From the sequence record OL436245.1: a stretch of DNA of 64,000 nt; one strand, 5' to 3'. Under the pieces are notes generated by a model that saw only the letters and a list, made by a program, of their open reading frames with translations, did not search any database and was not told the origin of the DNA. The position numbers were made by a program, and so were the translations under genes. The stretch is from Staphylococcus phage vB_SurM-PSU4. This document shows, piece after piece, positions 1 through 64,000 of the stretch (the stretch's first letter is position 1; the number at the start of each line of letters is the position of its first letter).

Positions 1-227
1 TTTACTTTAGTCAATTAACGTGTTAATGATTTAAACCGTTACGCTTTAACGCACTAAAGGATTTGCTACAGATATGAAGCGGGCAACCTTATTCAGTAAT
101 TAATATATTGCACCCGCTTCTATTCAAATAATATTATATAAAAAAATTATAGGTATTTTATGGTATCAATTCCATTATATCAAAATTCGGCATTAATGTC
201 AATAACAAAATAGTGTAAAATTGGGTA

Positions 228-256
228 TTGACAAGTGGTTAAAATAGGTGTATAAT
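228..256 (+). promoter_or_regulatory. sigma-A-like promoter
   Basis: TTGACA at 228-233, 17-nt spacer, TATAAT at 251-256; followed by perfect AT palindrome cttttttatatataaaaaag at 270-289. Confidence 0.6.
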
Positions 257-880
257 TAAAGTGAGATGACTTTTTTATATATAAAAAAGTTTTTATATTG
301 TGTTCTATTGTATTATAGGGGAATTATATAAAAAAGTTATAGAGTTGTCTACTACTTAAATGACTTTAGTCGGGGTCTTTCTCCCAACCTTGTCATTTGT
401 ATAGCGGAAGGGTTAGGCTGGTTACCGCTTGTCTTACTTTCTATATATAGTATATAATAAATAAGGGTATAAGTCAATAGGTTTTTAAAACTTTTTTTAC
501 TTTTTTTATTCAGATTGAGGTTTTCTTTGTTCTGTTGTATTTAAAGAGATTTAGAGGGCATTTATCCTATTTAGTATTATTTATATAGAGAATAGGGTTC
601 TCTTTGTTCTCTAGGGCTTAAAATGGATTATAGGGGTATATGTTTCTAGTTTCTACTATATAAATAAAGTTTTTAAATAAATTTAAAATAGGGCTTGAAT
701 TTACTTTTGATATGTAGTAGTATAATAAATGTAAGACATAGCAATACACTTTAAAAAACTTTTTAAAAAAGTTAAAGAAAGTTATTGACACCTTATAAAA
801 TAATTGATACAATGAAGTCAGTTAGTTAATACAAAGCCACTTGAGACCACGACAAAATAAATTATAAAGGATATGATATT

Positions 881-1123
881 ATGACAACTTACAAATTTAC
901 AATAAAAAACAATTCAGAACATGAAAATACTTTAAACGAATTAATGGATTTAAATAATAGTTTCAATATGTATTATATTGATGACAATGGTATTATTTAT
1001 TTAGACGATAACGAACAATTATTAAATGCTTATGATACTACTACAGATATATTCTATTTAGAATCAGAAAACTTTAATATTAATTATATAGATTCTTTAT
1101 CTAATTATATAGAGATAGTATAA
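881..1123 (+). CDS. hypothetical early protein (80 aa)
   Basis: ORF with RBS aaagga 8 nt upstream of ATG; AT-rich codon usage typical of the region. Confidence 0.5.
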   Translation: MTTYKFTIKNNSEHENTLNELMDLNNSFNMYYIDDNGIIYLDDNEQLLNAYDTTTDIFYLESENFNINYIDSLSNYIEIV

Positions 1124-1225
1124 AAAAATTATAGAATTCCCTGGGATTAGATTCCTGGGGTTTTTTATTTGTTTTAATTTATATAAAAAAATTATATAAT
1201 AAATAAATTAGTGTAAAATTGGGTA

Positions 1226-1255
1226 TTGACAAAGGTATTAAAAAAATGGTATAAT
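1226..1255 (+). promoter_or_regulatory. sigma-A-like promoter with extended -10
   Basis: TTGACA 1226-1231, 18-nt spacer, TGgTATAAT ending 1255; the upstream block gtgtaaaattgggtattgacaa is a repeat of 213-234. Confidence 0.55.
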
Positions 1256-1390
1256 GAAGTGAAGACTTTTTTTAGTATAAAAAAATTATTATATAAAAAA
1301 ATTATATGTATTTTATGGTATCACTTCAATTATATCAAAATTGCCCCCACATGTCAATACTTAAATTAAAAATATTTTTAAAAATAATGC

Positions 1391-1419
1391 TTGACAAACA
1401 TTGAAAAATAGCGTATAAT
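1391..1419 (+). promoter_or_regulatory. sigma-A-like promoter
   Basis: TTGACA 1391-1396, 17-nt spacer, TATAAT 1414-1419; followed by the same AT palindrome seen at 270-289. Confidence 0.6.
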
Positions 1420-1711
1420 TAAAGTGAGATAACTTTTTTATATATAAAAAAGTTTTTATTTGTTTAAATTTATATAAAAAAATTATTATATAAATAAATT
1501 ATATAAAAAAATTTAGGGCGGGTCTTTCCCGTTACTCCTCTTGAGCAACTCTGGTAGTCTGATTTCTACTACAATTATAGTATACTATGAATATATCTAA
1601 TTGTCAATACTTTTATTCAAAAAAGTTTTTTAAATTAATTTCAATAAATCTATTGACTTATTTCTTATTATCCTTTAATATATAGGTATAACCAATTAGG
1701 AGGTCATTTAC

Positions 1712-1858
1712 ATGATTAAATTTAGATTAAATAATAAAAAATATAAATCTACTCCATTGACTGACAAGCTAGTTACTTTGTTCGGTACTACTGGAATAGT
1801 TGCAACAATAGACTACCTTATCAGAATTCAAGATAATATAAATATTTTTATTAGATAA
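1712..1858 (+). CDS. small hypothetical protein (48 aa; below the ORF-track cutoff)
   Basis: strong RBS aggagg 7 nt upstream of ATG at 1712; translated by eye as MIKFRLNNKKYKSTPLTDKLVTLFGTTGIVATIDYLIRIQDNINIFIR. Confidence 0.4.
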   Translation: MIKFRLNNKKYKSTPLTDKLVTLFGTTGIVATIDYLIRIQDNINIFIR

Positions 1859-1957
1859 CTATTGACAAGAAATAAACTAGCATGATATTATTAATATACA
1901 AGGTAAGGGAAGCGGTCAAACCGCTTCTAACCTAAATAAAAAAGTTTTAAAAAACTA

Positions 1958-1986
1958 TTGACACTCTAGCACACAGATGATATAAT
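1958..1986 (+). promoter_or_regulatory. sigma-A-like promoter with extended -10
   Basis: TTGACA 1958-1963, 17-nt spacer, TGATATAAT ending 1986; shares the block tgatataatgaacttaacaaatta with the promoter at 3573. Confidence 0.65.
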
Positions 1987-2020
1987 GAACTTAACAAATT
2001 AAGAAGGGAATTGATTTATT

Positions 2021-2272
2021 ATGAATAACACATACAAATTAGAAAGCATTTACGGAGCACAAAAAAGTTTTTACGGGAAGGCAATTGTAACAGAATTAGA
2101 CAACGGTCACAAGATTTTAACAAGCTATAATACAGACGTTTGTGAATTAGATAAAAATAATAACATTGTAGAAATTGGTTACTACTCACAAACTACTGCA
2201 AGACATGTGAACGAATTTATTATGCAACATGGACATGATAAAATGACTAAAAAAGAAATTGAAAACTTTTAA
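2021..2272 (+). CDS. hypothetical early protein (83 aa)
   Basis: ORF with RBS aagaaggga; preceded by consensus promoter 1958..1986. Confidence 0.55.
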   Translation: MNNTYKLESIYGAQKSFYGKAIVTELDNGHKILTSYNTDVCELDKNNNIVEIGYYSQTTARHVNEFIMQHGHDKMTKKEIENF

Positions 2273-2346
2273 TAAAAAGGGCTTGACTTTCAATCCCTAC
2301 CATGTTATTATTAATATATACCAAACAAGAGAGGAAATGATTTATT

Positions 2347-2517
2347 ATGAATAAAAAAATTGTAGGTTTAATAATTGACTTGATTGAGGATAATAATTTT
2401 AACACTGATGAAGAAATCAAGGAAAGTTTCAACTTAACCATTGAAAGATTAAAAAATGAGTTAGGCATAACTGATAAAGATATCAACAATTATTATAAAA
2501 ATGTTTTACATTATTAA
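2347..2517 (+). CDS. small hypothetical protein (56 aa; below the ORF-track cutoff)
   Basis: RBS agagagga upstream of ATG 2347; TTGACT-17-TATTAT promoter at about 2284-2312. Confidence 0.4.
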   Translation: MNKKIVGLIIDLIEDNNFNTDEEIKESFNLTIERLKNELGITDKDINNYYKNVLHY

Positions 2518-2525
2518 AATAGGGC

Positions 2526-2554
2526 TTGACTTATTCAAGCCCTCATGATATACT
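2526..2554 (+). promoter_or_regulatory. sigma-A-like promoter
   Basis: TTGACT 2526-2531, 17-nt spacer, TATACT 2549-2554; overlaps the 5' end of the ORF-track ORF 2526..2972, so that ORF's listed start is not the real one. Confidence 0.55.
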
Positions 2555-2586
2555 TGTATTAACAAATCAAAGAGAAAAGGAATTGA

Positions 2587-2972
2587 TGAAAATGTTCAAA
2601 TTACAAAATAAAGTGGAGATAATCGTACCTAAGGAAGATAACAATGGAAAAGAAATAAACGACAAACGTATTCAAGAGTATGTAAACAGTATCACAATGG
2701 AAGCGGGCGGATGTACAATAACAGAAATTAAAGGGCAATGGTATTCAGAAGATGAAAAACGTATCATGGAAGATAACAACTTAAATCTTGAATGGTACTA
2801 CATGCAAGACAATGCAAAATTCATGACAGTTGAATTAAAAGGCATTGTAAGACGTTTAATTGAAATTTACGAACAAGAGGCTATCAGTATTAAAGTTAAT
2901 GGCACACTGTACATTGTAGACCAATCAGATATTGAAGAATTGCATACGACATTATTAAATATCATGAAATAA
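2587..2972 (+). CDS. hypothetical early protein (start refined to MKMFKLQ...)
   Basis: RBS aaaaggaattg immediately upstream of ATG 2587; hairpin terminator downstream. Confidence 0.55.
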
Positions 2973-2984
2973 AACATTTATATA

Positions 2985-3024
2985 AACCGCTTCGGATTAA
3001 ATTCTTGAAGCGGTTATTTTTTTT
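2985..3024 (+). terminator. rho-independent terminator
   Basis: hairpin aaccgcttc...gaagcggtt followed by T8. Confidence 0.7.
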
Positions 3025-3199
3025 AAATTAGGTCTTTACAAATGTGCGAATTTTTGAGATAATGAAGTGAACGATAATTTTAGTATAAAAATAATATTAT
3101 ATAAAAAAATTATAGGTATTTTATGGTATCATCTTAATTATATCAATTTTGCTACTGGTTGTCAATACTTAAATTAATTAAAAAAGTTTAAAAAAAGTA

Positions 3200-3228
3200 T
3201 TGACATTTATTACAATCCATAGTATAAT
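3200..3228 (+). promoter_or_regulatory. sigma-A-like promoter (no downstream ORF)
   Basis: TTGACA 3200-3205, 17-nt spacer, TATAAT 3223-3228; about 60 nt downstream there is a GC-rich stretch and a T6 run at about 3290. Confidence 0.55.
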
Positions 3229-3481
3229 ATAGATATAAGGTTAAGGAGCCCAAGACCAAAGAAGGGGTTTCGGGGTAAGTCCGTCCTTTTTTATAAAAAA
3301 ATGACCACTCATCTCAATTATACTATATTTGATACATATTGTCAATAACTTTCTTCAAAATAATTTATTTAAAAAAGTTTGATAAATCTATTGACTTATT
3401 ATTAATTATACTGTAATATATAGAGTGTAATAAGGAAGCGGAACACTTAAAAAAAGAAATTAAAAAACTTTTAAAAAATTG

Positions 3482-3510
3482 TTGACACAATAACCGCTTC
3501 ATGATATACT
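3482..3510 (+). promoter_or_regulatory. sigma-A-like promoter
   Basis: TTGACA 3482-3487, 17-nt spacer, TATACT 3505-3510. Confidence 0.5.
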
Positions 3511-3572
3511 TGTATTAACAAGTTAAGGAACACCTCAAAAAAAAAAGAAATTAAAAAACTTTTAAAAAGGTG

Positions 3573-3601
3573 TTGACACCTTAGAAAGTACATGATATAA
3601 T
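3573..3601 (+). promoter_or_regulatory. sigma-A-like promoter with extended -10
   Basis: TTGACA 3573-3578, 17-nt spacer, TGATATAAT ending 3601. Confidence 0.65.
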
Positions 3602-3637
3602 GAACTTAACAAATTAAAAGAAAAGGAATTGATTATA

Positions 3638-4180
3638 ATGAAAACAATCACAAAACAATTTAACGTATATTCTTTAGAGGAACTAAAAGCAGTAGACACA
3701 GAAGCATATGAGGAAGCTATGAACAACGTAAGAGAAGACTACACAGAAACTCAAATAGATTTCTTTTATCAAGATATGGAGGAAACTATGCAAGAATTTG
3801 CAAAGGTTTTTAATATCTCTCTTACAGATTATTCTTTCGGAGTTTATCATAATAGTTATGTAAATGTTGATATTGACGATTATATGGACTTAGATAACGG
3901 AGACAAAAAAGACCTAGTGAAAAAAGCTAATAACCTCAAAAATGAGGATTGTCCGTTCACTGGAATTCATACAGATTTATATATCACAGACTACTTCAAA
4001 GAAAATGAAGTCACATACAATGACTTACACAAGCATTTAGATGATGTTCTACATGTTGCAGTAAGAAACTTCATGAACGACCTGGAGGACGACCTGGAGG
4101 ACGATAACAACATTTTAGATTATGCACTAAATGAAGATATGGAATTTTTAGAAGACGGTAGCATTTACAGAGCTATTTAA
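3638..4180 (+). CDS. acidic hypothetical early protein (start refined to MKTITKQ...)
   Basis: RBS aaaggaattg before ATG 3638; highly acidic C-terminus with repeated DDLEDDLEDD. Confidence 0.55.
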   Translation: MKTITKQFNVYSLEELKAVDTEAYEEAMNNVREDYTETQIDFFYQDMEETMQEFAKVFNISLTDYSFGVYHNSYVNVDIDDYMDLDNGDKKDLVKKANNLKNEDCPFTGIHTDLYITDYFKENEVTYNDLHKHLDDVLHVAVRNFMNDLEDDLEDDNNILDYALNEDMEFLEDGSIYRAI

Positions 4181-4258
4181 TCATTGTTAGGCTACCTATT
4201 AAGGTAGGTAGCTTATAGAGTGATTAAATCACTACTAAATTATTAGGAGATGTTTATA

Positions 4259-4729
4259 ATGAATACAATAAAAGAATTTTTACAAAATGAAGAAGAAAGC
4301 ACAGTGAAAGACGTAGCAACTTACGGAGTACAAAGCGGAGCAATCGGGGAACTTATTTATACTTCAGACGTGGTAGATTTCTTTAACAGATATGAACAGG
4401 ACATTACAGACGTTATCACTGACTACTTAGAAGGTGTCACAGGTGCTCAATATTATGACTTGTTAAACTACGAGCTTATGAGTGACCTAGAGAACTATGC
4501 AAATGTAGAGTTTCAACATGAAGATACTTACCACGAAATAGAGTTTGACCTAGCAGAAAATATTGCTTCTAATGAAATTGAAGGCTTTGACGATATGGAC
4601 GAAGAGGAACAGGTGGAAGCGGTTTTCGAATCTATGGAGTTTATAGAATTAGAAATTCAAGACACTGACAAGGTGCAATTTGTTAACTTAGCAGTTGAGA
4701 TAGTAGCACAACAAATGCAGGAAGCATAA
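4259..4729 (+). CDS. acidic hypothetical protein, paralog of 4814..5290
   Basis: RBS aggag 9 nt before ATG 4259; N-terminus MNTIKEFL and C-terminus FVNLAVEIVAQQMQEA shared with the next gene. Confidence 0.6.
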   Translation: MNTIKEFLQNEEESTVKDVATYGVQSGAIGELIYTSDVVDFFNRYEQDITDVITDYLEGVTGAQYYDLLNYELMSDLENYANVEFQHEDTYHEIEFDLAENIASNEIEGFDDMDEEEQVEAVFESMEFIELEIQDTDKVQFVNLAVEIVAQQMQEA

Positions 4730-4813
4730 GACCCTGCAGGAATCACACAGAGGCACACAGAGAAGCTTAGCCGCTTCTCTAATACAAATAAAAATTATTA
4801 GGAGATGTTAAAT

Positions 4814-5290
4814 ATGAATACAATCAGAGAATTTTTAGAAACTAGAGAAGCACAAGGAACTTTACACATTGGAGACTTAGCAGAATACGGAGTTATGAAC
4901 GTAGGACACAACGAACTTATGTACAATGAAGATATACTTAATTTCTTTAAACAATATGAAGACGATATTGAAGCGGTTATACTTGAATACGTGGAGGACT
5001 TAACACATGATACTTTTTACGATATTATAAATGTTGAGCTTATGGAGTTATTAAATAGTGAGATTAACACAAGCTTTACGGAGTATGAAGATATGCTAGA
5101 CCTCATGCAAGACGAAGCAACACAACTCGCAGAGACTCATGAAGATTGGTACGATATAGACGAGGAGGAACAAGAGGAGCTTATATTTGACTGTATGAAC
5201 GATGTAGAGGTATTACCTACAGACCAAGACAAGATTAACTTTGTATGCTTAGCAGTTGAACTGGTAGCACAAGATATGACGGAGGGATAA
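4814..5290 (+). CDS. acidic hypothetical protein, paralog of 4259..4729
   Basis: RBS aggag before ATG 4814; MNTIREFL ... FVCLAVELVAQDMTEG. Confidence 0.6.
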   Translation: MNTIREFLETREAQGTLHIGDLAEYGVMNVGHNELMYNEDILNFFKQYEDDIEAVILEYVEDLTHDTFYDIINVELMELLNSEINTSFTEYEDMLDLMQDEATQLAETHEDWYDIDEEEQEELIFDCMNDVEVLPTDQDKINFVCLAVELVAQDMTEG

Positions 5291-5380
5291 CATGGACAAA
5301 CTAGACAAAGAGCTAAACAAACTAAAGAAGAATACTAAAGACCTTGAATCATTAGTTAACTTTCTTAAGACTATCAATTG
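5291..5380 (+). CDS. very small hypothetical ORF (29 aa)
   Basis: ATG overlaps the stop of the upstream gene (ggagggataacATG); hairpin plus T8 terminator at about 5360-5395. Confidence 0.3.
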
Positions 5381-5650
5381 ATAGTCTTTTTTTTATCCGC
5401 TTCTCTATTAATTATGAGAGCCACACAGAGCCCTCTCATTGTACTTCATATCTATTTAGGATAAATGGTACCTAAAATATTTATTGTCCTTAGAATAGAG
5501 GTTGAAGCGGTCTGTGATGAATGATAATTAATTTAAAATTATTTAAAAAAGTTTTACTAAAACTATTGCAATATCTTCAGAATACTGTATAATAGTATTT
5601 GTAAGGTAATCAAACGACCTTAACAACTAAATGAAAAGGATTGATATATA

Positions 5651-5818
5651 ATGAAAACAACAAATCAAATGTTCATCGAAAGCGACATCGAAAAACTACA
5701 AGGAGACATCGACATTCTAGTAGAGGAGTTTGCAACTGGTAAAGTTAACCGAGAAATGGTAATGAAAGCAATCGACATCAAAATGGAAGAAATAGAAGAA
5801 TTAAAAAATTTAATCTAA
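5651..5818 (+). CDS. small hypothetical protein (55 aa; below the ORF-track cutoff)
   Basis: RBS aaaagga before ATG 5651; followed by terminator hairpins. Confidence 0.4.
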   Translation: MKTTNQMFIESDIEKLQGDIDILVEEFATGKVNREMVMKAIDIKMEEIEELKNLI

Positions 5819-5822
5819 AGAA

Positions 5823-5852
5823 AGAGAGGGAATAATCTCCCTCTATTTTATT
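5823..5852 (+). terminator. rho-independent terminator
   Basis: hairpin agagaggga...tccctct then T-rich run. Confidence 0.6.
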
Positions 5853-5926
5853 TATCTTTTATTGAGTTGTGTACAATTTAGTACCCCCGTTATAATATGC
5901 CATAACAAGGGGGTTGTGTGCGACCT

Positions 5927-5956
5927 ACCCCACACTCTCTTGGGGCTTATATTTTT
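5927..5956 (+). terminator. second hairpin with T-run
   Basis: ccccacactctcttgggg then cttatattttt; preceded by a second GC hairpin at 5885-5912. Confidence 0.5.
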
Positions 5957-6216
5957 CTAGTAAATTTTTGGTGGTAAAATTTTTGGAATTAAATTTTCCT
6001 TGAAATAGAAGTCAACATAATTAGTTATTTATCTCTCTTATATATGACCGTTCACCCACCCCGTAATTATATAAGTAATACCTTAATATATAAATGTCAA
6101 CACTAATTATTTTAAAATTTAGGTTCATAAAAATAAAATGTCAACATAGTTAGGATAGGTAATAAATGTCAACACTACCTCTATAATTACATATGTAAAC
6201 ATCCTAGTAAAGAGCA

Positions 6217-6246
6217 ATAAAAAAAGAAGTACTGTATAGTACTTCT
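6217..6246 (-). terminator. rho-independent terminator (minus strand)
   Basis: hairpin agaagtact...agtacttct flanked by an A8 run on the plus strand, giving a T-run on the minus strand, just downstream of the stop of 6255..7256. Confidence 0.55.
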
Positions 6247-6254
6247 ATATTATT

Positions 6255-7256
6255 CTACATATTAAGTAATTTATGAGACCAATCAGGGGAGTTATCACAG
6301 AACTCTTTAACTTCTTCTATATTATTTATAACTCCTTTTTGAATCTTATAGATATACACAAAGTATTTAGTTATAAAGGGTTGAAAGGGTTCATATCTAT
6401 TATCCTCTATAAACTCATACTGCATCTCTTCTGATAATAAATTTATCTCTGTAAAGAAAGTATTGTACATAGTATCGAATAGGCAAGGTATATCCTTACT
6501 ATGTTCACTTAGTAATGATATTCTTTCCTCGTGACTTAGCGATACATCAAAATCAATAATACTTTTAATAGTTTTAGGTAATGAGTCATAGTCTAGTAAT
6601 ATAGATAATAATTCTTTCTTATTAAATATAAGGTTAAGTTTCTTGTATGCTACTATAAAGTCTTCTTTAACTACCTTTTTATCTACTAAGTCTTGTAATT
6701 TACTGTAATATCTTTTAATTTGTTTATTCATATTTACCTTAGTAAATGCTGTTTCTATATTATAAAATTCTTGTATAGAGCTACTTTCTATGTTGACACC
6801 TAATTTATGCTTAAGCCATTTTGATTCTAACTCAGATAACCTATGTTCATAGATAGATTCATCTTTCGGTTTTACATGGTCTCCGTATATAGAGTCACAG
6901 TATACAGCATCAATTATATAGGTGTCAGCATTATCAAATCCGTATTTATCTAAGGCTTTTTTAAGTAATTTACCGCTCCCTTTATAAGTTATATCTGGCT
7001 TTCCTTTATGTTTCCCTATGTATGCTTTTCCTGATTGTTTAAAAACTGTTATATAGATATAACCATACATGTGTTCTGAAAGACTCTCAGACTTACCTCT
7101 TATCCCGCTACCAAAAGTAAACACATTACTAAAATGTTTTAATCTTCCTTTTTTACACTCTGAATGTACAATGTTATTTCTAACGTCTCTTACTTGAATT
7201 TCATCTAAACCTTCTTGATATACAAAATTATTTATTTTTTCTGTCATATATTCCAT
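6255..7256 (-). CDS. GIY-YIG family homing-endonuclease-like protein
   Basis: motif GYIYITVFKQSGKAYIGKH (GIY...YIG), then conserved E in EHRLSELESKWL and N in FYNIETA, analogous to I-TevI catalytic residues; own consensus promoter 7278..7306. Confidence 0.65.
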   Translation of the reverse strand: MEYMTEKINNFVYQEGLDEIQVRDVRNNIVHSECKKGRLKHFSNVFTFGSGIRGKSESLSEHMYGYIYITVFKQSGKAYIGKHKGKPDITYKGSGKLLKKALDKYGFDNADTYIIDAVYCDSIYGDHVKPKDESIYEHRLSELESKWLKHKLGVNIESSSIQEFYNIETAFTKVNMNKQIKRYYSKLQDLVDKKVVKEDFIVAYKKLNLIFNKKELLSILLDYDSLPKTIKSIIDFDVSLSHEERISLLSEHSKDIPCLFDTMYNTFFTEINLLSEEMQYEFIEDNRYEPFQPFITKYFVYIYKIQKGVINNIEEVKEFCDNSPDWSHKLLNM

Positions 7257-7277
7257 CTCCTTATTTAATATACCCTT

Positions 7278-7306
7278 ATTATATAATAAAACTCTACCTA
7301 AGTCAA
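7278..7306 (-). promoter_or_regulatory. sigma-A-like promoter (minus strand)
   Basis: reverse complement reads TTGACT-17-TATAAT; the 48-bp block is repeated at 9666..9694. Confidence 0.6.
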
Positions 7307-7325
7307 TAGATAGAGTTAAAGTTTT

Positions 7326-7658
7326 TTATTTAATTACTTCTATATCTTTTATTTCTACTTGATTTAGTGAACCATACTTTTCTTCTTCTTTAAGTTTACT
7401 TGCGTAAGCATACTCTGATTCAATTAATCCACTACTATACACTTTTTCATATAACTCTTTATAAGTACCTTTGAATACTAGCTCATCAGGTAAATCGTGA
7501 TAATGAGGGTCATTTGAATCTTTCCAATAATTTAGGGTTAACTTAAACATGTGATTATTTAAGTTAGTTAAAGCATAAATATCTTTTTTATAAACCTCTT
7601 CATTTAGTTTGTCTACACACATATCCTCAAGTACATTACTTATTCTTACTCTTGCCAT
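7326..7658 (-). CDS. hypothetical protein
   Basis: ORF tightly packed with neighbours. Confidence 0.45.
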   Translation of the reverse strand: MARVRISNVLEDMCVDKLNEEVYKKDIYALTNLNNHMFKLTLNYWKDSNDPHYHDLPDELVFKGTYKELYEKVYSSGLIESEYAYASKLKEEEKYGSLNQVEIKDIEVIK

Positions 7659-7659
7659 T

Positions 7660-8154
7660 TTACATTTCTCCTTTATTTTCTAATTCTAAATATTTTGCTA
7701 CTTCTTTAACTACTTCATCGAAACTATCACTTTCGTTTACAATTCTACCTGTCATAGTGTCAAATACTTCAATGTATTCACATAATCCGAAGGGTTCACC
7801 GGAATACCCATTTTCTAATTCTTCAATAGTATTAAAACTAATACGTAAGTCCCCTGTCCCGCCACTAGGATAGTAACCCTCGTAACTAAATAATAAAAAT
7901 CTATAATAAACAGGGTCTCTTAAATAAACATGTTCTTTAGGCATCATACGACCTTCATAATGTGTTAATGTATGGACTACAACTAACTCTTCTTTCCCTT
8001 CTTTGTTGTATCCCTTAAGAAGATGACTACTTTCTTGCTTATATCCTTCTTGTTCTAAAGACCATATAAGATTAAGCAAATCTGAATATACTTTGCTCTC
8101 TTTTCTAGTTTCATCTTCTGTTATAAATTCTAATTGGTAAACTGTGTTTGCCAT
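7660..8154 (-). CDS. hypothetical protein, YRFLLFSY-family member 1
   Basis: motif YYRFLLFSYEGYYPSGG shared with 13609..13848 and 17673..17891. Confidence 0.5.
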   Translation of the reverse strand: MANTVYQLEFITEDETRKESKVYSDLLNLIWSLEQEGYKQESSHLLKGYNKEGKEELVVVHTLTHYEGRMMPKEHVYLRDPVYYRFLLFSYEGYYPSGGTGDLRISFNTIEELENGYSGEPFGLCEYIEVFDTMTGRIVNESDSFDEVVKEVAKYLELENKGEM

Positions 8155-8171
8155 AACTATCTCTCCTTTAT

Positions 8172-8420
8172 TTAATTTTCTTTTAAAGTTATCTCATGAA
8201 TAGTAATCATATCTTCCATAAATAATGGTACATCTTCTATATCATCTTTGTAGTAGTAAGTGTATCCATCTTGAAGGTATCCGCTTCTTTTTTCTTCATA
8301 GCCTTCTTCTTTAATACGTTTAATTAAGTTCTCCTTATCTGTATAAACTGTATCTTCTCTGTAAGAATAGTTATCTTCATATTCTTCACAATTATCATGT
8401 TCTACTTGGTATAATTTCAT
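8172..8420 (-). CDS. hypothetical protein, paralog of 12257..12652
   Basis: shares MKLYQVEHDNCE.YEDNYSYRED.VYT.KENLIKRIK.EGYEEK with 12257..12652. Confidence 0.5.
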   Translation of the reverse strand: MKLYQVEHDNCEEYEDNYSYREDTVYTDKENLIKRIKEEGYEEKRSGYLQDGYTYYYKDDIEDVPLFMEDMITIHEITLKEN

Positions 8421-8663
8421 TTATTTCTCCTCCTTATATTTAAATGTTTTACCAGTCCTAATGAATAGTTCCATCATTTCTCTTCTAAAATCTTCATCAT
8501 CCATCTCTTTATCTTTTAACATTTCACACATTCTATCCCATGCTTCTGCTTTATTATATATAGTTTCTACTTCTCTATCAGTATTATCACTATAAGCCCT
8601 ATATATGATATCTAGCACATTCTCTTTTTCTGTGTATTTCTTATCGTAAATATTATAATCCAT
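8421..8663 (-). CDS. hypothetical protein
   Basis: ORF; stop abuts the next start. Confidence 0.45.
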   Translation of the reverse strand: MDYNIYDKKYTEKENVLDIIYRAYSDNTDREVETIYNKAEAWDRMCEMLKDKEMDDEDFRREMMELFIRTGKTFKYKEEK

Positions 8664-8691
8664 TACAATTCCTCCTTATAAAATGTGTGTT

Positions 8692-9201
8692 TTAAATTCT
8701 TTCAACTGTCTCAGTATTTAAGTTCAAGCAATACTTAACTCTCTTATCTAAACCACCTTTAGTGAAACCTTCTGCTGTTCCTTGCCCTTGCATATAGAAA
8801 TACCTAAACAATTCACCATTATATCGTAAGTAAATATCCATACCAAAATAAGTATCTATATAGAATGGTGGATATTCCATTTTATTGTCATTGTAAAAGT
8901 TATTAACATACATACATATAGAGTCTAATTCTTGGTGCATAAATTCTTCACTTGTATATAGATGTTCATAACTATCTTCATAAGAATAAAGAATATCTTC
9001 TGTCGATATACTTCCGTATATATCTATTACCTCTCCAAACATCTTATTTAAATCAAAATCTTTATTCTCAGCTTTCCTTGAAATTAAATTTCTTTTATCT
9101 TCCTTTTCTTTTAATTCTTTATTAATATTTTCAATTTGTTCGTCTGTCATATTTGATATCTCTTCCAATATACTGTCAAATTTATCATCTACATTACTCA
9201 T
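8692..9201 (-). CDS. hypothetical protein
   Basis: ORF. Confidence 0.45.
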   Translation of the reverse strand: MSNVDDKFDSILEEISNMTDEQIENINKELKEKEDKRNLISRKAENKDFDLNKMFGEVIDIYGSISTEDILYSYEDSYEHLYTSEEFMHQELDSICMYVNNFYNDNKMEYPPFYIDTYFGMDIYLRYNGELFRYFYMQGQGTAEGFTKGGLDKRVKYCLNLNTETVERI

Positions 9202-9249
9202 ATATAATTCCTCCTATAAAATTATTCTTTTAATTTGTCTTTATGCTTC

Positions 9250-9635
9250 CTATATTAATCTTAAATAAATGTAAGGTGTGAACCCTACTTGACTATTTGA
9301 TATTTGTGTTTTAAATCCTAGTTTTTTAAATTTCTTCTTCATATACTCTAGTTCTCTTATACTATATACTTGTTCATTCATACTTTGACCAATTGGGTAA
9401 TAATATATTCCAATAGTACCTAACCAAATAGAATCTCTTCTTAAATCTGATATAGCTACATCTTCTAACTTACTTAAGTGTTTTTCTATAATACTATCTA
9501 ACTCGTATGATTTATGAGTATCCGTATTTAACCTTTTTTGATGTTCTTGTTTTTTCTTAACTCCACATCATATTCTTCATTTATTTTTTCTTTGATACTA
9601 TCTTGAATATTTTCTGATTTTCTTCTTCTAAACAT
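9250..9635 (-). pseudogene. frameshifted gene (about 127 codons) broken at an A6 tract
   Basis: RBS taaggag before ATG at 9635; reading MFRRRKSENIQDSIKEKINEEYDVELRKNKNIKK then a stop; the +1 frame continues RLNTDTHKSYELDSIIEKHLSKLEDVAISDLRRDSIWLGTIGIYYYPIGQSMNEQVYSIRELEYMKKKFKKLGFKTQISNSQVGFTPYIYLRLI to a TAG at 9250-9252; the slip site is caaaaaagg at about 9527-9535. Confidence 0.5.
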
Positions 9636-9665
9636 CTAATCCATCTCCTTATTAGTTATATATCT

Positions 9666-9694
9666 ATTATATACTAAAACTCTACCTAAGTCAA
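9666..9694 (-). promoter_or_regulatory. sigma-A-like promoter (minus strand)
   Basis: reverse complement reads TTGACT-17-TATAAT; sits upstream of the frameshifted gene. Confidence 0.6.
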
Positions 9695-9713
9695 TAGATA
9701 GAGTTAAAGTTTT

Positions 9714-10007
9714 TTATTTAATTTCTTCTACACCGTTATTTAATTCCTGCTCAACCGTATTCATACGCTCCCATACCTCAATCCAGTTTACTCTTGTATC
9801 ATCATAGTAAAGGTGGTAGTCTTGTGGGTTTTCTAAGTACTCCTCTAGTTCATCAAAGTATAATACCTCGAAAGCTGTATCGTCAAGTCCCATTTGAAGC
9901 TTTATTATATCCTTATACCCTAATTGTTTATTACCGCAATAAGCTGTGTCCTCTAATCTCTTCTCTAGTTTATTAAATAGTGTTTGTACGCCTTGTAATT
10001 CATTCAT
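9714..10007 (-). CDS. hypothetical protein
   Basis: ORF. Confidence 0.45.
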   Translation of the reverse strand: MNELQGVQTLFNKLEKRLEDTAYCGNKQLGYKDIIKLQMGLDDTAFEVLYFDELEEYLENPQDYHLYYDDTRVNWIEVWERMNTVEQELNNGVEEIK

Positions 10008-10238
10008 AATGTGTTACCCCCTAATTGATTATATACTTATTATAAAGGGTAGTAATTAGAATGTCAACCCTTATTATAAATAAAAAAGTCACCCCTGTTA
10101 GGAGTGACTTAAATTATTCTTCTTCTCATGACCATTCATCTGTATCCATGATTTCTGATGCTTATGGTGCAATCTACAATTTGTACTTTATCATTACTTT
10201 CTAAATCATATGTTAATATTTCGTCTCAATGAGCCGAC

Positions 10239-12110
10239 TTAAACAAGTGTAAAATATGCTTTTATAATTGGTATAACTTGTTCTAACAATTCTTCATCTG
10301 TTAATTCATTACCGTCTTCATTCCAAAAAGTAAAAGCTGTACCTTTTAAGTTATCTTTAGTATCAACTATTGTATATGGATTTTCTTTCTCACAAAACTT
10401 ATTTTCAGCAAAATTAGAACGTATATAATCTATTTGTTCATCAATGGCACCCTCTGCTTTTCCATTTAAAGACGGACTATAAACTTGAGAATAGAAATTA
10501 CTATTAACTACCATCTTATTTTCCTCAATAAATTTCTCGGCAGAAGATAGCCCTTGTAGCCAATAAGACACCTCAATATTATCGTTTAACATTTTAATAC
10601 CATCGTCTGTAAGACAGTCATTCCACATTCTAGGATAATAACCTCTCTCATAAACTTTTTTCGCCATTCTATTGACAAAATTCACATAATCAATTTGAGC
10701 AACATTGACACCAGGTACTTCATCGGCACCAATTGAGAAAACTAATCTATCACCATATTTAGGTTGATAAAACATAGTTGTAATTTCTTCAATAAGGTCT
10801 TCTATAAATTTTGCAGCTATATCATTTCCATAATAATCAGCCAAACCAGTATCATAATCAGATACTACATTGGAATATAAATCGGGATTTTTTGCCTTCA
10901 ATAAGTCTAACCACCCTTGAGAATGTCCTGGAACATCAAAATCAGGAACAATCATAACATTTTTACCATTGGCATAGTCTATAAGTTCCATAATTTCTTT
11001 TTTAGTTAAATATTTATCATTACTTGTAGTCCCATTCTGACCTAAAATTTCTGAATGAATTGAATAACCTTGGTCATCAGAAAAATGTAGTTGTAAATAA
11101 TCTCCTTTGTTAGCTGAAATCTCGTCAACAATTTCTTTTAATGTTGCTAAGTTGGTGAAACGTCTTGAAATATCGAAAATAATACCCTTTCCTAATTTGA
11201 TTTCAAAATCGTTTTTGTTTACAAACGTTTTGATTAGGTCATTCATATAATTTTCTCGCATAGACAGACTGATATAGGCTTTGTCTAAGACAGGTTTTCC
11301 GTTATATATGTGTAACAAAGCGAAAGCAGTATTTGTCGTATTTATATAAGTTTGTATTTTATCATTAGATAAAGAGACTGAACTATCAGTCCAATCCATT
11401 GTTACAATACCTTGTTGAAACTGTGTAAAATCAGTTGTTTTTGTTTCTGGTTCATTAATATCCAAAACATTACCAATAAAGTAGTAATTTACTGTTTGTG
11501 CATTGAGCGGATTGATTTGCTCTATAATTCCATTATCACTATCGACTACTGGAGTTTCTAAGTTTTCAAAATATTGCTCTCTTAATATTTGAGGTAGTCT
11601 AGTTTGATTGACAGAACCATTTCCTTTTTCACCTTTTTCTCCAGTGTTACCCTTATCCCCTTTTGGTCCCATAGGACCTGTTGGACCTTGTGGACCTATT
11701 TCACCATCAATTCCATCTCCACCTTTATCTCCTTTTTCACCAGGTTCACCTTTATCACCCTTAGGTCCTTGTGGACCTTGTTCCCCTTTAATGGACTTAA
11801 CCCATTCCTCTTCTGTTCCTTCGAATCCATTATCTACTGCTATATCATAAGATGTTTTAGGTTTAACAGTTAAGATATCTTTAGCATAGAATATAATCTC
11901 TTTATAAGGAGATTCTAATGTAGTAAATTCAGGAACAACTACTTTTTCTGATTCATAGTTGTCCCCTTCCCAAGAAATATAAAATTCCCCTTCAGGGTAT
12001 TTTGTGTGTGGTTTTAGGTTAGGTATAATAACAGAACCTTGGTCAGATTCTACATCATAACCTATAGCTAGTATATTACCTTCTTTATCATAAGCTTTTA
12101 AATGTGGCAT
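10239..12110 (-). CDS. collagen-like repeat protein with C-terminal GH20 (beta-N-acetylhexosaminidase)-like domain
   Basis: RBS aggag 9 nt before ATG 12110; the block SYDIAVDNGFEGTEEEWVKSIKGEQGPQGPKGDKGEPGEKGDKGGDG... contains Gly-X-Y repeats; the C-terminal half has PDFDVPGHSQGW and SIGADEVPG, which resemble GH20 motifs. Confidence 0.5.
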   Translation of the reverse strand: MPHLKAYDKEGNILAIGYDVESDQGSVIIPNLKPHTKYPEGEFYISWEGDNYESEKVVVPEFTTLESPYKEIIFYAKDILTVKPKTSYDIAVDNGFEGTEEEWVKSIKGEQGPQGPKGDKGEPGEKGDKGGDGIDGEIGPQGPTGPMGPKGDKGNTGEKGEKGNGSVNQTRLPQILREQYFENLETPVVDSDNGIIEQINPLNAQTVNYYFIGNVLDINEPETKTTDFTQFQQGIVTMDWTDSSVSLSNDKIQTYINTTNTAFALLHIYNGKPVLDKAYISLSMRENYMNDLIKTFVNKNDFEIKLGKGIIFDISRRFTNLATLKEIVDEISANKGDYLQLHFSDDQGYSIHSEILGQNGTTSNDKYLTKKEIMELIDYANGKNVMIVPDFDVPGHSQGWLDLLKAKNPDLYSNVVSDYDTGLADYYGNDIAAKFIEDLIEEITTMFYQPKYGDRLVFSIGADEVPGVNVAQIDYVNFVNRMAKKVYERGYYPRMWNDCLTDDGIKMLNDNIEVSYWLQGLSSAEKFIEENKMVVNSNFYSQVYSPSLNGKAEGAIDEQIDYIRSNFAENKFCEKENPYTIVDTKDNLKGTAFTFWNEDGNELTDEELLEQVIPIIKAYFTLV

Positions 12111-12256
12111 TTTTTAATCTCCTATTCTAATGTGTTAGTATATATAATATAGCAAGTATAAGACAAGAAGAGCGATTAATCAACCTTATTTATGCTTATA
12201 TCACAGTCTATGATGTTAAGCTCATGTATAATAATCATATCCATTCTATCGAATAC

Positions 12257-12652
12257 TTATAAGATATTATTAATGACTTTTATCTCATGAATAGTAATCA
12301 TATCTTCTCTAAATAATGGTACATCTTCTATATTATCTTTGTAATAGTAAGTGTATTCATTATTAAGGTACCCGCCTTCTTTTTCTTCATATCCTTCTGA
12401 TTTAATACGTTTAATTAAGTTCTCCTTATTTGTATATACCTTGTCTTCTCTATAAGAATAGTTATCCTCATAAGGTTCACAATTATCATGTTCTACTTGA
12501 TATAGTTTCATTTGTTTATTCTCCTTATTTAGTGTGCTATCCTTTCCCTGTAAATCATCTAAAACTTCATAATATAGTATCTCCCCAAGACTTAAGTTTT
12601 CATCCTTATACTTTTCTTTTATATACTCATAGTATTCTTTAGAACTATCCAT
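12257..12652 (-). CDS. hypothetical protein, paralog of 8172..8420
   Basis: shared C-terminal 80 aa. Confidence 0.5.
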   Translation of the reverse strand: MDSSKEYYEYIKEKYKDENLSLGEILYYEVLDDLQGKDSTLNKENKQMKLYQVEHDNCEPYEDNYSYREDKVYTNKENLIKRIKSEGYEEKEGGYLNNEYTYYYKDNIEDVPLFREDMITIHEIKVINNIL

Positions 12653-12810
12653 AAATAATTCTCCTTTTTTTTTTAAATTTAATAACTACTTCTATTTTTA
12701 CACTAGGCTCTTTCTTTTCTGATAGTTGTTTTGCAATTAAATCTTTATTTTTTAATTCTTCTTGTATTTGATATAAAGATTTCATGTATACTATATCTCT
12801 TATAAAACGG

Positions 12811-13287
12811 TTATTTTAATCTATCTTGTTCCAAACTAGCATTAGTATAATTATTTTTTAAATCTTCGAGTGTCATTCTCTCAGACAAACTATAATTGTC
12901 ATCTAATAATCTATAATGTATATTTGTATGTTTTTCTGACGTCCCTGGTGTGTAGTAACTACTCTCTTCTACTACTAAAGTAAACCATTCACCATATGCC
13001 TCAATGTCGTCTCCAGGTAGCCATTTACTTTCTTTAAACAACTCTAAAACTTTATCTAACATTGAATCAATAGAATATAACTGGAATTGAACACAATATT
13101 TGGTATCTACCTTACGCACCAAAAACCAGACTTCGTTACCTTTTCCTGTCGACTCGATGCAAACCTTAACTTCTTTGTTGAGTTCTACTGCCTGTTCATA
13201 TAATTCAACGTTAGTAAGTTCAATACCTTCTTCGCTCATAGCTTTTACAATCACACTTAATAATTCTGTAGTATTATTCTTCATCAT
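12811..13287 (-). CDS. hypothetical protein
   Basis: ORF. Confidence 0.45.
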   Translation of the reverse strand: MMKNNTTELLSVIVKAMSEEGIELTNVELYEQAVELNKEVKVCIESTGKGNEVWFLVRKVDTKYCVQFQLYSIDSMLDKVLELFKESKWLPGDDIEAYGEWFTLVVEESSYYTPGTSEKHTNIHYRLLDDNYSLSERMTLEDLKNNYTNASLEQDRLK

Positions 13288-13349
13288 AACTCCTCCTTAA
13301 ATTGTTCTTAACTATAGTATACACCTAGTATCTGCACTTGTCAACTACT

Positions 13350-13586
13350 TTATTCATTATCTTCATAATAAAACTCTATAGAAGCAATACTATTAGCTTT
13401 TATTACAACTGCTCCTTTTTTCTTAGGTATCCACAGATACTCTCTATCTCCACTCATACATTGTAAAGCATCTTCTGTTATGCTCTTTAAAGTGACACCT
13501 ACAACCTCATCATCCCCCAATATTTCTGACCTATCATTTGTTTTCTCTATGTGAATTGAACTAACTTGTTTTATATTATAATCCAT
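13350..13586 (-). CDS. hypothetical protein
   Basis: ORF. Confidence 0.4.
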   Translation of the reverse strand: MDYNIKQVSSIHIEKTNDRSEILGDDEVVGVTLKSITEDALQCMSGDREYLWIPKKKGAVVIKANSIASIEFYYEDNE

Positions 13587-13608
13587 TACAATTCCTCCTA
13601 TAAAATTT

Positions 13609-13848
13609 TTATTTTAAATGCTTTTCCATCTGAGAAACTAACTCAGATACTTTATCTTCCCTACTATATGGTGAACGGTCTCCAAATATTTCTTTTCCTG
13701 CTTTAAAATCATAAACTTCAACATAATCAGATATGTCAGAAGTGTCTACTTCTTTAAGTTCTTCTATTGTATTAAACTGTAATATCAAATCGTCCAATCC
13801 ACCACAAGGGTAATACTCAGCATAACTAAATAATAAAAATCTATACAT
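13609..13848 (-). CDS. hypothetical protein, YRFLLFSY-family member 2
   Basis: MYRFLLFSYAEYYPCGG N-terminus. Confidence 0.5.
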   Translation of the reverse strand: MYRFLLFSYAEYYPCGGLDDLILQFNTIEELKEVDTSDISDYVEVYDFKAGKEIFGDRSPYSREDKVSELVSQMEKHLK

Positions 13849-13930
13849 TTTAATCCCTCCTCTTTAACTTTATAAACTAATGTTACCATACTAATTAAAA
13901 AAAGTCAATAAAAGAAAAAGAACGAGAAAT

Positions 13931-14293
13931 TTATTCTCGTTCTAAAGTATTCCATTTACTATTTGGTTTTATAAGTCCTTTATTCATTAGTTCTTGACTA
14001 ATACTTTTATACTCATTGTTCTCTAAGTAGAATATAGTAGCTAAATATCTACCGAAATTATCTGATTTGTAAGTCTGTACAACCACGTTCTGATTTAATA
14101 GTTTACTTTCTGTAAACTCAGTAGCTTGGTGGTAATTCTCTTGACCACGTTCTGGAGTATCTACACTCAGTAACCGTACACGTTGTTTTGAATAAAAATT
14201 AAATCCATGGTCTAAAGTAATATCAACTGTATCACCATCTACAACATTATCAACATGTGCTTTGTACATATATAATTGATTTTCTAAGTCCAA
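13931..14293 (-). CDS. staphylococcal-nuclease (SNase/thermonuclease)-like protein
   Basis: HVDNVVDGDTVDITL...VRLLSVDTPE matches the SNase fold signature. Confidence 0.55.
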   Translation of the reverse strand: MDLENQLYMYKAHVDNVVDGDTVDITLDHGFNFYSKQRVRLLSVDTPERGQENYHQATEFTESKLLNQNVVVQTYKSDNFGRYLATIFYLENNEYKSISQELMNKGLIKPNSKWNTLERE

Positions 14294-14345
14294 TATAATT
14301 ACCCCTTATTATACATTTATGATTAATATAACAAGGTTAATCTTT

Positions 14346-14438
14346 TACTTTAAGATTATACATATGCTTAATTTCTTCGTACAACTCCATACGTTCTTTT
14401 TCTTTATTATATATCTTTAATACCACCATATCGTTATC
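14346..14438 (-). pseudogene. truncated duplicate of the 5' end of gene 15891..17129 (30-codon ORF MVVLKIYNKEKERMELYEEIKHMYNLKVKD)
   Basis: about 75 bp at 14375-14480 is near-identical to 17095-17170 (promoter, RBS and first 11 codons MAVLKIYNKEKE). Confidence 0.4.
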
Positions 14439-14540
14439 TCCTTTATACATTATATATCACTTATAATATTTCACCTTGTTATAGATAAACACTTATATAA
14501 TGCCTATCCTCATTATAACTTCCCCTATAAAATGTATGTT

Positions 14541-14765
14541 TTATCCTGCATCATAGTGATTATCTTCTATATCAGATTCTATTTTTTCCCATTCTACATC
14601 CGATTTAAATTTAGGTTGAAAATCCCCATCGCCATCTGAAAATATAGAAACTGTTCTTGAAGCTCCTAAGCTGCCAAGATATTCCATTTTATTTAACATT
14701 GACATAAAATCATTAACCCATCTTTCTTCCATTTCAACTTCAATTGTAAATTTCTTTTTCATCAT
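14541..14765 (-). CDS. hypothetical protein
   Basis: ORF. Confidence 0.4.
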   Translation of the reverse strand: MMKKKFTIEVEMEERWVNDFMSMLNKMEYLGSLGASRTVSIFSDGDGDFQPKFKSDVEWEKIESDIEDNHYDAG

Positions 14766-14849
14766 AATTCCTCCTAATTTATTATATACTTAGTATAAAG
14801 GATAGTAATTAGAATGTCAACCCTTATTATAAATAAAAAAAGTAACCTT

Positions 14850-15887
14850 TTAGTAGTGATTTTGGTTATTTATTTTAATACTTACTTCTTGATATTCTCC
14901 ATCTACTTTATAAAAATTATTTGAAAATTTCCAAGTATATGGCTGTCTTGTATATACCCCACTATAATCATTTATTATAGGTAAATCATATAGCTCGATT
15001 GGTGGTTTTATAATTCCTTTTCCTTGTTCATAATCCTTGAGACCTTGTATCTTTTGTGTATTATTATATACTTTGTTTATTAGTTCATGTTTTGATAGTT
15101 TGGGGAAAATCTGTTTATATAATGCAAATATAGCACTTATTTGAGGTGTTGCCATTGATGTACCGGATAGTAATATATATAAATCTGTAGTCTGTGTAAA
15201 ATCAGTTTGGTTTCTAAATGTAGACATGATATTAGTTCCATATGATGCTAGTTTAACATAAGAACCCATCTCTGAAGATTTATTTCTCTCATTCCATATA
15301 TTTAAATTAGCTACAGGTATTACCCCTGGGTATTTTTGTAAAATAGCATTTTTATCCAATTCATATCTATCTCCTGTAGAACCATTTCCACACGCTACAA
15401 TACCTATAGTTTCTGATTTATCCAGTTTATCAAATACTCTATCGAACTCTGTTAATAGCTCTGGAAACTTCTTTAAATTCTCATAATCAGTGTCTATAGA
15501 CATATTTAGTATATCTATACCATTATCCACAGCCCAATCCACACCATTGATGATACCTTTATAAAAAGATTCTTTACTAGTAATTAAATATTTACAGCTA
15601 TATAAATCACACTCATAAGCAATTCCTCTATACCCATCTTTTGTTTTAGGGTTACTGGCAATTATACCTGCTACATGTGTTCCATGGTCATTCTCATCTG
15701 TCAAGGGGTCTACGGGCTCTCCTCTAACATTTATACCAGTACCACCTACTACTGTTAAATCTCTATGAGGACTTATACCACCGTCTATTATAGCTACTTT
15801 AACCCCTTTACCAGTTATACCTCTTTCCCAATAATCTATAATATTCAATTTAGGTATAGCATAACTAAAATTTACTTCTTGTTTCAT
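14850..15887 (-). CDS. subtilisin-like serine protease (peptidase S8)
   Basis: catalytic triad motifs VAIIDGG (Asp), HGTHVAG (His), GTSMATP (Ser); RBS ggagg before the start; no obvious signal peptide. Confidence 0.7.
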   Translation of the reverse strand: MKQEVNFSYAIPKLNIIDYWERGITGKGVKVAIIDGGISPHRDLTVVGGTGINVRGEPVDPLTDENDHGTHVAGIIASNPKTKDGYRGIAYECDLYSCKYLITSKESFYKGIINGVDWAVDNGIDILNMSIDTDYENLKKFPELLTEFDRVFDKLDKSETIGIVACGNGSTGDRYELDKNAILQKYPGVIPVANLNIWNERNKSSEMGSYVKLASYGTNIMSTFRNQTDFTQTTDLYILLSGTSMATPQISAIFALYKQIFPKLSKHELINKVYNNTQKIQGLKDYEQGKGIIKPPIELYDLPIINDYSGVYTRQPYTWKFSNNFYKVDGEYQEVSIKINNQNHY

Positions 15888-15890
15888 ATA

Positions 15891-17129
15891 TTAACCTCCG
15901 TTGCTTTGTGGTTTAATCCAAATAGATGTATCATTACTAGGTTCTACATTAGAAACCTCGAAAGTATTATTTGTTAACTGATTAAGTATTAATCTACTAT
16001 CGTTATCTATTGATATTTGCATATTAAATATAAATAAATAAGCAGTACCCGTTTGTCCATACAGAGGTCTATAAGCTCTGTTGGGTTTTATTAAATGTGG
16101 GTTTTGAATGTTTACATCATCGTAAGTTCCTGCAGAACCTACAGCTAAACTTATATCATCTGTAAAAGATACAGCTATACAATATTCTTTGTTGCTTTCT
16201 ATTTTATTCACAAATTCTATAGTATTCCAACCTGCCGATAATTTTCTTCTAATCCTTTTATACTCTACGTTTGCTGGTATACCATAGCCACCATAATCTG
16301 TTAAATAGAAATCAGTTACTCCGTCTCCACTGGAGAAAACATCAAAAGATGTAATATACCCATCTACAAAGCTAGTAAATTGAAGACCATAGTCCTTTAA
16401 TCTCCTCATGTCAGTTTCTGCTACTCTGTCCCTACTTGCACATGTAGGCGTATTAATTATAGTTGGCTTATTGATAGAATTTACTATTTGACTTTTTATA
16501 TCTTCCATTTGTTGATTAGTTGCTGATAATTTTAAGCTATCTAGCCATTCTTGCTCTGTACCATTATATCCATATTCTTTCGCTATTTGGTAAGCAGATA
16601 ACCCATCATTACCATCTATACCATCTTTACCATTAATACCATCTTTTCCTTGTGTGCCTTGTTTACCTTGTTTACCTTGTTCTCCTTTATCTCCTTTAAG
16701 AGATTCTAACCACTCTTCTACAGTTCCTTCAAAACCATTATCTAGAGCATACTCATAAGCACTTCCACCTTGTGTAAGGTTTAAACCACTATCTCCTTTC
16801 TCCCCTTTAATAGACTCGACCCATTCTTTTTCTGTACCGCTAAATCCGTTTTTAACTGCAATATCATAAGCAGTCATAGGTTTAACTGTTAAAGCATCTT
16901 TAAAGTAAAATACTAATTCTTTATTTGTACTACTTTCTGTTTTAAATTTAGGTACTGGTATTAATTCTGTTTCATAATTTTTATCTTCCCAACTTACAAA
17001 GTATGTTCCTTCTTCATAAGTAGTATAGGGTATAAGGTCAGTAAGTAATCCCCACCCTTTATCTCCTGTAAATTCTTGGCTTACAAGGATAAGTTCTTTT
17101 TCTTTATTGTATATCTTTAATACTGCCAT
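15891..17129 (-). CDS. collagen-like / phage-tail-repeat-like protein (start refined to MAVLKIY...)
   Basis: the ORF-track start at 17150 sits on the RBS aaaggag for the ATG at 17129; repeats SAYDIAVKNGFSGTEKEWVESIKGEKGD, AYEYALDNGFEGTVEEWLESLKGDKGEQGKQGKQG..., SAYQIAKEYGYNGTEQEWLDSLK; the N-terminus is paralogous to 10239..12110. Confidence 0.55.
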   Translation of the reverse strand: MAVLKIYNKEKELILVSQEFTGDKGWGLLTDLIPYTTYEEGTYFVSWEDKNYETELIPVPKFKTESSTNKELVFYFKDALTVKPMTAYDIAVKNGFSGTEKEWVESIKGEKGDSGLNLTQGGSAYEYALDNGFEGTVEEWLESLKGDKGEQGKQGKQGTQGKDGINGKDGIDGNDGLSAYQIAKEYGYNGTEQEWLDSLKLSATNQQMEDIKSQIVNSINKPTIINTPTCASRDRVAETDMRRLKDYGLQFTSFVDGYITSFDVFSSGDGVTDFYLTDYGGYGIPANVEYKRIRRKLSAGWNTIEFVNKIESNKEYCIAVSFTDDISLAVGSAGTYDDVNIQNPHLIKPNRAYRPLYGQTGTAYLFIFNMQISIDNDSRLILNQLTNNTFEVSNVEPSNDTSIWIKPQSNGG

Positions 17130-17287
17130 ATCGCTATCTCCTTTATACATTATATATCACTTATAATATACCATCTTATTATAAGTAAATACTTATATAA
17201 TACCCATCATCCTCTCTATGCACCTGTATATTATAACCTAGTTACTCTAATCTATTTATAACATAAATAACAGTATCTTCTGTTGTG

Positions 17288-17638
17288 TTATTCATTATAA
17301 TTTACTCTTTTCCATTCTTTTTTAAAATTATCTATATCTTTATCTGATAGTGGTGGTGAATTTACAGTCATGAGTACTTTACCTTCTTCATCTATATTAC
17401 CTAACACATGGTGTTCTTCTTTTTTACCTAACCAAAGTGTATACCATGTTCTCTTGGTTCTTGTAGTAATAGAATAACATGAGCTATCTGCAATCATGTT
17501 ACTAGAATTTTTTGATACTTTTATTGTGATAACATCAAAATTGTTAGCTAGGTTAACAAGTAGTATCTCAACTTTGTTTTTACTTACATTATATCTATTT
17601 ACCACTCTATAAGTTGGTATAAGTTTTAATTCATCCAT
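17288..17638 (-). CDS. hypothetical protein
   Basis: ORF. Confidence 0.45.
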   Translation of the reverse strand: MDELKLIPTYRVVNRYNVSKNKVEILLVNLANNFDVITIKVSKNSSNMIADSSCYSITTRTKRTWYTLWLGKKEEHHVLGNIDEEGKVLMTVNSPPLSDKDIDNFKKEWKRVNYNE

Positions 17639-17672
17639 TAATTAATTTCTCCTATAAAATTATCATTTTAAA

Positions 17673-17891
17673 TTATCCTAAATAGTCTCTAAATTCACTT
17701 AATATCGTTTCTTTGTTACTAATATATAGTGTACTGTCGTACTTAATATCATATATTTCAATATAGTCACTTAAATATAAATCATCCTTGTTATTTACTA
17801 ACTCATAAAAACCATTAAATTTAAACTCTAAATCTCTCATACCACCATTAGGATAATAGTCAGTATAACTAAACAATAAAAATCTATACAT
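17673..17891 (-). CDS. hypothetical protein, YRFLLFSY-family member 3
   Basis: MYRFLLFSYTDYYPNGG. Confidence 0.5.
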   Translation of the reverse strand: MYRFLLFSYTDYYPNGGMRDLEFKFNGFYELVNNKDDLYLSDYIEIYDIKYDSTLYISNKETILSEFRDYLG

Positions 17892-17896
17892 TATAA

Positions 17897-18232
17897 TTAC
17901 TCCTTAGTCAATAATTTAATCTCTGCGTGAAGATACCAAGTTGCTGAGTATTCATCATCACGCATATGTTCAAATCCTTCTTTTTCTAGTTGGTGAATCG
18001 CATTATCTTTATTAGTAAAATACTTAGGATTTGCAAATGCTTCGCCATCACCTTCGTTTTCATATTTTATATATACAATAACATAAATTTGATTATCTAT
18101 AATTTCTCCTCTTGAGAGTTTATTAATATGTTCTGACAGTTCTTTATTTAATTTTCTTAATTTTGCAGCATCTCGTGATTCATTCATTAGAGCTTGTTTC
18201 AACCTATCTATTTCTTTTTCATAGTCCATCAT
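17897..18232 (-). CDS. hypothetical protein
   Basis: ORF. Confidence 0.45.
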   Translation of the reverse strand: MMDYEKEIDRLKQALMNESRDAAKLRKLNKELSEHINKLSRGEIIDNQIYVIVYIKYENEGDGEAFANPKYFTNKDNAIHQLEKEGFEHMRDDEYSATWYLHAEIKLLTKE

Positions 18233-18249
18233 AATTCCTCCTAATTTTT

Positions 18250-18492
18250 TTATAAAATAATATTTAAATTCTCTAATTCAACTGAAAAATAATCTATATA
18301 ATCTTTATCTTTTGATAATACATTAACTAAGTTACTAACAAACACTTCTTCACCTCTAATAACTTGATGTTCTCCTGTATGGTTTGCATTTAAAATAACC
18401 TCTACAGTTAAATCCTCTTTTTCTCCTTTTATTCCATAAACCTTAATCATACTTTCTAATGCTTTTTCATAATCATTTACTAATTTTTCCAC
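18250..18492 (-). CDS. hypothetical protein
   Basis: ORF. Confidence 0.45.
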   Translation of the reverse strand: MEKLVNDYEKALESMIKVYGIKGEKEDLTVEVILNANHTGEHQVIRGEEVFVSNLVNVLSKDKDYIDYFSVELENLNIIL

Positions 18493-18506
18493 TTAAATCT
18501 CTCCTT

Positions 18507-19235
18507 TTATAATATCTCTTTAAGTTTTTCTGAGATTAAAAATCTAGTTACATCTTGTTTAATTTCTTCTTCTATCGGTTCTGATAGTTTTCTTAGTCTT
18601 TTAATTGTTGTTTTGTTTTCTTTTAGTTTTTCTTTAACTTCTTGAATTAAGTTTTCTGCATACTCTTTGTCTATATAGAATTTATCACCACTACGTTTTG
18701 TGTCTATAACATAGCTTGGTAAATCCACTTTAGAAAATGTAGTATAATCAATGTAGTTATCAAAATTATCTAAAATATCTTTATACTTATTTAAATGATA
18801 CATAAATGTTTTAACCTTAACATTTTCTTTACCTGTTAAATGGTCTTTGTTCATATATTTATTGAGCTGTCCACATACTGAATAAACTTGTTCTTTGAAT
18901 CTTGAACGAACAAATATAGAAAAGAAACTACGGTCATAAAAATGGTGTAGTATTTTCTTGTTAACTTCTGAATCTTCAGCTTGTTCAAGTTGTGCACATA
19001 GTAATAGTATATTGTCAAACCCACCTTTTAAAATTAAGGATACAAACCTCTCTACAGAGTAATATCTCACATCCCCTGAGTGATAACTTGCTTTTTCATT
19101 GTTTCTAAAGATAACATCTTCTAGTGGTTGTTGGACGATGAACATTAAGTCTAGGTATGAATGTTCATCACTCGTTCCTTGATAAGTACTACCAAATTCA
19201 ATTGATGTTAATTCTTTACATTTACTAATATCCAT
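18507..19235 (-). CDS. nucleotidyltransferase-fold (Pol-beta superfamily) protein
   Basis: N-terminal FGSTYQGTSDEHSYLDLMFIV fits the minimal NTase signature G[GS]x9-13 D-x-[DE]. Confidence 0.4.
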   Translation of the reverse strand: MDISKCKELTSIEFGSTYQGTSDEHSYLDLMFIVQQPLEDVIFRNNEKASYHSGDVRYYSVERFVSLILKGGFDNILLLCAQLEQAEDSEVNKKILHHFYDRSFFSIFVRSRFKEQVYSVCGQLNKYMNKDHLTGKENVKVKTFMYHLNKYKDILDNFDNYIDYTTFSKVDLPSYVIDTKRSGDKFYIDKEYAENLIQEVKEKLKENKTTIKRLRKLSEPIEEEIKQDVTRFLISEKLKEIL

Positions 19236-19262
19236 TTAATCCCTCTTTTCTTACTATTTATT

Positions 19263-19517
19263 TCAATCATAATAAGTCTCATTCCCTATATCCATGCTAT
19301 ATTCCCATTTACCTTTAATAAACGTAAAATCTTCTTCTATTTGTCCTTCAACTCTTTTAATTCCTGACTTATAAAACAACCAGGGTTCATCATCTAACAT
19401 AAATACATTTAAGTCTTGTTTATCTTCTACTACTATACCCCATGTATCATCTTCTTTTGATTTTACTAAATCTCCTACAACTAATTTCTCTTTCTCAGTT
19501 ACTTTAACATATATCAT
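19263..19517 (-). CDS. hypothetical protein
   Basis: ORF. Confidence 0.4.
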   Translation of the reverse strand: MIYVKVTEKEKLVVGDLVKSKEDDTWGIVVEDKQDLNVFMLDDEPWLFYKSGIKRVEGQIEEDFTFIKGKWEYSMDIGNETYYD

Positions 19518-19529
19518 TTTAGTACCTCC

Positions 19530-19754
19530 TTAAAATAAAATAGTTCCTGCTACAGTGTAATCATCTCTTTCTAGACAATACTGCTGTAGCTTAATGTAAT
19601 TGTCTTTATTAATATCTGATACATCAATTTGTAATACACCTTTATCAGTGTCTGCATTAAATTCTGTGTTAATAATTGCTAAAATATTACCACTAAATCT
19701 AACCTTACATGGTTTATTCTTTTTAATAGTTTCTAATACCTTTTTATAATTCAT
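19530..19754 (-). CDS. hypothetical protein
   Basis: ORF. Confidence 0.4.
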   Translation of the reverse strand: MNYKKVLETIKKNKPCKVRFSGNILAIINTEFNADTDKGVLQIDVSDINKDNYIKLQQYCLERDDYTVAGTILF

Positions 19755-19787
19755 TTGTAATTCCTCCTTTTAAAATATAAATCCTAA

Positions 19788-19991
19788 TTATTCTAATGCT
19801 TTGTTAACTTCACTTAAAGTCAGTAGTAATTCAGTCATTACATTTCTCTTTTCAAAATCAGATACCGGTAAATCAAGGTACTCTTTAATAATCTTATGTG
19901 CTTGAACGTAACCTAAATCGTCTATATTTTCCGAGTTACGTACTACTCTATTTGATTTTTTGTATAATCTTTCAATTTGTTTGTTATTCAT
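19788..19991 (-). CDS. hypothetical protein
   Basis: ORF. Confidence 0.4.
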   Translation of the reverse strand: MNNKQIERLYKKSNRVVRNSENIDDLGYVQAHKIIKEYLDLPVSDFEKRNVMTELLLTLSEVNKALE

Positions 19992-20067
19992 ATTAATCTC
20001 TCCTTTTCTTTATATATAAAGTATACTATAGAAGATAACTGTTGTCAACAGGTATTTACAAATTTAT

Positions 20068-20595
20068 TTAGTTTTTAATTTCTCCATTATATTCACTTGC
20101 TCTACTTATAATGTCATTAAAACTATAGGAAATCTTACCTTCTACATCATACCCTACATTAATGTGATAATCTGTATCCATTAGTTGTGAATGTATATGA
20201 CCATGAATATTAAACATGTTTTTTCTACCTATTAGCGTAGGATAATGACTTAGATAAAATCTCTTACCATCTTTTTTAACCATATCTGCATATTTTACTG
20301 TAATGCCATTACGCTCATATAATTTTATAAGTTTTTTATGGTCATGGTTACCTGCAATTAACACCATCTCTTTGTAATTTAGTCTGTTAAGTATTTCTTC
20401 TACTTTAGAAGGCTTCATATTGAAAAAGAAGTCTCCAATATTGTAAACAATATCGTTATTTGTAATTGTATTATTCCACAATTCAATTAAGCCTTCATTC
20501 ATTTCTTCTACTGAGTTCCAACGACTTCTTGTAGGTGCTTCAAATTCTCTGATATTATCATGACCAAAATGTAAATCACTAACAAAATAAATCAT
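20068..20595 (-). CDS. calcineurin-like metallophosphoesterase
   Basis: motifs DLHFGH, GDFFF, GNHD, GHIH. Confidence 0.65.
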   Translation of the reverse strand: MIYFVSDLHFGHDNIREFEAPTRSRWNSVEEMNEGLIELWNNTITNNDIVYNIGDFFFNMKPSKVEEILNRLNYKEMVLIAGNHDHKKLIKLYERNGITVKYADMVKKDGKRFYLSHYPTLIGRKNMFNIHGHIHSQLMDTDYHINVGYDVEGKISYSFNDIISRASEYNGEIKN

Positions 20596-20802
20596 TTATC
20601 TTCTCTCCTTATCAAATTCTTTAGTAGTTTTAATACTGTATTCTGTGTCAGGATTACGCTCTTCTAGTCTTTCTTTAAGTTCTTCTAAGATAGATATATC
20701 TCTATTTGCTCTGATTTGTCTAGGTACTTTTTTCTTACCTACTTTATCATAATAACATAAAGCATACCATGTCTCCATTTTAATCCTCCTTATTAAAGTC
20801 AA
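20596..20802 (-). CDS. hypothetical protein
   Basis: ORF abutting the phosphatase gene. Confidence 0.4.
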   Translation of the reverse strand: MTLIRRIKMETWYALCYYDKVGKKKVPRQIRANRDISILEELKERLEERNPDTEYSIKTTKEFDKERR

Positions 20803-21142
20803 ATAAACGTTCTGTAATTTCTTTAGTACGTTTGTCCCTAGTTACAGGAATGTGTAAATACTTAATATTTGATGCTTTCTCTAAATGAATATAAACAATT
20901 TCATATTTTTCTCCATTGGGTGTATTGTCCTCTTCTTCATATATAGAGCTATAAAATACACCTCTAATCTCAAATAAATGACTCTCATGATTAATAGGAA
21001 AGTCATCAATCCATCCTATAAACTCATAATCTGAATTAAGTACTTTATATCTATAACCTTCTTTTCCACCTGAACCATGATAAGATTGTCTAATAATTAA
21101 ATCTGATTTCATTTCTATCATCCTCCTATTTATAATATACAA
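20780..21142 (-). CDS. hypothetical protein
   Basis: ORF. Confidence 0.4.
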   Translation of the reverse strand: MYIINRRMIEMKSDLIIRQSYHGSGGKEGYRYKVLNSDYEFIGWIDDFPINHESHLFEIRGVFYSSIYEEEDNTPNGEKYEIVYIHLEKASNIKYLHIPVTRDKRTKEITERLFDFNKED

Positions 21143-21206
21143 TACTATTATCTGTATGTCAACATTTATTTTAAAATTAAGAGGTTCAATTAAGAACCTC
21201 TATAAA

Positions 21207-22226
21207 TTACATAAGTAAAGGTTCTGCAACCTCGTGTAGATACTTACGTAAATCTTCAATATTTTTAATTTCTTTATTTTTAACAACATTTACAAGTGTA
21301 GTTTCCGCTTCGTTTAGTGTTAAATTGAATGTTGTTTTATTAGTTTTTTTATTATATTTTAAAGTTATTTTATATCCCATTGTTAAATCTATATTTAAAG
21401 TATTTTCATTTTTTACAGTTAATTTTGATGTAGGAATATACCCACCAATATAAATTGGGGATGATAGCATAGCAAGAATCATCGGTAGTCTATCTTTCTC
21501 TTGGGTACCTTTTTCTGCTTTTTCTTTTGCGTGTAAGTACTCACTTTTAGCTCCTAATAAACAATCACTTATCCATTGTTCTATATCTTCAAGTTCATTT
21601 GGTATTCTAAACTGGTAGACATTATCAAGCGATACACTTAATGTATTTAAGTCTCCTTCTACTACAGTAACAGGGATTTTCTTATCTAATTCTTCATCAT
21701 ATAAATAGAAAATAATACCATCATTATTCCCTTGTCTAAAATAATGTACATACCTATTATTGTTCTTATTTAATGTGTTAAAGTTATTAGTTCTAGGATA
21801 ATCACCAATTTCATCTCTTTGTTCAATATAATCTTTCCACTTAGTTAAAAATGGTGAAAGCTTGTTAACTTCATTAATAAAATGCAATGATTCTTCCATG
21901 TTTTTATCTCTTAAGTTTTCTTCAATAAAATCAAAAGCTAATCGAGTACCTTCTTCAAAGTCTTTTACGTCAGCTAAATAGTTATAAAAATCATTATGGT
22001 CACAGTGTGTTGCACAATACCCATTAACTTGAATAATTTTAAAAACGAAGTTAAAGTCTTCCTCAGTTAATGGTCTCTCTAATGTATCTAAATCAATTTC
22101 TTTTTTAACTGAAACTAAAAGTACCTTCTTGCCATTTTCCGTATACGAGTGGTTAAATACATTTAAATATTTACCTTCCCCTGTTAAAAATCGTTTTACT
22201 TTTAATTTCTTTTTATCAAATTCCAT
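21207..22226 (-). CDS. hypothetical protein (339 aa)
   Basis: ORF. Confidence 0.5.
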   Translation of the reverse strand: MEFDKKKLKVKRFLTGEGKYLNVFNHSYTENGKKVLLVSVKKEIDLDTLERPLTEEDFNFVFKIIQVNGYCATHCDHNDFYNYLADVKDFEEGTRLAFDFIEENLRDKNMEESLHFINEVNKLSPFLTKWKDYIEQRDEIGDYPRTNNFNTLNKNNNRYVHYFRQGNNDGIIFYLYDEELDKKIPVTVVEGDLNTLSVSLDNVYQFRIPNELEDIEQWISDCLLGAKSEYLHAKEKAEKGTQEKDRLPMILAMLSSPIYIGGYIPTSKLTVKNENTLNIDLTMGYKITLKYNKKTNKTTFNLTLNEAETTLVNVVKNKEIKNIEDLRKYLHEVAEPLLM

Positions 22227-22286
22227 AAAACCTCTCCTTTATTGTTTATGTATATATAATATCACATATAAATATCTATGTCAATA

Positions 22287-22322
22287 AAAAAGAGACACCT
22301 TTTTTAGGTGTCTCTTTTTCTT
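22287..22322. terminator. bidirectional hairpin terminator
   Basis: aaagagacacct tttttt aggtgtctcttt, flanked by A-runs and T-runs on both sides. Confidence 0.5.
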
Positions 22323-22386
22323 TTAAGTTTTTGAATTAGTAACTCTATTTTGATTTTAATATATTCTAGAATATTCATAGTCTAAC

Positions 22387-22560
22387 CTACTTTGCGAAGT
22401 ATTCCCAATTCCAATACGTACCATCATATGAGAATTTATATTTAAAACCGTCTAATTCAAAACCAATATCATATTTTTCGTTCTTCAAAGGCTTATCGTT
22501 TAACACAGGACTATTACTTTTTGCTAATTCTGCTAAAAATTCTTTACTAACTTCTAACAT
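22387..22560 (-). CDS. small hypothetical protein (57 aa; below the ORF-track cutoff)
   Basis: ATG at 22560 overlaps the stop of 22554..22931; translated MLEVSKEFLAELAKSNSPVLNDKPLKNEKYDIGFELDGFKYKFSYDGTYWNWEYFAK. Confidence 0.35.
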   Translation of the reverse strand: MLEVSKEFLAELAKSNSPVLNDKPLKNEKYDIGFELDGFKYKFSYDGTYWNWEYFAK

Positions 22561-22931
22561 TCTTTTTCACGCTCCTCGTAATTAATGTAGCATTTTACAT
22601 ATTTTTCTAGGAATGTTGTGATTACTTTGTTTGGGTTTTCTTTATAAAGTTTGTTGAGTTCGTATTGTGTCAATGTCTTCTCTAGTATTACATCTATTAA
22701 ATGATTGTGAACATCTTCTAGATTAAAACAATGTTCCGCCATATAATCTAGGTCTATTTTAACATAAATAACTTCTCCACGTTTATTGTCATTTACTCTA
22801 GCTGTATAGTAACGTGTTGTTCCTAAATTATGTGCATGTGTAGCCACATTACCGTCTAAGAACACGTAGCTTTCGTCTAATATTTCTTCTAGGAATACTT
22901 CGATTAATTGTGCCAAAAGTTTCTTATTCAT
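22554..22931 (-). CDS. hypothetical protein
   Basis: ORF. Confidence 0.45.
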   Translation of the reverse strand: MNKKLLAQLIEVFLEEILDESYVFLDGNVATHAHNLGTTRYYTARVNDNKRGEVIYVKIDLDYMAEHCFNLEDVHNHLIDVILEKTLTQYELNKLYKENPNKVITTFLEKYVKCYINYEEREKEC

Positions 22932-23340
22932 AGAGAGAAAGACCTTCTCTTAGTCTGACAAAGTAAGTAAAGATTTTAATTAACTCTTTATAAGTATCAT
23001 CTTTACGTCCTAAACGTGTTGTGTATTTTACAATATTAAATACCATAGACCCTACAAATTGCTCTCTTGTGAAGTATTCTTCCTGTAGAAATTGAATAAC
23101 ATCCACCTCACCATTATAGTGACTAGGAATACTAATGTCTTCCTTAGTGATTGTATAATCAAAGTAACTACTTAAATCTATGATTGCAGTTCCTAAATAG
23201 TCTAAAACTTGCTCACTTGGTTCCTCGAACAAATTTATATCTTGAGTAACATAAAAAGCATTATCTAAAACTTTCTGCTTAATTTCCTTAAGTTTTTGTT
23301 CATCTTTACCTTGTGTTTCTAAAAATTCCTTTGTATCCAT
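22924..23340 (-). CDS. hypothetical protein
   Basis: ORF. Confidence 0.45.
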   Translation of the reverse strand: MDTKEFLETQGKDEQKLKEIKQKVLDNAFYVTQDINLFEEPSEQVLDYLGTAIIDLSSYFDYTITKEDISIPSHYNGEVDVIQFLQEEYFTREQFVGSMVFNIVKYTTRLGRKDDTYKELIKIFTYFVRLREGLSLYE

Positions 23341-23488
23341 ATATCATTCTCCTTTTATTTTCTATATTAAGTATAACACAAAAGATAATTAATTGCAAAC
23401 AAAAACCCCTAACCGAAGTCAGGGGTAAAAAGGAAAAAAGATATTATGGAGTTTGTGCCAATTGACACATTTTTAATATATCATTTTG

Positions 23489-23683
23489 TTAATAGTTTAT
23501 GTCGTTTACATTAATATTTTTAATACTTCCATCTAAATAATCATTAGGGTTATTATTCATATCTTCTTCTATTTCTTCCACAATGTTTTGGTCTTCATTA
23601 AAGTCTACATTCCAAGTGACATGTTTAGATAAAGACACAGTGTAATCTATTCTTACAGTCCGTTCATTCATTTCATCTTTCAT
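23489..23683 (-). CDS. hypothetical acidic protein
   Basis: ORF. Confidence 0.35.
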   Translation of the reverse strand: MKDEMNERTVRIDYTVSLSKHVTWNVDFNEDQNIVEEIEEDMNNNPNDYLDGSIKNINVNDINY

Positions 23684-23842
23684 TTAAAAACCCCATTTAA
23701 ATGTTTGTGGTCTATTTCGTTGAAACCTGGTAAATCTATATCATCATTTGCTGTTAAGTAGTAGTTTAATTCTTGAATAAGATATTTCGTTAATACAATA
23801 AGTGGTATTGTAATTGATAGTATAATTATTAGTTTCTTCATA
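23684..23842 (-). CDS. small membrane protein (52 aa; below the ORF-track cutoff)
   Basis: RBS aaggtgag before ATG at 23842; N-terminus MKKLIIILSITIPLIVLTKYLI is a hydrophobic helix. Confidence 0.35.
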
Positions 23843-23851
23843 TTCTCACCT

Positions 23852-24661
23852 TTACTTTAAGTCTTCAGATTTTACAAAAGTACCGTTAATAATCTTACCT
23901 GTCCGACCTTTAATCTCACTATAGGCACACTGTAAGCACTCTTCTAAAGTCATATCATGTTGTTGTGCTAGGATAATTAAAGTTACAACCGTATCTCCAA
24001 TACCATCTTTTAAGTCTTCTAAGTTACCTCTAGATAGTGCAGATGCGACCTCTCCAGATTCCTCGAAAAATTTTAATGCTTGTCTATCTGGATTTCCTGT
24101 ATCTAATCCTTTATCTTTACTCCATTGTTCTACTGATTTTACTAACTCTTCCATTCCTAATCTCTCCTCATATTCTTTTATTAATTTTTCCATAGTTTTT
24201 AATTCTTCATGAAGTTTTACGATTTGTTTTTTATATTCTTCTCTATCAGAAAAAACACTAGCTTTAACATAATCGCTTTGACGTAGCTCTTCTTTGAGTT
24301 TTTTGTTTTCTTTCTCTAAATCTTTACATTTAATTGAATAATGTCTAACATCTTCTAATAGCTTAAGGTCATTATCTTCAAGTTTATCTCTTAGTTGTTC
24401 ATTTTCTTCTCTTAAATAATTCTTTCTATCTGCCCAATCTGTATTGCCTTCTGAATCTGTTTTTTGACTGTCTTTGTATAATACAGACATAACATATTCA
24501 CTTTTTATTGTTACCATTTCCTTTATTTTCCTATCAAATAGCTCAATGTAATCGTGTGAATCAATATATTTTAAAACATCTTTTTCCCCATGAAAATCAG
24601 TTATAATCTCATATTCTTTACCATTTGTCATTTTGACAATATATCTAAAATTATACTCCAT
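23852..24661 (-). CDS. MazG-like nucleotide pyrophosphohydrolase domain protein (C-terminal) with coiled-coil N-terminal region
   Basis: C-terminus KFFEESGEVASALSRGNLEDLKDGIGDTVVTLIILAQQHDMTLEE matches the MazG EExGE...GD signature. Confidence 0.55.
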   Translation of the reverse strand: MEYNFRYIVKMTNGKEYEIITDFHGEKDVLKYIDSHDYIELFDRKIKEMVTIKSEYVMSVLYKDSQKTDSEGNTDWADRKNYLREENEQLRDKLEDNDLKLLEDVRHYSIKCKDLEKENKKLKEELRQSDYVKASVFSDREEYKKQIVKLHEELKTMEKLIKEYEERLGMEELVKSVEQWSKDKGLDTGNPDRQALKFFEESGEVASALSRGNLEDLKDGIGDTVVTLIILAQQHDMTLEECLQCAYSEIKGRTGKIINGTFVKSEDLK

Positions 24662-24873
24662 TACTTGAGTTCTCCTTTTTCTAATTCTTCAATTTGTTTC
24701 TTAGCATTCTGCCACTCGTCAAAGCAAGTATTATTTTGTAAACGTAAGGCTTTGTTTTCGTGTTTTAGTTCTTTATTTTCCTCATATGCTTGTTTATAAG
24801 AACGTTGAAATGCTATTTTCTGTGTTTTTAATTTTTCATTTTCTTCTTTGAGTTGTTCTATTTCAGTTAACAA
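24661..24873 (-). CDS. hypothetical coiled-coil protein
   Basis: ORF with heptad-like K/E-rich sequence. Confidence 0.35.
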   Translation of the reverse strand: MLTEIEQLKEENEKLKTQKIAFQRSYKQAYEENKELKHENKALRLQNNTCFDEWQNAKKQIEELEKGELK

Positions 24874-24995
24874 ATAAGCCTTTGTGCGGTTTACTTTTTC
24901 CTCCTTTTATCTTATATATTAATGATACCATGTTTAAAACTTATTGTCAATTAAAAATAAGGGTTTATTAGACCCTTATTTTGATTTAACATGTA

Positions 24996-25430
24996 TTAAA
25001 TAAAAGCATCTACTAAGTTATCTATAATTTTATCTTTAATGTGGATATTTTTATTTAAACATTTATATTCTACAACATTAGGATGTGTTAAATTTCTTTG
25101 AGAAAATACATCGCCTCTAACATATCCCTTTTCTTTCATATCTTCTAACCATAAGTTATGAAAATCTTCTGAATTTAACTCTGGACATTCAATTCTCATT
25201 CTAATTTGTGTTCTTATTTGATTTGCAAACTCTGAATCCATACGTACATCTTTACATATTTTTTGAGTTTCTAACATATTTAATGTAGCTTGGGTTAAGT
25301 TATCTAACATAATTTCTTCATATTCATCTGTTAATTTACTTACATTATTATATGTATTAGAAACATATTTATTATCTGCTTTACTGGAAAGTTCTTCCAT
25401 ATCATCTACTATTTTATTAATTACAATCAT
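24996..25430 (-). CDS. hypothetical protein
   Basis: ORF. Confidence 0.45.
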   Translation of the reverse strand: MIVINKIVDDMEELSSKADNKYVSNTYNNVSKLTDEYEEIMLDNLTQATLNMLETQKICKDVRMDSEFANQIRTQIRMRIECPELNSEDFHNLWLEDMKEKGYVRGDVFSQRNLTHPNVVEYKCLNKNIHIKDKIIDNLVDAFI

Positions 25431-25639
25431 TTCCCTACCCCTTTCGCATTTACGACTTGGTTTAAAATCTTATTATATAATGGTGTTCCTTTATCTAATT
25501 TTTCTAATATTTCTTTCGCTTCTTCTACTTCTATAATTACTTTTGCTTCCATGTTTTACCAATCCTTTCTTTTAACTTAACTATATTATAACATCTAATT
25601 ATTAAAAATACAAGTATAAAATATAAAAAAAGAAGGCTA

Positions 25640-25900
25640 TTAAAAGCCTTCTAATCTCGTAGTATATGTTGTAGTTTCTATTTTATTAATAGGTGTAACA
25701 TTATCATTCTCTAATAATGATTCATACTTCCTAGAATTCTTAAACTTAATTGTATTAGGTATCGCTAAAGCTTCTTCTAATATTTTTGTAAAAGAGATAG
25801 GTACGCTATTATGATTAACTTCCTTAACATACTTCTCTTCTATTTCATCATAAAATACTATTTCATTTTTATTTTGTACGGTTTCTTTACTGTACTCCAT
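25640..25900 (-). CDS. hypothetical protein
   Basis: ORF. Confidence 0.4.
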   Translation of the reverse strand: MEYSKETVQNKNEIVFYDEIEEKYVKEVNHNSVPISFTKILEEALAIPNTIKFKNSRKYESLLENDNVTPINKIETTTYTTRLEGF

Positions 25901-25911
25901 TTAATACCCCC

Positions 25912-26997
25912 TCACCAAAATCTTTTTTCTTCTGTAAAATCCAAATAATCATAGTAATCATCAGTATTACAAGTATTTATACCATAGATACTATGAAATT
26001 CTCTATGACAATCCTCACATAAAGTAACTCCGTTATTCAAGTCTAGTCTTTTTTCTTTATTGATAGAATAAGGTTCTAAATGATGGGCATGTAACCTATT
26101 ACCAAAACTCCAACATACTTGACATGTATAATTATCTCTAACAAATACTGTTTTTACCCACTCTTTGTATTCAGGATAAGAACGTCTTAATAATCTTTCT
26201 TCCTTAGATAAGTTATGGTTCCAATTAGGGTTTTCTTCTCCTTTTTTGTAACCACACCCACATCTAATACCTTTTTTTATAGTTGGTAAATATCCTTTAG
26301 CTATATTCCCACACGAACATTTATATGTTATGGGTAAATCTATATTTTCGTATCCTCCAAGGTATTCTAAACCTAATGTCTCTAATTCTTTTTTAATATA
26401 GTCTATACTAAGTTTTTGCTCCTTTGCTCTTTTATTATCAGAACATTTTTTACAATTATATTTTTTATATAAATAAAAAGGTTTATCATTTACATGATTA
26501 TTCTTACATTTATATACTACATTAATTCTTTGTCTTTTTTTATCGTAGTATACTTCTAAAAGTTTATCTTCTACATGTTTAAAATAACTTTCTATTTCTT
26601 CATACGGTGTAGTTATTTTCTTATGTCGTAAATCGTACCCACATTTTTGACATCTTTTTCTTTTTTTAAAATCATCAGGTAAAATATCTGATTTATTACC
26701 ACACTTACAAATAAATCTCCATCTACTTTTTGCAGGTTTATATTCAGTTTCTAGACAAATACATCCGTTATCTTCAAACAATTTTTTTATTTTATTATAA
26801 TAATTTATTTTACTTTTAGTAATACAACCACAAGAGTACTTAGTACCTTTTAGTAAATTCGTTCCTGCTACATTATATATAATATTTCCACAGGAACACT
26901 TACAATTCCAAGTAGCATTTCCAGAAGAAGTGTTATCCCCTCTAGAAAATACTGTTAACATATTAAATTTTTTTCCTAATAAGTTTTTCATCCCCAT
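25912..26997 (-). CDS. HNH homing-endonuclease-like protein with N-terminal Cys-rich zinc-finger repeats
   Basis: C-terminal NYTCQVCWSFGNRLHAHHLEPYSINKEKRLDLNNGVTLCEDCHREFH is an HNH motif; at least seven CxxC/CxC pairs upstream. Confidence 0.7.
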   Translation of the reverse strand: MGMKNLLGKKFNMLTVFSRGDNTSSGNATWNCKCSCGNIIYNVAGTNLLKGTKYSCGCITKSKINYYNKIKKLFEDNGCICLETEYKPAKSRWRFICKCGNKSDILPDDFKKRKRCQKCGYDLRHKKITTPYEEIESYFKHVEDKLLEVYYDKKRQRINVVYKCKNNHVNDKPFYLYKKYNCKKCSDNKRAKEQKLSIDYIKKELETLGLEYLGGYENIDLPITYKCSCGNIAKGYLPTIKKGIRCGCGYKKGEENPNWNHNLSKEERLLRRSYPEYKEWVKTVFVRDNYTCQVCWSFGNRLHAHHLEPYSINKEKRLDLNNGVTLCEDCHREFHSIYGINTCNTDDYYDYLDFTEEKRFW

Positions 26998-27018
26998 AGA
27001 GAGAATAACCTCCTGTCT

Positions 27019-27777
27019 TTATATTATACCATATTTATTATTATACTCTTTTAATGTTCCTCTGTTTTCTAGTTCATAGAATACAGGGTCTACGTTTTTA
27101 TCTGTTCTTAAAATGTCTTCTATCAAATCTACCACAGGGTGTCTATGTGTTTGAACCATGTTAATATGGTCAAAGAATTCTTGTTCTGGGTCTTTTTCAT
27201 ATAAACCTTTTAGTAATTGATAAAAACCATTCTGTTCAGGGTTTCTTAATTTCTTATCATCAATTTGACTAAAGTTACCCATCAGAATTAACTTAGCATT
27301 TTCCGCTTTTAACCTAGTAGCTATAGCGGTAATCGTGTGTATATCTAAGTTTTGAACTTCATCTATAATAATCCATCCATCTAAAGACCTTCCTCTAATA
27401 GATTGTATACTATCAAAGAAAACTTTTTTCTTACTATCGTCTTGACCTTCAAACAATAAATAATCTTTTATATTACTATTTTCAGAAGACATAACATCTA
27501 AGTTATCTAAGAAGGGGGCGATATAAGGATATAACTTCTCTCCATCACTCCCTGGTAGGAAGCCTCTGTCAGCCCCAACATCCACTTGCAATCTAGTATA
27601 TATTAACCTTTTAAACTCTTTAGTTTCTATAACTTTTTCAAGTCCAACTGCTTGAGCTAATAAAGATTTACCTACTCCTGAAGTACCTGTTAAAATTGTT
27701 ATAGGTTTATCATTATCTAAAGCTCTCAAAGCTAATTTTTGTTCTTCGTTTTTTGCACTAATTCCAAAGTATGCCAT
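27019..27777 (-). CDS. PhoH-like ATPase
   Basis: Walker A GTSGVGKS, Walker B IIIDEVQNLD. Confidence 0.75.
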   Translation of the reverse strand: MAYFGISAKNEEQKLALRALDNDKPITILTGTSGVGKSLLAQAVGLEKVIETKEFKRLIYTRLQVDVGADRGFLPGSDGEKLYPYIAPFLDNLDVMSSENSNIKDYLLFEGQDDSKKKVFFDSIQSIRGRSLDGWIIIDEVQNLDIHTITAIATRLKAENAKLILMGNFSQIDDKKLRNPEQNGFYQLLKGLYEKDPEQEFFDHINMVQTHRHPVVDLIEDILRTDKNVDPVFYELENRGTLKEYNNKYGII

Positions 27778-27950
27778 ATTTACAAGTATCCCCTTACTGT
27801 CTATTTTGTTCTACAAATGATAATAAGTCTTCTAAAGAATCAATAAGTTCATTATTCTTCTCATCTTCACTATCTATTTGTAGGTCATGTATTTTACCTT
27901 TAATATAATCTAAAGCTATATCTAAGTTCTCGTATTTCAAATTACCACTC

Positions 27951-28409
27951 CTAGTTGATTGAACTTGTTGCTAGGTCATCTGCCCTTTCATTCCATTTAT
28001 CCCCTAATTCTTTTGAGTGTGCTTTCACCTTTTTAAAGTTTATATCAATATATTGTTCTAGATGCCTCATTGTACTTATATAAGCTTGACTTAATTCATT
28101 CTTAGCTCTCCAAGCACCACTACGCCATTTAATCAAACCAATATAATCTACATAAACTTCTACAGACTTATAACCTAGTTCTATACACTTCTCAACACCA
28201 TAAAGACAAGCAAATATTTCACCTGCAACATTATTATACTTAACAAATTGTGGGTACTTTCCTTTAATACTTGCACTGTAGATTTCTGAGTCGTTTTCTA
28301 CAATTACATATCCAGAGCCATAGAGACCTCTCTTGTATGAACTTGCACCATCTGTATATAGTTTAAGCATATAAGAAGTCCTCTCTATTAATAATATAAG
28401 GAAATTCAC
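27951..28409 (-). CDS. ribonuclease H (RNase HI-like)
   Basis: LYTDGAS ... GYV ... E ... D ... HSKELGDKWNERADDLA pattern of the RNase H fold. Confidence 0.65.
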   Translation of the reverse strand: MNFLILLIERTSYMLKLYTDGASSYKRGLYGSGYVIVENDSEIYSASIKGKYPQFVKYNNVAGEIFACLYGVEKCIELGYKSVEVYVDYIGLIKWRSGAWRAKNELSQAYISTMRHLEQYIDINFKKVKAHSKELGDKWNERADDLATSSIN

Positions 28410-28557
28410 TATCGTTATTTTGGTAATTTAAAAAATACACTTTAATATCTTTATAATCAAAGAAAGCAAAACAATGTTTCTTAACTTCATCTTCATTCTT
28501 AGCAACCGCAAACATTTCTCGACCATCAACAATTACTCTATATAAACATTTTAACAT
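28363..28557 (-). CDS. hypothetical protein (overlaps the RNase H start by 47 nt)
   Basis: ORF. Confidence 0.35.
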   Translation of the reverse strand: MLKCLYRVIVDGREMFAVAKNEDEVKKHCFAFFDYKDIKVYFLNYQNNDSEFPYIINREDFLYA

Positions 28558-28569
28558 ATGGTAATCCTC

Positions 28570-29175
28570 CTAGAAATTGATAAGTTTTAAAATCTCTAAC
28601 ATTTCTTTATCATTAGGCTCTTCCTCTTTGTTGAAATTAATGTCTAAGTAATAACCATTCTCAACGTTATCATCAATCACTTTTAAGTTATCTAACATCT
28701 TACTTAAGTTATTTTTATTTTTTCTTAAATACTTAATAACTTCAGTACTGTATAAAGAATCTTCTTCGCTTAAGTCACTACCTAAGACTATATATTCAAT
28801 AATAGAACTCATAACTACAGTCTCTCCTGTGTTTTTAAGATTATATCGAATATCTTCAATTGCTTGTCCAATACTATCACTCAATATTGAGGAATAGAAC
28901 TCTGCCTTCTCTTCTATAGGTGAATGTTTACGATATACTGTACCCTCTTCATATTTTACAAAATCACTTTTATTAGCATTTAATAATTTATCCAATGAAC
29001 CATAAACATGTAGTCTTTCTTCAATTGTTAAATGGTCTTCAATTGTTTCATAAAGCTTCATAAAGTTTTCTGTACCTAAAACTCTTTCAACTTCATTAAG
29101 TTCCATAAGTTCATAAGTATCCACTTTATCTCTAGCTTCATCTAAATACCCTTCTAATATTTCTGAATTAGTCAT
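28570..29175 (-). CDS. hypothetical protein
   Basis: ORF. Confidence 0.45.
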   Translation of the reverse strand: MTNSEILEGYLDEARDKVDTYELMELNEVERVLGTENFMKLYETIEDHLTIEERLHVYGSLDKLLNANKSDFVKYEEGTVYRKHSPIEEKAEFYSSILSDSIGQAIEDIRYNLKNTGETVVMSSIIEYIVLGSDLSEEDSLYSTEVIKYLRKNKNNLSKMLDNLKVIDDNVENGYYLDINFNKEEEPNDKEMLEILKLINF

Positions 29176-29374
29176 CCTTTATATCCTCCTTTAGTAATTC
29201 TTGTAAAGGCATACCTAGTATTTTTTCTAGTTTAATTGCATTTGCATTTCTAGGTTTACGTTTACCATTCTCCCATAAAGAAATAGAAGAGTAGTTAACA
29301 CCTATTTCATCTGCTAAAGAACGAACAGAATAACCTTTCTTCTCCCTTACTCTTTTCATTATTTTACTAGCCAT
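29168..29374 (-). CDS. XRE-family helix-turn-helix transcriptional regulator
   Basis: VRSLADEIGVNYSSISLWENGKRKP is a classic HTH_XRE. Confidence 0.65.
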   Translation of the reverse strand: MASKIMKRVREKKGYSVRSLADEIGVNYSSISLWENGKRKPRNANAIKLEKILGMPLQELLKEDIKDD

Positions 29375-29390
29375 AATATCCTTTTCCTTT

Positions 29391-29594
29391 CTAAACTTCC
29401 TCTACACCTTGAAATTTATAATCATTTTTGTTAGCAGAGAATTCGTTTATATATTCTTTAGCTTCCTTAACTGCTTTTGCAGGTGTTGTAGCTTCTATTC
29501 TTAGATAGAGTTTTTGTGTGTTTCTATATAAAAAACAAATTTGATATGTTTTCATTTTGTTATTAAAAACATTCTCTTTTAACCATTTGAACAT
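29391..29594 (-). CDS. hypothetical protein
   Basis: ORF. Confidence 0.4.
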   Translation of the reverse strand: MFKWLKENVFNNKMKTYQICFLYRNTQKLYLRIEATTPAKAVKEAKEYINEFSANKNDYKFQGVEEV

Positions 29595-29604
29595 ATTATC
29601 ATCC

Positions 29605-29844
29605 TTACCTATATTTTGTCACTATACTTTTTAAATAATCATTAGATTTTGTCATGTCTGAAATTAATTGTTGTTTTTGAATTGTAGATAACTTAATACT
29701 ATTTTTAACCAATATCTCAAATTCATGTAAATTTTCCTCTACATCTTTAAGTAAATGTGGATTAGATTTTACAATCTTATTCTCTCTAGCTGTTTTATAA
29801 TTACTACTTAACTCTTTGTATAAATCTTCTACATGATAATTCAT
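29605..29844 (-). CDS. hypothetical protein
   Basis: ORF. Confidence 0.4.
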   Translation of the reverse strand: MNYHVEDLYKELSSNYKTARENKIVKSNPHLLKDVEENLHEFEILVKNSIKLSTIQKQQLISDMTKSNDYLKSIVTKYR

Positions 29845-29943
29845 TTAAATCTCTCCTTTTATTTTATATACTTAGTATATCATAAAGGTTTTTTGTTGTC
29901 AACAAGTATTTAAATAATTAACCCCTATTTTAAGGGGTTAATA

Positions 29944-31587
29944 TTATTCTTCATCCATTGTTTGTTTTTGGTATCCTACTTTATCATCTTTAGGTTGTCC
30001 ATCTTTACCTATTTCATCAGCTTTACCATTAACATCTTCATCTGTACCATCAAGAGGTTGTTTACTTGGGTCTAGCTTACTTGGTGCATCATTACCTAAT
30101 AATCCTTCTTTTTCAGCTTCAAATCTCTCTCTGTTCATATCTTGTCCAATACCTTGGATATATTCAGCTTTAAGGATAACGTCTCCGCCTTCTATAGGTT
30201 CAAGACCTTTTTCTTTACGTGCTTCATTAACTGTTTTGAATGTAGATACTTCTTTAGTTAATATATCTAATTTCTCTTCTTCGGACTTCGTATCCCCACC
30301 AACAAATTGGAAAAGATATTGGTCTCCAAATTCTGCAACTAAATGTTTATTAATTAAATCCTCTAAGAACCTAAGTAAAGGTTGTAAACCTTTATTTTGT
30401 GATTGTTGAAGTTTCTTTTGAGGGTCTGATTCATTTAAAGTATTTCCACCCTTAGAACCTGTAGCTCCTCCTCTATTAGGGAAACCAATCTCAGCAGGGT
30501 CAATACCATATAAACTGGCTATAATATTGATAAGAAAATTCAACCACTTCTCGAACTGCATATCATTTGCAGTTGGTGTCATGTTAACAAAGTTAATATC
30601 TTCAGCACTTACTACAGGAATTTGCCAACTTCCATTGATACCACTTAAACTATTTTTCCATTCACGCTTAAAGTTTTGAAGTGCTCTTTGGGACTGTTGC
30701 TGTCCTGTTTTAATCTGTAAGACACCTCTAGTTGTTCCTCCATGTGAGAAGAACCTATCATTAAAAGACTCAGTATTTATAAAGGCGATTAACTCTCTCA
30801 TAGCTATCTCTACTTCAGACAATCCATAACCACTTGAACCTATATCTGTTCTTGGGTTTCTAATACCCATTGCCATTTCTCTAGAAGTAAAAGCAGCTCG
30901 AACTTGCTTATCTATAACTTGAACGTAACGTTGACCACCTTTAATAATCTCACCTTTAGCATTTGTTCCATAGAATATTGTACTAGGGTCAACTGCTATA
31001 AATTTCTCTAGTTTATTTGTCTTTTTATTAAATATTTTCTCAAAATTAACTTGGTCAAATATATACGTATCTCTAACAATTTTTCTACAGAAGTTTTGGA
31101 ATGTATCTCTATCAATATCTTTATCTTTACCTGTGTTAAGTAAAAATTCTTCTATACGTTTAATCTCTTCTTTTTGTTGTCTACCAGGTTCTTTATTAAA
31201 ATCTCTCATTCTTACTTGGAACCCTAAACCTTTTTCTGAGTATCTAGCAGGTTGACAATACATAGATACTTGGTTTTGTCTCGTAAGTATTACTGAGTTT
31301 AAGATTGGATTACTTCCAAACTTTTTAAGTACATCATGTAAGTTATGTTCTCCCTTAGTATAACTACTCTTATCCCTATATTCAGGGTTTGAATCAAAAG
31401 CAGTTAAAAAAGGTTCTGCATAGGCTTTTTGATTTCCATTTAAAGACTTATTAATATTATTGTCTTTAGCATTTTTCTCTATCTCTCTTATGTTTAGTGC
31501 TAGGTTTTCTTCAGGTAACTCTATATCGTAGTTCTCAGTACCATCTTTTAATCCACCTAACCTTAAAGACTTCCAAAAGTCTGCCAA
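29944..31587 (-). CDS. putative portal protein (547 aa, TTG start)
   Basis: size, strongly acidic C-terminal tail, and position downstream of terL with about five small genes between (SPO1/Twort-like arrangement); TTG start right after the stop of the upstream gene with RBS gtgaggaa; no specific motif verified. Confidence 0.5.
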   Translation of the reverse strand: MADFWKSLRLGGLKDGTENYDIELPEENLALNIREIEKNAKDNNINKSLNGNQKAYAEPFLTAFDSNPEYRDKSSYTKGEHNLHDVLKKFGSNPILNSVILTRQNQVSMYCQPARYSEKGLGFQVRMRDFNKEPGRQQKEEIKRIEEFLLNTGKDKDIDRDTFQNFCRKIVRDTYIFDQVNFEKIFNKKTNKLEKFIAVDPSTIFYGTNAKGEIIKGGQRYVQVIDKQVRAAFTSREMAMGIRNPRTDIGSSGYGLSEVEIAMRELIAFINTESFNDRFFSHGGTTRGVLQIKTGQQQSQRALQNFKREWKNSLSGINGSWQIPVVSAEDINFVNMTPTANDMQFEKWLNFLINIIASLYGIDPAEIGFPNRGGATGSKGGNTLNESDPQKKLQQSQNKGLQPLLRFLEDLINKHLVAEFGDQYLFQFVGGDTKSEEEKLDILTKEVSTFKTVNEARKEKGLEPIEGGDVILKAEYIQGIGQDMNRERFEAEKEGLLGNDAPSKLDPSKQPLDGTDEDVNGKADEIGKDGQPKDDKVGYQKQTMDEE

Positions 31588-31953
31588 TTATTCCTCACTC
31601 CTAACAATCGTTATTGAAGTAGAATTATTAAATGTTCTATTCTTAATATCTTCACTAACATTTATCTTAACTTCAAAGGGTTCTTCGATATAATAAAACA
31701 TCTTTCGACTATTATAAACAATGTCATAATCCTCAAGTTTAATATGATTATCTTTATCTACAAGAATAACTTGATTATCTGTTGTAGCTTCTAATATCAT
31801 GTATTTAACTTTATCTATAGCAATAAATACCGTAACGTGCTTACCACCAATTTGTCTATAATAATCAACAACTTCTATCCAATTATTTTTCATTCCTTGC
31901 TCTTCAATAAATTTTTTAGCTTCTACCCACTTCTTATCTTGTCCGTATGTCAA
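31588..31953 (-). CDS. hypothetical protein
   Basis: ORF. Confidence 0.45.
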   Translation of the reverse strand: MTYGQDKKWVEAKKFIEEQGMKNNWIEVVDYYRQIGGKHVTVFIAIDKVKYMILEATTDNQVILVDKDNHIKLEDYDIVYNSRKMFYYIEEPFEVKINVSEDIKNRTFNNSTSITIVRSEE

Positions 31954-31973
31954 TTTGTAATCACCATTATCTT

Positions 31974-32339
31974 TTAATCTTTTTTATACCATATACTTTC
32001 ATAGTTTTTTCTTTTAACATAATTTATTATTTCTACAATTACGTATCCTACAATTACACCTATAGATGATACAGACATAACAATCCAAATATCAATAAAA
32101 TAACTGTAACGTGATGTATTTGAGACAGTATTTAGAATATCATACCTAATTAATGATGCTGTTTCCCTAAACATTATTGTTAAGTATACTGTTGATACTA
32201 ATATTATAACATAAAATATTGAATCGAACAATATTGTTTGTTTAGGTCTAAATTGAACAATAATTATACCTAAGATAAGTAGAGAAGAAATAAAAGCTAA
32301 AATTGACGTTACTAAGATACCTATATCCATTTTATACAC
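31974..32339 (-). CDS. integral membrane protein (3 predicted TM helices)
   Basis: three hydrophobic 20-residue segments. Confidence 0.5.
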   Translation of the reverse strand: MYKMDIGILVTSILAFISSLLILGIIIVQFRPKQTILFDSIFYVIILVSTVYLTIMFRETASLIRYDILNTVSNTSRYSYFIDIWIVMSVSSIGVIVGYVIVEIINYVKRKNYESIWYKKD

Positions 32340-32399
32340 CTACTTTTTTAAGCTCTATAGTCTAATATATCAACGTTTATAAAATAAAAAAGAAGAGGT

Positions 32400-33716
32400 T
32401 TATTCCTCTTCTTCTTCTTCTTCTGTTTGTTCTTCTTCTGTTTGTTCTTCTTGATATTGTTCTTGAGATTGTTCTGTTTGTTGTTCTTGAGATTGTTCTG
32501 TTTGTTGTTCTTGAGATTGTTCTGTTTGTTGTTCTTGAGATTGTTCTTTAATTGCAGGTTCTAAAGGTACCATTGGAATAACTTCATTAGGTATTACAGG
32601 TTCTAAAGGTACCATAGGTTGTTCTTGAGATTGTTCTGTTTGTTGTTCTTGAGATTGTTCTGTTTGTTGTTCTTGAGATTGTTCTTTAATTGCAGGTTCT
32701 AAAGGTACCATTGGAATAACTTCATTAGGTATTGCAGGTTCTAAAGGTACCATAGGTTGTTCTTGTACTTTATTAGAAGATTCTAAAGTTACATCAGGTT
32801 TTCTATATGGTACATTATTGTCATCTTCAATAGGTTGTTGAGGTTCTATAGGAACAAAAGACTCTGGAACTGTTTGATTATCTGTAGTATCTTGAGGTAC
32901 CGTAGGTTCTTCCACAGGGTCTTGAGGTTCTATTGGTGTGTTAGGAAGAATTGGTTGTTCTATAGGTTTTTCAGATAAATTAGGTTGTTGTACTTGAGGA
33001 ACTTCGGGTGTTATAGGTTGTTGTACTTCTGGTTGTGCTTGAGGAACTTGTGGTTGCTCTACAGATGTAACAGGAGGTGCTTCTCCTTGATTATTACCTT
33101 GTGGTGGAACAATTGGTTCATTTTGTACTTGATTTCCTACAGGGTTACTTTGAGTTGGTTCTGTAGGTGTTGTAGGTGTATTATTAACACTTTCTACAAT
33201 ATCCTGTTCAGAACTATTTAAATCTTTACTATCTCCTTGTATTCCTTCTATAACTTTTTCCTTATCTATCTTATCTAACATACCTTTAGGAACTTCTACT
33301 TTCCCTATTCCGTCATCCCCTTGCACAATTCTAGGTTTATCAATCTTACTATTCTCTTTAATATCTTTACTAATTAGAACTAAGTCATCATACTTAGAGG
33401 AACCTTCATTATATTTATCTAATTGCTTATTCTGTTCTTTGGTACTTAATTCATTAAAACCTTTATAATTTGTTTCCTTCTTAACCTTTTTGATTTCTTC
33501 TTTCGCTTGACTTAATTTCTTAGCATAATTCTCAGAAATTTTATCATCTTTCTTATCTTCTTCTTTATAAATTTCTATTGTTCTTTCTTTTTCTTGTATC
33601 TCGTTTTGATACTCTTTGACTTGTTGATAGAAGATAATGAAACCAATCATAATTAAGATGATAAAGAATATAAAAATATTTAAGATTAAACTTTTACCAC
33701 TCTCTTTATTTTTCAT
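32400..33716 (-). CDS. membrane-anchored Pro/Gln/Glu-rich repeat protein
   Basis: N-terminal TM helix LILNIFIFFIILIMIGFIIF, coiled-coil region, then Pro-rich and EQSQEQQT tandem repeats; DNA tandem repeats at 32455-32770. Confidence 0.55.
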   Translation of the reverse strand: MKNKESGKSLILNIFIFFIILIMIGFIIFYQQVKEYQNEIQEKERTIEIYKEEDKKDDKISENYAKKLSQAKEEIKKVKKETNYKGFNELSTKEQNKQLDKYNEGSSKYDDLVLISKDIKENSKIDKPRIVQGDDGIGKVEVPKGMLDKIDKEKVIEGIQGDSKDLNSSEQDIVESVNNTPTTPTEPTQSNPVGNQVQNEPIVPPQGNNQGEAPPVTSVEQPQVPQAQPEVQQPITPEVPQVQQPNLSEKPIEQPILPNTPIEPQDPVEEPTVPQDTTDNQTVPESFVPIEPQQPIEDDNNVPYRKPDVTLESSNKVQEQPMVPLEPAIPNEVIPMVPLEPAIKEQSQEQQTEQSQEQQTEQSQEQPMVPLEPVIPNEVIPMVPLEPAIKEQSQEQQTEQSQEQQTEQSQEQQTEQSQEQYQEEQTEEEQTEEEEEEE

Positions 33717-33731
33717 TGGGAAACCCTTTCT

Positions 33732-34082
33732 TTATTTAGTATTCCCCATAATATCTTTAAACTCCTTAAAATCAAAACTTTTACTCACTTTAAATATAAC
33801 ATTTATAATCGTTATATTTCCTTTTGAAGTTTTTTCTGTTGTATGCTCTAGGCTTACATTTATACCTGTTTCTTCTTTTCTATTGATTACACCTGCTAAT
33901 TTAATAAAACTTTTAGCTTCTTTTCTTGATTTTTCATCTTCCACAATGTCTACAAGAGGGTCTGAGTCATCAATTAACATATTGGGGATAGGGATAGCGA
34001 TTTCGTTAAATTCATAGTGTGTATCTTCAAAGTTAATCTTCTCAAGTTTCTTTTTCAATGAATCATAAAAACGATTACCCAT
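33732..34082 (-). CDS. hypothetical protein
   Basis: ORF. Confidence 0.45.
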   Translation of the reverse strand: MGNRFYDSLKKKLEKINFEDTHYEFNEIAIPIPNMLIDDSDPLVDIVEDEKSRKEAKSFIKLAGVINRKEETGINVSLEHTTEKTSKGNITIINVIFKVSKSFDFKEFKDIMGNTK

Positions 34083-34572
34083 TATTTCTCTCCTCTAATT
34101 TTTGTTTTATTTTCTCTTCTGCCTCTTTTTCTTTTTGTTCTTTTTCTTCAAATAATGTTTTATCCATAAATGAAATTGTAAAATTATATTCATTACCAGA
34201 TAAAATATTACCTACTGCTGTATCTGTGATTTTAATATTTGAACCTAAAGGTAGTACATTTCCTTTTTCAACTTCTTCTCGGAACTTAACGTTAATCTCA
34301 TAAATATTTAAGTTATTATCAAAAGCTAACTTAAACATTTTATTGTGTTCTTCTGTAGTTAAAGGGTCATTTTGATGACTTTGGAAAAGTAATTGATGAC
34401 TGTAGTATTTCTGTTCTTCTGATTGAGGTGCTTGCCATAATACTTTATATTCAGAATAGAGATTATAAGCTACCTTAGATAAGTTTGTTACAAACTCTTC
34501 AACAGCCTTTTTCTTATTGTCTGAGCCCTTAATTAATGATTCTAATGTGTTATTGTTTAAAACTTTCTCCAT
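34075..34572 (-). CDS. hypothetical protein
   Basis: ORF. Confidence 0.45.
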   Translation of the reverse strand: MEKVLNNNTLESLIKGSDNKKKAVEEFVTNLSKVAYNLYSEYKVLWQAPQSEEQKYYSHQLLFQSHQNDPLTTEEHNKMFKLAFDNNLNIYEINVKFREEVEKGNVLPLGSNIKITDTAVGNILSGNEYNFTISFMDKTLFEEKEQKEKEAEEKIKQKLEERNNG

Positions 34573-34695
34573 AATAATAAATCTCCTTATTTTAGTTTTC
34601 TTTGTATATCTCTTAGTTTATATTCTATTTTCCCTTTTCTTTTAAGTTGTAATAGGTTTTTAAATAGAGTAACTAAAAAGATTAGTACAAAACCT

Positions 34696-34724
34696 ATTAT
34701 ACACCCAAATAATATCAATGTCAA
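34696..34724 (-). promoter_or_regulatory. sigma-A-like promoter (minus strand)
   Basis: reverse complement reads TTGACA-17-TATAAT. Confidence 0.55.
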
Positions 34725-34744
34725 CCGCCACCTAAATTTTTCCT

Positions 34745-34778
34745 TTATAAAAACCGTAAGCCTTAAACTTACGGTTTA
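34745..34778 (-). terminator. rho-independent terminator after terL
   Basis: hairpin aaaccgtaag...cttacggttt with a T-run on the minus strand. Confidence 0.55.
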
Positions 34779-34781
34779 GTT

Positions 34782-35575
34782 TTAATCATCTAAAAAGAAT
34801 TCGTTATTGTCTTCATAACTTGTGTTAATGAATACAGAATCAAATTCATTTTCATTATTTTTAATGTATAAGTCTTCTAGACGTGATAGACCAATTCTCG
34901 CATATATACTTGCTTGACTATAATGGTCATCACCTTTTCTCTTGATTACTTGATACATTTCTTCTGTCTTGCTATCTTCTTCATCTCTGATGACCACATT
35001 TTGCCAATGTTTAAGAAGTATAGCTTTATCATTATCATTTTCTTGGTAAATTCTTATTCTACCTGTTTTTAAATCTTGGATATAAATTTTGTTCTGCATC
35101 AATTTATCTACAGTAACAATATTTGAATTCTCGTTAAACACAGGTTTAATTTGTCCAGTAGATTTAGGAGATGATTTGTAAGTACAACCAAACACAATAT
35201 CTTCACCGAAGTATTGTTGGAGTCTTAGTAAGTTGTTTCCTGAATCTCCTGTATCTGCTACAATAATATCTGGGTTATACTTAGAAAATTCTACACGTAT
35301 TTTTTCTATATCCGATTCAACCATGTTAGGGTTTTTATTTCGTTTAACATTAAATAACCTAATGAGGTCTATCTTACCATCTTCAGTCATTCCATGAATT
35401 GTACAATAATGAATATTACCCCAATCCACTGATGCTGCGATAAATTTATAATCCCCTCTATTAAACATTTGTTTCTTAGCAATAGGAGATTGGTTGTTGT
35501 AAATATCTTCTTGTAATACTTTCATCTTCTGGTCTTCGTATGGAAACGTTACTACCGTCACTTTCGTGATATTTA
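34782..35575 (-). CDS. terL: terminase large subunit, last exon (C-terminal nuclease domain)
   Basis: IAASVDWGN ... IIVADTGDSGNN ... KGDDHYSQASIYARIG resemble the RNase H-like nuclease motifs of large terminases (Asp strand, DDxxxAxxxA tail); the 5' boundary is set by intron core 35581-35708. Confidence 0.6.
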
Positions 35576-36115
35576 TATACGGACTAGACTATATCATATT
35601 CCTTATTTTTGACTAAGGAATCTCTACTTTACAGGTCGTTAACCTTCTCTTATAGTTCTACCTTACCTCATTTAGTAAGTTACCTATAAACTTAGTCGTT
35701 AGGCATTTATCTACTTTGTAGAATTTAGCAATTGATTGCCCTCATCTTTACATGTTAGGGGTTTCCAATTTTAGTAGAGTTATTCGATATACATTACTGT
35801 ATAAAGGGGCTATCCCGCTAACCCAGCGTGTAGTTGTAGAACAATTGAGTTGATTCAGTATTCATTTCTTTTTCTTTTAATTCACTAGCTGAAATCCAAC
35901 ATTTTTTTGTTACGATTGAGTTCGTTATTCTCAACCTTCTATATATCGCTATATAAGTTCAGACTATATCTTTACCTTATCAAATGAGACTTAGGTATCC
36001 TCTGTTTCGTGCTACTTAGCACTACTAATTAGTCGTTGCACGTTCTCTTATTACAAGAGCTTCGCTCATGATTATCTCTAATGAGAGACTTCCCATGAAT
36101 TAAAAGGACTTCACT
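35576..36115 (-). ncRNA. group I intron (ORF-less) in terL; boundaries approximate
   Basis: minus-strand sense has an R-like element aaatgcctaacgactaag (plus 35691-35708) and an S-like element atgatatagtctagtcc (plus 35581-35597), forming P7 gacta/tagtc; no ORF inside. Confidence 0.55.
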
Positions 36116-36118
36116 CTA

Positions 36119-36500
36119 TACATTTCTATATAGAGGGGCTTGGTTAACCGCATTTAGCTGTGAAATAAAATAACCTCTTGTTCCTTTTCCACCTTTAGTT
36201 CTTTCAGGATACTTACAGTGCCATTCTCCGTTATACCATCTATCTAGAAGTTTACCACATTTTTGACAAACAAATTGGTAACTTCCTTCTTGCACTGTTT
36301 TAGCCATTTCGTCAACACCTTCAGGATTGACTAATAGGATATTTCCACTCTTCTCTAAGTTATCTGGGTCATAGTCTTCATAACTCATTTCATTTAAGTA
36401 ATCACAATGTGTACATCTATGACCATAATACCATTGGTCAGATTGCATATAGAGTTTATGAATTCCCATATTTGGAGTCGTCTTCAACATTACTATTTTC
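36119..36500 (-). CDS. terL: terminase large subunit, internal exon (contains Cys-rich zinc-ribbon-like segment)
   Basis: ORF bracketed by two intron cores; HRCTHCDY ... CQKCG ... WHC. Confidence 0.45.
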
Positions 36501-36502
36501 AT

Positions 36503-37691
36503 AATAAAATGGACTATCTCATAATCCTTAGTTTTGGTTAAGGATTCTCTGCTTTACGATTTTATAAATAACTAAAAATAACTTCTTTTATTTCTTCATC
36601 TGTATAAGTATAGGGTATTCTTAATAAATCTATATTATTTTTTTCAGCATAATTATTTTTAATATTATCTCTTCTTTGTTGGTCTTTCAATTTTTTAGCC
36701 CCACCAAAAAATTCTACAGGTTTACTATGCTGAATTCCATCATATTCTATAAGAAGGTTTTTACTAGGAATATAAAAATCAAAAGGTAAGTATTTACCTC
36801 TAACTTTTAAATCTTCATATACTTTTTGTATTTCGTAAGTAACTTTATTATCTTTTAGAACTCTCTCTACTTTTCTCTCACCCTTAGATTGTTTACAAAA
36901 AGGACATCTATTACCATTTAAAAAATCTTTAGGTGTAACATAGTAATCAGAACCACAACCTTTATGATGAACAACAACATTTGACCTATTATTAATATAC
37001 TCAGATTTTAAAATAAATTCACCCTCACCTTTTTGTAATACCTCTTTTTTAAATTCCTCAGTAGTTTTTCTTCTATTACCAAAACAATAGGGGCATCTAT
37101 TACCTCTTAAGAAATCTTTAGGTGTCATATCAAAAATATTATCACATTTGAAATGTTTTATTTTTATCTTAGTAGTGCTTCTTCTATACTTTGTTAGTTG
37201 TTGATACTCTTCTTTTGCTATTTCTTTGAATTCTTTTTCAAAAATATAAGGATTTTTTCTTGTTGTGTTACATGAACATCTTCTATTATCATAGAAAAAA
37301 TGATTGGGTGTTGTTGTGAATATCTCACCACAATCAGTATGGAAAAAATCCATATTTACGTTACCTTTTATATATTCTGATTTAACCTTGTATTCTTCCC
37401 CTACTTTATTATACAATCTTTCTTTTATATCTTCTGTAGTTACTTTTTTAGTCATTTAAATCATCCTCTTATTAATATTTTATTCAATTATAACAAATAA
37501 ATATTAATAAGTCAATGATTATTTAAAATCTTTTATCTGATTCTACCTTACTCCTTTTAGTAAGTTACTCAGAAATTTAGTCTCTAGGCATTTACAAGTA
37601 TATAACTTGATTTAGCAATTGATTGTCTACAGCATTATCTGTTTAGAGTTTCCAATTTTAACAGAGTTTTTCAAAACAAATTACTTTGTTA
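36503..37691 (-). ncRNA. group I intron in terL carrying an endonuclease ORF; boundaries approximate
   Basis: R-like aaatgcctagagactaaa (plus 37576-37594) upstream of the ORF and S-like gagatagtcc (plus 36511-36520) downstream of it, so the ORF sits in the P8 loop region. Confidence 0.55.
36562..37455 (-). CDS. intron-encoded endonuclease: N-terminal CxxC zinc-ribbon repeats plus C-terminal Vsr/DUF559-like PD-(D/E)XK domain
   Basis: repeated modules ending RCSC, RCPYC, RCPFC; C-terminus FDFYIPSKNLLIEYDGIQHSKPVEFFGG ... NIDLLRIPY matches the DFY...IE.DG..H core of Vsr-like endonucleases. Confidence 0.6.
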   Translation of the reverse strand: MTKKVTTEDIKERLYNKVGEEYKVKSEYIKGNVNMDFFHTDCGEIFTTTPNHFFYDNRRCSCNTTRKNPYIFEKEFKEIAKEEYQQLTKYRRSTTKIKIKHFKCDNIFDMTPKDFLRGNRCPYCFGNRRKTTEEFKKEVLQKGEGEFILKSEYINNRSNVVVHHKGCGSDYYVTPKDFLNGNRCPFCKQSKGERKVERVLKDNKVTYEIQKVYEDLKVRGKYLPFDFYIPSKNLLIEYDGIQHSKPVEFFGGAKKLKDQQRRDNIKNNYAEKNNIDLLRIPYTYTDEEIKEVIFSYL

Positions 37692-38005
37692 AGCCCCACG
37701 ATTTAACATAGGGGTACTCCAACGTCTTATAACCTTGAAAGGTGAACTTGACATTGATTCCATTGCTGATGATTCTGATGATGAAGGTACTCTATCATAT
37801 TCATCCAGTGACAAATAATCAATATCCACACCTTCTAAAGCTTTAGGTGTAGAACTTGTTCTAAAGAACATACTTGAATTTCTTATTTGTTTATATTTTA
37901 ATGAGTCATTATCTTGGTTAATGATGCTTGCAAAATAAGGTTGTTGCAATGTAGGGTTTATCCTACTTTGTACGAATTTCTGCATTTGGTCACTGGTCAT
38001 TTTTA
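37692..38005 (-). CDS. terL: terminase large subunit, internal exon (Walker B-like DIDYLSLDEYD)
   Basis: ORF bracketed by intron cores; hydrophobic run then DE, typical of a terminase ATPase Walker B. Confidence 0.45.
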
Positions 38006-39408
38006 CCCCTAGTTTCCTAGTATTTAAAGGGATTAGACTATATCATAAGAATACATTTATATATTTAAATACGGACTGTATTCTTCTCTGCTTTACTTCC
38101 TAATAAGTATTTATCTTTTAAGTCTTCTAAGTAATTTATAAGTTTTATTCCTGCTATTGTGTAAGGTATTCTAATCATCTCAATGTTATTATCTTTAGCG
38201 TACTTATTTTTTATATCATCTCTTATTTGTTGCTTTTTGAAGGCTTCTAAACCTCCAAAATATTCTATAGGTTCATAATGTTGTTTCCCATCATATTCAA
38301 TAAAAAGCCCATTCTCACCATAATCAGGTATATAAAAATCAAACTTTAAAATGTTAATATATCTACAATCCTCAAATGATTTTTGAAACTCATATATTAT
38401 ACCTTCATCTTTTAAAAATCCCGCTATTATATCTTCGCCATTAGAAATACTACTACATTGAGGGCATCCTGTTAACCTTAAAACATGATTAGGTTCAGCT
38501 TTAAAAACACATTTACACTCATTACATTGGAAAGATGTTTTAGTATGAGTATTTACATAATCACCTATCAAACTTATTTTACCTTTGTGAAAATACTCTA
38601 ATTGTTCTTGAACAACATCTATCTTCTTACGTTGAGATTCTTTAACATTTTCTATGATACATTGAGGACATACATTCTTCCTTCTTTTACTTATCATATT
38701 TATAGGTGTATTATAAAAATAAAAATCATGTACATTACATTTTAATTTTATACTTTCCGAATATCCTGTATATTCACCAATAACAGAAATATTATTATTG
38801 TACTTTTTATTTATCTCATCTTTAAACGTATCTGTTGTTTTAATTCTTTTTTGATTATCACAATAATAACATCTACTATTTCCTGTTAGGAAATTATTTG
38901 GTTTTACAGACCATTCATTACCACAAATGTTATGTTTCATAAGTATTTTATCTCTAGTTCTTGTATACTTACCAATAACTGTGTATTCATTACCTACTAA
39001 ATCATATATTTCTCGTTCAAATTCTTCTTGTGTTTTCTTTTTAGACATTCTTATCCCCCTTTCTTATCTTTTTATACTTATTAGGTTTTCTTATACTATT
39101 TTCGTTATCTCCATTCAGATAACTATTAGTAAGTTTAGTCGTTAGACATTTATCCTAACATTACTATATCATATATAAATATAGTTGTCAAGAATTTAGT
39201 ACGGTAGGTTCCCACTATCTGTGTATAGTCAGAGTTAGGGTTTCTTACCAGTATATTGTTTATCTATACATTATTTTACTATGCCCGTTTAACAGAGTTT
39301 TAGTTCCCCACTCTGTTATTTCATAGGGAACGTGAACATACACTTGACAGAATCTTTACTATGTGTATCTGCAAAATGCAACATCTTATTGTATCCAACT
39401 TCACTTAA
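38006..39408 (-). ncRNA. group I intron in terL carrying an endonuclease ORF; boundaries approximate
   Basis: R-like taaatgtctaacgactaaac (plus 39133-39152), S-like atgatatagtctaatccc (plus 38031-38046); the 3' end cccctagtttcctagtatttaaaggg is shared with the intron at 39479..39734. Confidence 0.5.
38065..39048 (-). CDS. intron-encoded endonuclease, paralog of 36562..37455 (CxxC repeats plus Vsr/DUF559-like domain)
   Basis: C-terminus FDFYIPDYGENGLFIEYDGKQHYEPIEYFGG ... NIEMIRIPY; N-terminal modules ending RCYYC, CPQC, CPQC. Confidence 0.6.
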   Translation of the reverse strand: MSKKKTQEEFEREIYDLVGNEYTVIGKYTRTRDKILMKHNICGNEWSVKPNNFLTGNSRCYYCDNQKRIKTTDTFKDEINKKYNNNISVIGEYTGYSESIKLKCNVHDFYFYNTPINMISKRRKNVCPQCIIENVKESQRKKIDVVQEQLEYFHKGKISLIGDYVNTHTKTSFQCNECKCVFKAEPNHVLRLTGCPQCSSISNGEDIIAGFLKDEGIIYEFQKSFEDCRYINILKFDFYIPDYGENGLFIEYDGKQHYEPIEYFGGLEAFKKQQIRDDIKNKYAKDNNIEMIRIPYTIAGIKLINYLEDLKDKYLLGSKAEKNTVRI

Positions 39409-39478
39409 TCCAAGTTGTCTCGATTTAAGTACTGCTATGTTAGGGTGTTTATCATTTATTATGGCAATCTGCCCGTTT
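39409..39478 (-). CDS. terL: terminase large subunit, short exon containing Walker A-like SRQLG
   Basis: minus-strand reading ...GQIAIINDKHPNIAVLKSRQLG between two intron cores; compare T4 gp17 Walker A SRQLGKT; the downstream exon may supply the K-T. Confidence 0.4.
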
Positions 39479-39734
39479 TATACCCCTAGTTTCCTAGTAT
39501 TTAAAGGGTTTGGACTATCTCATAGTTACTAATTTAGGTAAGTAACCCTCTTCTGTTACTTCTCTTAAAAAGAGCTTTCTTATACTGTTCTACACTCAAC
39601 CATTTATGAGCTTACCAGTAATTTTAGTCTCTAGGCATTTATGACTTATTAAGCCAATTTAGCAATTGATTGTCCTCGTCTTTACGTTAGGAGTTTCCAA
39701 TTTTAAGAAGAGTTTAAAGACCACAGCAAATTTA
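39479..39734 (-). ncRNA. group I intron (ORF-less) in terL; boundaries approximate
   Basis: R-like aaatgcctagagactaaaa (plus 39622-39640), S-like gagatagtcc (plus 39512-39523). Confidence 0.45.
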
Positions 39735-39935
39735 TGGTCTATGAGCTTGAGCTTTACTTTTATCTCTATTTGGTATAGAAAAAGTAATATTATGCCCACG
39801 AATTAAATTGTGTTTCAACATATAAGCAGTAGTACTAGACATTGTTAATACATAATCTAATTGTTCTTGGGTAACATTTGTAGTTCCATATGTGGATATG
39901 AGTAAGTCTTTTAATTGTTTTCCATCCATTTTCAT
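39735..39935 (-). CDS. terL: terminase large subunit, first exon (N-terminus MKMDGKQLKDLL...)
   Basis: ATG with RBS ggagac directly after the stop of 39938..40408; the in-frame stop at 39732 lies inside intron sequence. Confidence 0.4.
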
Positions 39936-39937
39936 AA

Positions 39938-40408
39938 TTAAAATGTCTCCGCATTTTGTTTATTCATAAGCTTCTCTTTTTCTGTAACCATTTCTGCTAC
40001 CTCATCGGCAGTCATTTCAGATAACTTATCTAAGTCCACATATTCATTTCCGTCTTCATCTACTTCACCTGTAGTTTCAACGAAGTTACTTAGTACAGCA
40101 CGTTCTTTTTCTCCTAATGCAGGTAGCGTACCCATACCACCTGAAGAGTTACCATTCATTTCACTAATTTGTCCGTACATGACTAATAATTTATAGATGT
40201 CGTTTGTGTCGTTTACATTGATTTCTCCACGCTCGACTTTATCTTCTAGTTTAATCATAAGTTTTTGTATGACACTTAAAAAACCATTGGATATAGCTTC
40301 ATTAGCATCTTCATTCTCTCGCTTTTTTTGCTTGAGTTGGTTTCTCATCGTATCTACTCTTGACTTCAAAAGTAAATCACTCCTCTTTCTTGTATTTATA
40401 ACAATCAC
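39938..40408 (-). CDS. hypothetical protein; candidate terminase small subunit by position only
   Basis: immediately upstream of, and translationally coupled to, terL exon 1. Confidence 0.3.
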   Translation of the reverse strand: MIVINTRKRSDLLLKSRVDTMRNQLKQKKRENEDANEAISNGFLSVIQKLMIKLEDKVERGEINVNDTNDIYKLLVMYGQISEMNGNSSGGMGTLPALGEKERAVLSNFVETTGEVDEDGNEYVDLDKLSEMTADEVAEMVTEKEKLMNKQNAETF

Positions 40409-40584
40409 TTAGTTTGTGACATATATCTAGTTGTAATACTTCACTGAAAACTAAGTGTAGGTGGTCATGCGAAGCAAAGGCTTTACCTGTTAGTTTATCA
40501 TATGTTGATAAGCTTCTCCCACAAATAGAGCATACCCTCGAAGAACTTGATATTCTTTTATCTCCTCTTTTTATATGTGTAACT

Positions 40585-40974
40585 TTAGATGCTCTTCTCT
40601 TTAACTTGTTCCTCGTCAGTTTTATCTTTTCTTTCAAGGTTTCTTCCACTCTCCTCACGAACTTTAGCTCGCATTCGAATCTCCTCTTTTGATATACCAT
40701 ATTCTTCTATTAATTCTTTCATGACTTCTACTTCTTCAGATGTTTCTCTTGTTTTTCTTAGTATATATTCTGGTAGAGGGTCTTCTCTTCTCTGTATAAC
40801 TTTTTCGTGTATCTTATTACCTGTATAGTAAGCAAACACACCTACGCTCACGTAAACTAATACAGATAATGGTCGGATACTGAAAGTAAGAGCCATAATG
40901 TCAGCAAAGGATAAAAAGCATAATAACACTACCATTCCTAATATTAGTTTAAGAAAGAATTCATTCACTTTCAT
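40585..40974 (-). CDS. membrane protein (N-terminal TM helices) with basic C-terminus
   Basis: hydrophobic N-terminal 60 aa; first gene of the leftward block, next to the divergent promoter region. Confidence 0.45.
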   Translation of the reverse strand: MKVNEFFLKLILGMVVLLCFLSFADIMALTFSIRPLSVLVYVSVGVFAYYTGNKIHEKVIQRREDPLPEYILRKTRETSEEVEVMKELIEEYGISKEEIRMRAKVREESGRNLERKDKTDEEQVKEKSI

Positions 40975-41171
40975 ATTTCTTTTTCACCTAAATTCATTTT
41001 AATTTATGTGTGTCACACGTAAAAACTTTTAGTGATACTATTACTAATATAATAACACAATAGAAATAACACATACAATTTAGTTGTGCACTATTATATC
41101 GTTACTGTAATTAACTACTATGTTATATTATTACTAGGTATTTATACTAGACTAAGAATGGTGTGTTATGA

Positions 41172-41438
41172 ATGATATTAACAACCTCTATCTCTATAGT
41201 TATCATTCTCTTTTATCTTTATTGCCTTATCATTGTTACAAGGAATTTATCATCTTCTATATATTTCAAAAGAACAGATAATATTTTAAAATATGGGCTA
41301 ATTATTATAATAATATTTCTGTTCTATGTGTCCACTATAATATTAACTTTGCAAAATAATACTATAGCTTTACTATCTATCCTAACAATCTTACTTATAT
41401 CTCTTACTATTACTATTATAACATACTTTACGAGGTAA
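41172..41438 (+). CDS. small membrane protein
   Basis: two long hydrophobic stretches. Confidence 0.45.
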   Translation: MILTTSISIVIILFYLYCLIIVTRNLSSSIYFKRTDNILKYGLIIIIIFLFYVSTIILTLQNNTIALLSILTILLISLTITIITYFTR

Positions 41439-41469
41439 TACAAATTCAATTAATAGGGGGTTAGAACTA

Positions 41470-41793
41470 ATGACTAAATACAGAGATGTGTTGAAAGTAG
41501 AATTTAAAGATGCTATTAGGCACTTTCTCAGAAATCGTAATGTGTATCACATATACAGAATAAACCGTCTTATGTCTAATGGTACACTTATCAACTTCGA
41601 TTTTTATTTTTTACCTTCTCAAAACCCTGAGAGAGTAATACAAGAAATAGATTTAAAAGATTATGGTAAATTAACTTTTGAAATAGATGTTACTAATTCC
41701 TATGGAAAAATAATTAGTGATGATTACAATGATGTCATAAATAAATTTATAGAAAATTATGACGTAGAATCAAAACACCTTGGAAAGAATTAG
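41470..41793 (+). CDS. hypothetical protein
   Basis: ORF. Confidence 0.45.
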   Translation: MTKYRDVLKVEFKDAIRHFLRNRNVYHIYRINRLMSNGTLINFDFYFLPSQNPERVIQEIDLKDYGKLTFEIDVTNSYGKIISDDYNDVINKFIENYDVESKHLGKN

Positions 41794-41805
41794 AGGTGTT
41801 ATATA

Positions 41806-42132
41806 GTGGAAAATTATGAAGACTTGTCACAAAAAGTAGAAACACTGAAAGAAAATATACAAGATAAAGGTTATATAGATAGTGCTACTTTTAAGGAGTT
41901 GGAAAATAGGGTTAATTTATTGAGTGATGCTGTAAAAGATTTGGATAAAGATATTGCTATTAAACAAGAAAAGCAAGCACAGATATATATTCAAATTGAT
42001 AGGTTAGATGAATTGATTAAAGAAATGAAAACCTCAACATCAACCAAAGAAGATAAAAAGAAAGACACTATCGAAAAAGTTTTACTTTTAATTATAGGTG
42101 GAATAATTTCTTTCGTGTTTAATAAATTATAA
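41806..42132 (+). CDS. coiled-coil protein with C-terminal TM anchor
   Basis: heptad-rich sequence ending LLLIIGGIISFVFNKL. Confidence 0.45.
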   Translation: MENYEDLSQKVETLKENIQDKGYIDSATFKELENRVNLLSDAVKDLDKDIAIKQEKQAQIYIQIDRLDELIKEMKTSTSTKEDKKKDTIEKVLLLIIGGIISFVFNKL

Positions 42133-42151
42133 TTGATAAGGAGAAAATGAA

Positions 42152-42355
42152 ATGATAGAGATAACTATGATTAGCGGAAAGATATATTATAAAAAAATGG
42201 AACAAAGTACAGAGAGAAGTAATGTAGGAGATATGCAAAAACTAATGTCAGGTAAGGGTAATGCTGTAGAAGCATACAGCACTGAAAGTTTTAACCAAGA
42301 AGATAAAGTATTTCTAAGTCCTTTTAATATTGAATCATTCCGTATTATCTTGTAA
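42152..42355 (+). CDS. hypothetical protein
   Basis: RBS aaggag before the ATG. Confidence 0.45.
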   Translation: MIEITMISGKIYYKKMEQSTERSNVGDMQKLMSGKGNAVEAYSTESFNQEDKVFLSPFNIESFRIIL

Positions 42356-43396
42356 TATGTTAAGTAAGTAAGTAAGGGTAATTAAGTTTACCCTTATTTT
42401 TTTATATATTTTTACTTGCTAGAGAGAAAAAAGTATGATATAGTGTGAATATATAGAAAAATATAGTTAATTTGATTTTACAAATTAGTAAAAGTATGAT
42501 ATACTATATTTAGTTAGAAATACATAACAATTAAATAAAGAGCTGATGAGTACACATAATGGTGAGATGTGTAGGAATAGCGACATTGAGGAAGTTAAAT
42601 CGGAGCTTCGAGCATCACCATGAAAATTCGATGGGTATATATGTAAATAAATAGTACAATGGTGCATATATTTCCAGATTTGGTGATGACTACCAATGTA
42701 CTAAAAAGGTCAGGGAGGTTTCTTGTTGTGCTTTGCACAGGGGAGCCTTGTTCCCATATACAGACTTCACGAGGGGCGGTAGCTATCCCCTCTTTAAACA
42801 TTATAACTAAAGGCTAAACGAAGTAGTATAGGTTGTTAGGACAAGAATTAACGTAAAACAAGGTTAGCACTAGACCGTAATCTATACATATTTTATACAC
42901 TATGATTATATCTTTCTAGTTACAATTCTGTTGTACCTAGGGGATAAGTCTACCCGTAATGCTACGCAAACCTAAACCAATAAAACACAAAACAAATAAC
43001 CTAAATAATTAATAACTTATTATTTACTGTAGACTTATCTAATAACTAAATAAATTAAATAATAAATATATAGACTTAAAAAAGAGAATAAGATATATAA
43101 CAAATTAGAGAGTATATAGAAAGTAACTAAATAATATATACAGTAAAATAAATAAATATACATAATATATAATTAAACTTAAAAGTATATAAATATATTA
43201 ATTTAAGTAAGTGATTGTAGTGAAGAATTAGAGCGAATCTTTATAACTTAATTATATACATATACATACATAAATATTTAGATATACTGGATAAATTAAT
43301 TTAGTATATATTTTTTTATATAAGTGTTGACATATTACGATTTATAAGATATAGTTAAACTATACTAATTATTCAAGATATTAATTAAAAAAGTTA

Positions 43397-43425
43397 TTGA
43401 CAAACACTAATCAATATATTATAAT
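43397..43425 (+). promoter_or_regulatory. consensus sigma-A promoter
   Basis: TTGACA 43397-43402, 17-nt spacer, TATAAT 43420-43425. Confidence 0.65.
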
Positions 43426-43464
43426 TAGATATATAAAATAAATTAAAGAAAAGGAAATGATAAT

Positions 43465-43674
43465 ATGAAAAAACAAGTAATGGTTTATAGTAAATTAGAA
43501 TGTCAAGAATGCGGAACTGATTTAAGTATTCCTAGAAAAAGAGCTAAGAAAAGAAGTGAAGGACACATTAAACATATGTATTGTCCTACATGCCAATCAA
43601 CAACAGGATTTGTAGAAACAAATAAAGATAAGTCATATGATTTTTGGGAACAATGGCAAGCACAATTTAACTAA
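43465..43674 (+). CDS. small zinc-ribbon protein
   Basis: CQECG ... CPTC pairs; RBS aaaggaaatg. Confidence 0.5.
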   Translation: MKKQVMVYSKLECQECGTDLSIPRKRAKKRSEGHIKHMYCPTCQSTTGFVETNKDKSYDFWEQWQAQFN

Positions 43675-43688
43675 GGAGATGATAAAAG

Positions 43689-43991
43689 ATGAGTAACTAT
43701 ACAAGACATGGACAGAAAAGAATACGTAAAAGACAAGGTGTTAAAAAAAGTAATTTAGAAGATGAAATAGATAAAGTGTTAGATGAAGGGTTAAGTCATG
43801 GAGACTGTAAAGGAAAACTTAAGAAATACTTAGACAGATTATGGTTTAGTCATAAGAGTGGTTACTTCAGAGTATATAAATCTAACATTTATATATTTGA
43901 CTTTAATACAGATAGGTTAATTACAATGTATGCTCTTCCTGGACACTTAAATAAGATATATCAACAATGTTTAAAAAAGAAGTCAATTTGA
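43689..43991 (+). CDS. hypothetical basic protein
   Basis: ORF. Confidence 0.45.
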   Translation: MSNYTRHGQKRIRKRQGVKKSNLEDEIDKVLDEGLSHGDCKGKLKKYLDRLWFSHKSGYFRVYKSNIYIFDFNTDRLITMYALPGHLNKIYQQCLKKKSI

Positions 43992-45424
43992 TTTTGTAGA
44001 AATGGACTTATGTGTTATAATGTACTTAAGTAGTTGATATACACTACTTAAACCACATACCCACCCTAAGTTCAGAGGGATTAAGTTCTCTCTGTTCATA
44101 CATAAATATTAGTGTATTGAAAGCACTTGTTATAATGACTGAATAATGGTTTGGTATCCATAAGGTATAAGATAATCAAACGAACTAAAACTTATCGGAG
44201 ACATAATGCTCCACTAGTAGGTAACTTACTGGAAGGAGCTACAATTGTAATCGGTAGGATGAGTCGTCATTAGTATTGTTTAATACGATTGGTATACTTG
44301 GTACTTGATTATAAGGACTGTAGAGTATGATAACAGCTAGAGTTTAACTTCTTCTTAGGGTCTTAGCGGAATCCTATGAAGATACGCTATAACGACTTCT
44401 TGTAGTTGGAGCACAGAAATGTGTTTGATAATAGAGGTTATCAGTACAAGTAGCATAAATCTACATTTCAAAAGATATATTTGGTAAATATAAAAGTGAA
44501 ACCAAATAAATTATTTCTTCAACCATGTGAACGTTACTAACTATTATGTTAGTATCACATTATCCTTTTGGATTGCGTGAGATGGACTTAAGGTAGCTCC
44601 TTAATAGAGTCAATCGTAGTGATTCACTTAATAACAGGTCTTATAATCAGGTTCTCGGTGAGACGAGTTATAACAAGTGCTTTGATTACATTAGTAATCT
44701 AATAACAATAATTCCTTCGTTTTATTCCTTACATTTTTTATTGTTATATTAAGTCTTAGGTATATGAAAAGATATTGTAGTTATCAAAATTTAAATCATA
44801 TAAATCCTCCTTTCCCTTTGTTTTTTTGTATAGATTCATTCTACAGACAAATCGAAGTAATATACCTATAAACCCACTTTAAATAATTAGTATGGATGAA
44901 TAGTGGGCTCCATACTATACATAAACATTTTAACATATGACTGTTTTTTTAGACCTTACCCTGTTTTCCAGTATAAAACAATAACTAATGGTAAGGGTAT
45001 ATTTGAAATTTAGACTTTTCATTAAGTCTTTCCGTTCGTGAAAAATGATTGAGGGTTTTGAGAGTTCCCCTTGGCTAACAATAACTCTCTTTATATCCCT
45101 TAATTGTGTAAAACATGAGAGATACCATGTCATTAGGGAGTTTCGGCTGGTAACTTCTTCCAGTCCAGTATCTAAATAGCTTATGGTGAGCGTATACGTC
45201 AGAAAAGACGTTAAAAACTTAGGATGACATTGACTGAGTAGGAATAATATGTTACTCGATTTCCCCACACGAGTATAAATAAGCATTGGGGAGCATACAT
45301 AATAGTAATTGATATTGCCCCTGTTTCAATCTTTATCAATTCTTTTTTACATATATTAAAAGGATAAAATTATATGAATGTATAGGAAATTACATATAAC
45401 TTATCTGATGAGAGGGGATTTAAT

Positions 45425-45661
45425 ATGGATAAACAATTACCTAAGTTTAGTATATTTAAAGTAACTAAATATAAAAAAGTTTCTGATATTCAAGTAGATA
45501 ACTCGAAAGAAGAAGGAAATGTTTCTATATCAAAAGAAGAATATTACTTTAGCACTAAAGAATTAGCACAGAAATATATTAGTCAATATAAATATGTAAT
45601 TAATATTGATTGTAAATTAAAAGAAATAAAAGTGAATGAGGAAGTTATTTTAAATGGCTAG
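45425..45661 (+). CDS. hypothetical protein
   Basis: ORF. Confidence 0.4.
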   Translation: MDKQLPKFSIFKVTKYKKVSDIQVDNSKEEGNVSISKEEYYFSTKELAQKYISQYKYVINIDCKLKEIKVNEEVILNG

Positions 45662-45839
45662 TTATAAACAAACTAACTATGTAAATAGTTTAATTGTAAA
45701 AGGTTTAATGGAAGATAAAATTAAAGACAAACAAGACTTATTAGATAAGTTAGAAATCCTTGATGGGGTTAGTTTATCAGATTTTGATACAAAAGAGACT
45801 TCCGATATTATTAAAAAATTAAATACAATAGTAGAATAA
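45654..45839 (+). CDS. hypothetical protein
   Basis: ORF overlapping the previous stop (ATGGCTAG). Confidence 0.4.
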   Translation: MASYKQTNYVNSLIVKGLMEDKIKDKQDLLDKLEILDGVSLSDFDTKETSDIIKKLNTIVE

Positions 45840-45914
45840 AATTGCTATATTATCCATTGAAGATTAAAAGTCTTTGATGGATTTTTTTATATAATATTAT
45901 AGGAGTGATAGATA

Positions 45915-46436
45915 GTGTCAAAAGATACTAACCAGAAAAAACCTAAAGTATTTTTAGGTCAAAACTTATCTACACGTGTACGTAGTCCTTATTTTTGGAC
46001 AGGTGTTGTAGGTATTTTAGGTAGTGCAGTTGTATCATTCGGTGGATTAATAGGTGTAGACTTATCAGCTCAAGTAGATAATGTCACAGCTAACTCAAGT
46101 AAAATTATTGAGTTTATTTTCTTAATCCTTGGATTGTTAGGTGTTTCAGTAGACCCTAATAGTAAAGGTAGAAAAGATAGTGAGATTGTGAGAACTAGTT
46201 ACAAAAAACCTAGAAATGATAAAGACCCTAACGAATTTGTTCAATGGCAAGAAAATGCAAAACAAACAAGTGCTTTTGAGATAGACGAATACGAAAACAA
46301 TGCAGAGCCTGATACAGATGATAGTGATGAAGTACTTGCTATCGAAGATGAGATTGATGGGGGCTCAGCACCTTCTCAAGAGGAAGAAGATACTGAGGAA
46401 CATGGTAAAGTATTTGCAGAGGATGAAGTTAAGTAA
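45915..46436 (+). CDS. holin
   Basis: two hydrophobic helices ([21 protein letters not shown] and [16 protein letters not shown]) plus an acidic C-terminal tail; its stop overlaps the endolysin ATG. Confidence 0.65.
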
Positions 46437-47923
46437 TGACTAAGACTCAAGCAGAAATAAATAAACGTTTAGATGCTTACGCAAAAGGAACAGTAGATAG
46501 CCCTTATAGAGTTAAGAAAGCAACAAGTTATGACCCTAGTTTTGGTGTTATGGAAGCAGGAGCTATTGATGTAGATAAATATTACCACGCTCAATGTCAA
46601 GACCTTATTACAGACTATGTATTATGGCTAACAGATAATAAAGTTAGAACTTGGGGTAATGCTAAAGACCAAATCAAACAAAGTTACGGTACTGGATTTA
46701 AAATACACCAAAATAAACCTTCTACAGTACCTAAAAAAGGTTGGATTGCAGTATTTACAGGTGGTAGTTATTCACAGTGGGGTCATATAGGTATTGTATA
46801 TGATGGAGGTAATACTTCAACATTTACTATTTTAGAGCAAAACTGGAACGGTTACGCTAATAAAAAACCTACAAAACGTGTAGATAATTATTACGGATTA
46901 ACTCATTTCATCGAAATACCTTTAAAAGCAGGAACTACTGTTAAAAAAGAAACAGCTAAGAAAAGTGCAAGTAAAACACCCGAACCTAAAAAGAAAGCAA
47001 CATTAAAAGTTTCTAAGAATCATATTAACTATACAATGGCTAAACGTGGTAAAAAACCTGAAGGCATGGTAATACACAACGATGCGGGTCGTTCTTCAGG
47101 ACAACAATATGAGAATTCATTAGCTAAAGCAGGTTATGCTAGGTATGCTAATGGTATTGCTCATTACTACGGTTCTGAAGGTTATATATGGGAAGCAATA
47201 GATGCTAAGAATCAAATTGCTTGGCACACAGGTGATGGAACAGGAGCAAACTCAGGTAACTTTAGATTTGCAGGTATTGAAGTCTGTCAATCAATGAGTG
47301 CTAGTGATGCTCAATTCCTTAAAAATGAACAAGCAGTATTCCAATTTACAGCAGAAAAATTTAAAGAGTGGGGTATTACGCCTAACCGTAAAAGTGTAAG
47401 ATTACACATGGAATTCGTTCCTACTGCGTGCCCTCACCGTTCAATGGTTCTTCATACAGGATTTAATCCAGTAACTCAAGGAAGACCATCACAAGCAATA
47501 ATGAATAAACTAAAAGATTATTTCATTAAACAAATTAAAAACTACATGGATAAAGGCACTTCAAGTTCTACTGTAGTTAAAAAAGGTAAAACAAGTAGTG
47601 CAAGTACACCAGCAACTAGACCAGTTGTAGGTTCTTGGAAAAAGAACCAGTACGGAACTTGGTATAAACCAGAAAATGCAACATTTGTTAATGGTAACCA
47701 ACCTATAGTAACTAGAATAGGTTCTCCATTCTTAAATGCTCCAGTAGGAGGTAACTTACCAGCAGGGGCTACAATTGTATATGACGAAGTTTGTATCCAA
47801 GCAGGTCATATTTGGATAGGTTATAATGCTTATAACGGTAACAGAGTATATTGCCCTGTTAGAACATGTCAAGGTGTTCCACCAAACCATATACCAGGAG
47901 TTGCCTGGGGTGTATTTAAATAG
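46436..47923 (+). CDS. lysK: endolysin LysK-type (CHAP peptidase + amidase_2 + SH3b), uninterrupted
   Basis: 495 aa, matching LysK as I remember it ([57 protein letters not shown]...) apart from its first residue and a few substitutions; CHAP Cys/His, amidase and C-terminal SH3b motifs all present; no intron. Confidence 0.9.
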
Positions 47924-47932
47924 AAGTAAAGA

Positions 47933-47970
47933 AGAGAGACCTATTTACAGGTCTCTTTTTTTTTTATTTT
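47933..47970 (+). terminator. rho-independent terminator
   Basis: hairpin gagagacc...ggtctctt then T10. Confidence 0.7.
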
Positions 47971-48137
47971 TCTGTTATAATATTCTGAATAATTACATAC
48001 TGTAACTTTTGTAATCAAACCTTAATATTATTACACTATTTAGTGGTATATTATACCTTGTGAGAAAAGCATAAGTATGTTATGATTACTTATGTAATAA
48101 AAAATACATTAAAAAATATTAAGGAGTTTTAATAATT

Positions 48138-48881
48138 ATGAAGAAAACAATTTTTGCAACATTAGCATTAGGAGCAACGATTACATTTAGTGGGGTATCT
48201 AGTAATGAAGCTAGTGCTGACGAAATTGATTACAATAAATTAGCAGAACAAGCTAAAACAAATGCACCAGAAATTAATAATGAACCAATCCAAGAAGGAA
48301 ATTATGATTTCTCATTTAGTGATGGAGAATTTACTTACCATTTCTACAATTACAATGGTATCTTTGGGTATGAATATCACTATGGTTCAACACAAGTAAA
48401 TAATACAAGTTCACAATTAGCAGCACAAGAGCAATCTTATAATACACAATCATATAATGCACCTGAACAAAAAGTAGACCAACAACAAGCACAATTTGAT
48501 ACTCAAAATGAACAAGATACTAAAGACATAGTACAACCTAAGCAAGAAACTGTGCAACTGACATCAGTGTCGGCTCCAGTACAGAAAGAAACTAAACAAC
48601 CAACACAGTCTACAAGTAAATCAGGAGGTTCAATTGAAGCTCAAATATTAGCAGCAGGTGGAGACCAAGCGATGGTAGAAATTGCTAAACGAGAGTCTAC
48701 GCTAAATCCAAATGCTACAAATGCAAGCTCAGGAGCACAAGGATTGTTCCAAGGATTAGGAAAATCATGGGCTAATGGTTCGGTAGCTGAGCAGACTAAA
48801 GGTGCTAAACAATATATGATTGACCGTTATGGTTCAACAAGTGCAGCCCTTTCTTACCATGATGCTCATAACTATTATTAA
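48138..48881 (+). CDS. secreted lytic-transglycosylase (SLT)-domain protein
   Basis: N-terminal signal peptide MKKTIFATLALGATITFSGVSSNEASA; C-terminal AKRES...GLFQ...YMIDRYGS resembles the SLT family 1 catalytic motif. Confidence 0.55.
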   Translation: MKKTIFATLALGATITFSGVSSNEASADEIDYNKLAEQAKTNAPEINNEPIQEGNYDFSFSDGEFTYHFYNYNGIFGYEYHYGSTQVNNTSSQLAAQEQSYNTQSYNAPEQKVDQQQAQFDTQNEQDTKDIVQPKQETVQLTSVSAPVQKETKQPTQSTSKSGGSIEAQILAAGGDQAMVEIAKRESTLNPNATNASSGAQGLFQGLGKSWANGSVAEQTKGAKQYMIDRYGSTSAALSYHDAHNYY

Positions 48882-48886
48882 TATCT

Positions 48887-48916
48887 AAGACTAGGATAAT
48901 ATCCTAGTCTTTTTTC
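48887..48916 (+). terminator. rho-independent terminator
   Basis: aagactagga taat tcctagtctt then T-run. Confidence 0.6.
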
Positions 48917-48959
48917 TGTATTATATTAGAAATATAATACATGAAAGGAGTATTGCTAT

Positions 48960-49394
48960 GTGAGAGACCACAACAAACGAGAAATTTACAATCTTGTCTA
49001 TTATTTATTAGATAATGGATATTTATGGCATATGCAATATGCAAATACTGTATTAATACCTAGTGAGGTACAAAAGATAATGAAAGAACGAGAAAAATTT
49101 AATAAAAGTATCTTAGAAAGGATTGACCAACTTTTGGGTAAAGAAGAGCCTAACCCTATAAAGTATATAGAAATATATACACAATCATGTATAGTTAATT
49201 TAAATAATGAACATTATACGAACGAACAACTTAATACTGTATTTAATCAATTAGAAGAAGGTAAAGATGTATACGTAGAAAGTGAATATAAAACAACATG
49301 TATTAAAAATTACACAGGATACCAAATAACATATATTAATGATTATGAAAAACATATGAGTAAACAAAATGAAAAAGATATTAACTTAGAATAA
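48960..49394 (+). CDS. hypothetical protein (GTG start)
   Basis: RBS aaaggag 9 nt before the GTG; the ATG two codons upstream is followed immediately by TGA. Confidence 0.45.
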   Translation: MRDHNKREIYNLVYYLLDNGYLWHMQYANTVLIPSEVQKIMKEREKFNKSILERIDQLLGKEEPNPIKYIEIYTQSCIVNLNNEHYTNEQLNTVFNQLEEGKDVYVESEYKTTCIKNYTGYQITYINDYEKHMSKQNEKDINLE

Positions 49395-49397
49395 ATT

Positions 49398-49430
49398 GAC
49401 TACTATTAAAGTAGTCTTTTTTTATTTTGT
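49398..49430 (+). terminator. rho-independent terminator
   Basis: gactact...agtagtc then T-run. Confidence 0.55.
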
Positions 49431-49581
49431 AAAAAAAGGATTATATGCTATAATAAATGTATAGCAAATGTATAAGATAAATATACATAATAAAATCAAC
49501 AAGAAAGTTAATAATGTTATATTATGTAGAGAGTACACATATGTATTTGAAAAATATAACATAAGAGAGGTGTAAAACCTT

Positions 49582-50370
49582 TTGGAAGAGACAAAATTTA
49601 ATACTTTTGTTCCTTTAGATTTAGAGAAGTCTACAGAGGTAGAAAATGACACTAGAGAATTCTCTACAGTATCTGGTTGGGCTTCAACACCTAACTTAGA
49701 TTTACAAAATGATATTGTAAACCCTAAAGGGATAGATATAGAATACTTCAAAAAGCATGGATATGTTAACTATGAACATCAACCTGACCAAATCGTAGGT
49801 ATTCCTTCAGAAAATTGTTATGTAGATATGAATAAAGGATTATACATTGAAGCTAAATTGTTTAAAGACAATGATAAAGTTATTAAGATGTTAGATTTAG
49901 CAGAGAAATTACAAAAGACAGGCTCAGGACGTAGGTTAGGATTCTCTATAGAGGGAGCAGTTAAGAGTAGAAATGTTAATGATAATAGAATTATAGATTC
50001 TGTTATGATTAGTGGTGTAGCTTTAACTGCACATCCTGCAAATCCTGAAGCTACATGGGAGAAATTTGTTAAATCATTTGTTACAGGTTATGGTACAACA
50101 CCAGAAACACAACAAGATGCAGGAGCATTAAGAAGAGAACAAATTTCAAGTAGTATTACTAACCTAACATATTCTACAAGCCTTCAAAATCCTAAAGACT
50201 TAGATAAATTATGGAAAGATGTAGTTAATTACATGTCTAAAAATAATAAACTAGGTTATGAGGAATCTATTGTTACATTACAATTAGCAAAAGGATTATC
50301 AAGAAAAGATGCTGAAAAAGCAGTTTTAGATATAAGACGAAACGAATTAGATTCGGAAGGAGAAAAATAA
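49582..50370 (+). CDS. prohead protease (HK97 gp4 / S78-like), TTG start
   Basis: N-terminal FSTVSGWASTPNLDLQNDIVNPKGID resembles the GYAsvFn...D..GD.I..GAF signature; sits upstream of the scaffold-like and capsid genes. Confidence 0.6.
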   Translation: MEETKFNTFVPLDLEKSTEVENDTREFSTVSGWASTPNLDLQNDIVNPKGIDIEYFKKHGYVNYEHQPDQIVGIPSENCYVDMNKGLYIEAKLFKDNDKVIKMLDLAEKLQKTGSGRRLGFSIEGAVKSRNVNDNRIIDSVMISGVALTAHPANPEATWEKFVKSFVTGYGTTPETQQDAGALRREQISSSITNLTYSTSLQNPKDLDKLWKDVVNYMSKNNKLGYEESIVTLQLAKGLSRKDAEKAVLDIRRNELDSEGEK

Positions 50371-51389
50371 TGGCTAGTACAGAATTTGATAATATTTTAG
50401 ATAAGTACGAAAATCTAAATAAAGAAGAGGTTACTAAGTCGGAAGACGTAACCAAAGCACAAGGTGAAGATGAACAAGTACCTGCTGATGCACAAGAAGA
50501 ACCTAAAGAACCTACTAAAGTAGAAGGTACTGAAGAGCAAGATAAGAAAAATAAAGAAGACCAAAAGAACTTAGAAGAACAACATGTTGAAGGTGAAGAT
50601 TCAGAAGAAGTAGAGAAATCTAAAAAAGAATCTAACGACCCAGTAGACCAAAAAGACACTAACACTGAAGACAAAGACAACAAGAAACGTAAGAACGAAA
50701 AAGATGATGAAGACTCTGATGATTCAGAAGATGAAGATTCAGAAGATAAAGAGAAATCTAAAAAAGAATCTAAAGACCCTGTAGACCATACAGATACTAA
50801 CACAGAAGATAAAGACAACGAGAAACGTAAGAACAAAAAAGAAGAAGCTAAAAAATCAATCTCTGATGAACAAGTATTAAAAGGATTTAATTCTATTCTT
50901 AAAAACTTAGAATCATTAAATGAAGATAGAAAAGAATTTGTTACTAAATCAGACTTAGAAAAAATTCAAGATTCTATTCAAGAGTTAAATGAAAAAATTG
51001 AAGCTAAAGAAGAAGCTCCAATTTCTAAATCAACTGACTACATGAATGAAGAATCTAATGAAGAAGATGTAGTTCAAAAATCAGCTACTGCTGAAACAGT
51101 TGCTAAAGGTGAAAAAGCTGAAGGTATTGTTTCTAAATCAGTAGAAGGAGATAGTGCTGTAGAAGATGCTCCACAAGAACAAGTTACTGAAGAACAAGCA
51201 CAAGATAACAAAGCTGAAGAAAATGCTAAACTTAGAAGTGCTTTCATGAAACAATTTACTGAACGTGCTTCAAAATCACCACGTAACAACGAAATTGAAA
51301 TTGCTCGTCAAGACTATATCAATTGGCAAAATGGTGTAGCAACTGAAGACCAAGTACAAAATATCAAACGTTTTGCAGGTTTAGAGTAA
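50370..51389 (+). CDS. highly acidic low-complexity protein, putative scaffolding protein
   Basis: between protease and major capsid; internal 40-aa tandem repeat EKSKKES.DPVD..DTNTEDKDN.KRKN.. Confidence 0.45.
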   Translation: MASTEFDNILDKYENLNKEEVTKSEDVTKAQGEDEQVPADAQEEPKEPTKVEGTEEQDKKNKEDQKNLEEQHVEGEDSEEVEKSKKESNDPVDQKDTNTEDKDNKKRKNEKDDEDSDDSEDEDSEDKEKSKKESKDPVDHTDTNTEDKDNEKRKNKKEEAKKSISDEQVLKGFNSILKNLESLNEDRKEFVTKSDLEKIQDSIQELNEKIEAKEEAPISKSTDYMNEESNEEDVVQKSATAETVAKGEKAEGIVSKSVEGDSAVEDAPQEQVTEEQAQDNKAEENAKLRSAFMKQFTERASKSPRNNEIEIARQDYINWQNGVATEDQVQNIKRFAGLE

Positions 51390-51474
51390 ACAGTAAAACT
51401 TATGTTATATTATAGTACGAAGTGAAATAAAATTTAAACTTTTAAAAAACATATAAATGAAAGGTGAATAATAA

Positions 51475-52899
51475 ATGACCGAAGAAAATAAAAACGGTTT
51501 TGAACAAAAGTTAAAACCAAGTCAACGTGAATTCGCTGAAAACTTGCAAGAACAATTGTCAAAATCATTCCAAACAGGATACGGAATTACTCCTGATACA
51601 CAAATTGATGCAGGAGCTTTACGTAGAGAAATTTTAGATGACCAAATTACAATGCTTACTTATACTAATGAAGACTTGATTTTCTTCAGACAAATTACTA
51701 AACGTCCAGCTCAATCAACAGTTATGAAATATGACGTTTACTTAAACCATGGTGAAGTAGGTCACTCAGGTTTCGTTCGTGAAATCGGCGTAGCACCTGT
51801 ATCAGACCCTAACATCCGTCAAAAGACCGTTAACATGAAATACGTAAGTTCTACTCGTAACATGTCAATCGCTACAACGTTAGTAAACAACGTTGAAGAC
51901 CCTGCTCAAATCTTGACAGAAGATGCAATTGTAACAGTTGCTAAAAATATTGAGTGGGCTTCATTCTATGGTGATGCTTCATTATCAAGTGAACCAACTA
52001 ACGAAGGCGGACTTGAATTTGATGGTTTAGTTAAATTAATTTCTAAAGAAAACGTAATTGATGCAAAAGGTAAAGCATTAGACCAATTATTATTAAATGA
52101 TGCAGCAGTTCACATTTCTAAAGGTTTCGGACAACCTACAGATGCTTTCATGCCTTTAGGTGTACATGCAGAATTCGTAAACGATATGCTTTCTAACCAA
52201 CGTCAATTAATGTCAGACAACAGTGGTAACTTAACAGCAGGTTACAACGTACAAGGATTTAACTCAGTACGTGGACACATTGCTTTACATGGTTCTACTG
52301 TAATGGAAAATGACTTAATTTTAGACGAATCAGTTCAACCAAAACCAAATGCACCTCAACCAGCTAAAGTAAGTGCTACTGTTCAAACAGACCAAAAAGG
52401 TAAATTTGACGACCCACAAGAAACTGAAGTTAACTACAAAGTAGTAGTAAACTCAGATGAAGCTAAATCTTATGCTAGTGAAGAAGTACAAGCACAAGTT
52501 TCAAATGCTACAGATGCAGTTGAATTAACTATTCAATTACAATCTATGTATCAATCTCAACCTCAATTCGTTTCTATTTACCGTCAAGGTAAAAACACTG
52601 GTTTATTCTACCTAATCGATAGAGTAGCAGTTTCTCAACAAAACGAAGAAGGAAACATTGTGTACTTAGACCGTAACGAAAACTTACCAGAAACAGCAGA
52701 CGTATTCGTTGGTGAATTAACTCCAACAGTAATTCACTTATTCGAGTTACTTCCAATGATGAGATTACCATTAGCTCAAATTAATGCTTCAATTACATTT
52801 GCAGTATTATGGTATGGTGCTTTAGCACTACGTGCACCTAAAAAATGGGCTCGTATTAAAAACGTTCGTTACACAGCAGTTAACCCATACGCACACTAA
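51475..52899 (+). CDS. major capsid protein (HK97-fold, 474 aa)
   Basis: position after protease and scaffold, size, strong RBS aaaggtgaa, strong terminator downstream. Confidence 0.6.
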   Translation: MTEENKNGFEQKLKPSQREFAENLQEQLSKSFQTGYGITPDTQIDAGALRREILDDQITMLTYTNEDLIFFRQITKRPAQSTVMKYDVYLNHGEVGHSGFVREIGVAPVSDPNIRQKTVNMKYVSSTRNMSIATTLVNNVEDPAQILTEDAIVTVAKNIEWASFYGDASLSSEPTNEGGLEFDGLVKLISKENVIDAKGKALDQLLLNDAAVHISKGFGQPTDAFMPLGVHAEFVNDMLSNQRQLMSDNSGNLTAGYNVQGFNSVRGHIALHGSTVMENDLILDESVQPKPNAPQPAKVSATVQTDQKGKFDDPQETEVNYKVVVNSDEAKSYASEEVQAQVSNATDAVELTIQLQSMYQSQPQFVSIYRQGKNTGLFYLIDRVAVSQQNEEGNIVYLDRNENLPETADVFVGELTPTVIHLFELLPMMRLPLAQINASITFAVLWYGALALRAPKKWARIKNVRYTAVNPYAH

Positions 52900-52939
52900 T
52901 TTAATAAACACTTTAAATAACAATTTAATACAACTCAAT

Positions 52940-52971
52940 AAGCTAAGGTCATATAACCTTAGCTTTTTTTA
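52940..52971 (+). terminator. rho-independent terminator
   Basis: agctaaggt catata accttagct then T7. Confidence 0.65.
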
Positions 52972-52998
52972 TTATAATAAAAGAAAGGATACTAATAT

Positions 52999-53292
52999 AT
53001 GCTAAAATATAAAGGCTCATTTAATAAAAAAGTTCAAACTGTAGTAGGAGAAGTTACAGTTGATGAATTTGGATTAGTTAAAGGATTAAAGAAAGCAGAT
53101 GAAGATATTCTTTTAAATGGATTTAATTTTGAACAAGCAGAAGAGTCAAAATCTACTAATAAATCACAACCTAAGTCAGAGAATAAAGAAGATTCTAAAG
53201 AAGAGGGAAAAACTTCAACAACTAAAAAGACAACAGGAACTACTAGAAAAACAACTGCACGTAAAACAACTAAAAAAACTGAAGAGAAATAA
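52999..53292 (+). CDS. small virion-associated protein with Lys/Thr-rich basic tail
   Basis: ORF; C-terminus TTKKTTGTTRKTTARKTTKKTEEK. Confidence 0.4.
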   Translation: MLKYKGSFNKKVQTVVGEVTVDEFGLVKGLKKADEDILLNGFNFEQAEESKSTNKSQPKSENKEDSKEEGKTSTTKKTTGTTRKTTARKTTKKTEEK

Positions 53293-53304
53293 AGGTGATA
53301 AAGA

Positions 53305-54216
53305 ATGTCTAACCCTATGTTTGGCGGACATCTAGACCCGTATGAAACAACAGATAATTATGAGTATCCTTATCATCCAGCAGGTAATCCTAAGAAGATA
53401 GATAAATCAGAAGTAGAATCCTATACTCTAGCTGATTATGGATGGACACCTGAAGCTATCAAAGAGCATTACATGTATGGTATAAGGGTACAAAACCCTG
53501 AAACAGGTAAAGAAATGGATGATGCTTTCTATAACCATGTATTTGAAGTGGCTATAGATAAAGCAGAAAAAGCATTAGATATATCTATACTACCCGATTT
53601 CCAAGATGAGCAAAGAGACTATTATGAACAAGACTTTAATAGTTACATGTTTGTTCATGCTTATAAGAAACCAATACTCCAAGTTGAAGGATTACAATTA
53701 CACTTCAATGGTAGACCAATATATAAATACCCAGCTAATTGGTGGAAAGTACACCATGTAGATGGACAAGTACAGCTATACCCAACAGCTTTAATGCAAG
53801 TAGGTCAAGGAGCTAGTTATTCTAGTGCGGTAAGTGGTTATCCATACCTAGCAGGTATGATGCCACCTCAAGGTAATACTTATGCTCCTCAAATGATACA
53901 TTTAGAGTATATTTCAGGTATGTTACCACAGAAAAGAGCAGGGGTAACTAAACCATGGGAATGTCCTACAAGCTTACAACAATTAGTGATTAAATATGCA
54001 CTTAAAGAGATATACCAAGTATGGGGTAACCTTATTATCGGTGCAGGAATAGCAAACAAATCACTAGATGTTGATGGTATTAGTGAAACAATTGGCACTA
54101 CTCAATCAGCTATGTATGGTGGAGCTAGTGCTCAAATAATTCAAATAAATGATGATATTGATGAGCTATTAAAAGGTTTACAATCATACTTTGGTACCAA
54201 CATGGTAGCTATCTAA
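53305..54216 (+). CDS. virion structural protein (putative head-tail connector or completion protein)
   Basis: position in the structural module; RBS aaaggtgat. Confidence 0.45.
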   Translation: MSNPMFGGHLDPYETTDNYEYPYHPAGNPKKIDKSEVESYTLADYGWTPEAIKEHYMYGIRVQNPETGKEMDDAFYNHVFEVAIDKAEKALDISILPDFQDEQRDYYEQDFNSYMFVHAYKKPILQVEGLQLHFNGRPIYKYPANWWKVHHVDGQVQLYPTALMQVGQGASYSSAVSGYPYLAGMMPPQGNTYAPQMIHLEYISGMLPQKRAGVTKPWECPTSLQQLVIKYALKEIYQVWGNLIIGAGIANKSLDVDGISETIGTTQSAMYGGASAQIIQINDDIDELLKGLQSYFGTNMVAI

Positions 54217-54229
54217 AGGAGGAATATAG

Positions 54230-55111
54230 TTGGAAAAGAGTTATAAATTAACAAGTAGTAGAGTAGATAAAGTTAATCCTTCTATAGATAATGATACTTC
54301 CTATTCTCCTTTAGAAAAAGAAGAACCTCAAACATCAACAACAAGATTAGAATTTGACACAAAAGAAATGCGTAGGTTTATGTATCATAGAGGTATAAAA
54401 GTTCTTTGGGAACAAGCATACCTCTGTCCTTGTTTAAATACAAAAACAGGAGCACCTAGAATAGATTGTCCAAGATGTCATGGTTCAGGTATAGCTTATT
54501 TACCACCTAAAGAGACAGTAATGGCTATTCAATCACAAGGTAAAGGTGTGAGTGTATTCGACTTAGGTATTATGGAAACAGGAACTGCTATAGGAACAAC
54601 ACAATTAGAACATAGAGTATCCTACAGGGATAGATTTACAGTTCCAGATGTAGTAATGCCTCAACATATGATTTTCTTAATAACAGAAGATAGAGTTAAA
54701 AAAGGAATATCATTAGTCTATGATACAAAAGAAATTATATATATAACAACAGATGAACGTGTCTTGTATGAAGAAGATTATACAGTAAAAGATAATAGAC
54801 TATATTTAGATAAATCATTTATAGGACAAAATGTATCTTTAAAAATATATATGACTTTAAGATATACTGTTTCAGATATACTTAAAGAAAGTCGTTATCA
54901 ATATACACAATTCAATGAACCTCAAACTAAATTTGAAAATTTACCACAAAAGTTACTCTTAAAAAGAGAAGATGTTTTTGTTAAACCAGAAGCATATAAA
55001 CCTAAAGATGGTATTAATGAGGATATACAAATAGATGATGTTATAGATGACCCTAAGTCTAAACCTACAAGTCAAGAAAATAAAGGTGGATTCTTTGGTG
55101 GTGTTTTCTAA
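54230..55111 (+). CDS. virion structural protein (TTG start)
   Basis: RBS aaggagg before TTG; contains a CxxC...CPRCHG pair. Confidence 0.4.
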   Translation: MEKSYKLTSSRVDKVNPSIDNDTSYSPLEKEEPQTSTTRLEFDTKEMRRFMYHRGIKVLWEQAYLCPCLNTKTGAPRIDCPRCHGSGIAYLPPKETVMAIQSQGKGVSVFDLGIMETGTAIGTTQLEHRVSYRDRFTVPDVVMPQHMIFLITEDRVKKGISLVYDTKEIIYITTDERVLYEEDYTVKDNRLYLDKSFIGQNVSLKIYMTLRYTVSDILKESRYQYTQFNEPQTKFENLPQKLLLKREDVFVKPEAYKPKDGINEDIQIDDVIDDPKSKPTSQENKGGFFGGVF

Positions 55112-55719
55112 TGTCAAAGAATAAAATACCTAAATTTTTAGCAAATCCTAGTGAATCATCTAGGAAGATTGCTAAAGGTTTAGAGAATGATGCTACAAAT
55201 GAATTACATTTACAAGCTCAACAAATCCAAATGGATATGGACGATGTAAAGGTAACTAGAGTTAATAACAGAATTCAAATAGAAAAGAAAATGGAAGAAA
55301 ACAATATCATTGACTTAAAACCATACTTTGCTAGGTCTTCTAAGAAGAAAGACAAGAAAGATGGGGGATGGTACTTAATAGTACCTATTCGTGTAAAAAC
55401 AAGTCAAATGAGTAGTAGAATGTATACAAAATTAAACAAGGTTCAAAAACAAGGTAAGTATACAAATACTTTAATAGATTATATAGAAGGTACTAGACAG
55501 AAAACAACAGTCCCTAGCTTAGCACCAAAACAAGCTAGTAAAAATATAACTAAAGTAGATAAACCTAAAAACAAATCTCATTATGTATTCTTCAGAACAG
55601 TTTCTGATACATCACCTCCAAACTCTTGGATAATAAACAGAGGAAATACTGAAGGGATGTCTTCAAGAGATAGAAGAGATATTGAATCATTAATGAGATG
55701 GAAGATGAACAACCTATAA
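55111..55719 (+). CDS. virion structural protein
   Basis: translationally coupled ORF. Confidence 0.4.
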   Translation: MSKNKIPKFLANPSESSRKIAKGLENDATNELHLQAQQIQMDMDDVKVTRVNNRIQIEKKMEENNIIDLKPYFARSSKKKDKKDGGWYLIVPIRVKTSQMSSRMYTKLNKVQKQGKYTNTLIDYIEGTRQKTTVPSLAPKQASKNITKVDKPKNKSHYVFFRTVSDTSPPNSWIINRGNTEGMSSRDRRDIESLMRWKMNNL

Positions 55720-55735
55720 AGGAGAAAAGACTATT

Positions 55736-56578
55736 ATGGCTATCACTTCAACTGACTCATATTTACTAGAAGAAATAGAGCCTAGATTACAGACAGTGCT
55801 TAAAAATTGTTATATTATAGACGAGGTTTTGAAGGACTACAACGAATCCACAAGAGAGAATTTTAAAGAAGGTTTTTGTGGAGAAAATGCACCTTATGAA
55901 GTCACTATAAGTTTCAAAACACCTGAATTTAAAAATGGTACTAAAGCACATTATCTCATTCAACAAGGACAAGGCAGGGAATCAAATACATCCTTCTCTA
56001 ATATACAAGCTGATTACTTAGAAGCAAGTGGTAATACACAATCTGAATATAGTACAGTGTATAGAGATGGGGATAGATTGAAACTTAAAGTTTCTAAACC
56101 TATTCATGATGTATTAGTTGTAGAACATATTTCCTTTGCTGAGTTTGATGATTTGAAGTGGGAAGATAATGTTATTTCTTTTAGATATGATGGAAATGAA
56201 TCTTTAGAAAATTATCAGGCTATTGTTAAATATGTTGAAAAAACAGGTGATACCAAAGGTCTTGTAAAAGGTTTTACTGTTAGTGAACAAGTAACGATTG
56301 TTGGATTATCTGATAACGTAGATACAGCAAGGTGTTTAGATGCTATTTTAAAAATGATTTTAATATCAATGAGAGATAGCTTACAAGAACAACAATCTTT
56401 ACAATTACAAAGATTAGAGTTCGGAGATTTATCCCCTATAATTACAGAAACTGATTTTTATATTTGGGGTAGACCAACAATCATTTCATATGAAACATCT
56501 ATAGATATGGACTATACAATCACTCAAGACATCAACAAATTAACATTTAAAGGAAGGTATGACTATAACAATGGCTAG
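55736..56578 (+). CDS. virion structural protein
   Basis: ORF. Confidence 0.4.
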   Translation: MAITSTDSYLLEEIEPRLQTVLKNCYIIDEVLKDYNESTRENFKEGFCGENAPYEVTISFKTPEFKNGTKAHYLIQQGQGRESNTSFSNIQADYLEASGNTQSEYSTVYRDGDRLKLKVSKPIHDVLVVEHISFAEFDDLKWEDNVISFRYDGNESLENYQAIVKYVEKTGDTKGLVKGFTVSEQVTIVGLSDNVDTARCLDAILKMILISMRDSLQEQQSLQLQRLEFGDLSPIITETDFYIWGRPTIISYETSIDMDYTITQDINKLTFKGRYDYNNG

Positions 56579-56786
56579 TAAAAAACCAACAACAAAACAA
56601 ACAAAACCTAAATTCACAGGATATGCTGATATAGATACTTTTATTAACTCAGCACAAACAGTCTTTAAATTCTCTGATGGAGAAGCTAAAGGATTTAAAG
56701 CTTTTATGGAAGGTAAATATTATCAACGTTCAGAACGTGATTTTATACCTTACTTAGAAAGTTATTTAGGTAAAAAATTAAAATAA
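56559..56786 (+). CDS. small virion or assembly protein
   Basis: ORF overlapping the previous stop. Confidence 0.35.
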   Translation: MTITMASKKPTTKQTKPKFTGYADIDTFINSAQTVFKFSDGEAKGFKAFMEGKYYQRSERDFIPYLESYLGKKLK

Positions 56787-56807
56787 TAGATAGGAGACAT
56801 AAATAAT

Positions 56808-58577
56808 ATGGCTGAAAGTGTATTTCCAAGAATCCCTATCACCCGTCCACATACAGAAATAAATGTAGATACGTCAGGTATTGGTGGTTCAGCAAGTTCA
56901 AGTGAGAAGATTCTTTGCTTAATTGGACAAGCTGAAGGTGGGGAACCTAACACAGTATATGAATTACGAAATTATTCACAAGCTGAACAAATTTTCCGTT
57001 CAGGAGAATTAGTAGATGCTATTCACTTAGCATGGACTACAAACCCACAATTTACAGCAGGAACTATTTTAGCAATGCGTATTGAAGATGCAGAACCTGC
57101 AACACTAACTAAAGGTGGATTAACTTTTAAATCTAAAATCTATGGTGTAGACTCTAATGACATTCAAGTTGCTTTAGAAGAAAACACTATCACAGATTCT
57201 TACCGTTTGAAAGTTATCTTTGATAAAGACCGTATTCGTAACACTTACGATAATATTGGTAACATCTTCAAATTAGAGTATACAGGTGAAGGTCAAGGTA
57301 CTTATACAGTTAAACATAATAAAGAAACTGGTGAAGCTACAAACCTAATCTTAAGTGAAGATGGTTCAGAAGTAAGAAATTATGCACTAGGTGAAGGTGT
57401 ATATGAATATACGAATGACATCATTAAAGACGTAAACAACTTACCAAGCTTTAAAGCTACATTGTCACCATTCGGAAATAAAGACTTAGAAACTAAGTAT
57501 TTAGATGAAGCTAAAGATGTAGATATTAAAGTTGAAGATGGGGTTTATGTAACAGCAATCTTCGGAGATATTTTAAAACAAACTAAATATGACCAAGCAA
57601 TATCAATTGAACGTACAGAAGAACAACAAGATTCTCCAAGCGATGTAAGTGTAGAAGCAGGTGAAAGTAGTGCTGAAGTATCAGCAGGAAGTACTGTATC
57701 TGTACAAGACATTGAACCATTTGAATTATCTAACTTACAAGGCGGAACAAATGGAACACCTCCAAGCACTTGGTCAGAAAAATTAGATAAATTTTCACAT
57801 GAAGGTGGATACTACATTGTACCACTAAGTTCTAGACAATCTGTACACGCAGAGGTTGCACACTTTGTAACTTCACGTTCAGATGCAGGAGAACCAATGA
57901 GAGCTATTGTAGGTGCAGGAATTAATGAAGCAAAAGAACAATTAATTGGTCGTGCTTCAGCTCTAGTAAATCCTCGTGTTACACTTGTAGCTAACTCTGG
58001 TACATTTATGATGGATGATGGACGTAGAAACCATGTACCTGCATATATGGTAGCAGCAGCTATCGGTGGTTTAGCAAGTGGACTAGGTATTGGTGAATCA
58101 ATTACATTCAAGAACTTCCGTATTAATTCACTAGACCAAGTTTATGAATCAGCAGACTTAGACCAATTAAACGAAAACGGTGTAGTAACTATCGAATTCG
58201 TTCGTGACAGATTAAACACTCGTTTCCGTATTGTTGATGATGTAACAACATACAATGACACAAGAGACCCTGTTAAATCTGAAATGGCAATTGGTGAAGA
58301 AAACGACTTCTTAAGTTCTGAACTTAAAATCTTACTTGATGATAACTTCATCGGTTCTAGAACAACAGAAACAAGCCCTTCAATCATCAAAGACTTTATT
58401 CAGTCTTATCTTGAACGTAAAAAACGTGACCATGAAATCCAAGATTTCACACCAGAAGACGTACAAGTTATTGTTGAAGGTAAAGAAGCACGAATCTCAA
58501 TGACAGTATTCCCAATCAGAACATTGAAAAAAATTACTGTATCATTGGTTTACAAAGAACAACAATTACAAGCCTAA
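56808..58577 (+). CDS. tail sheath protein
   Basis: 589 aa, comparable to myovirus sheath proteins; immediately precedes the tube gene; RBS ataggagac. Confidence 0.65.
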   Translation: MAESVFPRIPITRPHTEINVDTSGIGGSASSSEKILCLIGQAEGGEPNTVYELRNYSQAEQIFRSGELVDAIHLAWTTNPQFTAGTILAMRIEDAEPATLTKGGLTFKSKIYGVDSNDIQVALEENTITDSYRLKVIFDKDRIRNTYDNIGNIFKLEYTGEGQGTYTVKHNKETGEATNLILSEDGSEVRNYALGEGVYEYTNDIIKDVNNLPSFKATLSPFGNKDLETKYLDEAKDVDIKVEDGVYVTAIFGDILKQTKYDQAISIERTEEQQDSPSDVSVEAGESSAEVSAGSTVSVQDIEPFELSNLQGGTNGTPPSTWSEKLDKFSHEGGYYIVPLSSRQSVHAEVAHFVTSRSDAGEPMRAIVGAGINEAKEQLIGRASALVNPRVTLVANSGTFMMDDGRRNHVPAYMVAAAIGGLASGLGIGESITFKNFRINSLDQVYESADLDQLNENGVVTIEFVRDRLNTRFRIVDDVTTYNDTRDPVKSEMAIGEENDFLSSELKILLDDNFIGSRTTETSPSIIKDFIQSYLERKKRDHEIQDFTPEDVQVIVEGKEARISMTVFPIRTLKKITVSLVYKEQQLQA

Positions 58578-58646
58578 TCTAGTGGAGTACCTAGATTAGG
58601 TACTCCTATTATGAAAAAGTTAAACAAAATAGGAGAGTGAATATAG

Positions 58647-58985
58647 ATGGCAAGTGAAGCTAAACAAAGTATTCACACTGGTAATACCGTCTATCTAATG
58701 GTTAAGGGTAAAATTGTAGGCAGAGCTCAATCAGCTTCAGGTACACGTGAATACGGTACTGAGGGCGTATATGAAATTGGTTCTATCATGCCACAAGAAC
58801 ACGTTTACCTTAGATACGAAGGTACAGTGACAATAGAAAGATTACGAATGAAAAAAGAAAACTTTGCAAAATTAGGATATGCTTCTTTAGGTGAAGAAAT
58901 CCTTAAAAAAGATGTTATCGATATTTTAGTTGTAGATAACTTAACTAAGAGTGTAATCATAGCGTATCATGGTTTAACTAAATAG
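58647..58985 (+). CDS. tail tube protein (112 aa as it stands; 3' end possibly intron-interrupted)
   Basis: small protein right after the sheath with RBS aataggagag; its TAG stop is followed directly by a group-I-like element. Confidence 0.5.
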   Translation: MASEAKQSIHTGNTVYLMVKGKIVGRAQSASGTREYGTEGVYEIGSIMPQEHVYLRYEGTVTIERLRMKKENFAKLGYASLGEEILKKDVIDILVVDNLTKSVIIAYHGLTK

Positions 58986-59364
58986 ACCCCTTGTACAGTG
59001 ATGTGCATTGAATAATACTTTAAATTGCTAGAACACCGTAAAGCTAACTTAACCACATAGGAATTGGAAACGATAAACTAGAAGGTCAGGAAACTAGAAA
59101 AAATAAGTTAGATGGTATATGGTTAAAACCTAAGTACTAATTAATCGGAAATTAGCATCGAAGCTCCTGTAAAATGGAGAACGTTCAACGACTATAATAA
59201 GTGAGTCTTAGTTACAATAAGATTATGGAATAGTCTAGTCCGTATATAAATATTGCGAAAGCAACGGTAGAATCGGTTCAGCGAATAACTATGATGAAGA
59301 GATAAACACGAACGAAATGATAACTGAGAGCATAGAGTTTTCTTATCTTACAGCATTAAATTTC
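58986..59364 (+). ncRNA. group-I-intron-like ribozyme core A (ORF-less)
   Basis: R-like gttcaacgactata (59183-59196) and S-like atagtc (59230-59235) form a P7 pairing; aatcggaa-type internal elements; starts with the motif agaccccttgtacagtgatgtgcattgaataa. Confidence 0.5.
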
Positions 59365-59650
59365 TAGTGCCCTTATACAGTAATGTATATTGAATAAATC
59401 CTCTAATTCAGGGAAACCCTAAACGAAATTAAGACGTAGGCAATCCTGAGCTAAGCCTGTAACATACAGGAAAGTGCAACGACTATCTCTACGGAGAGTA
59501 CGCTCAAGTGAGTGGAAATGGGGATTATCCTATAAAGTATAGGATAGTGATATAGTCTGGACATATATGGAAACATATAGAAGGTTAGGAGTAACGAACC
59601 TAATCGTAACACAATCGCAGATAAAGCATCATAATAATTTAGTATACTTA
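59365..59650 (+). ncRNA. group-I-intron-like ribozyme core B (ORF-less)
   Basis: gggaaaccc (59411-59419), aggcaatcctgagctaagcc (59438-59457; compare T4 td ggcaatcctgagccaagcc), R gtgcaacgactatctc (59474-59489), S atatagtctgg (59550-59560); begins with the same motif agtgcccttatacagtaatgtatattgaataa as core A. Confidence 0.55.
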
Positions 59651-59653
59651 AAC

Positions 59654-59690
59654 CCAACTTTTATTGTTGGGTTTATTTTTTTTTAATTTG
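59654..59690 (+). terminator. rho-independent terminator
   Basis: aaacccaac ttttatt gttgggttt then T10. Confidence 0.65.
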
Positions 59691-59716
59691 CTTTATCAGA
59701 AGCAGTATGTTATAAT
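59688..59716 (+). promoter_or_regulatory. sigma-A-like promoter for the free-standing endonuclease gene
   Basis: TTGCTT 59688-59693, 17-nt spacer, TATAAT 59711-59716; RBS aaggag follows. Confidence 0.5.
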
Positions 59717-59739
59717 ATAAATATAAGGAGATGATATAA

Positions 59740-60675
59740 ATGAAACAAACAAACCAATTTACATTTAATAAAAAAGAAAGTCAGAAGATATGGGAAGAAT
59801 GGTGTATCAATCAGGGGTTAAAACCTTTAGTTACATATGAGAAATCTCAACAACCTTTTTATTTTGAATTTACTTCAGGTAAATTTAAAGGATTAGTAGG
59901 TAAAACATATTGGGCTAGTATAAAAAGAGGTTCAATAATGAGATTGAGTTGCTTAACAGAAGAGAGTAAAAATAAATATATTAAAGAATTAGGTAAAAGT
60001 AAAGGAATAGAAATTATAGAAGACTATAAAGGAGGTAGAAAAATAAAGCATAAGTTTATTTCAATAGATGGAAAATACAAAGGGTGTGAGGGACAAGTAA
60101 CCTTAAATGACTTAGAGAATATGAAATCTATAGATAATAGAAGTTTAACAATTAAAGGTAAAAAACAATATTTTGATTATAAAGCGAAACAAAGAGATTG
60201 TACAATACTAGAATATCCAGAAAATTATAATATAAAAACCAATGAAAAACTAATAGTAGAAGATAACAAAGGATTAAAACATGAGATAATAGTCCAAGAC
60301 TTTTTTGAGAAAAACTCTATATTAGAAGTTTCAAATTTTAGTGAAGGAGAAAAAATAGTTAAAGAAATACTTATAGAAAGAGGTATTGATTTTATCAAAG
60401 AGAAAGGATTTAAAAATAGTAAAGGTATAACACAGAGGTTTGACTTTTATATAGAATTAGGAGAAGAATTATTTGTAATAGAGTATAATGGTTCACAACA
60501 TTATAAAAAAGCAACGGGATACTTTAAAGATACATTAGAAAAAACTCAAAAAAGAGATGAGTTGAAAAGAGAATATTGTAAAAGAAATAATATATATCTT
60601 TTGGAAATACCTTATACTATTAAAGATAAAGAAAGTATAGACAAAGAGATAAAAGAATTTTTAGACCTAGATTAA
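59740..60675 (+). CDS. free-standing endonuclease, third paralog of the Vsr/DUF559-like family
   Basis: C-terminus FDFYIELGEELFVIEYNGSQHYKKATGYF ... NIYLLEIPY aligns with 36562..37455 and 38065..39048; has its own promoter, RBS and terminator. Confidence 0.6.
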   Translation: MKQTNQFTFNKKESQKIWEEWCINQGLKPLVTYEKSQQPFYFEFTSGKFKGLVGKTYWASIKRGSIMRLSCLTEESKNKYIKELGKSKGIEIIEDYKGGRKIKHKFISIDGKYKGCEGQVTLNDLENMKSIDNRSLTIKGKKQYFDYKAKQRDCTILEYPENYNIKTNEKLIVEDNKGLKHEIIVQDFFEKNSILEVSNFSEGEKIVKEILIERGIDFIKEKGFKNSKGITQRFDFYIELGEELFVIEYNGSQHYKKATGYFKDTLEKTQKRDELKREYCKRNNIYLLEIPYTIKDKESIDKEIKEFLDLD

Positions 60676-60697
60676 TTTCTAGGTCTTTTTTTTTATT
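60663..60697 (+). terminator. rho-independent terminator
   Basis: agacctag...ctaggtct then T10. Confidence 0.65.
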
Positions 60698-60826
60698 CCT
60701 ATTTTGTTATATATATAAAATATGATATAATTAATATAAATAAGATAGAATAATATTATTGCGTGCTATATTAGATATGTAAAAGGAAAAAATTAATTAC
60801 TAAGAAGAGGAGAAAGTGTTTATATT

Positions 60827-61384
60827 ATGGCTGAAGAAAATAAAAAAGATTTATCTGAAATGACCGAAGAAGAGATAGATGAATTAAAATATAAAAAAGA
60901 TACTAAAGAAACAGAAGATAAAACAGAAGATAAAAAAGAAGAATCTAAAGAAGAGGATTCTAAAGAAAAAGAAGAAAAACAAAAACCTGTTTCTGAAATG
61001 ACTAAAGAAGAAATAGAAGAACTAAAATACAAACAAGAACAAGAAAAACAAAAAGTATTGGATAAAGTTATTAGGGGATATAATGATACGTTCATTAAAC
61101 ATTATGACTTTAGAGAATTAGGTTTAACATTCACAATTAAATTACACTTACCTAATATGATTGAACAAGGTCAAATTAATGCTCTACGCTCTAAATATCT
61201 TGGAGGTACGGATGTAGACCAACCTGCATATATTTATTATGCTTTTGAAATGTTAGCTACAATTCAAGTTGTAGGTGATGACGTTCCTAAGTATTTCAAG
61301 AATGAAGAAGACGTGTATAACCCTGCTCCATTAATTCAAATGTATAATGATTGGATGGAATTTCAATCAACCTTTCGTTACTAG
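60827..61384 (+). CDS. tail assembly chaperone-like protein (Glu/Lys-rich N-terminus)
   Basis: RBS aagaggagaaag; sits two genes upstream of the tape measure. Confidence 0.5.
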   Translation: MAEENKKDLSEMTEEEIDELKYKKDTKETEDKTEDKKEESKEEDSKEKEEKQKPVSEMTKEEIEELKYKQEQEKQKVLDKVIRGYNDTFIKHYDFRELGLTFTIKLHLPNMIEQGQINALRSKYLGGTDVDQPAYIYYAFEMLATIQVVGDDVPKYFKNEEDVYNPAPLIQMYNDWMEFQSTFRY

Positions 61385-61976
61385 AAGAGATATACAAGAA
61401 TTAGGTGGTATGAAGCATGTTGCGAAGAATAACTATGGACGTAACATGTGGAGAATCATGGATAAGTTCCAAGTACTACCTACAGATGAAAGATTCCAAA
61501 ATCTATCTCCTGACCAAATAGAGTACATATTTGCTAATATGGAAATGGATATGAAAGAACAACAAAGAATGGCTAAAGGACTTAAAAACACAGTTGAAGA
61601 TGATGATGATTCATGGTGGAATGAAGATTCTGAAACGTTTGACCCATTACGTGAAGACCATGATGAAGACGATTTAGCTAAACAAGTAGATGCTTTACTT
61701 TCTGAAACAGAAAGACGTAAGAAAGCAGAACGTATTAAAGCAGACGATTACTCAGAAGAAGAACAAGAAATGATTAAACAAAACCATCAAGATGAAGTTA
61801 GAGATTATATTAATAAACAACTCGAAGAACTTGATGATGAAGTAAGCAATGGAAAAACTAAAGAAGAAAAACCTTCTACAACAGTTCCAGAAGATATGAC
61901 TAAAGATGATTTAGAAAGTGCAATAAGCTTATTCAATGGTACAGAAGAAGAGACGGATGATTTCTTCGATATTTAA
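61347..61976 (+). CDS. overlapping +1-frame ORF, possible frameshift extension of the chaperone
   Basis: 38-nt overlap with 60827..61384 in the +1 frame; no good RBS of its own; acidic C-terminus. Confidence 0.4.
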   Translation: MIGWNFNQPFVTRRDIQELGGMKHVAKNNYGRNMWRIMDKFQVLPTDERFQNLSPDQIEYIFANMEMDMKEQQRMAKGLKNTVEDDDDSWWNEDSETFDPLREDHDEDDLAKQVDALLSETERRKKAERIKADDYSEEEQEMIKQNHQDEVRDYINKQLEELDDEVSNGKTKEEKPSTTVPEDMTKDDLESAISLFNGTEEETDDFFDI

Positions 61977-61977
61977 A

Positions 61978-62019
61978 GGTGGTGGTTAAAATCCACTACC
62001 TTATTTTTTTAGAGAAGTG
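61978..62019 (+). terminator. hairpin with T-run (attenuator or terminator) before the tape measure gene
   Basis: ggtggtgg ttaaaat ccactacc then ttattttttt. Confidence 0.4.
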
Positions 62020-62040
62020 GTGGTAAACAAATGGCAATGA

Positions 62041-64000
62041 ATGAAACTTATAATTTAACCATAAATGGTGATGGTTCCAAGTTAAATAAGGAACTGGAGA
62101 CAATACTTACAAATTTAAAATCTATTGAAAATCAAAATATGTCTAAGCCTTTAAAAGACTATGAACAAAAGATTAGAAAAGCTGTAGATTTAAACAAACA
62201 ATTACAAAAGATAATGAGTAAAAACGAAGGTAATACAATTGTATCTTCTAAAGATATGAATAGTTCATTAAAGATAACACAAGAAATGACTAAACATATG
62301 AAAGACTTACAAGGTGTATTACAAGATGTTCAGAAGACTGGATTATCTAAAGGTATTAAAGCTGACTATGATATGTTGCATCAAACATTAAATGGTTTGA
62401 ATGGAACAATGAGTCAGACAATAAAACAACAAAAAGAGTTTAATAGTTTAAAAACAACAAGAGACCCTAACGTTCAAGCGATGATTAAAGATTGGGAACG
62501 TTTAGGTAAAATGCCTAAAGAATATAAACAGTCTATGAAAGAGATAGACAAAACAAAAGAAGCTAACAAGACTTTAAATAAACAAAGAAACAGAATTACA
62601 TCTGCAAATGAAAGAGAACGTAGAGATGGTAAATACTCTGCTAGAGATGGTGCAGAAGTAGCTAAAGCTTTAAACCAAGATTATGACCAATATAGAAATG
62701 AGCTTAAGAAAGCTAAAGCCTCTTTAAAAGAGTTAAGAAAAAAACAAGAAGATATTGCTAAAAATCAAGAGAAGACAAATACAGACTACTCAAGTAATAA
62801 AATTGGAAAAGAAGAACATAGAGAGCAAACAGCTTATAATTCTACCTTATCAAGTCAATACGATAAAGAAATTAAAGAGAGAGAAAAATATGTCTCTAAC
62901 TTAAAAAGTATGACTAACGACTTAGGTAAAACTGGAGCAACAAGACAACAATTTGAACAAGGAAGAGTAGCTAGAAGTCGAGATACGTTACTAGGTACTG
63001 CTTTAGAACGTGCACCATCCATCGCATCTCATGCTACTATGGGAGTAGGTGGAGCACTAGGTTTACAATACGCTCAAGGTAAAAGCTCTCTAGAAGGTAT
63101 TAGAGGGGAAGAAATAGCACTAGGACAACAAACAGGTGCAAGTGATTATTCTTCTCTAAGAAAAAACTTATTCCAAGCATCCGATGATAGAGGGTTAGGA
63201 TTTAAACCTTCTGAACTTGTTAAAATGTCTTCGCAAGCTATGCAAGCAATTGGAGATAAAGGATTACCAAACCAAGAAGAAATCACAACAGAACTAGCTA
63301 CAGGAGCTAGAGGTATGGGTGTAGCTGATACAGAATCTTACTTAAAATCTATGACAGATATTATGCACAGTGGTGGAATTGGTGATGATGTAGATTTAAA
63401 ACAATTCCAAAAAACAGTATCTGGCGGTATTAAAGAATCAGGTATGAAAGCCCAAGCAGATGAACAACTAAAAGCTTTATCTTCTATGTCTAATACAATG
63501 GGAGCTCAACGTGAACTTTCAACTGCTGATTTAAATTCTATTGCTAGTTTACAGGGTACTTTTGCAGAATCAGGTAATAAAGCATTACAAGGTGAAAAAG
63601 GTGCAAATGCTTTAAACCAAATCCAACAAGGTATTGCGGGAGCATACCAAGACCCTTCAATGAGAAATATAATGGGGTTCGGTTCTGAATACACAGGTGT
63701 TACAGGAGCATGGCAACAAAGAAAAGATTTAGGAGACCCTAGTAAACTAGGGGAGAACTTAAGTCAATTCATGGGATTCTATGGTACAGCAACACCTGAA
63801 CAAGAAGCTGCTACTGGTATGGGTCTCATGGATAATTTTGGACTTAGTGGACAACAAGCTGAAGAAATCATGAAGTTGTATGACAAAGGTGAATTATCTG
63901 AGGAAGAATTAGGTAAGAAAGTAAAAGAATACCAAGACTCTAGTGAGATAGACAAAAACAACAAAGACCAATCAGAACAACAACAAGGTAAAGATAACAC
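62041..64000 (+). CDS. tail tape measure protein, 5' part (runs off the window)
   Basis: open frame from ATG 62041 (RBS gtggtgg) to the window end, more than 650 codons with no stop; Lys/Glu/Gln-rich coiled-coil-like sequence; follows the chaperone-like pair. Confidence 0.55.

Follow-up and report, generated by a model that had tools for sequence, protein, structure and literature searches.

Five predicted group I introns in the terminase large subunit gene of a Staphylococcus Baoshanvirus

Introns in the terminase genes of related phages

In Twortvirinae, a group I intron in the terminase large subunit gene (terL) is established from Kayvirus, for which mass spectrometry recovered peptides from both terminase halves flanking the ter intron (I-MsaI) (PMC5618024). 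The intron is found in MSA6, fRuSau02 and others, and I-MsaI bears the label 'function unknown' in the MSA6 record. Kayviruses carry a single ter intron or, like A3R, lack it. A split terL, extending over orf1-orf6, has also been noted for phages of the Romulus/Remus type, including KSAP7 and KSAP11 (PMC7497331). Elsewhere in Herelleviridae, group I introns are present in terL of Bastillevirinae (SIOphi, Moonbeam, BCP8-2 and others), where they splice in vitro and in vivo, and 'HNH' proteins of phrog_559, to which a VSR CATH fold was assigned, are tied to the gene (PMC11878797). At most three introns per terL have been reported there (PMC11878797); the hosts are Bacillus, and at the nucleotide level the similarity is just ~65%. 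The classic multi-intron gene of the Twort-like phages is Twort orf142 (tail tube), in which three introns of group I were described (Landthaler & Shub 1999, cited by PMC5526547 and PMC11878797) and for which experiments demonstrated both splicing and exon skipping.

Here we analyzed a 64,000-nucleotide stretch (hereafter, the window) of Staphylococcus phage vB_SurM-PSU4 (OL436245.1), which sequence comparison places among the Twort-like Staphylococcus myophages, genus Baoshanvirus; its structural genes are ~96% identical in nucleotides to those of Golestan101. The terL gene in the window has five introns, compared with a single one in Kayvirus and three in Twort orf142, which is a different gene. 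The window's own tail-tube gene, the orf142 homologue, has two introns that in their 3' parts closely copy terL introns 5 and 4; intron 4 and tail-tube intron B have a conserved 3' hairpin and the terminal G in common.

Six exons form one TerL reading frame

Based on tblastn with A3R Ter and a splice model, terL lies on the minus strand at 39935..34782 and consists of six exons and five group I introns, inserted after codons 67 (phase 1), 117, 213, 325 (phase 2) and 351. Exon 1 (39734..39935, 202 nt) encodes residues 1-67 and supplies the opening base of codon W68, was matched by A3R Ter residues 1-65, and its protein is 100% identical to that of Golestan101 exon 1. Exon 2 (39325..39473, 149 nt) encodes residues 68-117, with an intact Walker A motif (KSRQLGLSE), and exon 3 (37710..37997, 288 nt) encodes residues 118-213, with Walker B (DYLSLDEYD) and a WSTP motif at its end. 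These are followed by exon 4 (36147..36481, 335 nt; residues 214-325, with two bases of the V325 codon), the short exon 5 (35821..35899, 79 nt; residues 326-351, WISASELKEKEMNTESTQLFYNYTLG) and exon 6 (34782..35546, 765 nt including the stop codon; residues 352-605), which contains the putative nuclease domain. A terminator-like, GC-containing hairpin (34751..34777) is located directly 3' of the stop codon.

Joined, the six exons give a 1818-nt in-frame ORF for a TerL of 605 amino acids, in agreement with the first-pass annotation, which had proposed that the exons join into a single TerL frame. The intron-less A3R Ter is matched over residues 1-605 by six blocks on the minus strand, which follow one another in the right order with no overlap, with the exception of W66, which falls outside the blocks because intron 1 splits its codon. 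The spliced protein is 66.5% identical to A3R Ter over residues 3-605, and phrog_675 matches its residues 21-598 of 605 in one stretch (E 1e-233). A tblastn search found 700 phage records with at least 80% of the spliced TerL covered, many of them unbroken. Pfam GpA_ATPase (PF05876) scored 78.9 bits (cut-off 25.6) in a match that begins in exon 2 and spans exons 2-4, and by its sequence the protein is assigned to the lambda gpA ATPase type. A search for sequence relatives of the spliced TerL in the PDB found none; with TerL of the lambda gpA type and without such a relative, a sequence alignment to T4 gp17 or SPP1 G2P was infeasible. The first-pass annotation had expected the Walker and nuclease motifs to be restored in one frame. 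Inspection located both Walker motifs in the spliced TerL, and the RNaseH-like Terminase_6C domain of Pfam in exon 6 stayed below threshold (18.1 bits; cut-off, 22.6; E 0.0028).

Splice sites and ribozyme cores

All five 5' exons end in T (U) and all five introns end in G, and this terminal G (omega G) is in each case at the sole position that restores the TerL frame. The spliced junctions are free of gaps relative to the uninterrupted alleles of relatives (5/5), and in-frame stop codons occur 0-10 codons past every 5' splice site. Four introns have a P1 helix of 6-7 bp with a U.G pair at the predicted cleavage site (intron 1, AGACCAU/GUGGUCU; intron 2, GUUCCCU/GGGGAAC; intron 3, CCCU-AUG/CGUGGGG; intron 5, GGGU-UA/UAGCCC), and P1 of intron 4 is weak (GGU/GCC and one further pair). 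Compensatory changes of exon and guide sequence in P1 were found between orthologues at sites 67, 117 and 213, the case of intron 1 being seen in MSA6.

All introns are on the minus strand, and their matches to the Rfam group I model RF00028 (gathering score, 50 bits) were uneven. Intron 4 (35900..36146, 247 nt, ORF-less, phase 2) scored 90.8 bits (E 5.7e-23, at 36157..35939) and was the sole intron directly above the gathering score, with intron 5 (35547..35820, 274 nt, ORF-less, phase 0; 48.8 bits, E 2.2e-10) and intron 1 (39474..39733, 260 nt, ORF-less, phase 1; 35.4 bits, E 2e-7) below it. Detection depended on these narrow searches, as whole-window Rfam runs found none of the terL introns. 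Intron 3 (36482..37709, 1228 nt, ORF-bearing, phase 0) was identified from its helices, covariation and an ORF-less twin in phiSA_BS1, which scored 52.4 bits, above the gathering score. Intron 2 (37998..39324, 1327 nt, ORF-bearing, phase 0) was identified from helices, covariation and relatives. It gave no match to RF00028, which we attribute to the ORF that splits it, although the 5' half alone also gave nothing; the nearest ORF-less relative of its core scored 24.3 bits. The RF00028 search, which the first-pass annotation had put forward as a check, exceeded the gathering score for intron 4, fell short of it for introns 5 and 1, although with significant E-values, and gave no match for intron 2.

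The helices P1-P9 are fully complementary in introns 1, 2, 3 and 5. We aligned nine related introns, including introns 2 and 3 with their ORFs deleted, on a structure derived from one of the nine. In this alignment 83% of the cells were paired, compared with 30-43% in slid controls, a value reached by none of 500 shuffles, and compensatory changes occurred at 34 pairs. P7 (GACUA/UAGUC; in intron 1, 39629..39625 with 39517..39513) is invariant, and P3, P5, P6, P7.1, P8 and P9 covary. The outer and inner stems of P7.1 are 100% paired, with compensatory changes at 9 of 10 pairs, and P7.2 is a small hairpin in introns 1 and 5 and the point of ORF insertion in introns 2 and 3. The presence of P7.1/P7.2 between P7 and P3' assigns the introns, as predicted structures, to the phage-type subgroup IA. 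The P4-P5 region is expanded in intron 2.

The R element AAATGYCTARNGACTAAA (at most one mismatch) occurs exactly four times in the 64-kb window (35691, 37576, 39134 and 39623), all on the minus strand as previously described, with 0.02 expected by chance. The S element GRNATAGTCY was found nine times against 2.1 expected, with five copies in the terL region (35586, 35961, 36511, 38035 and 39512) and two in the tail-tube gene. The first-pass annotation had assigned an R/S pair to each spacer; its four pairs were recovered, and the R/S-type intron at 36146..35900 was left uncounted, which is why it arrived at five exons and four introns where there are six and five. The common 3' end that it had seen in two introns belongs to introns 1 and 2, both of which have the tail ccctttaaatactaggaaactagggg.

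Endonuclease cassettes in introns 2 and 3

Introns 2 and 3 each carry an ORF for a putative homing endonuclease, of 327 aa (38065..39048, minus strand; phrog_559, E 2.7e-78) and 297 aa (36562..37455, minus strand; putatively Vsr-type; phrog_559, E 2.3e-86), respectively. The original proposal of several group I introns in terL, two of them with putative endonuclease genes, holds in its core, given the RF00028 scores, the covariation and the single TerL frame. The treble-clef zinc finger DUF4379 of Pfam matches the intron-2 ORF, and the intron-3 ORF has three zinc-finger repeat modules at its N-terminus. The two proteins align and have the motifs FDFYIP...IEYDGxQH...RD..K in common; Pfam DUF559, DUF2726 and DUF5889 matches were all sub-threshold. 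An AF2 model of the intron-3 ORF (pLDDT 71.6; 75-88 in the C-terminal domain) had PvuRts1I and E. coli Vsr as its best PDB folds in Foldseek, with weak E-values of 0.02-0.08, a probability of 0.93-1.00 and TM-scores of 0.55-0.58 when normalised to the Vsr chains. Both intron ORFs appear to encode Vsr-type nucleases that have repeated zinc fingers; in Bastillevirinae, a VSR-type fold was assigned to the phrog_559 proteins tied to terL. Closest to the intron-3 ORF is its homologue in the terL intron of Bacillus phage BCP8-2 (59% amino acid identity).

Both ORFs lie between R and S, as initially described. They are not in the P8 loop, where they had been placed, but in the P7.2 region: each cassette sits between P7.1 and P3', with an intact P8 hairpin downstream, and the intron-2 ORF extends with its last codons into P3' and the 5' strand of P8. 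A candidate sigma-70-like promoter precedes the ORF in intron 2, in the P6 loop (39163..39191, minus strand; TTGACA-17-TATAGT), and TTGACA...TATAAT-like boxes fill the P6 loops of related introns. A second candidate (37487..37515, minus strand; TTGACT-17-TATAAT) lies inside the intron-3 cassette, 32 nt upstream of the ATG. Both have a TG before the second hexamer and 11 of 12 consensus matches; they were called from the consensus, and in this AT-rich DNA the total of promoter-consensus matches equals the shuffled expectation.

Mosaic distribution of the introns among relatives

Each terL intron is present in some close relatives and absent from others, and at least 10 insertion sites were counted among the close relatives examined. 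Intron 1 and the intron that RSM-J51Sa has at this site share 97% identity. Site 67 also harbors the Kayvirus MSA6 intron, whereas its related core in the window, that of intron 2, is at site 117, with only the P1/guide segment differing. Intron 2 has 80% nucleotide identity to the ter intron of MSA6 and fRuSau02, and the Kayvirus intron encodes a homologous ORF at the same position within the intron, with a promoter before it.

Silviavirus Stau2 has four terL introns, at sites 67, 117, 325 and 351, which are four of the five window sites; unlike the window, it has none at site 213. Its introns at 117 (78-82% identity) and 325 (78%) are orthologous to introns 2 and 4. The former is just 539 nt and without a full-length ORF, in contrast to intron 2, whereas the Stau2 intron at 351 has an ORF and intron 5 does not.

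The Baoshanviruses Golestan101 (LC557520) and RSM-J51Sa (PV020493) have five terL introns each, as in the window, at sites 67, 89, 300, 325 and 351 and at sites 67, 89, 213, 296 and 351, respectively; their records annotate neither the introns nor a joined CDS. Introns 1 and 5 have counterparts in both (84-97%), the RSM-J51Sa intron 5 bearing an ORF insert of ~1.1 kb. Intron 4 is 99.6% identical to the site-325 intron of Golestan101, and the core of intron 3 is 96-99% identical to the site-213 intron of RSM-J51Sa. Site 117, filled in the window, is empty in both, and each carries an intron within Walker A (site 89, between KSRQLG and LSE) that the window lacks.

At site 213, nucleotides 1-183 and 1151-1228 of intron 3 are 99-100% identical to the 265-nt ORF-less phiSA_BS1 intron at the same site, so that the ORF cassette appears as a clean insertion of 967 nt. 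BCP8-2 has an intron at exactly this site, and the introns there in BCP8-2 and Enterococcus phage LG1 also have endonuclease ORFs.

Splicing, homing and alternative explanations

The exons of terL form one 605-aa frame, and both in sequence and in structure the introns show the features of group I ribozymes. We infer from the sequence that they splice, and we are confident of the overall reading, in which five IA-type introns would be removed from the RNA to give one TerL and the cassettes in introns 2 and 3 would be homing elements. Under the mechanism known for group I introns, all five would have to be removed from the late terL transcript. A free guanosine bound at P7 would attack the U.G pair in P1, and the freed 5' exon would then attack just past the intron's terminal G, so that the exons are joined. 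The cassettes of introns 2 and 3, each comprising an ORF with a Shine-Dalgarno sequence and a candidate sigma-70-like promoter of its own, would supply Vsr-like endonucleases with zinc-finger repeats that, in mixed infections, would be expected to cut the intron-less terL of related phages, so that repair copies the intron in. The ORF-less introns 1, 4 and 5 are probably kept by vertical descent, by co-conversion with their neighbours or by endonucleases acting in trans.

A less favorable possibility, which we consider improbable, is that one or more of the intervening sequences no longer splice. In that case terL would be a pseudogene, the phage being defective, or the assembly would be a chimera that stacks introns of different co-occurring phages. 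The nearest relatives do differ from intron to intron (RSM-J51Sa and BS1 for introns 1 and 3, Golestan101 for intron 4, Silviavirus/Kayvirus for the core of intron 2), the mosaic that a chimera would give; the exact 40-mer of the exon 2/intron 2 junction was absent from two public collections, and intron 2 has no covariance-model match. However, mosaic combinations of five terL introns also occur in two independent isolates, so mosaicism is likely natural in this clade, and homing with co-conversion alone would yield it. Also against this possibility are the intact core helices of all introns, with their compensatory changes, the clear purifying selection on the exons and the full-length TerL that they give.

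We give still less weight to a 'fractured' gene, whose pieces are translated apart and joined as proteins, by split inteins or non-covalent association, instead of by RNA splicing. In GenBank records of relatives the pieces appear as CDSs of their own, named 'terminase large subunit', some PHROGs families correspond to single exons, and one paper left open a 'fusion of the synthesized peptides' (PMC7497331). Yet in the splice model exons 2-6 start at splice sites with no start codon there, codons are interrupted at two junctions (phases 1 and 2), exon 5 encodes just 26 aa, the family searches turned up no intein domain, and every spacer has a group I core.

The first-pass model, in which four introns separate five exons, an intron interrupts the Walker A codons and the ORFs occupy P8 loops, can be dismissed despite its four R/S pairs that match the first-pass consensus and the Walker A introns of Golestan101 and RSM-J51Sa, as it is refuted by the RF00028 match, the tblastn blocks and the splice model: block 36502..35821 has no continuous frame and contains the 90.8-bit match, A3R residues 212-323 and 324-349 fall in two separate blocks in different frames, the P8 hairpins are intact, and the 'short block' at 39409..39478 turns out to be exon 2 (39473..39325), whose frame continues unbroken through the whole of Walker A (KSRQLGLSEVGYNK...FTFP) and so leaves no intron there.

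The reading as five group I introns spliced to one TerL makes the intron load of this gene heavy, as the first-pass annotation had held, and less exceptional than it had supposed given the four introns of Stau2 and the five of each of two Baoshanviruses in GenBank; split terminase genes were already known in this phage group.

Exon-intron structure of terL

The structural-gene region of the window is 96-97% identical to those of Golestan101, RSM-J51Sa, JDF86 and BS1/BS2, and positions 34700..40000 match Staphylococcus Herelleviridae (Twortvirinae) phages with Baoshanvirus as the top genus, so the window derives from a Baoshanvirus-like phage. The top match for 34700..40000, phiSA_BS1, is 94% identical at the nucleotide level over 44% of the query. 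An exact 40-mer of the window had no match in the viral and genome contig collections, and an exact-protein look-up with the intron-2 ORF likewise pointed to no source genome.

The exons of terL were mapped on the minus strand with tblastn, the query being the 605-aa Ter of Kayvirus A3R, whose gene has no intron. Residues 1-65, 67-115, 116-211, 212-323, 324-349 and 350-605 of A3R Ter aligned as six ordered blocks in differing frames, and the boundaries were set by the splice rules of a U at the 5' exon end and a G at the intron end. The resulting exons, all on the minus strand, are E1 (39935..39734), E2 (39473..39325), E3 (37997..37710), E4 (36481..36147), E5 (35899..35821) and E6 (35546..34782), separated by introns I1 (39733..39474, 260 nt), I2 (39324..37998, 1327 nt), I3 (37709..36482, 1228 nt), I4 (36146..35900, 247 nt) and I5 (35820..35547, 274 nt). 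The first-pass annotation, which proposed four introns and five exons, thus overlooked one intron, and the boundaries of its short exon block have to be replaced by those of E2. It had also placed an intron inside the Walker A codons; this is wrong for the window, since the motif (KSRQLGLSE) is complete within E2.

Removal of the five spacers restores a single continuous TerL frame, as had been anticipated, with a joined CDS of 1818 nt encoding 605 aa and predicted junction-spanning peptides AQAHRPWQIAIINDK, CMFTFPTSDQMQK, WSTPTTPNMGIHK, GYFISQLNAVWISASELK and EMNTESTQLFYNYTLGFPYEDQK. The spliced protein matches phrog_675 (terminase large subunit) in one stretch over residues 21-598 (E 1e-233), a Pfam GpA_ATPase match spans exons 2-4, and at least 80% of the protein is covered in 700 phage records, in many of them as one unbroken piece. 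A phmmer search of the spliced protein against PDB sequences returned no terminase match. Several PHROG families are bounded by the intron sites, i.e., phrog_5340 (aa 3-67, exon 1), phrog_38778 (aa 73-118, exon 2) and phrog_12876 (aa 118-351, exons 3-5); judging from these families, many genomes evidently carry un-joined terL fragments deposited as separate proteins.

A chimeric assembly of the window is considered unlikely. All five spliced junctions align without gaps to uninterrupted terL alleles of relatives. Translation that continues past a 5' splice site into intron sequence ends at a stop after 0-10 codons. Inteins and group II introns were rejected, given the lack of in-frame continuity and of any such domain, and the group I core in every spacer.

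Group I ribozyme cores

The five spacers have group I cores with canonical boundaries. The R element, one half of the P7-forming motif pair, has four copies in the 64 kb, where 0.02 would be expected, in each case where the first-pass annotation had located it. For its partner, the S element (GRNATAGTCY), nine matches compare with an expectation of 2.1: five fall in terL and two in the tail-tube gene, and the remaining two, at 10971 (+) and 51311 (-), are chance occurrences, both within long continuous ORFs. The 3' tail common to I1 and I2 was likewise recovered.

The terL spacers were scored against the Rfam group I model (RF00028, gathering score 50 bits). I4 scored 90.8 bits (E 5.7e-23), and I5 (48.8 bits, E 2.2e-10) and I1 (35.4 bits, E 2e-7 in a 551-nt search) fell below the gathering score. 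The model cannot span I3 because of the ORF inside it; phiSA_BS1 has a 265-nt intron without an ORF at this site, to which nt 1-183 and 1151-1228 of I3 are 99-100% identical, and this twin scored 52.4 bits (E 2.8e-12). I2 had no RF00028 match, nor did its 5' half when searched by itself; a PSU6 intron that occupies this site without an ORF, and is related in its 5' part, scored 24.3 bits. Independent support for I2 comes from its core, which shares 80% identity with the annotated ter intron (I-MsaI intron) of the kayviruses MSA6 and fRuSau02 and 78-82% with the same-site intron of Stau2, and from full complementarity in its helices P1, P3, P4, P6, P7, P7.1, P8 and P9.

Covariation was assessed in a small MAFFT alignment of nine introns of one class, including ORF-deleted I2 and I3, and pairs were counted for a structure that came from a single member (I5 as aligned by Rfam, with P7 added). 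In this alignment 83% of the cells were paired, against 30-43% with the partners slid by 1-3 columns, compensatory changes numbered 34 pairs against 6-12 in the slid controls, and none of 500 shuffles reached the observed pairing. P7.1, P8 and P9 were 93-100% paired across all nine introns, and the pair counts for the P3-P5 helices are underestimates because MAFFT misaligned this part of the I2-type introns. Between orthologues, P1 shows compensatory changes that join synonymous third-codon positions of the exon to the guide sequence: AGACCAU/GUGGUCU in the window and AGACCGU/GCGGUCU in MSA6 at site 67 (sites are codon positions in the spliced TerL), GUUCCCU/GGGGAAC and AUUCCCU/GGGGAAU in PSU6 at site 117, and CCCU/GGGG and UCCU/GGGA in BCP8-2 at site 213.

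Intron-encoded putative endonucleases and candidate promoters

The ORFs of I2 (327 aa, 39048..38065, minus strand) and I3 (297 aa, 37455..36562, minus strand) both match phrog_559, a family labeled 'HNH endonuclease' (E 1e-78 to 1e-86), and a treble-clef zinc-finger domain. An AF2 model of the I3 ORF (pLDDT 71.6) has three ~60-aa repeat modules and, C-terminal to them, an alpha/beta domain, and its top PDB folds were PvuRts1I and E. coli Vsr, at weak E-values of 0.02-0.08. Matches to Pfam DUF559 and DUF2726 were sub-threshold, and neither phmmer of the intron-3 ORF against PDB nor NCBIfam scans of the three endonuclease-like ORFs of the window were informative. A VSR fold has been given to phrog_559 proteins, which are linked to terL introns (PMC11878797). 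Based on the family and zinc-finger matches, the modeled fold and this report, we consider both ORFs probable Vsr-type homing endonucleases, the fold evidence being suggestive.

Both ORFs lie between the R and S elements, as first described, and the assignment to the P8 loop does not hold: the cassette sits between P7.1 and P3', i.e., at the P7.2 position, and an intact P8 follows each ORF. Compared with the BS1 intron, the cassette of I3 is a clean insertion of 967 nt.

Upstream of each ORF is a promoter-like site on the minus strand, one within the I2 P6 loop (39191..39163) and one within the I3 cassette (37515..37487), each with an 11/12 consensus match and a TG before the second hexamer. 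Bar one downstream of terL, these are the best promoter-like sites on the minus strand. As consensus matches they are suggestive of intron promoters, and published I-MsaI promoter predictions agree with these consensus-only sites (PMC5618024, PMC10383478). Many related introns likewise have TTGACA-N17-TATAAT boxes in their P6 loops (loci L001, L003, L005, L009 and L010 from relatives), among them the Golestan101 site-351 intron (L003, 3455-3768), which now lacks an ORF; there the box may be left over from an endonuclease cassette that has since disappeared.

Other loci and the loss of introns in whole-window scans

Two group I introns without ORFs, at 58975..59275 (intron A, RF00028 33.2 bits) and 59357..59617 (intron B, 95.5 bits), also interrupt the tail-tube gene (58647..59634, plus strand), which is homologous to Twort orf142. 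Joining its exons (58647..58974, 59276..59356 and 59618..59634) gives a 141-aa protein. In its 3' part, intron A is closely similar to terL intron 5, and intron B to terL intron 4. Together with the five in terL, the window has seven group I introns. Just downstream of the tail-tube gene, past a hairpin and a T-run, lies a free-standing 311-aa endonuclease-like ORF (59740..60675, plus strand) that matches phrog_7140 and phrog_559 and is kin of the intron ORFs; it might act in trans on the ORF-less introns ('collaborative homing').

Rfam scans of the full 64 kb, one at the gathering and one at the E-value threshold, reported zero group I introns, and two introns of the window scored above 90 bits (up to ~95) once 2-6 kb were searched. 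The whole-window misses are a loss to speed filters in AT-rich DNA, with the introns present, so a missing match in a large scan cannot serve as evidence.

Two further loci were recorded. A weak match to Staphylococcus sRNA S808 (RF02897) at 47479..47741 (plus strand) scores 27.7 bits (E 0.007), below the 76-bit gathering score, and is probably noise. A 438-aa ORF (32400..33716, minus strand) has a transmembrane-like N-terminus and a long acidic Pro/Gln-rich tail with tandem repeats (MVPLEPAI.., EQSQEQQT..) and a glutamate run at its end.

Intron sites among relatives

The terL introns are polymorphic for presence and absence. The sites are 67, 117, 213, 325 and 351 in the window; among Baoshanvirus they are 67, 89, 300, 325 and 351 in Golestan101, 67, 89, 213, 296 and 351 in RSM-J51Sa, ~180, 213 and 296 in BS1, and ~180 and 213 in JDF86. 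PSU6 (unassigned Twortvirinae) has sites 71, 117 and ~181, and the Silviavirus Stau2 has 67, 117, 325 and 351, i.e., four of the five sites of the window. In Kayvirus, MSA6 has site 67 and A3R none; the Bacillus phage BCP8-2 has site 213, and the Enterococcus phage LG1 has 213 and 351. At least 10 distinct insertion sites thus occur among the handful of genomes examined, with up to five filled per genome. The load of the window equals the highest among these genomes and is matched in two GenBank relatives, Golestan101 and RSM-J51Sa, whose records have no annotated joined terL CDS.

Several sites abut catalytic motifs, with 89 in Walker A, ~180 separating the Walker B residues D and E, and 213 directly after the conserved WSTP motif. 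Golestan101 (L011, 4318/5567) and RSM-J51Sa (L005, 1240/2489) carry an ORF-containing intron within the Walker A codons at site 89 (KSRQLG|LSE), which is the layout wrongly proposed for the window, and in BS1 and JDF86 it is Walker B that is interrupted, by another intron that parts its D from its E.

Endonuclease ORFs are gained or lost: I5 is ORF-less here and carries an ORF in RSM-J51Sa, and I3 has an ORF here and none in BS1. Cores are re-used, with the I4-type at sites 325 and 296 and the I2-type at 117 and 67, and I5 shares its 3' tail with the site-89 intron. Intron-less and intron-bearing alleles (the window against L001-L006) differ mostly at synonymous positions within ~10 nt around the site. 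The -1 nucleotide is often among them: it is T in the intron-bearing allele of the window, whereas at sites 117, 213 and 351 some intron-less alleles have A or C. These flanking differences look like co-conversion tracts or cleavage-resistant (lost) target sites.

Mechanism and implications

By established group I chemistry, each intron would be removed by guanosine-initiated two-step transesterification, and a functional terminase would need splicing of all five. Homing biology suggests that the two endonucleases would be expressed early from promoters and that homing in mixed infections would proceed via double-strand-break repair. In-frame exon skipping might be allowed for exon 3, exons 4-5 or exons 3-5; Twort orf142 shows such skipping, which has also been reported in a SIOphi gene, and in the terL of the window loss of any of these would keep the frame.

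Introns in ter/terL are established in Twort-like phages (PMC5618024, PMC10383478), multi-part terL was noted in Romulus, Remus and KSAP7/11 (PMC7497331), and up to three introns in Bastillevirinae TerL are spliced in vitro and in vivo (PMC11878797). The terL of the window is a real, neatly resolvable instance of this known phenomenon. No description of a five-intron terL or of a comparable site catalogue was found in the literature searched, the coverage of which was incomplete. It is a tentative and rather unlikely proposition that terL of Twort-like staphylococcal phages is the most intron-invaded gene known in bacterial viruses, with ectopic intron spread inside the gene. On this reading a few ribozyme cores seem to fill the terL sites, altering little beyond P1 and the guide segment, which would point to frequent ectopic transposition within one essential gene, by reverse splicing or intron-intron recombination, beyond ordinary endonuclease homing.

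For annotation, gene callers and the default Rfam pipeline overlook these introns, and since speed filters drop introns in AT-rich DNA, routine work would overlook all seven; in GenBank records of relatives, terL is broken up into as many as four or five CDSs that look unrelated. The joined CDS matters for the curation of phage-therapy genomes and for terL-based phylogeny. An essential late gene needing five separate ribozyme reactions is a strong natural test case, with bearing on multi-intron splicing efficiency, exon skipping and the proposal that phage introns act as a GTP-dependent 'on-switch'. The mosaic of intron presence and absence in near-identical phages is a ready system for the study of homing, endonuclease-gene gain and loss, and intron retargeting.

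Follow-up and report, generated by a model that had tools for sequence, protein, structure and literature searches.

The stretch of DNA analysed here, 64,000 nucleotides of Staphylococcus phage vB_SurM-PSU4 (sequence record OL436245.1; hereafter the window), carries three open reading frames (ORFs) of a single family, two of which (copies 1 and 2) lie inside introns of the terL gene on the minus strand, with the third (copy 3) downstream of the tail tube gene on the plus strand. All three had been recognised in an earlier inspection of the letters alone (the sequence-only reading), whose coordinates for them are exact; none of the ORFs contains an internal stop, and a Shine-Dalgarno-like sequence, read by eye, lies 5' of each. 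Their description as three paralogs also holds, since the C-terminal domains match solely one another when each is searched against the window (tblastn, E 1e-11 to 1e-27). The terL region is laid out below, where HEG denotes a putative homing endonuclease gene and R1 a 141-position covariance model of the 3' core, derived from Silviavirus introns and independent of Rfam RF00028.

34782..39935, minus strand: terL gene, exons 39935-39734, 39473-39325, 37997-37710, 36481-36147, 35899-35821 and 35546-34782
39474..39733, minus strand: terL intron 1, predicted group I, 260 nt, no ORF, after ...AHRP/W; RF00028 35.4 bits (E 2.6e-7), R1 22.4 bits
37998..39324, minus strand: terL intron 2, predicted group I, 1327 nt, holds copy 2, after codons ...MFTFP; placed by exon mapping
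38065..39048, minus strand: HEG copy 2, 327 aa, within terL intron 2; three predicted zinc modules and a nuclease domain; Pfam DUF4379 E 4.8e-8
36482..37709, minus strand: terL intron 3, predicted group I, 1228 nt, holds copy 1, after codons ...RRWSTP; R1 split matches 37547-37627 and 36490-36549
36562..37455, minus strand: HEG copy 1, 297 aa, within terL intron 3; modules aa 1-64, 65-127 and 128-190, Vsr/EDxHD-like nuclease domain aa ~190-297
35900..36146, minus strand: terL intron 4, predicted group I, 247 nt, no ORF; RF00028 90.8 bits, R1 86.4 bits
35547..35820, minus strand: terL intron 5, predicted group I, 274 nt, no ORF; RF00028 48.8 bits (E 2.3e-11), R1 46.4 bits

Joining the six terL exons yields a coding sequence of 1818 nt (605 aa) whose only stop is the terminal one, and the spliced TerL is colinear with the TerL proteins of IME-SA2 and BS1. 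The U/G rule (an exon-terminal T upstream and an intron-final G) holds in all seven introns of terL and the tube gene, six of which are matched by R1, with RF00028 scores of up to 95.5 bits. The exception is terL intron 2, whose core is split by the ORF and was matched by neither RF00028 nor R1; it shares 80% identity with the Kayvirus I-MsaI intron in its 5' part and, at its 3' end, 92% identity with the 3' end of intron 1, and its predicted assignment to group I rests on its boundaries and this homology with other introns. Rfam searches of the whole window and of 2.5-18 kb stretches gave no group I match, as if introns were absent, a false negative of the speed filter, since stretches of 0.3-0.7 kb do match RF00028. 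The intron-borne location claimed for copies 1 and 2 is thus borne out by the intact spliced terL, the T/G boundaries and, intron 2 excepted, the core matches, and the terL introns are predicted to be self-splicing group I introns.

The third copy lies in the following setting.

58647..59634, plus strand: tail tube gene, exons 58647-58974, 59276-59356 and 59618-59634; spliced ORF intact
58975-59275, plus strand: tube intron 1, predicted group I, ORF-less; R1 28.2 bits
59357-59617, plus strand: tube intron 2, predicted group I, ORF-less; RF00028 95.5 bits, R1 126.7 bits
59649-59675, plus strand: terminator-like hairpin 5' of copy 3
59688 to 59716, plus strand: possible copy 3 promoter, TTGCTT (59688) - 17 nt - TGTTATAAT (59708-59716), read by eye
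59725, plus strand: copy 3 ribosome-binding site AAGGAG, read by eye (signals region 59649..59730)
59740..60675, plus strand: HEG copy 3, 311 aa, free-standing; three cysteine-free modules and a nuclease domain
60663..60686, plus strand: terminator-like hairpin at the copy 3 end

The C-terminus of the spliced tube protein (...YHGCSANNY...SYLTASDKAS, then the stop) matches its Kayvirus counterpart (...SYLTASDKART, then the stop). Copy 3 is free-standing, as had been proposed, starting 105 nt past the true tube stop codon between the two terminator-like hairpins, of which 0.2 would be expected here. A position within a third tube intron is ruled out: the 17-nt exon upstream completes the tube ORF, a terminator-like hairpin separates this exon from copy 3, and there is no intron core downstream of copy 3. 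The putative -35 hexamer agrees with the consensus at three of six positions, which is under the scanner threshold.

The C-terminal block of the three proteins had been read as a common PD-(D/E)XK core of Vsr/DUF559 type. The block as then formulated fits copies 1 and 2, but copy 3 has IEYNG and GYFKD instead of IEYDG and FGG. Structure searches assigned this domain, for which the predicted model is of high confidence, to the Vsr / I-Bth0305I / DUF559 nuclease fold, with Vsr as the best structural match; a C-terminal nuclease domain with this Vsr-like alpha/beta fold is a hallmark of the EDxHD homing endonucleases, whose prototype is I-Bth0305I from the recA intron of Bacillus phage 0305phi8-36 (PDB 3R3P; PMC3239194). 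Residues E193, D226, E237, G240, H243, D263 and K266 (copy 1 numbering) are invariant across 73 homologs, and the catalytic equivalents in copy 3 (E204, D235, E248, H254, D273 and K276) are invariant throughout the copy-3 subfamily. In an hhalign alignment with I-Bth0305I (E 7e-4, probability only 26%), E193 pairs with E170, D226 with D196, E237 with E206, D239 with N208 and D263 with D222, whereas H243 falls one ungapped column off H213, a pairing made by eye. These residues of I-Bth0305I have been named as the Vsr-equivalent active site, H213A and D222A/N having been constructed to inactivate the enzyme and D222N having been seen to prevent cleavage (PMC3239194). The composite EDxHD motif is present in the form of Glu (Vsr E25), Asp (D51), His (H69) and Asp (D97), together with an acidic residue at the position of Vsr F62, so that the predicted catalytic set consists of the first Glu, a metal-binding Asp, an extra Glu at the F62 position, a general-base His and the final Asp.

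Profile searches were less informative. Pfam DUF559 (PF04480) scored 13.2 bits for copy 1 against a gathering cut-off of 20.6 and reached E < 0.01 in only 2 of the 73 homologs, DUF2726 matches were likewise under the Pfam threshold, Pfam Vsr gave no match at E <= 1 for any of copies 1-3, searches of the PDB with phmmer and with a profile returned nothing relevant, and pairwise BLASTP with I-Bth0305I revealed marginal similarity (E 0.006 over 67 aa). Because the DUF559 matches are below threshold, the nuclease assignment rests on fold and residue alignment. By both, the block is a nuclease rather than a member of a non-nuclease family, and its acidic and histidine residues align with those of I-Bth0305I and Vsr. 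Thus the Vsr-like fold stands, but the active site is a Vsr variant (E, D, E, H, D): it was not found to contain the D...(D/E)-x-K triad that canonical PD-(D/E)XK enzymes, those of the I-Ssp6803I type among them, carry on core strands two and three, and I-Ssp6803I, the homing enzyme first brought up for comparison, is not the relevant one.

Many homologs in phage records bear the label HNH endonuclease, given by GenBank and PHROG (for example, phiSA_BS1 YP_009799692.1), and the top PHROG match of the proteins is phrog_559, 'HNH endonuclease' (E 2e-86 and 3e-78). That copies 1-3 are HNH enzymes nevertheless deserves practically no credence, as the reading is refuted by the missing HNH motif (no Pfam HNH match in copies 1-3, compared to E 2.6e-9 for the HNH gene of the window at 25912-26997) and by the Vsr-like fold. 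The cluster phrog_559 is mixed, its members being united by common zinc modules, and the true HNH gene matches it over its whole length, which explains how the label was transferred. The sequence-only reading had identified this HNH gene correctly; its further call of a GIY-YIG gene at 6255-7256 is weakly suggested by a match to phrog_314 'homing endonuclease' (E 6e-13) and a GYIY...YIG motif seen by eye, with no Pfam match.

Each protein consists of three independent ~63-aa modules followed by the ~105-aa alpha/beta nuclease domain. Repeats of 45 aa, two to four in number, had been noted in the two intron-borne copies; they are real (BLASTP of module against module, E 1e-10 to 1e-13), but there are three per protein with a period of ~63 aa, and in all three proteins. 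The interpretation as tandem zinc modules is supported in copies 1 and 2 by Pfam matches to CapR/DUF4379-type zinc-binding domains and by the ligand sets, namely H39/C42/C60/C62, H101/C104/C121/C124 and H164/C167/C184/C187 in copy 1 and HCCC, CHCC and CCCC in the successive modules of copy 2. Each of these modules has one predicted zinc site (H/C-x2-C ... C-x1-2-C) and can be placed among the CapR/DUF4379/DUF723 domains with which phage nucleases bind DNA: among the 73 family members, 69 match DUF4379 and 52 match CapR, and DUF723 is present in the precomputed Pfam lists for many homologs. The copy 3 modules contain none of the zinc ligands, which appear to have been lost, and were identified only through a predicted helix-three strands-helix pattern, repeated three times, and PHROG profile alignment. 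Protein length in the family is quantised at about 300, 370, 435 and 505 aa, corresponding to three, four, five and six modules.

I-Bth0305I carries two N-terminal NUMOD2/HTH motifs, whereas no NUMOD or HTH Pfam match was found in the N-terminal regions of copies 1-3; with CapR/DUF4379-type modules in their place, they form a variant or outgroup rather than part of the I-Bth0305I subfamily proper. I-Bth0305I also acts as a homodimer on a pseudopalindromic 14-bp site, while the insertion sites of copies 1 and 2 have no evident symmetry (palindrome scores reached by 11% and 92% of positions, respectively, neither significant), so that the homodimer-on-palindrome model may not transfer to them. 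A closer parallel is the architecture reported in 2025 (PMC12350094), which comprises three to five ~60-aa domains with a distant relationship to Pfam CapR, DUF4379 and DUF723 and then a ~100-aa EDxHD/Vsr-like domain, occurs in phage group I and II introns, mostly group I, and makes up a large outgroup in which thousands of relatives are unannotated. By that description, copies 1-3 share the outgroup architecture, with three ~63-aa modules per protein, a C-terminal EDxHD/Vsr-like domain of ~100 aa, and residence either in phage-gene introns (copies 1 and 2, in terL) or free-standing (copy 3). The examples described there come from other phages, AR9/PBS1-like ones, where the host gene is that for the virion RNA polymerase, and cysteine-free modules like those of copy 3 go without mention in the description itself. 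The family is hence not 'unusual', as the sequence-only reading had called it: Vsr-like homing enzymes of phage introns constitute the EDxHD family (PMC3239194), and the exact architecture is on record (PMC12350094, as there described).

The modules have a wider distribution. Repeated CapR/DUF723 zinc fingers form the DNA-binding part of other phage HEGs, and the number of CapR/DUF723/DUF4379 modules is variable and has been proposed to evolve via recombination between repeats (PMC10448857). The same class of repeated zinc modules is seen in the PLE repressor CapR and in the T5orf172 (GIY-YIG-related) HEGs known from ICP1 and further phages (PMC10448857), although the T5orf172 HEGs join them to a T5orf172 nuclease domain rather than a Vsr-like one. 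Conversely, E. coli Vsr and DUF559 proteins (PDB 1CW0, 1VSR, 3HRL) have the nuclease fold and core catalytic residues in common with copies 1-3, but are single-domain proteins of repair or unknown function and not mobile-element genes. The Vsr match, together with homologs that are named Vsr in some sources or 'very-short-patch-repair endonuclease' in some JGI annotations, could be taken to indicate repair nickases, or general nucleases for phage DNA metabolism or host-DNA degradation, instead of homing enzymes. We consider this highly improbable, because two of the three copies are embedded in introns, the number of N-terminal modules varies as in the DNA-binding regions of homing enzymes, presence is patchy in closely related phages and Pfam Vsr fails to match even at E <= 1; the zinc site and intercalating Trp residues of Vsr are elaborations absent from I-Bth0305I (PMC3239194).

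Homologs occur in 421 phage records, and among closely related phages the family genes are patchily distributed. Members reside in introns at four terL sites in three compared phages, and Bacillus phage BCP8-2 is a fourth phage, with an intron at the same RRWSTP codon as copy 1 that carries an ORF 59% identical; in phiSA_BS1 the RRWSTP-site intron is ORF-less (R1 46 bits), 4 nt replacing window positions 36560-37526. The Kayvirus terL intron ORF I-MsaI (for example, IME-SA2 AKC02476.1), a 'protein of unknown function' in PMC5618024, is homologous to copies 1 and 2 over its full length (31-35% identity); it too occupies a group I intron in terL, and its phage is staphylococcal and Twort-like, but the intron lies at another codon (after AHRP), a site that in the window is occupied by an ORF-less intron. 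That one and the same terL site has the ORF in some phages and lacks it in others is a signature of active or recently active mobility. This also speaks against domestication, the idea being that copies 1-3 are decayed, non-cutting relatives of homing enzymes that serve as DNA or RNA binders, either repressors like PLE CapR, a documented co-option of such a DNA-binding module (PMC10448857), or maturases, from which the five ORF-less introns among the seven in two genes of the window might profit. While the missing zinc ligands of copy 3 would suit such decay, the catalytic residues are all invariant in both subfamilies, copy 3 included, and the nuclease domain is modelled at high confidence, which leaves this an unlikely alternative. 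We conclude that the three genes very probably code for homing endonucleases whose catalytic type is Vsr-like (EDxHD).

As homing endonucleases, copies 1 and 2 would be translated from their own ribosome-binding sites in a peripheral loop of terL introns 3 and 2, respectively. The modules would contact the intron-less allele over an extended stretch and thereby position the nuclease close to the intron insertion site, where Mg2+-dependent cleavage would take place; repair of the break by recombination with an intron-bearing genome in a mixed infection would copy the intron and its gene into the recipient, and the carrier would be protected since its resident intron splits the recognition site. 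Copy 3 probably spreads into a target nearby, by homing of the intron-less or 'collaborative' kind. In the collaborative homing of cyanophage S-PM2, as cited in PMC10448857 (ref. 56) and PMC6083498, the free-standing endonuclease F-CphI lies beside an ORF-less psbA intron. Copy 3 resembles F-CphI in arrangement only, being a free-standing HEG that directly follows a gene whose group I introns are ORF-less; the nuclease families differ, and the analogy is a hypothesis. More speculatively, and with considerable doubt, the modules of copy 3, and of some 20 relatives from Twort-like phages of staphylococci, may be a zinc-independent derivative of the CapR-like module, and copy 3 may form a collaborative unit with the two tube introns, in which copy 3 would cut intron-less tube alleles at an intron insertion site and the introns would shield the carrier.

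The enzyme type of copies 1-3 has already been described, and its recognition here bears on annotation, as hundreds of phage genes now listed as 'HNH endonuclease' or 'hypothetical' become Vsr-like (EDxHD-type) homing endonucleases. In therapeutic-type staphylococcal phages, such elements can bias allele survival after mixed infection in cocktails. The quantised arrays of three to six modules might reflect modular, re-assortable DNA reading, in which case they would be candidates for engineered recognition. The locus is a compact natural experiment, with related enzymes bearing differing module arrays at four terL sites in phages that are 60-95% identical, and because ORF-plus, ORF-less and intron-less alleles exist for the same sites, target recognition by CapR-like zinc modules would be directly testable.

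The endonuclease genes at 36562..37455 (-; copy 1), 38065..39048 (-; copy 2) and 59740..60675 (+; copy 3), delimited earlier by the sequence-only reading, are open throughout with zero internal stops (297, 327 and 311 aa), and a Shine-Dalgarno-like sequence was recognized by eye 5' of each. Their proposed paralogy holds for the C-terminal ~105 aa (tblastn against the window, E 1e-11 to 1e-27), which share the block FDFYI...IEY(D/N)G.QH...RD..K..Y...IPY; tblastn with the C-terminal regions revealed no fourth paralog in the window. Overall, observation and interpretation in that reading were correct, with small corrections needed.

In the nuclease domain, Pfam gave sub-threshold hints only (DUF559, E 0.085; DUF2726, E 0.0016 for copy 3), and confidence is high in the AF2 models (pLDDT 91.0 and 87.6). 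E193, D226, E237, G240, H243, D263 and K266 are invariant across 73 homologs, and the copy-3 subfamily retains the same residue set. Using the ORF from phage 0305phi8-36 as the reference for I-Bth0305I, hhalign (E 7e-4, probability 26%) paired E193/D226/E237/D239/D263 with E170/D196/E206/N208/D222, while H243, one ungapped column off H213, was paired by eye. The active-site residues of I-Bth0305I have been equated with Vsr E25/D51/F62/H64/H69/D97, and H213A and D222A/N were constructed as inactivating mutations, D222N being seen to block cleavage (PMC3239194). Based on this pairing and the Vsr equivalents, we conclude from fold and residue alignment that the domain has the restriction-endonuclease fold in its Vsr variant and carries an EDxHD catalytic set; a canonical D...(D/E)xK site is thus rejected. 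The invariance of the catalytic residues also disfavours the idea that these proteins are domesticated binders or maturases.

N-terminal repeats exist as claimed (inter-module BLASTP, E 1e-10 to 1e-13), but each protein has three of them, recurring every ~63 aa, rather than 2-4 of 45 aa. Copies 1 and 2 have one four-ligand set per module (e.g. H39/C42/C60/C62); such sets were looked for in the modules of copy 3 and none was found. The AF2 model of copy 3 predicts a helix-three strands-helix pattern three times, the same as in the other AF2 model. Of the 73 family members, 69 match DUF4379, a probable treble clef zinc finger, and 52 match CapR; DUF723 is present in many homologs' precomputed domain lists, and family lengths bunch near 300, 370, 435 and 505 aa, equivalent to 3, 4, 5 and 6 modules. 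In T5orf172 homing endonucleases, DNA is reported to be bound by zinc-finger repeats of the CapR/DUF723 type, whose number varies via recombination (PMC10448857).

The predicted HNH gene at 25912-26997 (-) is genuine (Pfam HNH, E 2.6e-9). It bears four similar N-terminal Cys-rich modules (C-x-C...C-x2-C) and, like copies 1 and 2, matches phrog_559 over its full length, which accounts for the frequent mislabelling of Vsr-type members as 'HNH endonuclease'. Since both types match phrog_559, a single genome appears to combine one kind of DNA-binding module with two distinct nuclease domains. Copies 1-3 themselves are not HNH endonucleases: unlike this gene, they have a Vsr-like fold and no Pfam HNH match. 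The putative GIY-YIG gene at 6255-7256 (-) has zero Pfam matches at E <= 0.01; its only match is to aa 60-116 with phrog_314 'homing endonuclease' (E 6e-13). By eye it shows GYIY-x10-YIG, and no family was assigned to the C-terminal 200 aa.

Mapping by tblastn of the TerL of Kayvirus IME-SA2 and junction reading resolved terL (34782-39935 (-)) into six exons and five group I introns, two with homing endonuclease genes:

39733-39474, -, terL intron I1, no ORF
39324-37998, -, terL intron I2, carries copy 2
37709-36482, -, terL intron I3, carries copy 1
36146-35900, -, terL intron I4, no ORF
35820-35547, -, terL intron I5, no ORF

T ends every upstream exon and G every intron, and the spliced CDS (1818 nt, 605 aa) has a single terminal stop; exon mapping and this intact CDS confirm the intron residence claimed for copies 1 and 2. 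A Vsr-like repair nuclease or general nuclease is disfavoured by this residence, by the module arrays and by the patchy distribution. On short stretches, the Rfam group I model RF00028 scored I4 at 90.8 bits, I5 at 48.8 and I1 at 35.4, and R1, our covariance model from four Silviavirus tube introns (Rfam scores 70-98 bits), matched within I4, I5, I1 and both halves of I3. Neither model detected the core of I2, which is interrupted by its ORF; the 3' ends of I2 and I1 are alike (92% over 48 nt), and in its 5' part I2 shows 80% identity to the Kayvirus terL intron. Directly downstream of the terL cluster, the ORF list has a 438-aa frame (32400-33716 (-)) whose long tandem repeats (SQEQQTEQ..., MVPLEPAI...) are rich in Pro, Gln and Glu.

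In phiSA_BS1 an ORF-less I3 occupies the same codon (R1 46 bits), with 4 nt in place of 36560-37526 (ORF plus leader), and in Bacillus phage BCP8-2 an ORF with 59% identity lies within an intron at this RRWSTP| codon. Family members occupy four distinct terL sites: the window's two, one after DYLSLD in phiSA_BS1 and one after AHRP in Kayvirus. Across four related phages there are seven distinct terL intron insertion sites. The phiSA_BS1 homolog of I4, 85% identical, sits 88 nt further upstream (LLDRW|YNGEW versus QLNAV|WISA), suggesting relocation of introns to new sites. The Kayvirus I-MsaI intron shares the site of I1, but its RNA is closest to I2 (80% over 229 nt; 39086-39300 (-) versus IME-SA2), and the I-MsaI and I2 endonucleases are just 31% identical; intron RNA and ORF appear to have separate histories.

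Copy 3 adjoins the tail tube gene:

58647-59634, +, tail tube gene, exons 58647-58974, 59276-59356 and 59618-59634
58975-59275 and 59357-59617, +, ORF-less tube group I introns

The second intron scored 95.5 bits with RF00028 and 126.7 with R1, the first 28.2 with R1. Splicing onto the final 17-nt mini-exon (59618-59634) yields the C-terminus ...SYLTASDKAS*, compared with ...SYLTASDKART* in Kayvirus. In Twort-like phages, introns appear to favour the C-terminal third of the gene as a hot spot: tblastn matches break off at aa 110-131, and Rfam scores four introns in Silviavirus. Automatic annotation of related records cuts the protein short at a stop codon inside the intron; Golestan101-M, for instance, has a 'tail tube protein' of 112 aa. 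A short frame in intron 2, NYMETYRRLG(V/I)TNLIVT (59564-59614 (+); 1764-1814 of locus L004), conserved in vB_SscM-1 and faintly like tube exon 2 (NYNETWQTNEIVTE), may be chance or the leftover of a duplicated exon. Copy 3 starts 105 nt past the tube stop, between two terminator-like hairpins (2 found versus 0.2 expected), and is thus free-standing, as first claimed.

Rfam was initially silent on the window introns through a filter artefact. With cmscan, at least 2.5 kb of AT-rich window DNA (also loci L001, L003 and L009) gave no Intron_gpI, and the same introns as 0.3-0.7 kb stretches scored as high as 95.5 bits against a gathering score of 50; the miss is a speed-filter false negative.

The first ORF matches a Staphylococcus phage vB_SurM-PSU4 protein at 100% identity. 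The nearest phage-collection records are Baoshanvirus (Herelleviridae, Twortvirinae), e.g. phiSA_BS1 and Golestan101-M, with 94-97% identity over shared parts. Homologs occur in 421 phage records (hosts Staphylococcus, Enterococcus, Streptococcus, Bacillus, Lactococcus and others), and >1100 proteins of a large collection match. The copy-3 subfamily is narrow (25 matches), its named members all from staphylococcal Twort-like phages and one annotated 'VSR endonuclease'. Copies 1-3 belong to a known, recently described type, of which, to our knowledge, no zinc-module EDxHD/Vsr enzyme has been biochemically characterised. I-Bth0305I served to define the catalytic family in 2011 (PMC3239194). NUMOD2/HTH motifs make up the N-terminal region of that enzyme, and copies 1-3 lack this one feature. 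PMC12350094 (2025) describes exactly the architecture of the window proteins, an array of three to five CapR/DUF4379/DUF723-like domains of ~60 aa each and an EDxHD/Vsr-like domain of ~100 aa, and the Kayvirus terL-intron homolog had been named I-MsaI, function unknown (PMC5618024).

The analysis establishes that the genes are intact, with the domain architecture and fold given above and with catalytic and zinc residues conserved; it likewise establishes residence in introns and that identical sites are polymorphic for presence or absence of the ORF. By analogy with I-Bth0305I and with homing in general, an extended site on the intron-less allele would be bound by the module array and then cut with Mg2+ by the Vsr-like domain close to the insertion site, and recombinational repair would carry intron and gene into the recipient allele, the carrier being protected by its inserted intron. 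A symmetry test found no significant palindromy at the insertion sites of copies 1 and 2, so the homodimer model of I-Bth0305I may not apply. Copy 3 probably spreads on its own, as a free-standing homing gene, and its position beside the tube gene with ORF-less introns suggests collaborative homing with them. What remains of interest is that the modules of copy 3 lack cysteines and that terL (five) and tube (two) are unusually rich in introns, which a routine scan would miss through its speed filter.

Follow-up and report, generated by a model that had tools for sequence, protein, structure and literature searches.

A gene-free stretch of a Baoshanvirus-like Staphylococcus phage very probably encodes a divergent ROOL-class RNA carrying a lysK-derived insert

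INTRODUCTION

Few non-coding RNAs of bacteria and phages are as large and as ornate as those of the ROOL class. The class was described by Weinberg et al. in 2017 as containing three pseudoknots (PMC5737381), and cryo-EM of one representative, env-120, revealed a homo-octameric cage with pseudoknots P10 and P13 (Kretsch et al. 2025, PMC12286853). The env-120 cage consists of RNA only and is larger than the ribosome; the ROOL linker is disordered within it, and loop L3a of env-120 makes an intramolecular contact with J6/7 (PMC12286853). GOLLD RNA (RF01998) resembles the element described here in its large size, its ornate structure, and its association with phages and tRNAs, and, like env-120, it forms a homo-oligomeric cage, but it exceeds 800 nt and has another architecture.

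Abundant non-coding transcripts have been reported for Kayvirus phages. In vB_SauM-515A1, lncRNA2 has a length of 525 nt, accounts for 8.4% of counts, and is up 45-fold by 30 min (PMC7698491), and the gp191-gt004 intergenic stretch of phage K has the highest read count in that phage as well as its own early promoter (PMC9241854). Both papers describe the transcript only, with no structure or family, and draw the comparison to ROOL and GOLLD from position and abundance (PMC7698491, PMC9241854), while a later review calls the sequences similar to ROOL/GOLLD with no analysis given (PMC10383478). In a full-text search of the literature, we found no paper demonstrating ROOL in staphylococcal phages.

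Here, we analyzed a gene-free stretch within a 64-kb stretch of DNA (the whole of which is referred to as the window) from a Baoshanvirus-like staphylococcal Twortvirinae phage. An earlier note on this DNA had read the gene-free stretch either as a graveyard of gene remnants, one of them from a second lysin-like gene, or as a long non-coding transcript.

RESULTS

A conserved, covarying RNA covers most of the gene-free stretch

Most of the gene-free stretch is covered by a structured RNA of ~590 nt, including a 45-nt insert, that is read from the plus strand (Table 1). A profile built with nhmmer from 21 homologues matches the window at 44094-44708 (E = 3e-157), and a search with this profile identified a single copy in the window. 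The core of the element (44132-44671) was matched by 244 records in megablast and by 318 records in blastn, of which 312 are named Staphylococcus phage; it is kept in >300 Twortvirinae phage records and is without annotation in most of the matching records. All homologues in the 21-sequence alignment align end to end with the window copy. Phage 812, a Kayvirus, shares 76% identity with the core in the window, and phage L018, the nearest relative of the window, is 97-99% identical across the RNA. The phage K copy lies on the minus strand of NC_005880.2 at 37993-38607 (E = 2e-169 with the family profile). The synteny is constant, with a Zn-finger gene followed by the RNA element and then by tRNAs or holin.

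An IMG/VR scan yielded 17 matches, 12 of which are real and all located in Twortvirinae-type contexts, while the other 5 represent chance matches. We searched bacterial genomes for the clade motif GTTGGAG-N4-GAAA-N4-TTNGATAA and obtained 18 matches in genome contigs, which by our own estimate is about the number expected by chance, and none of these 18 matched the family profile beyond a 37-nt fragment at E = 0.004. The second Kayvirus lncRNA, lnc1 of phage K (13595-14228), is not represented in the window and does not resemble the ROOL-like profile. We also considered a group I intron and rejected it, as the matched Twort record represents the holTW/plyTW locus rather than the orf142 intron locus and there was no Rfam intron match; because the record is the holTW/plyTW locus, the Twort match is simply the syntenic element. 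For the neighbouring element at 42536-42965, a hammerhead was rejected as an explanation of the CUGAUGAG motif (~42554), as there was no Rfam match even at E values up to 10.

Based on the 21 sequences, RNAalifold predicted 131 pairs in 17 helices, and 87 of these pairs have compensatory double changes. Across the 131 pairs, 98.4% of the cells are paired versus 36-41% when the partners are slid, and the covariation score is 0.497 versus 0.05-0.09. None of 500 shuffles reached the observed value for any measure. The window copy forms 127 of the 131 consensus pairs. The 87 compensatory pairs show that selection acts on RNA structure and not on codons, and the invariant G-U pairs fit an RNA read from the plus strand. 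The closing helix P1 (helix 1) comprises 23 pairs, of which 13 have double changes, and 99.8% of its cells are paired; the arm sequences differ among the Baoshan, Kay, and Silvia types, and complementarity is kept. Double changes are also present in four of the six pairs of helix 12, the GAAA loop of which is invariant, and the GUACAAGUAGC motif is near-invariant in the alignment.

Two loops may engage in tertiary contacts. The P2 loop and its candidate partner occur as UGGU/ACCA or UGGU/ACCG in 18 sequences and as UGAU/AUCG in SscM1, L023, and L027. The L18-like loop varies between UAGCU, UUGCA, and UCGCU, and both AGCU and UGCA (the latter in SscM1) are palindromes, as expected of a symmetric kissing loop; this switch of palindromes occurs in one lineage only (SscM1).

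Table 1. Features in and around the ROOL-like element (coordinates refer to the window)
Feature	Coordinates	Strand	Basis or remark
Promoter-like site	43994..44021	+	TTGTAG 43994-43999, 16-nt spacer, TGT-TATAAT 44013-44021
5' leader, Baoshan clade-specific	44022..44106	+	Hairpin ~44024-44052, read by eye
ROOL-like structured RNA, P1 to P1	44107..44696	+	nhmmer profile, RNAalifold, pair counts
P1 closing helix, 5' arm	44110..44135	+	Pairs with 44668-44693
P2 loop UGGU, candidate pseudoknot partner of ACCA 44522-44525	44152..44155	+	Covariation
Putative P3a-equivalent hairpin, lengthened by insert	44191..44258	+	Local fold, -25.2 kcal/mol
45-nt insert from SH3b-coding 3' part of lysGH15-type lysK	44205..44249	+	Sequence match
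Stretch matched by Rfam ROOL (RF03087)	44307..44648	+	cmscan, model 171-537 of 574
Hairpin with invariant GAAA tetraloop (44416-44419)	44410..44425	+	Helix 12; aligns to GAAA hairpin of ROOL model
GUACAAGUAGC motif	44444..44454	+	Matches GUAcaAGUAGC of ROOL consensus (cmscan)
A/U-rich linker	44465..44518	+	Variable in length, hard to align; at position of ROOL linker
L18-like hairpin, loop UAGCU (44594-44598)	44588..44604	+	Aligns to GGUcGCUCC of model
P1 closing helix, 3' arm	44668..44693	+	Pairs with 44110-44135
Clade-specific mosaic spacer without tRNA	44700..45424		Place of tRNA genes in Kayvirus

The element aligns with the ROOL model

Using cmscan against the Rfam ROOL model (RF03087), we obtained a local match for the window copy (52.7 bits, E = 1e-9), while the phage 812 copy (36.5 bits, E = 9e-6) and the copy of the IMG/VR relative L023 (88.6 bits, E = 1.7e-18) both matched over model positions 1-574. 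These matches were obtained on short stretches (for the window, only on ~600-nt stretches with laxer filters), all three scores are under the gathering score of 99.1 bits, and the bias terms of the matches amount to 16.5-39.9 bits. With the 64-kb window at gathering level and with a 5-kb stretch at E values up to 1, Rfam gave no match. There was no Rfam match of the element to GOLLD at E values up to 10.

Five stretches of the ROOL consensus, i.e., the GAAA hairpin, GUAcaAGUAGC, GUGAAAgUU, GGUcGCUCC, and AAUA, are all aligned in the window copy and vary little or not at all among the 21 sequences, and the A/U-rich linker aligns with the model's long A-rich loop. Because two copies align end to end with the model, P1, P2, P3, P3a, P3c, the GAAA hairpin, the linker, P18, and P19 follow in the same order. 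In this shared order, GUACAAGUAGC lies between the GAAA hairpin and the linker, and the linker is followed by UUCU...GUGAAAGUU, a P18-type hairpin (GGUnGCUCC), a P19-type hairpin, and the 3' arm of P1. P3b (model ~109-135) is deleted in both full-length alignments, so that the P1-P19 set is incomplete.

The element further resembles ROOL RNAs in its length of ~580 nt, in the long P1 helix that closes both ends, in its covarying multistem junctions, and in being phage-encoded; in its relatives, tRNA genes adjoin it and the RNA is very abundant. It differs from ROOL in its scores of 36.5-88.6 bits, in the missing P3b, and in loop L3a, which is variable in length and sequence and here has a lysK-derived stem extension of 45 nt. 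It also differs from the usual ROOL context in that no tRNA genes follow the element in the window phage and in that the hosts of this clade of RNAs are virulent Staphylococcus myoviruses.

The scores under the gathering score, the high bias terms, the absence of P3b, and the AT-richness of both ROOL and this element could all be accounted for if the element were an independent structured RNA family that matches ROOL by convergence or shared low-complexity composition. However, three diverged copies each match ROOL and nothing else comparable, the best of them with 88.6 bits, and the size, the phage context, the tRNA neighbourhood in relatives, and the high abundance match ROOL as well. We therefore consider an independent family unlikely, and that the element at 44107-44696 is a divergent ROOL-class RNA very probable.

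A lysK-derived insert lengthens a conserved hairpin

The lysK-like match of ~85% described in the earlier note is real, with 39 of 45 positions (86.7%) identical to the window lysK at 47735-47779 (E = 1.9e-9 within the window), and its in-frame reading, NAPLVGNLLEGATIV compared with the lysK protein, is as stated (15 protein letters compared). By contrast, the weaker similarity to lysK that had been described for ~100 nt on both sides was not recovered: at the same offset, the flanks have 22-30% identity to lysK versus 27% by chance, and the scores of gapped flank alignments to lysK fall inside the range of shuffles. The insert has the sense of lysK and is identical at 41 of 45 positions to a lysGH15-type endolysin gene. 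Of the 21 aligned homologues, 19 lack it, as does L018, and among 50,697 phage records, it was found elsewhere only in Stab23, the insert of which matches that of the window at 43 of 45 positions. These two lineages have unlike P1 arms and linkers.

In the window copy, the host stem CUUAUCGG/UCGGUAGG bears the insert hairpin on top, while phage 812, which does not have the insert, forms a simple hairpin here. Judging from the cmscan alignments, this hairpin probably corresponds to P3a of the Rfam ROOL model. Compared with lysGH15, the Stab23 insert has two substitutions, G>U and C>U, and the insert of the window has two more, G>C and C>A. All of these substitutions are non-synonymous in the lysK frame, and the first three (G>U, C>U, and G>C) each create a base pair. 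The inserts fold with minimum free energies of -15.9 and -14.1 kcal/mol, compared with -12.0 and -10.1 kcal/mol when the lysK segments are folded. These results show that the lysK match is an insert with sharp boundaries, located in the apical loop of a conserved RNA hairpin, and not a residue of a decayed gene. We note that, if the assignment by position in the Rfam model holds, an insert in L3a might impair folding rather than be neutral.

In principle, the insert could be functional, i.e., it could mimic a segment of the lysK mRNA, titrate a factor acting there, and couple the RNA to lysis timing. The lysK sense of the insert, its maintenance in two lineages with otherwise unlike arms and linkers, and the high abundance of the host RNA in relatives would agree with such a role; however, the insert is confined to 2 of the 21 aligned sequences and to 1 of the 50,697 phage records, the nearest relative does not have it, its changes lead away from lysK and towards a stabler hairpin, and there is no known factor that binds this lysK segment. 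A function of this kind is very unlikely, and the same low probability applies to the specific version in which the lysK stem on an abundant, possibly cage-forming RNA would titrate a nuclease, a small RNA, or a host defence sensor recognising the segment. If true, mimicry of lysK would tie the ROOL RNA to lysis control and, in more general terms, phages would graft "bait" sequences into peripheral ROOL loops.

Decay of protein genes, including the 3' (SH3b) end of a second lysin gene, could explain why the 45-nt match retains the lysK reading frame and why the downstream part, 44700-45420, is mosaic and clade-specific and contains a 27-nt copy of sequence from elsewhere (see below). This explanation is contradicted by the abrupt end of the lysK similarity at 45 nt with flanks at chance level, by the nature of these flanks, which are ROOL sequence kept in hundreds of insert-less phages, by substitutions that are without exception non-synonymous and in three of four cases create RNA pairs, and by the 87 compensatory pairs. 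We regard it as extremely unlikely overall and as largely refuted for 44107-44696; the proposed remnant of a second lysin-like gene is instead the insert in the hairpin loop.

Sequences upstream and downstream of the ROOL-like element

The promoter-like site is located ~90 nt upstream of P1 and is kept in the window and in six relatives of the Baoshan clade. A promoter with an extended -10 had been proposed here before, and both the site and the extended -10 hold, while the spacer measures 16 nt and not 17 nt. The site is not listed by a consensus scan because its -35 hexamer matches at 3 of 6 positions. The Kay-, Silvia-, and Twort-type relatives have a TTGAC(A/T)-17-TATAAT-like site directly before P1, mostly with a TGT-extended -10. 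Based on its sequence, we infer that the promoter at 43994-44021 is active.

The ROOL-like copy of phage K falls inside the gp191-gt004 intergenic stretch, and the window RNA is syntenic with the phage K/515A1 locus of the abundant ~525-nt early-promoter RNA. Statements on transcription, RNA ends, and abundance of the window RNA are taken from these Kayvirus homologues. The Kayvirus lncRNA2/lnc (vB_SauM-515A1, PMC7698491; phage K, PMC9241854) and the window RNA share the locus, the strand, the sequence family, and an early sigma-70-type promoter upstream. They differ in that the Kayvirus promoter abuts P1 and tRNA-Asp/Phe/Trp come next, whereas the window has its promoter farther upstream and no tRNAs. 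Thus, of the two earlier readings, the long non-coding transcript is the one borne out, in the form of a very probable ROOL-class RNA with a Kayvirus homologue in a stretch of abundant lncRNA reads.

ARAGORN identified no tRNA in the 64-kb window or in the regions retrieved from relatives of the Baoshan type, in line with the lack of a cloverleaf reported earlier, while the element is followed by tRNA-Asp/Phe/Trp or tRNA-Ser in relatives of the Kay and Silvia types, as had been expected for related phages. A blastn comparison of 44700-45420 with the Kayvirus tRNA region returned nothing and, together with the ARAGORN result, rules out tRNAs or decayed tRNAs. This part matches 16 records only, with indels among them, and a search of 44700-45424 against Rfam with lax filters gave one chance-level match (15.2 bits, E = 0.79). 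Within it, the 27 nt at 44913-44939 represent a copy of sequence from the start region of a gene on the minus strand (28534-28560). A mosaic, weakly constrained spacer fits 44700-45420; the earlier graveyard reading fails for the part with the lysK match.

The only ORF of at least 60 aa in the stretch is a 118-aa ORF on the minus strand (44930-45286) within the mosaic part, and it has neither a PHROG match nor a GGAGG-like site upstream, which leaves no convincing ORF and agrees with the earlier claim that there is none of at least 60 aa with an RBS. A 40-aa ORF spanning the insert also has no PHROG match, and a hidden protein gene was rejected based on the lack of PHROG matches for both ORFs. 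Several records fill these gaps with small hypothetical ORFs.

Finally, a DNA-level element, i.e., a replication origin or a small non-autonomous mobile element with the P1 arms as terminal inverted repeats, might be suggested by the long near-perfect inverted repeat around a ~550-bp segment and by an extremely AT-rich stretch nearby that may be an origin, but has next to no probability given the one copy in the window with fixed synteny, arms that covary rather than keep a protein-binding sequence, many internal helices with G-U pairs that would be mismatches on the other strand, abundant transcription of one strand of the homologous region, and the location of the proposed phage K origin in another, untranscribed gap.

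DISCUSSION

For the ROOL-class RNA proposed here, we suggest that host RNA polymerase would start at the extended -10 promoter at 43994-44021 and that the RNA would fold such that the long P1 duplex defines its ends. Like env-120, it might then assemble into a homo-oligomeric cage that encloses the A/U-rich linker and is held together by A-minor and loop-loop contacts, among them those of the palindromic L18-like loop; cage formation is an extrapolation from one imaged ROOL, env-120. As a working guess, the RNA may sequester or organise translation-related cargo during infection. The lysK piece would be a tolerated stem extension that was captured by illegitimate recombination, and the insert may have spread among co-infecting phages through homologous recombination.

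Our results have consequences for annotation. Standard Rfam annotation misses the whole clade because the scores are under the gathering cut-off and because speed filters drop the match in long queries. For annotators, "ORF-free gaps" of this kind should be treated as a non-coding RNA gene. The window phage and Stab23 represent a natural experiment in which a foreign stem of 45 nt is tolerated in what is probably loop L3a, which suggests that the fold is permissive at this site.

Altogether, these analyses indicate that ROOL includes the non-coding transcript that is most abundant in Kayvirus-type therapeutic Staphylococcus phages, as well as its Baoshanvirus-like counterpart. This would put ROOL into a virulent, genetically tractable phage-host pair for which time-resolved transcriptomes exist.

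A divergent ROOL RNA in a gene-poor region

The window derives from a staphylococcal Twortvirinae phage; of known records, those of the Baoshanvirus phages vB_SsapH-Golestan101-M and phiSA_BS1/BS2 come closest (~92% identity across the finding). An earlier note had read 43990-45420 as either a graveyard of gene remnants with a second lysin-like gene or a long non-coding transcript, lacking any RBS-bearing ORF of ≥60 aa and any recognizable tRNA. Both absences hold: the sole ORF of this size in the gene-poor stretch (118 aa, minus strand, 44930-45286) has no family match and no ribosome-binding site visible by reading the sequence, and there is no tRNA anywhere in the 64-kb window.

Features of the locus and of other gene-poor regions (window positions)
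Feature	Position	Strand	Remark
Candidate structured RNA	42536-42965	+	Second ORF-free candidate
AT-rich gap	43000-43460		13-17% GC; between gp190-like and gp191-like genes
Zn-finger protein, 69 aa	43465-43674	+	Homologue of phage K gp191
100-aa protein	43689-43991	+	Between Zn-finger gene and gene-poor stretch
Promoter-like site	43994-44021		TTGTAG (43994-43999), 16-nt spacer, TGT-TATAAT (44013-44021)
ROOL-like RNA	44107-44696	+	Conserved core 44132-44671
lysK-like insert	44205-44249		Host stem 44191-44258
Two small ORFs		+	Between gene-poor stretch and holin
Holin	45915-46436	+	
LysK, 495 aa	46436-47923	+	No intron
ORF-free stretch, 1.8 kb	61977-63778		Longest in the window without an ORF of ≥70 aa, both strands

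Rfam scans returned nothing for the whole window at gathering level, nor for 5 kb at E up to 1. Limiting the search to 626 nt, which loosens the speed filters, revealed a match to ROOL (RF03087) at 44307-44648 with 52.7 bits (E 1e-9; model positions 171-537 of 574). The copies in phage 812 (36.5 bits, E 9e-6) and in L023, a 226-kb IMG/VR contig (88.6 bits, E 1.7e-18), matched the model from 1 to 574. Because none of the three reaches the curated gathering score of 99.1 bits, routine annotation has missed the clade. We note that the match was visible only when ~600 nt were searched, and that speed filters can lose sub-threshold members of large AT-rich RNA families.

The element has its parts in the same order as the ROOL model, i.e., P1, P2, P3 with hairpins P3a and P3c, a GAAA hairpin, GUACAAGUAGC, a long variable A/U-rich loop, UUCU...GUGAAAGUU, a GGUnGCUCC hairpin, AAUA, a small hairpin, and the 3' arm of P1, while the P3b hairpin of the model is deleted in this clade. 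ROOL occurs in phages and prophages close to tRNAs (PMC5737381); in every case examined, the element has the Zn-finger gene on one side and tRNA genes or the holin on the other. We conclude that the element is a divergent ROOL RNA. The class is known, the clade is new and scores below threshold, and in Kayvirus the RNA had already been recorded as an abundant transcript without a name.

Conservation and covariation of the RNA

Using blastn, we found the core conserved in 318 phage records (312 named Staphylococcus phage), with 75-91% identity in Kayvirus-like phages, ~67% in Silviavirus, and less in Sciuriunavirus and Twort. The region is unannotated in most of these records. Several GenBank records, such as that of a relative's locus (L003, 3956-4821), instead place short "hypothetical protein" ORFs (30-43 aa, either strand) in the RNA region; these are probably annotation artefacts.

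In an alignment, 21 diverse copies bear the hallmarks of a structured RNA. Variable-length hairpins alternate with conserved blocks, a conserved hairpin keeps an invariant GAAA loop on several different stem sequences, and the arms of the long helix formed by the 5' and 3' ends stay complementary though their sequence is almost wholly different among Baoshan, Kay, and Silvia types. RNAalifold predicted 131 pairs, of which 87 have compensatory double changes. As a control, the 3' partners were slid by 1-3 columns: standard pairs filled 98.4% of cells in the predicted structure versus 36-41% in the slid ones, pairs changed on both sides numbered 87 versus 13-22, and the covariation score was 0.497 versus 0.05-0.09. 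None of 500 column shuffles matched the observed values. Several invariant G-U pairs are consistent with an RNA read off the plus strand, and with 127 of the 131 consensus pairs formed, the window copy is intact. These data and the Rfam matches show a conserved base-paired RNA homologous to ROOL, and of the two alternatives in the earlier note, the non-coding transcript is the one that stands.

Two further details are suggestive only. Outside the nested structure, the P2 loop (44152-44155) has a long-range covarying pairing with 44522-44525: UGGU faces ACCA, and three sequences, representing two lineages, have UGAU/AUCG instead. Most phages have UAGCU as the loop of the P18-like hairpin (44594-44598), SscM1 has UUGCA, and Twort has UCGCU; AGCU and UGCA are each self-complementary, and this palindromic loop may fit the symmetric loop-loop bridge (B6, loop L18) of the ROOL cage (PMC12286853), with the palindrome switch seen in one lineage.

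Promoter and expression

The promoter-like site is kept in the window and six Baoshan-clade relatives, and its spacer is 16 nt rather than the 17 nt previously proposed; a consensus scan did not list it because the -35 hexamer matches at only 3 of 6 positions. In the Baoshan clade, the promoter is ~90 nt upstream of P1. A near-consensus TTGAC(A/T)-17-TATAAT-like promoter adjoins P1 in Kay-, Silvia-, and Twort-type phages, most of which have a TGT-extended -10.

The phage K copy (NC_005880.2, 37993-38607, minus strand) is within the gp191-tRNA-Asp intergenic region, which has an early promoter of its own and the highest read count in phage K (PMC9241854). In vB_SauM-515A1, the "lncRNA2 region" of 525 nt is followed by tRNA-Trp/Phe/Asp, is expressed from a typical early promoter, accounts for 8.4% of normalised counts, and rises 45-fold from 5 to 30 min (PMC7698491); homologues are thus highly expressed. 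Its authors noted a resemblance to ROOL/GOLLD by position and abundance only (PMC7698491), and a later review claims sequence similarity with no analysis shown (PMC10383478). A full-text literature search combining ROOL and Staphylococcus returned no paper demonstrating ROOL in staphylococcal phages.

A lysK-derived stem extension

The reported lysK-like match is genuine: when the rest of the window was searched, 44205-44249 matched the SH3b region of lysK (47735-47779) at 39 of 45 positions (E 1.9e-9). The weaker similarity claimed for ~100 nt on each side did not hold up, as ungapped identity of the flanks at the same offset is 22-30% versus a chance mean of 27%, and gapped alignments score like shuffled sequence. 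The window's lysK is one unbroken ORF; the records of Golestan101-M, 184DA, phage 812, and phage K give the endolysin gene as separate pieces or a joined CDS, and the separating ORF carries the name HNH endonuclease in 184DA and 812.

The insert lies in the apical loop of the P3a-like hairpin (stem CUUAUCGG/UCGGUAGG). Only two of the 21 sequences in the alignment, the window and Stab23, have it, and among 50,697 phage records, it was found in a ROOL-like context only in Stab23. L018, to which the window is most closely related (97-99% identity over the RNA), lacks it; Stab23 has it, yet its P1 arms are of the Kay type and its linker differs. Presumably, the insert has a single origin and was then transferred by recombination between co-infecting phages. 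Its source was a lysGH15-type allele; it matches lysGH15-type Kayvirus endolysin genes at 41 of 45 positions, better than it matches the window's own lysK.

The Stab23 insert differs from lysGH15 by two changes (G>U, C>U), and the window copy has two additional ones (G>C, C>A). None of the four is synonymous in the lysK frame. In predicted folds, each of the first three would turn a mismatch of the insert hairpin into a base pair, and the fourth would be in a bulge. Predicted stabilities are -15.9 kcal/mol for the window insert, -14.1 for Stab23, -12.0 for the lysGH15 segment, and -10.1 for the window's own lysK segment. These pair-creating, non-synonymous changes and the greater predicted stability mean that the fragment evolves as an RNA stem and not as the gene remnant previously suggested. 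Because the insert has lysK sense, it cannot pair with lysK mRNA. By model position, the insertion site would be loop L3a, which touches J6/7 in the ROOL member env-120 (PMC12286853); the P3a-like loop varies in length and sequence across the 21 copies, which may explain tolerance of the insertion. In the window, the divergent ROOL RNA carries a rare lysK-derived stem extension.

Downstream spacer and other candidate elements

The region 44700-45424 matches only 16 records, essentially of the Baoshan clade, with indels among them, and has no tRNA or meaningful Rfam hit under lax filters. It holds three short shared pieces. A conserved ~60-nt block with the hairpin UGUUUU-CCAGUAU-AAAACA (44933-44993, within 44913-44993; L005, a relative's locus, 2263-2428) is downstream of the RNA in the window but upstream of it in Kayvirus, where it is flanked by a consensus promoter and a terminator and so may be a small RNA unit. 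The first 27 nt of 44913-44993 (44913-44939) are similar to the start region of a 64-aa gene on the minus strand (28363-28557). In the third piece, ~160 nt (45193-45353) share 89% identity with non-coding sequence that precedes the split terL of the unrelated 89-kb staphylococcal Sextaecvirus VB-SauS-SA2 (L032, 2501-2832), which points to a short segment that was exchanged or is mobile. The region is fairly described as a "mosaic spacer with remnants".

The second candidate structured RNA has promoter-like sites at ~42416-42444 and ~42478-42506 and a GC content of 40-42% versus ~30% for the genome. Conservation is 82% in phiSA_BS1 and Golestan, where it occupies the same place, and 67-70% in ~14 PG-2021 Twortvirinae, where its genome position differs; on five sequences, 86 pairs were predicted, 18 with compensatory changes. 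Even with lax filters and E up to 10, Rfam gave no hit to it, and it bears no relation to either the ROOL-like RNA or phage K lnc1. A lax-filter Rfam scan of the 1.8-kb stretch likewise gave no meaningful hit, and the stretch is not homologous to phage K lnc1. The AT-rich gap contains scattered short repeats; the corresponding gap in phage K is untranscribed and was proposed as a replication origin (PMC9241854).

Proposed mechanism and significance

We suggest that transcription starts from the promoter-like site and that the 23-pair P1 duplex sets the ends of the stable RNA, with RNase III as a plausible processing enzyme. By analogy with env-120, which forms a hollow homo-octameric cage with a disordered linker within (PMC12286853), the RNA would assemble into a cage; the insert would have no specific role. 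As a low-confidence working guess, it might encapsulate translation-related cargo, as hypothesized by Kretsch et al. (PMC12286853). The finding reveals no new kind of system; it exposes an annotation blind spot and ties the ROOL class to therapeutic phages that form a tractable system.

Follow-up and report, generated by a model that had tools for sequence, protein, structure and literature searches.

[quoted passage not shown] The gene lies in a 64,000-nucleotide stretch of DNA from Staphylococcus phage vB_SurM-PSU4 (record OL436245.1), the whole of which is referred to here as the window, and the features discussed below are collected in Table 1. In megablast comparisons with phage genomes the window showed ~95-98% identity to Golestan101-M and RSM-J51Sa; at ~95% identity to Golestan101-M, a Baoshanvirus phage, it does not belong with the genus Kayvirus, to which an earlier note, made from the letters of this DNA, had assigned it. 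Phage JDF86, which is used repeatedly for comparison, is another Baoshanvirus.

Table 1. Features of the tail tube locus (positions are those of the window; a slash marks a splice site or splice junction).
Feature	Position	Strand	Details
Tube exon 1	58647-58974	+	codons 1-109 and first base of codon 110
Group I intron A	58975-59275	+	301 nt, no ORF
Motif around core A, gttcaacgactata	59183-59196	+	
Motif around core A, aatagtctagtcc	59229-59241	+	
Tube exon 2	59276-59356	+	81 nt; rest of codon 110 to first base of codon 137
Group I intron B	59357-59617	+	261 nt, no ORF, Twort orf142-type
Motif around core B, gggaaaccc	59411-59419	+	
Motif around core B, aggcaatcctgagctaagcc	59438-59457	+	
Motif around core B, gtgcaacgactatc	59474-59487	+	
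Motif around core B, atatagtctgg	59550-59560	+	
Tube exon 3	59618-59634	+	17 nt, CA GAT AAA GCA TCA TAA
Predicted spliced junction A			CATGGTT/GTTCAGC
Predicted spliced junction B			ACAGCAT/CAGATAAAG
Intrinsic terminator after tube gene	59649-59685	+	10-bp stem 59649-59675, then T-run
Probable nuclease-gene promoter	59708-59716	+	extended -10 TGtTATAAT, read from sequence
Probable nuclease-gene ribosome-binding site	59725-59730	+	AAGGAG, read from sequence
Nuclease gene	59740-60675	+	311 aa, free-standing
Second terminator	60663-60695	+	overlaps last codons of nuclease ORF

The exons were recognised by comparison with relatives, which also placed the insertion points of the introns (JDF86 and phage K). 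Exon 1 shows 96% identity to the uninterrupted gene of JDF86 as far as U58974 and in a tblastn comparison covers residues 1-109 of phage K TmpA. Exon 2 encodes CSANNYDEEINTNEMITESIEFSYLTA, matching residues 110-136 of both JDF86 and phage K, and the stop codon of the tube gene (59632-59634) is found in exon 3. Joining the three pieces gives a coding sequence of 328 + 81 + 17 = 426 nt that specifies 141 amino acids. The suggestion in the earlier note that splicing produces the true C-terminus of the tube protein is borne out by this product, which ends in ...EFSYLTASDKAS, compared with ...EFSYLTASDKART in phage K, whose tube gene has neither intron; the last residues following removal of intron B read TASDKAS, and those of phage K TASDKART. 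Residues 1-140 of the spliced protein align to PDB entry 8q01 with an E value of 2e-77. This entry is the solved tail tube protein of phage 812/K, which at 142 aa is longer than the 112 aa read directly from the window, and the alignment with the spliced product runs end to end. The predicted spliced protein contains the peptides YHGCSANNYDEEINTNEMITESIEFSYLTASDK.

When exon 2 was compared with JDF86, 14 of its 81 nt were seen to differ, and all 14 differences were synonymous and none non-synonymous. We conclude that exon 2 is translated and is under protein-coding selection. It can also be seen that exon 2 comprises exactly 27 codons. As a side possibility, skipping of this exon would yield an in-frame tube variant of 114 aa.

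Intron A is missing exactly from JDF86, against which it forms a 301-nt insertion in the window, and its removal restores the reading frame. The 5′ splice site of intron A follows U58974 and its terminal (omega) G is G59275; for intron B the splice site follows U59356 and the terminal G is G59617. The P1 helix of intron A pairs 58971-58976 (GGUU/UA) with 58983-58988 (UAGACC) and includes the wobble U58974.G58985, and that of intron B pairs 59353-59358 (GCAU/UA) with 59365-59370 (UAGUGC) and includes the wobble U59356.G59367. Both P1 helices form in minimum-free-energy folds. Each intron thus has the conserved core, the U.G wobble in P1 and the omega G, with restoration of the frame on its removal, that are looked for in a group I intron. 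The core of such an intron comprises P3-P8, in which the R and S elements form P7, the helix that binds guanosine. Each of the two introns also carries an in-frame stop codon, which in intron A is TAG 58983-58985, three codons into the intron, and in intron B is TAG 59365-59367. These two TAGs had been taken for the exon-intron junctions in the earlier note; both lie instead in the 3′ strand of P1, that is in the internal guide sequence, 11 nt downstream of the 5′ splice site. Likewise, the spans that it gave for the two cores, 58986-59364 and 59365-59650, are replaced by those in Table 1 on comparison with JDF86 and phage K. The 30-nt sequences at 58986-59015 and 59368-59397, which it regarded as similar starts of the two cores, are indeed alike, with 24 of 30 identical positions rather than the 23 it had counted.

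When 58600-59800 was scanned at short range, the group I intron model RF00028 matched twice, both times on the + strand. Intron B was matched at 59347-59580 with 95.5 bits against a gathering score of 50 (E 4.5e-25), and intron A at 58965-59257 with 33.2 bits (E 2e-6), which is below the gathering score. The two group I cores are real and lie far beyond chance. The earlier proposal of two ORF-less group I introns is therefore upheld, and the group I motifs quoted in its favour were all found at or beside the places given for them. A whole-window Rfam scan at gathering thresholds gave no match and missed all four introns of the window; short-range scans of window introns gave 95.5 and 90.8 bits. 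We attribute the miss to the speed filters of the whole-window scan and not to absence of introns, and the lesson for method is that a scan of this kind at gathering thresholds can overlook group I introns.

Twort orf142-I2 and I3 are 84% and 79% identical to intron B, whose splice sites, CAGCAU/ and AAUCG/CAGAUAAAGC, agree with those of Twort orf142-I3 (the second being AAU(C or U)G/CAGAUAAAGC when the two phages are taken together). In the cmscan alignment it carries a 31-nt insert after ACGACUA, as expected for P7.1/P7.2 helices. On the basis of this insert and the similarity to Twort, intron B, and it only, can be assigned to subgroup IA2, or the Twort orf142 type. Introns of the type of intron B are reported as subgroup IA2.

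Intron A represents another structural type. It has a long extension of P5, lacks the P7.1/P7.2 insert and resembles intron B in the P1-P2 region only. Since its MAFFT alignment to the Twort-type introns was poor, we analysed it with a family of its own, in which nine introns were aligned: six came from four IMG/VR loci, two were the pair found in phiIPLA-RODI and one was intron A itself. For this family RNAalifold predicted 68 pairs, of which 32 show compensatory changes on both sides, and recovered P2, P4, P5 with its extension, P7, P8 and P9. At another insertion site, moreover, the guide sequence of the family changes together with the exon, CCUUUA being paired with UAGAGG there as opposed to GGUUUA with UAGACC. 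Intron boundaries, a conserved core, covariation and a restored conserved protein are all seen in these comparisons.

Catalytic self-splicing of the window introns is expected by analogy with Twort. In the late transcript each intron would fold so that its guide sequence pairs with the last bases of the upstream exon to form P1, in which a U.G pair marks the splice site. Exogenous guanosine would then cleave after U58974 in the case of intron A and after U59356 in the case of intron B, and the freed exon end would attack after the terminal G of the intron (G59275 or G59617). The ligated message would be translated into the full 141-aa tube protein. On unspliced RNA, ribosomes would halt at the in-frame TAG inside each intron, and these stop codons would explain both the 112-aa ORF annotated here and the 139-aa '...LNF' ORF of JDF86.

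The gene downstream of the first terminator has a probable extended -10 promoter and ribosome-binding site of its own (Table 1). The promoter was not listed by a consensus promoter scan, because its -35 hexamer is poor. The second terminator corresponds to one that lies directly 3′ of the tube gene in JDF86 and Twort, and the nuclease ORF together with the first terminator makes up a ~1-kb indel segment between the tube stop codon and this JDF86/Twort-type terminator. The sequence 'TTTTAGACCTAGATTAA' of JDF86 was considered as a remnant of the nuclease ORF left by deletion; this was dropped as the same terminator stands directly behind the tube gene in Twort. The nuclease gene is missing from JDF86 and phage K and is present in Golestan101-M, Silviavirus and Twort. 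Its position outside the intron, its own expression signals and its presence or absence among relatives mark it as free-standing, as had been supposed in the earlier note, and its relatives bear the names of intron-encoded, homing or VSR endonucleases. More precisely, the ORF matches phrog_7140 'intron encoded nuclease' (1e-37), phrog_559 and phrog_9084; the PHROG matches, with E values from 1e-37 to 7e-24, are to families that carry the names intron-encoded nuclease, HNH endonuclease and homing endonuclease, and homologues are named intron-encoded nuclease or VSR endonuclease.

We also looked at the fold of the nuclease. Pfam gave a sub-threshold match to DUF2726 (18.6 bits, cut-off 24.7), and comparison of the sequence with the PDB gave chance-level aldolase matches alone. 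The AlphaFold2 model has a mean pLDDT of 87.7, with an N-terminal part of three repeated alpha/beta modules followed by a C-terminal domain. The sole structural neighbours of the C-terminal domain in Foldseek searches are PD-(D/E)XK nucleases, all of them weak matches with a best E of 1.2e-3; they include the R2 endonuclease domain, Can2, Bax1, AF1548 and Vsr, the last (1vsr) with a probability of 0.99 and a target-normalised TM-score of 0.53. Since Foldseek found no PDB match to the model below E 1e-3, the assignment is tentative, and we regard a PD-(D/E)XK (Vsr-like) fold as probable for the modelled C-terminal domain. Residues D235, E248, H254, D273 and K276 are invariant across 17 nuclease homologues.

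Other ways of reading the locus can be weighed against these results. The earlier note described the region after the tube gene as ORF-free, with two cores back to back directly behind the stop codon, which would leave no exon between them and put a C-terminal exon beyond 59650. The 112-aa ORF (58647-58985), the terminator (59649-59675 with its T-run) and the ORF at 59740-60675 do exist as it claimed; the 112-aa ORF ends at TAG 58983-58985, and a TAG precedes each core. However, alignment with JDF86 and phage K finds residues 110-136 encoded by the 81 nt between the introns and the last residues by the 17 nt after intron B, no tube sequence is encoded past 59650, and the TAGs pair with exon bases in P1. 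There is next to no chance that the back-to-back layout is right, and on these alignments with uninterrupted genes it can be taken as already refuted. It is a little less far-fetched, although still highly improbable, that core B is not spliced and is either a dead intron or a structured element of the 3′ untranslated region, so that the protein ends ...SYLTALNF at 139 aa. The GenBank annotation of JDF86 does read through to LNF and a stop, and just five residues depend on intron B. Against this, core B is complete, as its bit score indicates, and 253 of 260 aligned nt of the intron are conserved in the JDF86 copy; its removal recreates SDKAS, comparable to SDKART, SDKASR and SDKA in intron-less or other relatives; and the same site and splice-site sequences occur in Twort orf142-I3, for which splicing has been published (PMC10136302). 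Finally, the names 'Ioh, intron ORF' and 'intron-encoded nuclease' in GenBank records and PHROGs might suggest that the nuclease is encoded by an intron B that extends past the ORF. This we consider barely credible, since the ORF begins 105 nt after the tube stop codon and past a terminator, exon 3 lies upstream of it, no tube-coding sequence follows it, and JDF86 has intron B and exon 3 without the ORF. It follows from its position after exon 3 and the terminator that the nuclease gene is free-standing and not intron-encoded.

The distribution of introns and nuclease was surveyed across Herelleviridae by scanning 80 IMG/VR loci and eight GenBank tube loci with intron profiles and six nuclease sequences. 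A count of Staphylococcus tube loci in the phage collection came to ~345. Among the surveyed loci, those with tube gene introns include many Twortvirinae as well as some members further removed, and in many of these loci a nuclease homologue was found immediately downstream of the tube gene. Mapping of the exons resolved no fewer than eight insertion sites, which follow residues 109, 113, 115, 118, 125, 130, 134 and 136, and all of the mapped sites fall within the last 28 codons of the tube gene. Up to four introns were found in one tube gene, that of a Silviavirus, and Silviavirus records annotate four Intron_gpI features there. When reduced to 69 non-redundant loci, the set contained introns together with the nuclease in 14 cases, introns alone in six, the nuclease alone in five and neither in 44, an association for which the odds ratio is 20.5 (p 1.7e-6, uncorrected for phylogeny). 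JDF86 is an example of an intron-only locus, as it keeps intron B and is without the nuclease, and in the five nuclease-only loci the nuclease lies beside an intact tube gene. As both discordant classes exist, neither the introns nor the nuclease strictly needs the other.

The exon sequence next to intron A is unusual at the nucleotide level. Codons 110-130 were compared in six Baoshanvirus-like phages that have an identical protein sequence there; the version shared by the window and Golestan101-M is 75-81% identical in nucleotides to that of the other phages, compared with 95-98% for exon 1. This recoded version of exon 2 is restricted to three phages, all of which have intron A and this nuclease, and when a donor lineage was sought for it, the search returned just these three carriers. 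A similar pattern was seen between Fi200W and phage K, which are identical at 325 of 327 positions before codon 110 and then at 20/27, 31/36 and 23/27. Synonymous recoding beside introns is the trace expected of co-conversion in homing at the DNA level, if the tracts are read in this way. Part of the recoding near the splice sites could simply stem from the requirement that these bases pair with the guide.

A potential explanation for these observations is that the product of 59740-60675 is a free-standing homing nuclease of PD-(D/E)XK type that moves the introns by trans or collaborative homing, a proposal to which we give roughly even chances. The nuclease would cut the intron-less or nuclease-less tube alleles of co-infecting relatives, and when the break is mended on the donor template, the nuclease gene would be copied into the recipient along with the neighbouring introns and the adjoining exon sequence. 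The carrier's own allele would escape cutting by virtue of its introns and its synonymously recoded exon 2. That the nuclease mobilises the introns is plausible; the link between them is drawn from their association, the published joint loss and the recoded exons. The main competing view is that introns and nuclease are independent selfish elements which share a permissive spot, the introns being inherited vertically or spread by reverse splicing and the nuclease having some other target or none. The six intron-only and five nuclease-only loci speak for this, as does the weak fold assignment of the nuclease, and it has a substantial chance of being correct, if a smaller one than homing by the nuclease. 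On the other side, the odds ratio given above holds across several genera and several nuclease subtypes, and at least eight insertion sites cluster within the 28 codons that lie closest to the nuclease gene. The recoded tracts begin at the intron insertion sites, which argues for gene conversion at the DNA level rather than reverse splicing. In addition, both tube introns and the nuclease gene have been lost together in mutants of phage 812 (812a), and all of them are missing in phage K (PMC6445280). Homing by the nuclease might be extended to suppose that the last 28 tube codons are contested by the downstream PD-(D/E)XK nuclease family, with introns and recoding acting as immunity within one composite cassette; this bolder form is tentative, and we hold it to be about as probable as independence of the elements. 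If it is true, the nuclease, the introns and the recoded exon move between phages as one composite cassette, and the introns at at least eight sites and the near-saturated synonymous recoding of the intervening exon both serve as immunity.

The window locus is an unannotated case of a well-known phenomenon, described for Twort in 1999 and for kayviruses in 2012-2019. For a Baoshanvirus-like phage, insertions after both G109 and A136 appear not to have been described before. The closest GenBank records give truncated tube proteins, of 112 aa in Golestan101-M and phiIPLA-RODI, and the 139-aa tube protein recorded for JDF86 has a false LNF end. Such errors propagate to protein databases and to trees for which the tube protein serves as marker; in the taxonomy paper on Herelleviridae the tree of the tube protein was noted to stand apart from the others (PMC7409376). 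The tube locus also offers a compact natural system for studying the joint travel of free-standing nucleases and ORF-less introns.

As regards homing, reviews list two phage systems of the collaborative kind, including a free-standing endonuclease at the cyanophage psbA intron site (PMC3984707), and homing in trans has been shown for T4 mobE with the nrdB intron (PMC2790892). In the collaborative form the nuclease cuts at the insertion site of an ORF-less intron and in the trans form near it, both elements being co-converted into the recipient. Phage Aeh1, which the earlier note put forward as a precedent for collaborative homing, does not provide one, because its mobE is a gene-splitting insertion in nrdA (PMC2988022). 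The known cases resemble the window in that a conserved phage gene has an ORF-less, or functionally ORF-less, group I intron with a free-standing nuclease gene next to it, and in that intron and nuclease are inherited together (PMC3984707, PMC2790892, PMC2988022). They differ in their enzymes, which are Endo VII-like or HNH, whereas the window nuclease is probably PD-(D/E)XK, and in having one intron, whereas loci of the window type have several introns at several sites. We take the endonuclease at the psbA site to be F-CphI of S-PM2, and the second collaborative system is presumably that of T3 and PhiI (T3 gene 5.3 and PhiI I-TslI).

Among the kayviruses, Lobocka et al. (2012) reportedly described a tmpA gene with two non-coding introns and an 'Ioh' nuclease. 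The GenBank records of Fi200W and P4W give tmpA as a three-piece join that is followed by 'Ioh, intron ORF'. The earlier note knew of no introns in tail genes of Kayvirus; two non-coding tube introns and an adjacent nuclease gene are in fact on record for 812, A3R, 676Z, Fi200W and P4W (PMC6445280; Fi200W annotation). The window shares with these phages a three-exon tube gene, ORF-less introns, a nuclease directly downstream and synonymously recoded flanking exons, and in both the architecture varies between close relatives and disappears as a whole when lost. On the other hand, the genus is a different one, the insertions of Fi200W are after T118 and E130 as opposed to G109 and A136 in the window, and the nucleases are ~40% identical over a 100-aa core.

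For Twort, group I introns I1-I3 of orf142 were reportedly described by Landthaler and Shub (1999), and Golden et al. (2005) are said to have solved the crystal structure of the orf142-I2 ribozyme. According to two papers, orf142 is the tail tube gene and contains three group I introns described in 1999, and exon skipping between I2 and I3 is described (PMC11878797, PMC10136302). Introns in a structural tail gene had accordingly been reported before (PMC11878797). The orf142 introns self-splice and the published exon 3 is 23 nt long, according to one of these papers (PMC10136302), in agreement with the 23 nt that we deduced for Twort exon 3 by the logic applied to the window. Twort has three introns as against two in the window, does not use the intron A site after G109 and has introns of a different structural type from intron A; its nuclease ORF018 has a C-terminal extension that is missing from the 311-aa window nuclease. 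As the two window introns have different guide sequences, exon skipping of the Twort I2/I3 type is less expected here. The host gene is nevertheless the same in both phages, with ORF-less introns, short exons between them and a nuclease gene after the tube gene; ORF018 is 39% identical to the window nuclease over the shared domain, and Twort I3 has the same insertion site and splice-site sequences as intron B.

When the Rfam collection was scanned against the whole window (1-64000) at gathering thresholds, it gave no match at all. When 1-kb stretches were scanned instead, the introns of the window, four in total, were recovered, with best scores of 95.5 and 90.8 bits. We conclude that the speed filters applied to long inputs conceal AT-rich phage group I introns, and this is a concern for every pipeline that depends on that mode. 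Two of the four lie on the minus strand (see table below) and are flanked by minus-strand ORFs at 34782-35561 and 36116-36502; the ORFs and introns at 34782-36502 probably constitute one split gene. The host gene may possibly encode an endolysin: the stretch of related genomes that matched our 24-kb query carries the annotation 'lysin (x2)'.

Because the tube-gene introns went unrecognised, the C-terminus of the tail tube protein is misannotated in GenBank. The protein is given as 112 aa in phages Golestan101-M and phiIPLA-RODI, where the C-terminus is truncated, and as 139 aa in JDF86, where it ends wrongly in LNF. Introns are present in the tube gene of more distant Herelleviridae too (loci L075, L077 and L083, from IMG/VR, where the tube protein is 61% identical, and L030, L078 and L088). 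In three distant loci the insertion point is exactly that of intron A, directly following the counterpart of G109, and in some of these intron-bearing loci the tube gene is followed by a gene distantly homologous to the nuclease.

Coordinates of minus-strand introns, nuclease modules and misannotated tube genes
Feature	Position	Strand	Basis
Group I intron	35564-35830	-	RF00028, 48.8 bits
Group I intron	35939-36157	-	RF00028, 90.8 bits
Nuclease repeat modules	residues about 11-63, 74-127, 138-190		AlphaFold2 model
Truncated/wrong tube annotations	L002 2548-2886; L001 2548-2967; L003 2518-2856		

The modelled nuclease (59740-60675) has three consecutive modules, each a helix plus three strands, N-terminal to the catalytic domain, which are presumably DNA-binding repeats. 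Beyond its gene, ORFs 60827-61384 and 61347-61976 overlap by 38 nt; genes at the corresponding position in relatives bear the annotation tail morphogenetic protein or tape-measure chaperone, and the phage K annotation of these genes includes a frameshift product.

Exon 2 of the tube gene (59276-59356) shows synonymous recoding that is near saturation. Its protein sequence does not differ among six Baoshanvirus-like phages, and its nucleotide identity to those of them without intron A is 75-81%, against 95-98% for exon 1. The window's version occurs elsewhere only in Golestan101-M and RSM-J51Sa, and a search for a donor lineage found none; the same pattern of recoding is seen in Fi200W compared with phage K. 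The exon is exactly 27 codons long, so that joining exon 1 straight to exon 3 would preserve the reading frame; the product would be 114 aa long, with the C-terminus ...AYHGSDKAS. The guide sequences of introns A and B differ, which argues against efficient skipping of exon 2; exon skipping has been published for introns I2 and I3 of the Twort tail tube gene, orf142 (PMC11878797, PMC10136302).
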